Of a stretch of 13,924 nucleotides of DNA, positions 1 to 13,924 are shown in pieces. How positions within the stretch are numbered: position 1 is the first letter of the stretch; each line of letters begins with the position of its first letter. Location of the stretch: the NCBI GenBank assembly GCA_043750125.1, contig JAYVCD010000311.1, forward strand, positions 1 through 13,924. The letters run 5' to 3'. The position numbers and the translations under genes are program-made. The DNA is from Archangiaceae bacterium (lineage in GTDB: Bacteria > Myxococcota > Myxococcia > Myxococcales > Myxococcaceae). Below the pieces are notes generated by a model that saw only the letters and a program-made list of their open reading frames with translations, was not told the origin of the DNA and made no database searches.

Positions 1-200
1 GCGCCGCCGCCGACTCCTGCGCCGCCGCCCACGCCACCGAAGCTGTGGCAGGTGTTTCCGGGAATGCAGAGGTACCCATTGGGGCAGACGCCGCCGGGAT
101 CACAGACCAACCCTTCCGGGTCTGCCGTCAGGCTCATGCTGCATCCAGCAATGCCTGACGCCGCGAGGCTCAATGCGAGTCTGAATGCCAACGTTCTCAT
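1..200 (-). CDS. Cys-rich/Gly-rich lipoprotein, 5' part only (runs off the left edge; not in the ORF track)
   Basis: Manual translation from ATG at 200: MRTLAFRLALSLAASGIAGC-SMSLTADPEGLVCDPGGVCPNGYLCIPGNTCHSFGGVGGGAGVGGG. It has a lipobox (IAGC), a four-Cys module, a Gly-rich linker, AGGGG about 7 nt upstream, and no stop before the edge. Confidence 0.85.
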   Translation of the reverse strand, partial: MRTLAFRLALSLAASGIAGCSMSLTADPEGLVCDPGGVCPNGYLCIPGNTCHSFGGVGGGAGVGGG

Positions 201-420
201 TGAGGTGCCCCTGGGTCTCGTCCCCGGAAGCAGGAACGGCGCGCTTAAACGGCAAACGCGGCTCCGAGGTCAAGTGAGGCGGCCACCCTGTATCTCCTGA
301 GCGACAAGCCCGCACCACGCAGCCACGCCGTCCTTGCCAGGCCAAATCCGGCACCCGCACGGCCCACGCAAAGCGGTCAGCCAGCCGTCCCACAAATCCT
401 TCAAGGTGCGGAAAACGATG

Positions 421-445
421 GTCACACCCGGGTCGCGTCTGCCTA
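421..445 (+). promoter_or_regulatory. Putative ECF sigma-dependent promoter (GTCACA-N14-GCCTA) of the copper cluster
   Basis: GTCACA at 421-426 and GCCTA at 441-445. The same two boxes with the same spacing occur at 8174-8198 upstream of the ECF sigma gene. An in-frame GTG follows at 454. Confidence 0.55.
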
Positions 446-453
446 ATGCGCTT

Positions 454-1209
454 GTGAACACAGCATTTCCTCAATGGCGTCTGTCCCTGGTCGTCCTCGG
501 AGGCGCAATCGCAATCGCAATCGGATTCGGCTGCGCGACCATGCCCGCGCCGGTCCCTGTAGCGCTCGACCCCGCCAACCCAGAAGCAGAAACGGCGGAA
601 ATCTCGTCGACGCTGACGCCTCTGGTTGTACCCGGTCCCGAAAAGCCGGGAGACGGGTCGGCACTGCCTTCCGAGCCAACGGCAGAACCGGCGCACGCCG
701 GACACAACATGGCCGAGATGAAGAAGTCGGAGCCCATGGAAGGCAAGCCGTCGCCTCACGCCGGCCACGAGGTGGGCGGCGTGCTGGACTCAGAACAGCA
801 TTTGATGGGCGTCGTGACGCGCACTTCTGCGGGTGTGATCACCGTCCTGCTCGAGACAGGCTCCCCCGCTGTCGTGTTGATTGACACCCAGACGGTGTTC
901 GAACGCGGCGCAGCGAAAGCCACCTTCAAAAGCATCAAGAACGGTGAGCGGATCGTGGTCTATGCCACCCCCAAAGAAACCAAATGGCTTGCCCGAGTCG
1001 TGAAGCTTGGGTCCCCCTCATCGGAAGAGAAAGGTTCTGATGCGGGCACTCCTTCCGTGTCACCTGACTTTCCCATGAAAATGCCCGACGCGAAGAACCC
1101 CCACCAAGCCCAGCAATTCACCTGCCCGATGCACCCCGAGGTTCGCTCGTCGACTCAGGGCAAGTGCCCCAAATGCGGAATGAAGCTCGTGCCGGTTCCG
1201 GCGAAGTGA
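454..1209 (+). CDS. Heavy-metal-binding lipoprotein: His/Met-rich linker, DUF5666-like beta domain and C-terminal HMBD (CPMHPE...CPKCGM)
   Basis: Hydrophobic stretch with lipobox GFGC, HAGH twice, and C-terminal FTCPMHPEVRSSTQGKCPKCGMKLVP. The start is uncertain: GTG 454 or ATG 418, while the track's start at 334 is probably too long. The stop overlaps the next start (GTGA at 1206-1209). Confidence 0.85.
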   Translation: MNTAFPQWRLSLVVLGGAIAIAIGFGCATMPAPVPVALDPANPEAETAEISSTLTPLVVPGPEKPGDGSALPSEPTAEPAHAGHNMAEMKKSEPMEGKPSPHAGHEVGGVLDSEQHLMGVVTRTSAGVITVLLETGSPAVVLIDTQTVFERGAAKATFKSIKNGERIVVYATPKETKWLARVVKLGSPSSEEKGSDAGTPSVSPDFPMKMPDAKNPHQAQQFTCPMHPEVRSSTQGKCPKCGMKLVPVPAK

Positions 1210-2564
1210 AGCGTTCACTTCTGTTCGCCTTCCTGCTGGCCGGGTGCGCGACCCTTTCACCCGAACGCGGCCACGATCAGGTGGGGCTCCTGGTGGCAGA
1301 GCGCGGGGGTCCTTCCACCGGCTGGGAAAAAGGGTCGCCTGATCTGACCGTGATCTCCAATCGGGTCAACTCACTGCTCGCTCCGGGCCTCAGCCGCGCC
1401 AGCGCAGTCGCGATTGCGCTGATCAACAACCCTGGCCTTCAGGCGACGTACGAAGAGCTCGGCGTCTCGCAAGCCGACATGGTCCAGGCGGGTCTGCTCA
1501 AGAACCCCACCCTCGCAGGAAGTGTCGGCTTTCCACTCAACGTGGGAGCCATGACCGAGTTCGAATTTTCAATCCTTCAGGACATCGTCGATCTCGTCAC
1601 GCTCTCGTGGCGCATGGACGTTGCGAAGCAGCAGTTCAAGGCCAGCACTTTTCGGGTTGCCCAGCAGGCGCTCGACGTCGTGTCCGAAGTCAATCGCGCC
1701 TTCGTCACTTTCCAGGCCGAGCTGGAAATCGAAAAGCTCATTCGCAACCAAGTCGAAGGGGCTGAAGGTGCACACCTGCTTGCGGAAAAGCAGTTCGCCG
1801 TCGGAAACATCAACGCGTTGCTGCTGGCCAACGAGCAGGCGACCTATGCCCGCCTTCAGCTCGAGCTCATCCAATCGGAAGTCCGGGTCGCGACCTCCCG
1901 GGAGCACTTGAATCGCGCCCTGGGTCTGTGGGGCAAGTCTTCGCAATGGACAGTCGCTGGACCGCTGGCGGATCTTCCCCCCACCGACCCGTTGCCCGAC
2001 GTTCCGGAATCGATCGCGATCCGCCAACGGCTCGACCTGGCGGTCGCCCGAATGGACGCAGAAGTGATGGGGCAGATGGTCACCCTCGCGCGAAATACCC
2101 GGCTGTTCGGCCGAGTCGAAATCGGAGCACACGTTCACCGAGATTCCGACGGTCCCCAGCTCATCGGGCCCACTTTCTCGCTCGAGCTTCCGATCTTCGA
2201 TCAGCGGACGGCTTACATCGCGCGGCTCGAAGCTCAACGTGCCAGCGCCTCGCGCCGGGTCAGCGCGCTCGCGATCGAGATCCGTTCCAGAGTGCGTGAA
2301 GGCGTGCTCTCGCTCAAGGCTTCGAGGGCAATGGCTTCGTACCTGACCCACACCCTCGTCCCGCTGCGGGACAAGATCGTCGAGCAGTCGCAGCTTCACT
2401 ACAACGGGATGTTGCTGGGCCTCTTCGAGCTGGTCGCGACCCAAAGGGAAAGCAGCGACGCTCGCCGCAGTGCAATTCTCGCTCGCCGTGATTATTGGAT
2501 CGCACGCTTTGACCTCGAGAATGCACTGGGCAGCTCGCTTTCGCGTGGCAGCAGCGCTCAATGA
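1206..2564 (+). CDS. TolC/outer-membrane-factor family lipoprotein of the copper-cluster type
   Basis: GTG 1206 overlaps the upstream TGA. Lipobox MKRSLLFAFLLAGC; OMF motifs ALINNPGLQA, AGLLKNP and FSLELPIFDQ; helical repeats ending ARFDLENALG. Confidence 0.9.
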   Translation: MKRSLLFAFLLAGCATLSPERGHDQVGLLVAERGGPSTGWEKGSPDLTVISNRVNSLLAPGLSRASAVAIALINNPGLQATYEELGVSQADMVQAGLLKNPTLAGSVGFPLNVGAMTEFEFSILQDIVDLVTLSWRMDVAKQQFKASTFRVAQQALDVVSEVNRAFVTFQAELEIEKLIRNQVEGAEGAHLLAEKQFAVGNINALLLANEQATYARLQLELIQSEVRVATSREHLNRALGLWGKSSQWTVAGPLADLPPTDPLPDVPESIAIRQRLDLAVARMDAEVMGQMVTLARNTRLFGRVEIGAHVHRDSDGPQLIGPTFSLELPIFDQRTAYIARLEAQRASASRRVSALAIEIRSRVREGVLSLKASRAMASYLTHTLVPLRDKIVEQSQLHYNGMLLGLFELVATQRESSDARRSAILARRDYWIARFDLENALGSSLSRGSSAQ

Positions 2565-3148
2565 AGACCCGGCTGATTGTCATTGGGGTCGTGGGCGTGG
2601 TCGGTGCCCTCGCCGCCTTGATCTGGATCAAGGGACAAAACGGCTTCAGCGCGCGCGACGAGCCCTCGGGCCTCGAGAAGTTTGCTGCCGAAACAATGCG
2701 TTCGATTTCGATGCCTTCAGCGGCCAAGGCACTCAAGAGCCCCGAACGGGTCGACGACGCCCGCGTGGCCGGCGCGCGGATGCACTGGGCGGATCACTGT
2801 GCCACCTGCCACGCCAATGACGGCAGCGGCAACACGCCCATCGGGAAGAACCTCTTTCCCAAGCCGCCCGACATGCGTTCGAAGGTCACCCAGTCCAAAA
2901 CCGACGGCCAGCTGTTCTTCATCATCGAGAATGGAGTTCGGCTCACTGGAATGCCTGCCTGGGGCAGCGACGGAAATCACAGCGACGAGTCGTGGGCCCT
3001 GGTGGCATTCATCCGCCAATTGCCCCAGCTGACGGCAGAAGAGCTCGAGGCCATGAAAGCAATGAATCCACGATCCGCCCACGAATTGATGGAACAGAAG
3101 GAAGAGGACGACTTCCTTCGCGGAGATTCACCCTCACCGGAGAAATAG
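2561..3148 (+). CDS. Membrane-anchored monoheme cytochrome c
   Basis: N-terminal transmembrane helix, CATCH heme motif, GVRLTGMPAWG with the likely axial Met. The start overlaps the TolC stop. Confidence 0.9.
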   Translation: MKTRLIVIGVVGVVGALAALIWIKGQNGFSARDEPSGLEKFAAETMRSISMPSAAKALKSPERVDDARVAGARMHWADHCATCHANDGSGNTPIGKNLFPKPPDMRSKVTQSKTDGQLFFIIENGVRLTGMPAWGSDGNHSDESWALVAFIRQLPQLTAEELEAMKAMNPRSAHELMEQKEEDDFLRGDSPSPEK

Positions 3149-3150
3149 CC

Positions 3151-3525
3151 ATGAAGACCGCTCTGAACACCCTCACCGCAGTTGTGCTCTTGACCGGCTT
3201 CGCCGCCTTCGCTCACGGCGACGAGAAACATCTGAAAGGCATTGTCACCAAGGTCGAGGGCATGACCTTGACCCTCGCCATCGAAAAGGGTGAACCGCTG
3301 GTCGTCAACCTGGACGAAAAAACCGCATTCACCCGAGGGGCCGCCAAGGTCACGCTCCGGGACCTCGCCGTGGGAGACAAGGCTGTCATTCATGCGAAGG
3401 AACACGACGGGAAGATGATCGCGCACGAGGTGAAACTGGCGGCTGCGTCCAAACCCACTCACCCGGGCGCCGACGCAGGCACTGCAACCAAGACCGAGAA
3501 GGGACATGACAACCATCCTCACTGA
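3151..3525 (+). CDS. Small exported His-rich DUF5666-like (beta-barrel) protein, candidate metallochaperone
   Basis: ATG 3151 with GGAG upstream. Signal peptide ends AFA, giving a mature N-terminus HGDEKH. Pattern G-x-V-T-x..T-x-F-x-RG..L-x-VGD-x-V; His-rich tail GHDNHPH. Confidence 0.8.
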   Translation: MKTALNTLTAVVLLTGFAAFAHGDEKHLKGIVTKVEGMTLTLAIEKGEPLVVNLDEKTAFTRGAAKVTLRDLAVGDKAVIHAKEHDGKMIAHEVKLAAASKPTHPGADAGTATKTEKGHDNHPH

Positions 3526-4948
3526 GCCTCTGACCGGCGAACCCGAGACAACCGGCGCACCCAGGGGCGAGCAAGTCAGCCGTCGCAGCCTGCTGGTGAA
3601 CACCGGGGTCGCGGCCACCGGCGCGGCGCTCGTCGGCCTTCATGCTTCAAAGGCTGAAGCCGCATCGCCCGTTGGTTTCCTGACGCAGACCGTTGGCGGC
3701 GCCTTTGCGCCCAAAGCCCTGCCTCCGGGAATGCCGAACCGCGACTACATGCCGGTGATCGTCCCCAATGGGACCAAGGCCCCGTGGAAGATCGTCAATG
3801 GGGTGAAGGTGTTTCACCTCGTCGCAGAAGAATTCGAGCATGAATTTGCACCCGGGCTGAAAGCCTTTTGCTGGGGGTACAACAAGCAGGTCAACGGGCC
3901 GATTCTCGAAATGGTCGAGGGCGATCACGTTCGCATCTACCTCACCAATAAGTTGATCGCTCCCACCACCATCCACTGGCACGGATTTCTGATTCCGAAC
4001 GGGATGGACGGAGTCGGAGGCTTGAACCAGAGGGCCGTCCGTCCCGGAGAAACCTGCAGGTACGAGTTTGTTCTGGGGCAGCACGGAACACTGATGTTCC
4101 ACTCCCACCACGATGAAATGACTCAGATGGCCTTGGGCATGACGGGCATGGTCATCGTCCACCCCCGCAAGCCCAGGTCCCACGTCGACCGAGACTTCGC
4201 CCTCGTCCTTCATGAGTGGCGCATCGACCCCGGAGCCAGGCGCCCTGACCCCAACGAGATGACGGACTTCAACGTCCTCACCATCAATGGAAAGGCCTTC
4301 CCGGGGACGGCTGCGCTGGTCGTGAAGACCGGGCAGAAGGTGCGGATCCGTCTGGCAAACCTGGGCGCGATGGACCACCACCCGTTTCACATTCATGGGC
4401 TGAATTTCATCGTCACCGACACGGATGGCGGAGAAATTCCGAAGAGCGCTCAGTTCCCAGAGACCACGGTGCTCGTCGCGGTCGGGCAGACGCGCACCAT
4501 CGAGATGACGCCCCTCATTCCCGGAGACTGGGCGATGCATTGCCACATGACCCACCACGTGATGAACCAGATGGGTCACCGGCTGCCGAACATGATTGGC
4601 ATTGATCCCAGCCAGCTCGACGCCAAGGTTCAACGGGCGCTGCCCGGCTACATGACGATGGGCCAGGAAGGAATGGGAGACATGGGCGACATGGGAATGC
4701 CTGTGCCCGAGAACAGCATTCCGATGGTCGGCGCCAAAGGCAAACATGACTACATCACGATGGGTGGAATGTTCTCGATTCTCAAAGTGCGCGATCAGCT
4801 GACGAGCTACGAAGACCCCGGCTGGTACGAGAATCCAAAGGGGACGATGGCCAGCCTGGTCACTTCGGCAGAATTGGCCCGCGACAAGATCGATACCGCC
4901 GCTCCCTCGACTTCCGCGCCCGGTGATGTTCGCGGCGTCGGGGTGTGA
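3506..4948 (+). CDS. Tat-exported two-domain multicopper oxidase (type B pattern) with Met-rich C-terminal extension
   Basis: Twin-arginine motif SRRSLL; Cu motifs IHWHG, MFHSH, HPFHIHG and HCHMTHHVMNQM. The T1 Cys is present only in domain 2. The tail contains MTMGQEGMGDMGDMGM. Confidence 0.93.
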   Translation: MTTILTEPLTGEPETTGAPRGEQVSRRSLLVNTGVAATGAALVGLHASKAEAASPVGFLTQTVGGAFAPKALPPGMPNRDYMPVIVPNGTKAPWKIVNGVKVFHLVAEEFEHEFAPGLKAFCWGYNKQVNGPILEMVEGDHVRIYLTNKLIAPTTIHWHGFLIPNGMDGVGGLNQRAVRPGETCRYEFVLGQHGTLMFHSHHDEMTQMALGMTGMVIVHPRKPRSHVDRDFALVLHEWRIDPGARRPDPNEMTDFNVLTINGKAFPGTAALVVKTGQKVRIRLANLGAMDHHPFHIHGLNFIVTDTDGGEIPKSAQFPETTVLVAVGQTRTIEMTPLIPGDWAMHCHMTHHVMNQMGHRLPNMIGIDPSQLDAKVQRALPGYMTMGQEGMGDMGDMGMPVPENSIPMVGAKGKHDYITMGGMFSILKVRDQLTSYEDPGWYENPKGTMASLVTSAELARDKIDTAAPSTSAPGDVRGVGV

Positions 4949-6681
4949 CGACCCCCCGCCCGGTGCGAAAGCCACTTTCGACTGTATTCGCGCTCCTTCT
5001 GCTCGGACTCGTCGGCTGTCGTACGACGCAGTCCTCGGTACGGCCCTCGGCAAACGAAGACCGGGTGGCCGTCGTTGCAGATCCTCCCGCCGCGCCGGGG
5101 TCGATGGCGAGCAACCTCTCGGTCGCGTCCAATTCACTGCTGCTCATCTGGGTCGAGCCTGCGGAAGTCGCGGGCAGCTTCCGCCTTCGGTTCTCACAGT
5201 GGCGCGCCGGCGCGTGGGCCGCTGCAACGACCATCGCTGAACATCCTTCGATCGTCGCCAACTGGGCGGACACCCCCTCGGTGCGCGAAGCGGTCGACGG
5301 GACGCTCGTCGCCCAATGGTCCGAGCGCCTGGACGACAGTTCCCATGCGACGAATGTCCTGGTTGCCCGGTCTACGGACAGTGGAAAGACCTGGGTTGGT
5401 TTGGGACCTGCTCACGACGACGACACTCAGACCGAGCATGGCTTCGTGTCATTGCTCGCCGACGACCCGTCGGTGCGCGCCTTCTGGCTCGACGGACGTG
5501 AGACCGGGGGAGGCATGCGCAACCGTGGGGCAATGACTCTGCGAACGGCGAAAATTTCAGAGCGGGTGATCGAAAGTGAAGTCCTCGATGACAGCGTCTG
5601 CGATTGCTGCGGCACTTCGGCAGCAATGACCTCGCAAGGGCCGATTGTCGTCTTTCGTGACCGCCTTCCCGGAGAGATCCGCGACATATCCATCATTCGT
5701 CGGGTAGGCGGAGCCTGGACCGCACCCAGACCCGTGCACGCGGACGGCTGGAAGATCCCCGGTTGCCCGGTCAATGGCCCCGCCGTCGCTGCCGAAAAAA
5801 GTCGCGTCGCCGTGGCCTGGTTTACCGATGCGGCTGGAAGAGCCGTGGTGAAGGTGGCTTTCTCAATCGACGCCGGCGCCACTTTCGCCGAGCCCGTCGA
5901 AGTGGATGCACCACGCGGGCGGGTCACCCCGATGGGGCGCGTGGGCGTCGTGCTCGACGATCACGACGGGGCGTTCGTCAGTTGGATGGCGTCCAACCGC
6001 GAGCAGGCGCAAGTGCTGGTTCGCCGCGTCATTCCGGCCGGCCGTCGAAGCAGCCCGGTGGTCCTGGCCCAAAGCCAGTCGAACCGGGACAGCGGGTTTC
6101 CCAGGCTGGCCCGGTCAACGCGAGAGCTTTTCGTCGTCTGGACCGAAGCGAGCACTCCTTCTCACCTTCGCTTTCAAGCCGTGCCGCTCAGCGCGTTGCC
6201 TGCTGCGACCCAGAGCGCGACTCTTCCGTCTGTGCAAGAGGTGGCTGTTTTGACGGTGGACTCATTGATGCCCGACTACTCGGCTCAAACTCTCGAGGGG
6301 AAAGACGTGTCTGTCTCGTTGTTGCGCGGGCAGGTCGTATTGCTCAACTTTTGGGCGACCTGGTGCGAGCCGTGCCGGGCCGAGCTTCCCACGCTCGCAA
6401 TGATTTATCAGCGCTATGCCTCGCGCGGATTGCAGGTGCTGGGTGTCAGCCTCGATGCTCAGCAGACTCCGGCTCAAGTAAAGTCCTTCGCCGACCGCCG
6501 AAAGGTGCCCTACCTGCTCTGGTTGGACTCTCAAGATCTCGCTTCGCGCAAGCTGGGGATCGCCACCCTGCCAGTGACCGTGTTGATCAGACGGGATGGC
6601 ACCGTTGCATGGAGCCAGGTGGGCGCCATCGGGGAAGACGATCAGTCGCTCAGTTTGGCATTGGAGAGCGCTTTGAGGTAA
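4945..6681 (+). CDS. Lipoprotein fusion: BNR/Asp-box (sialidase-like propeller) domain plus TlpA/ResA-like thioredoxin domain
   Basis: GTGA overlap with the oxidase stop; lipobox LVGC; Asp-boxes RSTDSGKTW and FSIDAGATF; VCDCC and GCPVNGP motifs; C-terminal VVLLNFWATWCEPCRAELP...LPVT. Confidence 0.88.
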   Translation: MTTPRPVRKPLSTVFALLLLGLVGCRTTQSSVRPSANEDRVAVVADPPAAPGSMASNLSVASNSLLLIWVEPAEVAGSFRLRFSQWRAGAWAAATTIAEHPSIVANWADTPSVREAVDGTLVAQWSERLDDSSHATNVLVARSTDSGKTWVGLGPAHDDDTQTEHGFVSLLADDPSVRAFWLDGRETGGGMRNRGAMTLRTAKISERVIESEVLDDSVCDCCGTSAAMTSQGPIVVFRDRLPGEIRDISIIRRVGGAWTAPRPVHADGWKIPGCPVNGPAVAAEKSRVAVAWFTDAAGRAVVKVAFSIDAGATFAEPVEVDAPRGRVTPMGRVGVVLDDHDGAFVSWMASNREQAQVLVRRVIPAGRRSSPVVLAQSQSNRDSGFPRLARSTRELFVVWTEASTPSHLRFQAVPLSALPAATQSATLPSVQEVAVLTVDSLMPDYSAQTLEGKDVSVSLLRGQVVLLNFWATWCEPCRAELPTLAMIYQRYASRGLQVLGVSLDAQQTPAQVKSFADRRKVPYLLWLDSQDLASRKLGIATLPVTVLIRRDGTVAWSQVGAIGEDDQSLSLALESALR

Positions 6682-6755
6682 GGGATTGGGAAAGAAATCG
6701 CCCCAGGTCATTCGACAACGACCGCACAATTCTCAACGATTTTCCAAGGAAACAG

Positions 6756-7250
6756 ATGCCAAGAACTGAATTCGCCTTCCGTATTGCCTCACTGGTTGTG
6801 CTCTTTGCCGCGGGGGCCTGTGGCTCGGTGCCAACGATTGAGCACGACGCCGGCACCGGAGAAGATTCGGGAATCATCCCGGTCGACTCGGGCATCGCCG
6901 ATGCCGGGCCGGTCGATGCCGGGCCGGTCGATGCGGGGCCGGTCGATGCCGGGCCGGTCGATGCGGGCCCCCCGACCCCGGGCATCCCCGTTGTCACCGC
7001 TGCAACTGTGGTGGTCCATGGGACACACCAGATTACCTGGCAGTTGCCTGCCTCGGGCTGCTCAACCCTCTCGCTGATGATGAAGGTCGGCGCCGCCGGG
7101 ACCTACTCCGTGGTGAAGATGGTCACGGGGGTGGCTACATCGACGCAATACGGCCCGGGCCACGCGTTGGGCACTTACTGCTACGAGGTCGTCTGCATTC
7201 TGGGCGGGACCACCTCGTCTGCATCCAACGAAAAGTGTGCCACCCAGTGA
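6756..7250 (+). CDS. Lipoprotein with (DAGPV)n linker and small FN3-like beta domain
   Basis: ATG 6756 with AAGGA RBS; lipobox AGAC; DAGPV repeats; ITW..P, YCYEV and SSASNE are FN3-like features; four Cys in the domain. The track's start at 5763 is a spurious extension. Confidence 0.8.
   Translation: MPRTEFAFRIASLVVLFAAGACGSVPTIEHDAGTGEDSGIIPVDSGIADAGPVDAGPVDAGPVDAGPVDAGPPTPGIPVVTAATVVVHGTHQITWQLPASGCSTLSLMMKVGAAGTYSVVKMVTGVATSTQYGPGHALGTYCYEVVCILGGTTSSASNEKCATQ
6900..6971 (+). repeat. 15-bp coding tandem repeat (GATGCSGGGCCGGTC), about 4.8 copies, encoding DAGPV
   Basis: Units start at 6900, 6915, 6930, 6945 and 6960 (partial). Confidence 0.95.
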
Positions 7251-8134
7251 TGACGAAGTGGGCCTTGTTGATGGCATTGGCAGGCTGCGGCACCGCAGCA
7301 CCTGGCCCGACCCGATACCCACCGACTGGAAAGACGAAGACCTTTGAGCTGACGGCTCGAGATGTCGAGTGGACCGTGGCACCTGGCGCGGTCTATTTCG
7401 CCTGGACCTACAACGGCACAATCCCCGGACCGCAGCTGGACGTCACCGCGGGCGACACCGTCGTCGTGAACTTGAGAAACGAAACCCTCCACCCGGTTTC
7501 GGTTCACACCCATTTGGTCGAATTTGAGCAGACCGCCGACGGGGTTGATGCCGCGTCAGTTGCTCAGCCCGGACAGACGGTGAGCGTGACGTGGAAGACG
7601 TCCTTTGCCGCGGCGGTGCCCTACCATGACCATGCGGACGAAGGCGATGGGGTCGCCCGAGGGCTGATCGGGGCTTTGATTGTTCACGCGCCCGACGAAA
7701 AGCCTGCCAACGAGCACGTGGTTGTTCTGACCGATTTCGACACTGCCAATTTCAAGAGTCTCCCGGGCGTGGCCGACCCCGTGACCGGCGCGTTCCCTGA
7801 TGCTGGAACCTACCGGGGGGCGCACCAATACATGCACACCCTCAACGGCAAGGCCTACCAGGAATCGGTGCCACCCTTTACGGGCACGGTCGGTGAAATC
7901 AGTCGCTGGCGCGTAGTGAGCATCGGCCAGGAAGTTCATACCTGGCACATCCACGGGCACCGCTGGGTCGACGCAGACGGTCAATTGACGGACAACATCC
8001 AACTTGGGCCGGGCATGTACCGCACCTTCGAATTCATGGAAGACAAGGCAGGGGACTGGCTCGTGCACTGCCATGTGCCCACGCACATGCAAGGCGGAAT
8101 GATGGCGCGGTACCGGGTCGCGGGCGCGCGTTAG
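7250..8134 (+). CDS. Small laccase-like (SLAC-type, type B) two-domain multicopper oxidase, lipoprotein
   Basis: Start (ATG 7250 or GTG 7247) overlaps the upstream TGA. Lipobox LAGC; motifs SVHTH, YHDH, HTWHIHGHRW and HCHVPTHMQGGM. Confidence 0.9.
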   Translation: MTKWALLMALAGCGTAAPGPTRYPPTGKTKTFELTARDVEWTVAPGAVYFAWTYNGTIPGPQLDVTAGDTVVVNLRNETLHPVSVHTHLVEFEQTADGVDAASVAQPGQTVSVTWKTSFAAAVPYHDHADEGDGVARGLIGALIVHAPDEKPANEHVVVLTDFDTANFKSLPGVADPVTGAFPDAGTYRGAHQYMHTLNGKAYQESVPPFTGTVGEISRWRVVSIGQEVHTWHIHGHRWVDADGQLTDNIQLGPGMYRTFEFMEDKAGDWLVHCHVPTHMQGGMMARYRVAGAR

Positions 8135-8173
8135 TCCCGAGTCTCTCGTGTCGGTACCAGATGTCACTTTGCC

Positions 8174-8198
8174 GTCACAGCCAGACTCACCCCGCCTA
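8174..8198 (+). promoter_or_regulatory. Putative autoregulatory ECF promoter (GTCACA-N14-GCCTA)
   Basis: GTCACA at 8174-8179 and GCCTA at 8194-8198, 12 nt before the sigma GTG. 15 of 25 positions are identical to 421-445. Confidence 0.55.
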
Positions 8199-8210
8199 TA
8201 GGCAGGGGCA

Positions 8211-8741
8211 GTGCCGACCTTCGATTCCCAGGCCGTCAATCAGGCGTTGCGCCGGCTCCAGAAAGGAGATCGCTCAGTTGCGCAGCTCGTCTTCTCATCC
8301 CTCTGGCCAATCGTTGCTTCGTTCTGTCGCAGCGCCCTGGGAGACGCCTCGCAGGATGCGGCGCAAGAGACGCTGCTGAAAATGTTTCAGCAGGCACACC
8401 GATTCCGGGCGGGCGCAGACGCCGTCGCGTGGGCCCTGGAGATTGCGACCTGGGAATGTCGAACCGAGCTGCGCCGTCAGGGGCGTGAGCGGGCTGCCCC
8501 GCTGTCGGACGCAGGGCAAATCGAAGCCGGCCCCGATGTGGTTGGCCTGCTCGAGAAGGAACAGCTTGCTGGCGCTGTCAGACAAAGCATCGCGCACCTC
8601 GCTCCCGACGATCAGGCGCTGGTGACCTCTGTCCTCGACGAGACGTTTCCTGCTGGGTCAGGGGCGGCAGCACGCAAACGCAAAGAGCGGGCACTGACCC
8701 GGTTCAAGCAGGCATGGAGGTCGTCGTATGGATTTGATTGA
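8211..8741 (+). CDS. ECF-type RNA polymerase sigma-70 factor
   Basis: Region 2 motifs GDRS..QLV, DAAQETLLKMF and AWALEIATWECRTELRR. Shortened region 4: IAHLAPDDQAL...RKRKERALTRFK. 176 aa. Confidence 0.88.
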   Translation: MPTFDSQAVNQALRRLQKGDRSVAQLVFSSLWPIVASFCRSALGDASQDAAQETLLKMFQQAHRFRAGADAVAWALEIATWECRTELRRQGRERAAPLSDAGQIEAGPDVVGLLEKEQLAGAVRQSIAHLAPDDQALVTSVLDETFPAGSGAAARKRKERALTRFKQAWRSSYGFD

Positions 8742-9267
8742 ACAGCAGCTGTTGACGCAGGCGATGGCGGGCTACGAACGCTCGAGACTCAAGAATGCAG
8801 TCTTGGCAGCGTTACCCGGCTTGTTGTTGCCTTTGATTGCTTTCGCCGTGGGCGGAAGGTTGATGGCTTCTGTCACGCTGGGGCTGGCTGTTCTGGCCTC
8901 GGTGGTGTGGCTTGCGTGGCGAGGCCAGGCTTGGGGAAGGTCGGTACCGGGGGGCCTCGCCGCAGGTGTGTTTCCACTGGGTCTGGCGCTGGCCGCTCAA
9001 CACATCGGTCACGTCTGCACCCCTCAAGGGTGCACTTCCTTGTGCGTGCCGATGTGCGCTGCCGGAGGCGTCATCGCCGGGGCGGTGGTTTCTGCCTTTG
9101 CGCGTCTGTCACCTTCGCCGCGGATCACGCTCGGGTTCGGAGCGGCGCTTAGCCTCGCCGTCGGGGCGATGGGCTGCTCGTGCGTCGGCTCTGCCGGAAT
9201 GCTCGGAATGGCCGCGGGACTGAGCGCCAGCACCGGGCTGGCGTTGGTCATTCAAAAAATCAGGTGA
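8728..9267 (+). CDS. Cys-rich integral membrane protein, putative anti-sigma factor
   Basis: Overlaps the sigma stop by 14 nt; about 5-6 hydrophobic helices; HIGHVCTPQGCTSLCVPMC and MGCSC motifs. The anti-sigma role is inferred from position. Confidence 0.75.
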   Translation: MDLIEQQLLTQAMAGYERSRLKNAVLAALPGLLLPLIAFAVGGRLMASVTLGLAVLASVVWLAWRGQAWGRSVPGGLAAGVFPLGLALAAQHIGHVCTPQGCTSLCVPMCAAGGVIAGAVVSAFARLSPSPRITLGFGAALSLAVGAMGCSCVGSAGMLGMAAGLSASTGLALVIQKIR

Positions 9268-9294
9268 TTGAGGAACAGACCTGGCTGTGTGGCC

Positions 9295-10230
9295 TCATTT
9301 CACCGCCCCGGGCTGGCCTTCCGTTTTGGTCCCCTTCGACAATGCGTCGAGCAACGCATCAACCAGGTCGAAGTAGCTCTTGATCGAAGGGTTCGCGCCT
9401 ACGTCTGAAGGCACCAAGACCACCTTGGCGCCCGCTTTCTCAGCCACGGTGTCTGCAATGGCTCGATTGAAGAACGATTCGACGACGATCAACGGCACCT
9501 TGTTGGCGCGCATCATCACAATCAATTGGGCGAGATGATCCGGCGAGGGGGGGATTCCTGGCTTGTTTTCGAGGTAACCCTGCTCATCCAGCTTGAGCCA
9601 CTTCGAAACGTAGCTCCAGCTCTTGTGGTAGGTGACAATTTTGGCCCCCGCCAAAGGCCTGGCCAGGGTGTTCCAACCCACCGCCTTCGCCTTCAGGTCA
9701 GTGACAAACTGGTTGAACCGGCCTTCGAAATAGTCGTGGTCCGCAGGCCGCAACTGCCCGAGGCGCTCGGTGATCCCCTTGGCGATTCGCACCGCATTGA
9801 CTGGAGGAATCCAATAGTGGGGGTTGCCCGACGGGTGGATGTCTCCTTGACCTCGATCGACCTTGGTTGCAGGCACATCGAGCAACTCGATCAACGTAGA
9901 GCTGTCGAGGTTGCCACGTTGCCCAGTGAGAATTCGGTCATTGCGTGATCCGAGCACCAACGGTGGCAACCAGCCGATCTCCAATTCGACGCCGACATGA
10001 ATCAAGAGGTCGGCCCGATTCAGGATCAACATCAGGTTCGGCTTCGGCTCGACGAAATGCGGGTCCTGATAGCCGTGCGAAAGACTTTGAACCTCGACCT
10101 TGTCGCCACCGACCATCCGGGCCAGGTCGGCAAACGTCTCGATGCTGGTAACAACTTTCAACTTTTCTTCTGCGCTGGCCGGCACCGAAGCACCGAGCAG
10201 GCAGAACAGGGGAAGAAGAAGACGCGTCAT
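9295..10230 (-). CDS. ZnuA/TroA-family (cluster A-I) metal ABC substrate-binding protein
   Basis: ATG 10230 with AAGGA RBS; signal peptide ending ASA; KVVTS, QDPHF, GDIHPSGNPHYW, YHKSWSY and KPGIPPSPDHL motifs. Confidence 0.93.
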   Translation of the reverse strand: MTRLLLPLFCLLGASVPASAEEKLKVVTSIETFADLARMVGGDKVEVQSLSHGYQDPHFVEPKPNLMLILNRADLLIHVGVELEIGWLPPLVLGSRNDRILTGQRGNLDSSTLIELLDVPATKVDRGQGDIHPSGNPHYWIPPVNAVRIAKGITERLGQLRPADHDYFEGRFNQFVTDLKAKAVGWNTLARPLAGAKIVTYHKSWSYVSKWLKLDEQGYLENKPGIPPSPDHLAQLIVMMRANKVPLIVVESFFNRAIADTVAEKAGAKVVLVPSDVGANPSIKSYFDLVDALLDALSKGTKTEGQPGAVK

Positions 10231-10277
10231 GGGAATAATCCTTCGCAAATTGTGAGCTTCGAGACCGATGGCAGTGA

Positions 10278-11552
10278 TCAAAACGGATGCGCCCCATGTG
10301 CGCCGATGGCGATTTGCAGCTGCAAGTAGCCCGCCCAGTTGGGCCGGCCCAACAGGAAAAATTGGGTCGGCGATGGCTGGGTTTCGCGCTCGACTTCCAG
10401 GCGAAGCTGAGCGAACTCACTCGCAATGAATGTCAGGCTCCCGGCGGTTCGCGACACGCGGGTCTGGAGCTCCGAGAATGGAAGGCCCAGCAGATCCTGC
10501 CGAAGCCCGACGAACCAGTTGCGGCCAATCTGTGCCACCAGCTGGGTGTAGCCCGCCCCGTCGATGGCTGTCTCTTCGGAATTGTTTCTACTCAATACTT
10601 CCCGGAAGAAAAATTCGGTGGTCCAGGTGAGGCTGAAATAGCTGCCTACGTCGTTGGCCGGTTTGTACTTCACGTAAAGGTCAAAGCCTTGAAGCAGCGT
10701 GCGCGAACCGACCCGCACGAGTCCGGTTTCTGAGCTCACTCCCGCCGTCTTGCCAAATGCCGCGTTCAAGCCGGCCGAGATGCTCACCGATTCTGCGAGA
10801 GGGAAGAACGTCGACAGCTTCCCGGTGTACGTCAAGTCTGTCCGCTCGCCGCCTCCAAACGACGACAGGTGCTCGAGCCCCCCGGGGGGGCCCACGCTGA
10901 TGGCTTCGGCGCTGAGCTGAAGAAAGACCGGCGTGGGCGCGAGCCACGAGACCTGCACTGCCGGCGAACGAAGGCCATCCACCCCCAGGAAGGCTTCGTT
11001 CAACAACGGCCGCCGAACGAAATTCTGAACGTGGGTGTGCTGGCCATTGAGGCGCCCGATGTTCGATCTGAAAATCCCCGCCCTGACCTGCAGATCAAAC
11101 GGCAACGACGTGCTCGTCGCGAAGGCCTCTTCGACCTCGACGCCTTCAAGGTTGGGAACCGTGAAGAACACGTCGGCTCGGAAAAACGGGTCGACGATGG
11201 CCTGGAAGGCGAACTCGACCTCTTGAACCGTGACCCCGGCGGGGTGCTCGATGGCCCCTCCTTTGAGATCCGGGTCTGCTCCGCCTCGGCTGTAGCTGGT
11301 CGTTCCTGCGGCCCCGGCTACCGAATCGACGATGACCGAAATGTCAGGGTTCAAACTTTGAAACGCGCGCACCAAAGGGTTGGTGGTCACTTGCGGCCCG
11401 GCGGTGGTCGCGCCGCGCCCGGCAGCGGCGTCGATCGCGTTGTCCAGCTCGCTTTGCTCGACGATTCCAGCGTCGGTTGTTCCGCCATCGAGCTCCTGTG
11501 CCGAGGCTCCGGCGCCCAGGACCAACACCACTGCCATCCAAGAAGAGTTCAT
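10278..11552 (-). CDS. Outer-membrane beta-barrel metal-uptake protein (family ending GAHGAHxF, commonly beside ZnuA-like genes)
   Basis: Signal peptide, NPDISV, QEVE..FQAIVDPFF, EEAF, LNGQHTH, amphipathic strands and C-terminal IGAHGAHPF ending in Phe. Directly upstream of the SBP gene. Confidence 0.8.
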   Translation of the reverse strand: MNSSWMAVVLVLGAGASAQELDGGTTDAGIVEQSELDNAIDAAAGRGATTAGPQVTTNPLVRAFQSLNPDISVIVDSVAGAAGTTSYSRGGADPDLKGGAIEHPAGVTVQEVEFAFQAIVDPFFRADVFFTVPNLEGVEVEEAFATSTSLPFDLQVRAGIFRSNIGRLNGQHTHVQNFVRRPLLNEAFLGVDGLRSPAVQVSWLAPTPVFLQLSAEAISVGPPGGLEHLSSFGGGERTDLTYTGKLSTFFPLAESVSISAGLNAAFGKTAGVSSETGLVRVGSRTLLQGFDLYVKYKPANDVGSYFSLTWTTEFFFREVLSRNNSEETAIDGAGYTQLVAQIGRNWFVGLRQDLLGLPFSELQTRVSRTAGSLTFIASEFAQLRLEVERETQPSPTQFFLLGRPNWAGYLQLQIAIGAHGAHPF

Positions 11553-11739
11553 TTGTTGTTCTCAGTTCTACGAGTCGTGTGAGGCCAGCCGACGCGAGGA
11601 CGACCGCGCTGCGCAGGCGAAGAGTTCCGTCAGGTGTGATGTTTCCAAACAGCAGTGGGTGGGCTTGTGGGAATGGAACGAAGCAACCCAGTCATCCGGG
11701 TGGGCAGCGATCACGATCCGACAAGAAAACGGCTGGCGA

Positions 11740-12144
11740 CTACGCGGGTGGAGAACCCTTCGGAGCGAGCAACAACAACGCAACCCCGGTTCGCGCAGCC
11801 CTCCCGGGCGGGACTCCAGCGACGACGAGGCGGTTTGAACAGACCTCGAAGGTCTGCACCGCGAGGTGACTTAGAAAGTCATTTCGTCGCGAAGCAACCA
11901 GCAGGCAATGATCGTGATCGTGGTTCGCCGGAACCTGTGCCTGGCGAACCTCGGGCCGCGCACCGGGCGTCAGCGCCAGGATCTGGGCGTCTTCGACGTG
12001 AATGAGCTCGCCGTGCTCGGGGCAAGTGACGTGTTGCACCGCCACCAGGTGCGCGAACAATGACAACTGGCCGGCCACGAGAAGAATCGAAAGCGCGAAC
12101 GAGGGCGCGGCCCGACGATGCAATGGCTGGCACGTGCGCGACAT
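11740..12144 (-). CDS. Small His/Cys-rich protein with N-terminal hydrophobic segment and C-terminal APKGSPPA; candidate metal-sensing leader (DUF2946/CruR-like)
   Basis: 134 aa; hydrophobic FALSILLVAGQLSLFAH; HVTCPEHGELIH; HDHDHC; ends LLLLAPKGSPPA-stop. Lies 187 nt upstream of the metal-uptake genes on the same strand. Confidence 0.75.
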   Translation of the reverse strand: MSRTCQPLHRRAAPSFALSILLVAGQLSLFAHLVAVQHVTCPEHGELIHVEDAQILALTPGARPEVRQAQVPANHDHDHCLLVASRRNDFLSHLAVQTFEVCSNRLVVAGVPPGRAARTGVALLLLAPKGSPPA

Positions 12145-12155
12145 CTTCGGAAACG

Positions 12156-12185
12156 AGCCTCGCCGCGCCCCGGTACCGGGGTCAA
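12156..12185 (-). promoter_or_regulatory. Putative sigma70-type promoter (TTGACC-N18-GAGGCT) with overlapping 14-bp palindrome CCCCGGTACCGGGG
   Basis: On the minus strand TTGACC is at 12185-12180 and a weak -10 (GAGGCT) at 12161-12156. The palindrome spans 12168-12181 and the ATG is at 12144. Confidence 0.4.
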
Positions 12186-12314
12186 GGGGTAGATGTTGAT
12201 CTTCGATCTTCGCTCCAAACTGCCACGCTCACCCTCGGCCGCACAGAGAGCGTTCATTCTTTGTTTGAGCGTTACCGCCACAGCGATTGTACGGTCGTGG
12301 GGAAAGGAACTGGC

Positions 12315-13217
12315 ATGGATACCAAGCGAAGGGCCAAAGCATTGCTGAAGGGCTTGGTTCCTCCGGTCGCGTGGGAAGTGTTGCGACAGGCGATGCAGAC
12401 CCTCGCCCCGTCCGAAACGGGGTGGTTTGTCGCCGAACGCGGGGTGGGCGAATTTTCGAAGTCCGTGACCGGTTGGAATGAGCACGAGCTGGCCAGGATC
12501 TACGAGCGTCGGTGGCCTCTCTTCGAACAAGTCCTCTCAACTCCGGTGCCCCCGGCCTTCGCTTCCGAGGCCGACTCGCCGGTCTTTGATCCAGACAGCG
12601 ACGTTGTCTCGGCCCAGAGTCTGTTTCGTCAGAACTCGGTGTTGGCTTTGATTTTCGCGGTGGCCCACGCCAGCAGGCAGCGCACAATGCTCTCCGTGCT
12701 CGACTGGGGAGGAGGCGTCGGCCACCAGTACGGTCTGCTGCGTACGCTGCTTCCAGATCTGAAGCTCGACTACACCTGCTTTGATCTGCCCGTTTCGGTG
12801 GACTTCGGTTCGAAGCGGTTTCCCGAAATTCGTTTTACGTCGGACTTTGGGTGCCTCGACCACCGATACGACCTGGTGGTGGCCAACGGCTCACTTCACT
12901 GTTTCGAGCATTGGCAAAAGGTGGCGGACCAACTGGCCACTGCGGCCAATGACTTCGTGTTCATCAGCATGCTTCCCGTCAGGCTCGAGGGTCCTTCGAT
13001 CGTGATGATCCAGCGCTACCTGAAGCCCGATGGTAAGTCTTATTCCGAGCCCGAGTGGTTCATCTCGCGCGACGAGCTGCTGTTGCGGTTTCCCCAAGAC
13101 AGTTGGGAGCTGAAGCGCGAGGTGATTTGCGGATTTTCACCCGTGGTCCAGGGCTTCGACGCGCGGGTGGACTACCGCGGGTTTTTGTTCGGTCGCAGGG
13201 CGCGGCTGGGCACCTGA
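12315..13217 (+). CDS. Class I SAM-dependent methyltransferase-like protein (resembles the TIGR04325 type)
   Basis: ATG 12315 with AAAGGA RBS; motif I VLDWGGGVG, YTCFDLP and YDLVVANGSLH. Confidence 0.8.
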   Translation: MDTKRRAKALLKGLVPPVAWEVLRQAMQTLAPSETGWFVAERGVGEFSKSVTGWNEHELARIYERRWPLFEQVLSTPVPPAFASEADSPVFDPDSDVVSAQSLFRQNSVLALIFAVAHASRQRTMLSVLDWGGGVGHQYGLLRTLLPDLKLDYTCFDLPVSVDFGSKRFPEIRFTSDFGCLDHRYDLVVANGSLHCFEHWQKVADQLATAANDFVFISMLPVRLEGPSIVMIQRYLKPDGKSYSEPEWFISRDELLLRFPQDSWELKREVICGFSPVVQGFDARVDYRGFLFGRRARLGT

Positions 13218-13284
13218 ACCGGCGCGTCGGCATTGGCCTCGACAGACCGCGAATGCTTTCGGGGGGCGTGTTATCGCCAATCAG

Positions 13285-13914
13285 ATGGCACCTCGATTGC
13301 GCGGGTTGGTTTTGGGCGTCGCCTGCCTCGCTGTCGGATTCGCTGCAGGTCGACTTTCACCGGCCTTCACGGTTCCCGCGCCCGACTCTCCACCCAGGGC
13401 GATCGCTCCTTGCCCACAACCCGCACCAGAGGTGCAGGGCCCGCCCCCCCGCCTGGCTGGAGAGCCCGTTCGAACCGTGGCTGCGCCGATCGTCGTCGAT
13501 CCCCACGACGCGACGGCTTGCCCTGCGCTCGCAACCGCAGTGTCGACGTGCGCGCGCCAGCTCGACAGCTCTCAGCTCGAGCTCAAACACCGCGACGAAT
13601 TGCGCACCGTCCGCGAAGGCACGCCCGTCCCGCCCCCGACCTCTGCCCCTCCACCACGGTTCACGCCGAAGACAATTCGGGACGCGGTGGCTCTGGCGTT
13701 TACCCAGTCGAAAGTTCCCGGTGGTGTTCAGGGCATCGACTGCGCCGAGTACCCCTGCATCATTTTCGGAAGAATTCGCGGGGCGGAAGATCAGATGGAA
13801 AAGCTCGAGGAAGCGGGCGCGCTCGCAGCTGATCCGGCCGCTCTGAAACTGATCCACCTGGGCGGCGTGAAACTGATCCACCCCAAGTTGAACAATCAGA
13901 CTACCGCTTCTTGA
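13285..13914 (+). CDS. Hypothetical exported/membrane-anchored protein, probably 3'-truncated by an IS insertion at about 13830
   Basis: N-terminal hydrophobic segment, Pro-rich linkers and DCAEYPC. The last ~28 codons (DPAALKLIHLGGVKLIHP...) read through IS-end repeats. Confidence 0.7.
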   Translation: MAPRLRGLVLGVACLAVGFAAGRLSPAFTVPAPDSPPRAIAPCPQPAPEVQGPPPRLAGEPVRTVAAPIVVDPHDATACPALATAVSTCARQLDSSQLELKHRDELRTVREGTPVPPPTSAPPPRFTPKTIRDAVALAFTQSKVPGGVQGIDCAEYPCIIFGRIRGAEDQMEKLEEAGALAADPAALKLIHLGGVKLIHPKLNNQTTAS

Positions 13915-13924
13915 GTTCTTGTCC
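13830..13924. mobile_element. Terminus of an IS21-family insertion sequence (partial, runs off the right edge)
   Basis: Starts 5'-TG at 13830. Two perfect 15-bp direct repeats TGAAACTGATCCACC at 13844-13858 and 13868-13882 (24-bp period), typical of IS21-family multiple terminal repeats. No transposase in the window. Confidence 0.72.

Follow-up and report, generated by a model that had tools for sequence, protein, structure and literature searches.

Introduction

To our knowledge, metal-sensing leader peptides have been studied in only two cases, CruR and CutF, both of which concern copper. CruR (Bp2923 of Bordetella pertussis, DUF2946/PF11162) is, like the leader described here, a small exported or membrane protein that heads a metal-import operon, and its CXXC and RAPP motifs lie 45 residues apart, a distance that is kept within 1-2 residues and whose disruption by indels breaks regulation (PMC9426467). 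CruR arrest has been demonstrated in vitro (PMC12992588). An earlier note on the DNA analysed here, which proposed a metal-sensing arrest leader ahead of metal-uptake genes, had summarized CruR as a protein with a hydrophobic N-terminus, a CxxC motif and a terminal RAPP that controls an importer post-transcriptionally, and this summary agrees with the account of the protein in PMC9426467.

CutF of Rhodobacter capsulatus and a wider set of "CutF-like" proteins have been described in PMC9973294 and bioRxiv 10.1101/2025.02.05.636593. The CutF-like survey already reports clusters with His-only motifs and non-copper neighbours (PMC9973294). In the main text of that survey the terms Myxococcota, ZnuA and zinc have 0 occurrences, and members of the family presented below may still fall in its 29 clusters.

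Here, we compare with these systems a locus from an Archangiaceae bacterium (assembly GCA_043750125.1, contig JAYVCD010000311.1). We refer to the whole stretch of DNA that was analysed, 13,924 nt in length, as the window.

Results

The leader ORF lies on the minus strand at 11740-12144, begins with ATG, ends with a TAG stop codon at 11740-11742 and encodes 134 aa. The signal- or TM-like N-terminus, the metal ligands and the C-terminal motif that the earlier note had claimed for it are all present, as judged from the ORF list and hydropathy. Its GC content by codon position (0.73/0.47/0.73) shows the same pattern as the adjoining genes, the same genome holds a paralog (E 4e-20), and a family profile built from 8 members retrieved 3,447 cluster representatives at E<=1e-3 and 1,981 at E<=1e-10. 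Given the coding-type GC pattern, the paralog and the size of the family, the ORF is not a chance frame. The sole support for a chance or non-functional ORF, or for a purely RNA-level element, is missing annotation, since the 120 homologs among the matches listed are named "hypothetical protein" or unnamed, all without a Pfam family; this reading is refuted by thousands of homologs in which amino acids are conserved while synonymous codons change, is further opposed by the coding GC pattern and the lack of an Rfam match, and retains practically no probability.

At its N-terminus the leader has a predicted transmembrane or signal-anchor helix (residues 13-35; 12040-12108, minus strand), modelled by AlphaFold2 with a block pLDDT of 87-95 and preceded by a basic HRR; the Kyte-Doolittle 19-residue maximum of 2.07 falls at residues 18-36. 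Hydropathy and the modelled helix together indicate that the leader probably carries the export signal or Nin-Cout TM segment of the CruR family. The adjoining ligand stretch, FAHLVAVQHVTCPEHGELIH, contains H32, H38, C41, H44 and H49. Ligand motif 1 (residues 32-49; 11998-12051, minus strand) reads H-x5-HxxCxEHGELIH in the alignments, with a mean top-residue frequency of 0.70 across the family, and forms a beta-hairpin at residues 38-49 in the model. Ligand motif 2 is HDHDHC (residues 75-80; 11905-11922, minus strand; codons read from the DNA), for which the family consensus is HxH[DE]HC. The His/Cys ligands, whose conservation among homologs the earlier note had singled out for checking, hold up in the family alignments: H38, C41, H44 and C80 are invariant, and H32, G45, E46, H77 and H79 nearly so.

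The leader terminates in LLLLAPKGSPPA-stop, in which APKGSPP, the proposed arrest motif (residues 127-133; 11746-11766, minus strand; GCT CCG AAG GGT TCT CCA CCC), is followed by Ala134 and the stop codon. Conservation of this C-terminal motif, likewise raised by the earlier note, is borne out: APKxSPP is found in 151 of the 154 members and one-residue variants in the remaining 3 (overall pattern [AS]PKx[SP]P[PT]), always 1-8 residues from the stop, with the motif 1 residue before the last residue in 102/154 and 2-8 before it in 52/154. The lone match among longer proteins and the longer representatives are extended at the N-terminus only. Position x is N, T, S, G, A, Q, C, H, L or V, and never R, across the 154 members. 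The earlier description of the tail as a KGSPP variant of RAPP does not survive in its strict form, because Arg at -3, as in the RAPP-like core R-[AGSD]-P-[PG], is absent from all 154 members and the basic residue is instead an invariant Lys at -4. A di-proline of the xSPP type alone is a site normally resolved by EF-P, and since the RAPP-like core is defined by Arg -3, the Arg-less motif counts against an arrest reading. Codon choice at the motif is also unusual. All synonymous Pro and Ser codons are found there across loci; the Ser codon TCT occupies the motif in 30/53 loci as against 20/353 Ser codons in the ORF body, AT-ending codons have a frequency of 0.34 at the motif and 0.17 in the ORF body, and usage of TCT, CCT and GCT stands out. 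The synonymous variation would point to selection on the peptide, and the odd codon usage fits a site where decoding kinetics matter.

Between the second ligand motif and the tail is a linker or "ruler" (residues 81-126; 11767-11904, minus strand) of almost free sequence and fixed length, with an entropy of 3.4 bits and an occupancy of 0.98 over residues 93-120. The last Cys and the last Pro are 52-53 residues apart in 123 of 154 members and 50-56 apart in 147, whereas the gap between the two ligand motifs varies from 32 to 55 in the same set. Since CruR shows the same property, the fixed Cys-Pro spacing supports an arrest leader.

An alternative is that the ORF encodes a stable, trans-acting small inner-membrane protein, for instance a zinc chaperone, buffer or sensor in the periplasm that passes metal to ZnuA, a porin or TonB-dependent receptors, and that APKxSPP is a docking or degradation motif rather than an arrest sequence. 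Seven invariant or nearly invariant His/Cys/Glu positions and a membrane anchor would suit a stable metal-binding protein of this kind, as would the confidently modelled TM helix and the small hairpin, which resembles a metal knuckle. However, apart from the TM helix and the hairpin the AlphaFold model of the leader contains one short helix only and predicts no structure for most of the chain (pTM 0.40). Moreover, it is difficult to see why a folded or docking protein should keep a 28-residue linker at constant length while leaving its sequence free, and the position of the motif 1-8 residues from the stop, together with its skewed codon usage, also speaks against this alternative, which we consider unlikely although it deserves to be taken seriously.

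Of the 301 Myxococcota genomes that were sampled, 148 carry the family, most often as two copies, and the 154 inspected members follow one plan: an N-terminal TM helix, HxxCxEHGE, HxH[DE]HC, a fixed-length linker and the terminal proline motif. It also occurs in Myxococcus xanthus. The leader thus belongs to a large unannotated family, probably a so far undescribed relative of the CruR/CutF leaders. The earlier note had regarded the ORF as analogous to CruR but distinct from it and had suggested an HMM comparison with DUF2946. The window protein gives no match to PF11162 even at E<=10. Among family members, 25/100 match the profile at E<=10 and 10/99 at E<=0.05, with a best score of 21.6 bits, and 0/100 reach the gathering score of 23.7 bits. 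These recurrent matches, all below the Pfam threshold, are collinear and nearly full-length (profile positions about 5-110 of 117), and DUF2946 is the only recurrent Pfam family among the members' sub-threshold matches. Because collinear sub-threshold matches recur in 25/100 members, we regard the family as a probable remote homolog of DUF2946 rather than a mere analog, while its distinctness in ligands and tail stands. Since DUF2946 includes two proven cis-acting leaders, its position as the nearest family weighs against a trans-acting protein. A search of 201 Myxococcota genomes with PF11162 gave 3 marginal matches, none with a canonical DUF2946-like ORF (Cys/His motif, RAPP/PP end; six-frame scan), and no canonical DUF2946-like ORF was found in this genome or on plasmid pMOL30.

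Downstream of the leader, on the same strand, the earlier note had placed an outer-membrane protein and a ZnuA-like protein after a gap of 187 nt, and measurement of the spacer (11553-11739) and inspection of the two genes agree with this. The first gene (10278-11552, minus strand) encodes a porin-like outer-membrane beta-barrel of 424 aa with conserved His motifs in the alignment, including a C-terminal GAHGAHxF. It has no Pfam or NCBIfam match; AlphaFold folds it into a beta-barrel with some 16 strands (pTM 0.69), which resembles the outer-membrane porins Omp32 and OprP in Foldseek (E about 1e-9, TM up to 0.67). The second gene (9295-10281, minus strand) encodes a ZnuA-family substrate-binding protein of the zinc type (PF01297, E 7e-48); no second PF01297 gene was found in this genome. 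Its best solved relative is Synechocystis ZnuA (1PQ4/2OV1; E 1e-21), with which the DPH, PHxW and xHxSW histidines are aligned. These histidines are presumably its three zinc ligands. The Pfam match and the aligned histidines suggest that the protein is one of the ZnuA-type (cluster A-I) zinc-binding proteins, and because the downstream ZnuA is of the zinc type, zinc is the best-supported metal for the leader. The genome also has three Fur-family genes, so ordinary Zur control is possible; a search upstream of the leaders for a common operator, for example a Zur box, found no inverted repeat present in more than 2 of 53 loci.

The position upstream of metal importers, which the earlier note had proposed to check for conservation, proved general: wherever a neighbour can be named, the family gene is first on its strand, at the head of an operon of metal-uptake genes. 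A context scan covered 70 ORFs from 41 loci (39 distinct) and found an OMP followed by ZnuA in 8, ABC_tran followed by ABC-3 in 4 and TonB_C/Plug receptors in 7; Pfam-nameable uptake genes lie downstream in 21/41 loci, counting this window and the complete uORF-OMP-ZnuA-x-ZnuC-ZnuB operon present in one Myxococcaceae genome. A His-rich lipoprotein is a further type of downstream partner, and in 14 Myxococcaceae loci the downstream genes are without any Pfam family. In this genome, the sole ZnuA gene and the ZnuC/ZnuB pair are each preceded by their own leader, with ZnuC/ZnuB behind the paralog. Co-occurrence with several different uptake modules could also be explained by a trans-acting accessory protein that they share; against that explanation, the family gene is always first and its spacers are long (median 128 nt, up to about 350), which does not resemble translational coupling.

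The window spacer is rich in C and poor in G (C 0.35, G 0.24; 187 nt, minus strand) and is no more structured than its shuffles (fold z -0.06, or +1.24 with flanks). C exceeds G in 37/45 family spacers, a count made without a genome-wide baseline. The Rfam search of the spacer returned no family and one sub-threshold sRNA match, which lies inside the porin gene, and the terminator scan of the window region gave a single weak site, which lies within the leader and does not exceed the number seen in shuffles.

Spacer structure bears on a second alternative, a CutF-like leader of opposite polarity and read-out, in which metal would prolong the stall, the stalled ribosome would melt an RBS-shielding stem-loop and metal would switch the operon on. 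The CutF mechanism is documented, family spacers on average show more structure than their shuffles (mean z -1.61, with 15/45 below -2), and at one locus, L031, a perfect hairpin holds GGAGG directly before the ATG. The window spacer, however, is unstructured and has no recognisable SD hairpin, and thus lacks the RBS-shielding stem-loop that characterizes CutF, while spacers of 100-350 nt place most hairpins beyond the reach of a ribosome arrested two codons short of the stop. Cells switch importers off when metal is plentiful, and the downstream genes are importers (ZnuA, ZnuC/ZnuB and TonB-dependent receptors), which again goes against this polarity. On balance we regard it as quite improbable.

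The MFE fold of the window, together with an alifold of four related loci in which compensatory changes occur in 2/48 pairs, suggested that the arrest-site codons pair over a long range with the start of the next gene. In tests on the wider set, the leader 3' end and the start region gave a mean duplex-energy z of +0.16 against control segments (n=53), and the rank of start-region pairing among control windows had a median percentile of 0.62 (n=52), with 4/52 at or below 0.1 and the window itself at 0.75; start codons were crudely predicted in both tests. The pairing candidate was rejected, and no conserved RNA switch was found in these tests of 52-53 loci.

Raw reads from a single Myxococcus RNA-seq run (X23) cover the orthologous leader and porin of M. 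xanthus AM003 (L070:250-2650) flatly on two strands. Each bin has a depth of about 12-58 on either strand, one orientation climbs slightly across the 5' half of the leader, and there is no clear drop past the leader. This flat profile gives no sign of stalling, in line with a trans-acting protein, but is too uninformative to decide between the readings. Three older Myxococcus RNA runs are contigs spanning the whole stretch and carry no expression information.

Discussion

We consider it fairly likely that the ORF is a cis-acting, probably zinc-sensing, arrest-peptide leader for the downstream uptake genes, which would link the binding of metal, most likely zinc, by its own nascent chain to the expression of the porin and ZnuA, and of ZnuC/ZnuB behind the paralog. 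In this proposal, the N-terminal helix would target or anchor the chain in the inner membrane, and the ligand clusters H32/H38/C41/H44 and H77/H79/C80 would leave the ribosome or translocon. Once the ribosome is at Pro132-Pro133, with one sense codon left before the stop, the tail A-L-x-x-L-A-P-K-x-S-P-P would stall peptide-bond formation. At the stall, 53 residues would separate the last ligand from the peptidyl-transferase centre, which would put this ligand just beyond the exit tunnel or translocon. Without metal, the stall would persist and the operon would be on; in this window the stall would probably keep Rho from acting on the spacer, which is C-rich and unstructured, and at other loci it would probably remodel structured spacers. 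With metal, the ligands would fold, the resulting pull would release the stall, the ribosome would terminate and downstream expression would drop. We infer this polarity, with the stall in the absence of metal as the on state, by analogy, because CruR also controls an importer; stalling itself, the sensed metal, the sensing site and the role of Rho likewise belong to the proposal.

It is tempting to go further and hypothesize that APKxSPP is a new, Arg-independent arrest module that, together with the ruler and the His/Cys site, forms a zinc-gated switch of essentially the whole zinc-acquisition machinery of Myxococcota, a possibility that we find attractive but would hesitate to call probable. 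If true, the porin and ZnuA, ZnuC/ZnuB, TonB-dependent receptors and the His-rich lipoprotein would be under its control, each operon with its own copy, and the leader would be the first zinc-sensing arrest peptide and the first natural nascent chain in which zinc-dependent folding provides the releasing force. It would also explain the coordination of separate znu operons in myxobacteria and would extend metal-sensing leaders to zinc uptake, to another phylum and to another arrest motif and ligand chemistry. Given its large natural variation, with thousands of sequences, an invariant tail and a fixed ruler, the family is suited to the study of how a ligand-binding signal travels from outside the ribosome to the peptidyl-transferase centre. 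Moreover, because the family is present in the genetically tractable M. xanthus, the hypothesis is directly testable there.

Of the described systems, CruR offers several points of comparison, as far as PMC9426467 describes it. Its downstream gene is a TonB-dependent transporter, the same class found in 7 loci of the present family, and its spacer of 162 nt compares with 187 nt in the window. In both, the spacing is fixed between a ligand motif and a terminal Pro-Pro that lies a few residues short of the stop, the predicted fold is poorly structured, and weak collinear HMM similarity connects the two. They differ in their ligands (CXXC in CruR; HxxCxEHGE and HxH[DE]HC here, where a CXXC/CxxxC-type Cys pair is absent) and in their tails (RAPP in CruR; APKxSPP, without Arg -3, here). 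The distance from the last Cys to the last Pro is 49 residues in CruR, as calculated from the published positions 93 and 142, and 52-53 in the present family. The downstream genes of the present family point to zinc and not to copper, and CruR is from Pseudomonadota, the present family from Myxococcota.

The window ORF also passes the four operational filters for CutF-like proteins (PMC9973294): at 134 aa it is below the limit of 150 aa, its PP at 132-133 falls within the final 15 residues, its predicted TM helix provides the N-terminal export signal, and the next gene on the same strand, across a 187-nt spacer, is inside the 1,000 nt allowed. CutF itself combines CxxxC with PPP and precedes a detoxifying multicopper oxidase across a short spacer with an SD-shielding stem-loop; unlike CutF, the present family has importers as its targets, and the window spacer is long and unstructured.

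The RAPP/RGPP arrest peptides (ApdA, ApdP and SecM-RAGP; PMC10951233, PMC12992588), as presented in these sources, also have a C-terminal Pro-Pro and a small residue at -2, and they share with the present family the character of small secretory or membrane proteins encoded upstream of a regulated gene. RSPP has been reported to be arrest-permissive for RAPP-type peptides. In the present family, Arg -3 is replaced by N, T, S, G and others and an invariant Ala-Pro-Lys lies ahead, and the putative targets are metal-uptake genes, as opposed to the Sec/YidC genes of the RAPP/RGPP peptides.

Finally, Zur-repressed znuABC systems involve the same target genes (ZnuA, ZnuC, ZnuB and TonB-dependent receptors) and the same expected logic of repression by zinc. 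Zur acts on promoters, whereas each of the present operons is headed by a translated leader with its own ligand set, and the Zur and leader layers may coexist in this genome.

Results

The leader ORF (11740-12144, minus strand) starts with ATG and encodes 134 aa, and the features that the earlier note had described in it are all present: a basic stretch followed by a hydrophobic segment at the N-terminus (Kyte-Doolittle 19-mer mean up to 2.07), a first ligand region reading FAHLVAVQHVTCPEHGELIH, a second ligand motif, HDHDHC, at residues 75-80, and a C-terminal LLLLAPKGSPPA followed by TAG. Read directly from the DNA, the tail codons are GCT CCG AAG GGT TCT CCA CCC GCG TAG. GC content per codon position (0.73/0.47/0.73) resembles that of the neighbouring genes, the ORF has no Pfam or NCBIfam match, and in an AlphaFold model built on the family alignment (pTM 0.40) the structured elements are limited to a TM helix at residues 13-35, a hairpin at 38-49 and a short helix at 81-92.

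The next ATG on this strand, at 11552 and 187 nt beyond the leader, opens the gene for a 424-aa protein (10278-11552, minus strand) that likewise lacks Pfam and NCBIfam matches. Its predicted structure is a β-barrel of ~16 strands (pTM 0.69) similar to Omp32, OprP and other porins (Foldseek E ~1e-9, TM up to 0.67), and homologs occupy the equivalent position in other loci (alignment A5, of porin-like neighbours). Throughout this porin-like family, for which Pfam has no entry matching, the His motifs NxxHxHxWDF and C-terminal GAHGAHxF are conserved and ZnuA is always the partner; the family may form a zinc-selective channel in the outer membrane. The third gene encodes a PF01297 ZnuA (Pfam E 7e-48), the sole PF01297 gene detected in its genome (89% complete). 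Among proteins of solved structure it is closest to the zinc-specific ZnuA of Synechocystis (E 1e-21), with which the three histidines of DPH, PHxW and xHxSW align; we take these to be zinc ligands. A second family copy lies on another contig of the same genome (E 4e-20 to the leader), ends in LLLRAPKSSPPA-stop, and is followed ~110 nt downstream by an ABC ATPase and an ABC-3 permease, corresponding to ZnuC/ZnuB. With one leader before ZnuA and one before ZnuC/ZnuB, both halves of what appears to be a single Znu importer are therefore leader-headed.

Everything else in the window belongs to a separately transcribed copper-type cluster, which encodes two multicopper oxidases, an HMBD protein, a cytochrome c, an outer-membrane efflux protein and an ECF sigma factor. 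At 8211-9267 (plus strand), the end of the sigma factor gene is shared with the beginning of the next, which codes for a 179-aa multi-pass membrane protein with the Cys clusters HVCTPQGCTSLCVPMC and GCSCVG and no Pfam match; this protein may be a metal-responsive anti-sigma factor of the copper cluster. Also on the plus strand, a 578-aa protein (4945-6681) combines a C-terminal thioredoxin/ResA-like domain (residues ~433-565) with a long N-terminal part lacking a Pfam match, its gene overlapping translationally with the preceding multicopper oxidase gene, and a putative lipoprotein in the frame of ORF 5763-7250 carries the tandem peptide repeat DAGPV x5 (~6880-6960).

A word-indexed search returned six leader homologs, each with APK[GT]SPP plus 1-4 terminal residues. 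A family profile made from eight sequences was run over 1.84 billion cluster representatives, of which 3,447 matched at E<=1e-3 and 1,981 at E<=1e-10. There was a single family match among proteins of 269-2,000 residues; this protein and the longer representatives are set apart by an N-terminal extension alone and keep the motif C-terminal. All 120 database members listed are unnamed or 'hypothetical protein' and lack a Pfam domain. The earlier note had made conservation of the terminal motif and of the metal ligands the measure of its proposal, and both are conserved. The tail reads APKxSPP, near the C-terminus, in 151 of 154 sequences, with APKxPPP, APKxSPT and SPKxSPP once each; x is N, T, S or G in 137/154 and never Arg, and the motif is followed by one residue in 102 sequences, two in 22, three in 11, four in 9 and 5-8 in 10. 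In a 100-sequence alignment, H38, C41, H44, C80, A127, P128, K129, P132 and P133 are invariant, and conservation reaches at least 90% at H32, G45, E46, H77, H79 and S131.

Spacing is conserved in one part of the protein. The last Pro lies 52 residues beyond the HxH[DE]HC Cys in 47 members and 53 beyond it in 76 (n=154), and this distance falls within 50-56 in 147/154, motif 2 being unmatched by the search pattern in the other 7; the distance between ligand motifs 1 and 2 is variable (32 to 55). Within the fixed stretch, entropy per column is 3.4 bits across the linker (window residues 93-120), where occupancy is nevertheless 0.98, and 0.33 bits over the seven terminal motif columns. At 53 non-identical loci, all synonymous Pro and Ser codons are found at the motif, and therefore the peptide is under selection. 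Codon counts, which are not independent given the many closely related loci, are TCT in 30/53 for the motif Ser against 20/353 Ser codons in ORF bodies, GCT in 17/53 for Ala127 against 74/767 Ala codons, and CCT in 32/106 for the Pro-Pro pair against 54/427 Pro codons; the window motif (11746-11766) includes GCT, TCT and CCA. T-ending codons, otherwise avoided in these genomes, are strongly favoured at Ala127, Ser131 and both prolines, and our guess is that this reflects decoding speed or tRNA identity at a putative stall site.

Profile matches occur in 148 of 301 sampled Myxococcota genomes (one of the 148 is unpublished and serves as evidence for nothing else here), in 128/254 high-quality Myxococcota genomes and in 64/137 genera. 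Within the window's own taxonomic family, 95/115 genomes are positive, mostly with two copies. Carriers include Myxococcus xanthus AM003, M. vastator, Pyxidicoccus, Corallococcus, Citreicoccus, Minicystis rosea, a Haliangium MAG and Polyangia MAGs. The earlier note had proposed a placement of the leader before metal-uptake genes, and in a scan of 70 downstream ORFs at 41 loci (39 of them distinct) ZnuA, ABC-3 and TonB-dependent receptors recur; 14 Myxococcaceae loci have two small proteins without Pfam matches. A porin-like protein without Pfam followed by ZnuA was found at 8 loci, ABC_tran followed by ABC-3 at 4, a TonB-dependent receptor at 7, and a TPR protein at 1. At 4 loci only a first gene of ~430-480 aa without Pfam is visible, three of these aligning with the window porin (A5), and at 1 locus the neighbour, read by eye after the automatic filter took another ORF, has a TonB_C-like start. 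In six of the receptors (L009, L011, L017, L027, L029, L038) an N-terminal TonB_C domain (PF03544) is fused before the plug, an unusual architecture that seems typical of leader-associated receptors. At one locus with two small proteins, the first is a lipoprotein with a His-rich C-terminus.

Leader copies face each other, ~10 kb apart, in two complete Myxococcaceae genomes, one of the facing copies heading the operon uORF-porin-ZnuA-x-ZnuC-ZnuB. At L055 (G218:C1:8231600-8243800) and L056 (G118:C1:3462800-3474800), in large Myxococcaceae genomes, convergent leaders bracket a ~10-kb cluster. A full znu operon occupies one side, and the opposite side encodes a His-rich lipoprotein together with a TPR protein and small basic and Cys-containing proteins; the cluster also has an isochorismatase gene, with Rieske and GTP cyclohydrolase I genes nearby.

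DUF2946 (PF11162), the family of the copper-sensing leader CruR of Bordetella pertussis, is the sole Pfam family recurring among members (25/100 at E<=10, 10/99 at E<=0.05), with alignments collinear over most of both sequences; the best score, 21.6 bits, lies below the 23.7 cut-off. In a protein-language-model atlas, the nearest clusters to the window protein are unnamed ones from Myxococcota, with a DUF2946-labelled cluster lower in the ranking (features 0.93, structure TM 0.47). Searching 201 Myxococcota genomes for PF11162 yielded 3 marginal matches, none a canonical DUF2946-like ORF on inspection. Our reading of these sequence comparisons is that the family would be a divergent sister of DUF2946, standing in for it in Myxococcota.

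Spacers were compared at 45 distinct loci where the predicted neighbour lies 40-400 nt from the leader; their median length is 128 nt. Taken without a genome-wide baseline, C exceeds G in 37/45 spacers (mean difference 0.055) and folding is on average more stable than in dinucleotide shuffles (mean z -1.61), with 15/45 below -2 and 4 above 0. Unlike the average, the window spacer is unstructured (z -0.06; +1.24 with flanks); it has no Rfam match, and is markedly C-rich and G-poor (0.35 vs 0.24), as expected for a Rho loading site. At L031, a family locus elsewhere, the spacer holds a perfect GC hairpin, CCCCCTCCCCGC-TTTG-CGGGGAGGGGG (fold z -5.3), and its 3' arm takes in the Shine-Dalgarno sequence of a porin homolog whose ATG follows 3 nt later. 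A helix between the arrest-site codons and the downstream start region was rejected, two systematic tests speaking against it. A search for a shared operator upstream of the leaders found none, and Myxococcus RNA-seq reads across the orthologous leader region are flat on both strands.

Discussion

We consider it more likely than not that the leader acts in cis, its nascent chain binding a metal, most likely Zn(II), through the His/Cys sites during a translational pause, with occupancy setting downstream expression. The ribosome would pause on ...LAPKxSPP, two codons ahead of the stop, and occupancy of the metal site would determine pause duration and, through it, the level of downstream expression. 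Given the 53-residue ruler, the last ligand would have just cleared the exit tunnel or, for a chain undergoing export, the translocon. Because the targets are importers, CruR-type polarity is the more likely: a stall would keep the operon on, and metal would release the stall and turn it off. For the window, we envisage Rho acting on its C-rich spacer; the structured spacers at other loci suggest attenuator or Shine-Dalgarno-shielding variants, and a survey of CutF, the copper-sensing leader of Rhodobacter capsulatus, draws a like conclusion for its clusters (PMC9973294).

For the known leaders, arrest at the CruR RAPP motif has been demonstrated in vitro, with RSPP reported as arrest-permissive (PMC12992588); EF-P-sensitive stalling is described at the PPP of CutF (bioRxiv 10.1101/2025.02.05.636593), and CruR acts via Rho with a 162-nt spacer (PMC9426467). 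Full-text literature searches retrieved papers on CruR, CutF and RAPP, and none on this family, myxobacterial leaders or zinc; the main text of the CutF survey (PMC9973294) does not mention Myxococc*, ZnuA or zinc. The L031 hairpin layout is like that of CutF, in one branch of the family. In CruR, the CXXC-RAPP distance is 45 residues, kept within 1-2, and indels impair regulation (PMC9426467); the family shares with CruR a fixed length from ligand site to terminal Pro-Pro, its linker being free in sequence. The concept of a metal-sensing leader is established; what appears to be new is its combination of motif, ligand set, metal and clade, each without a counterpart in the papers retrieved.
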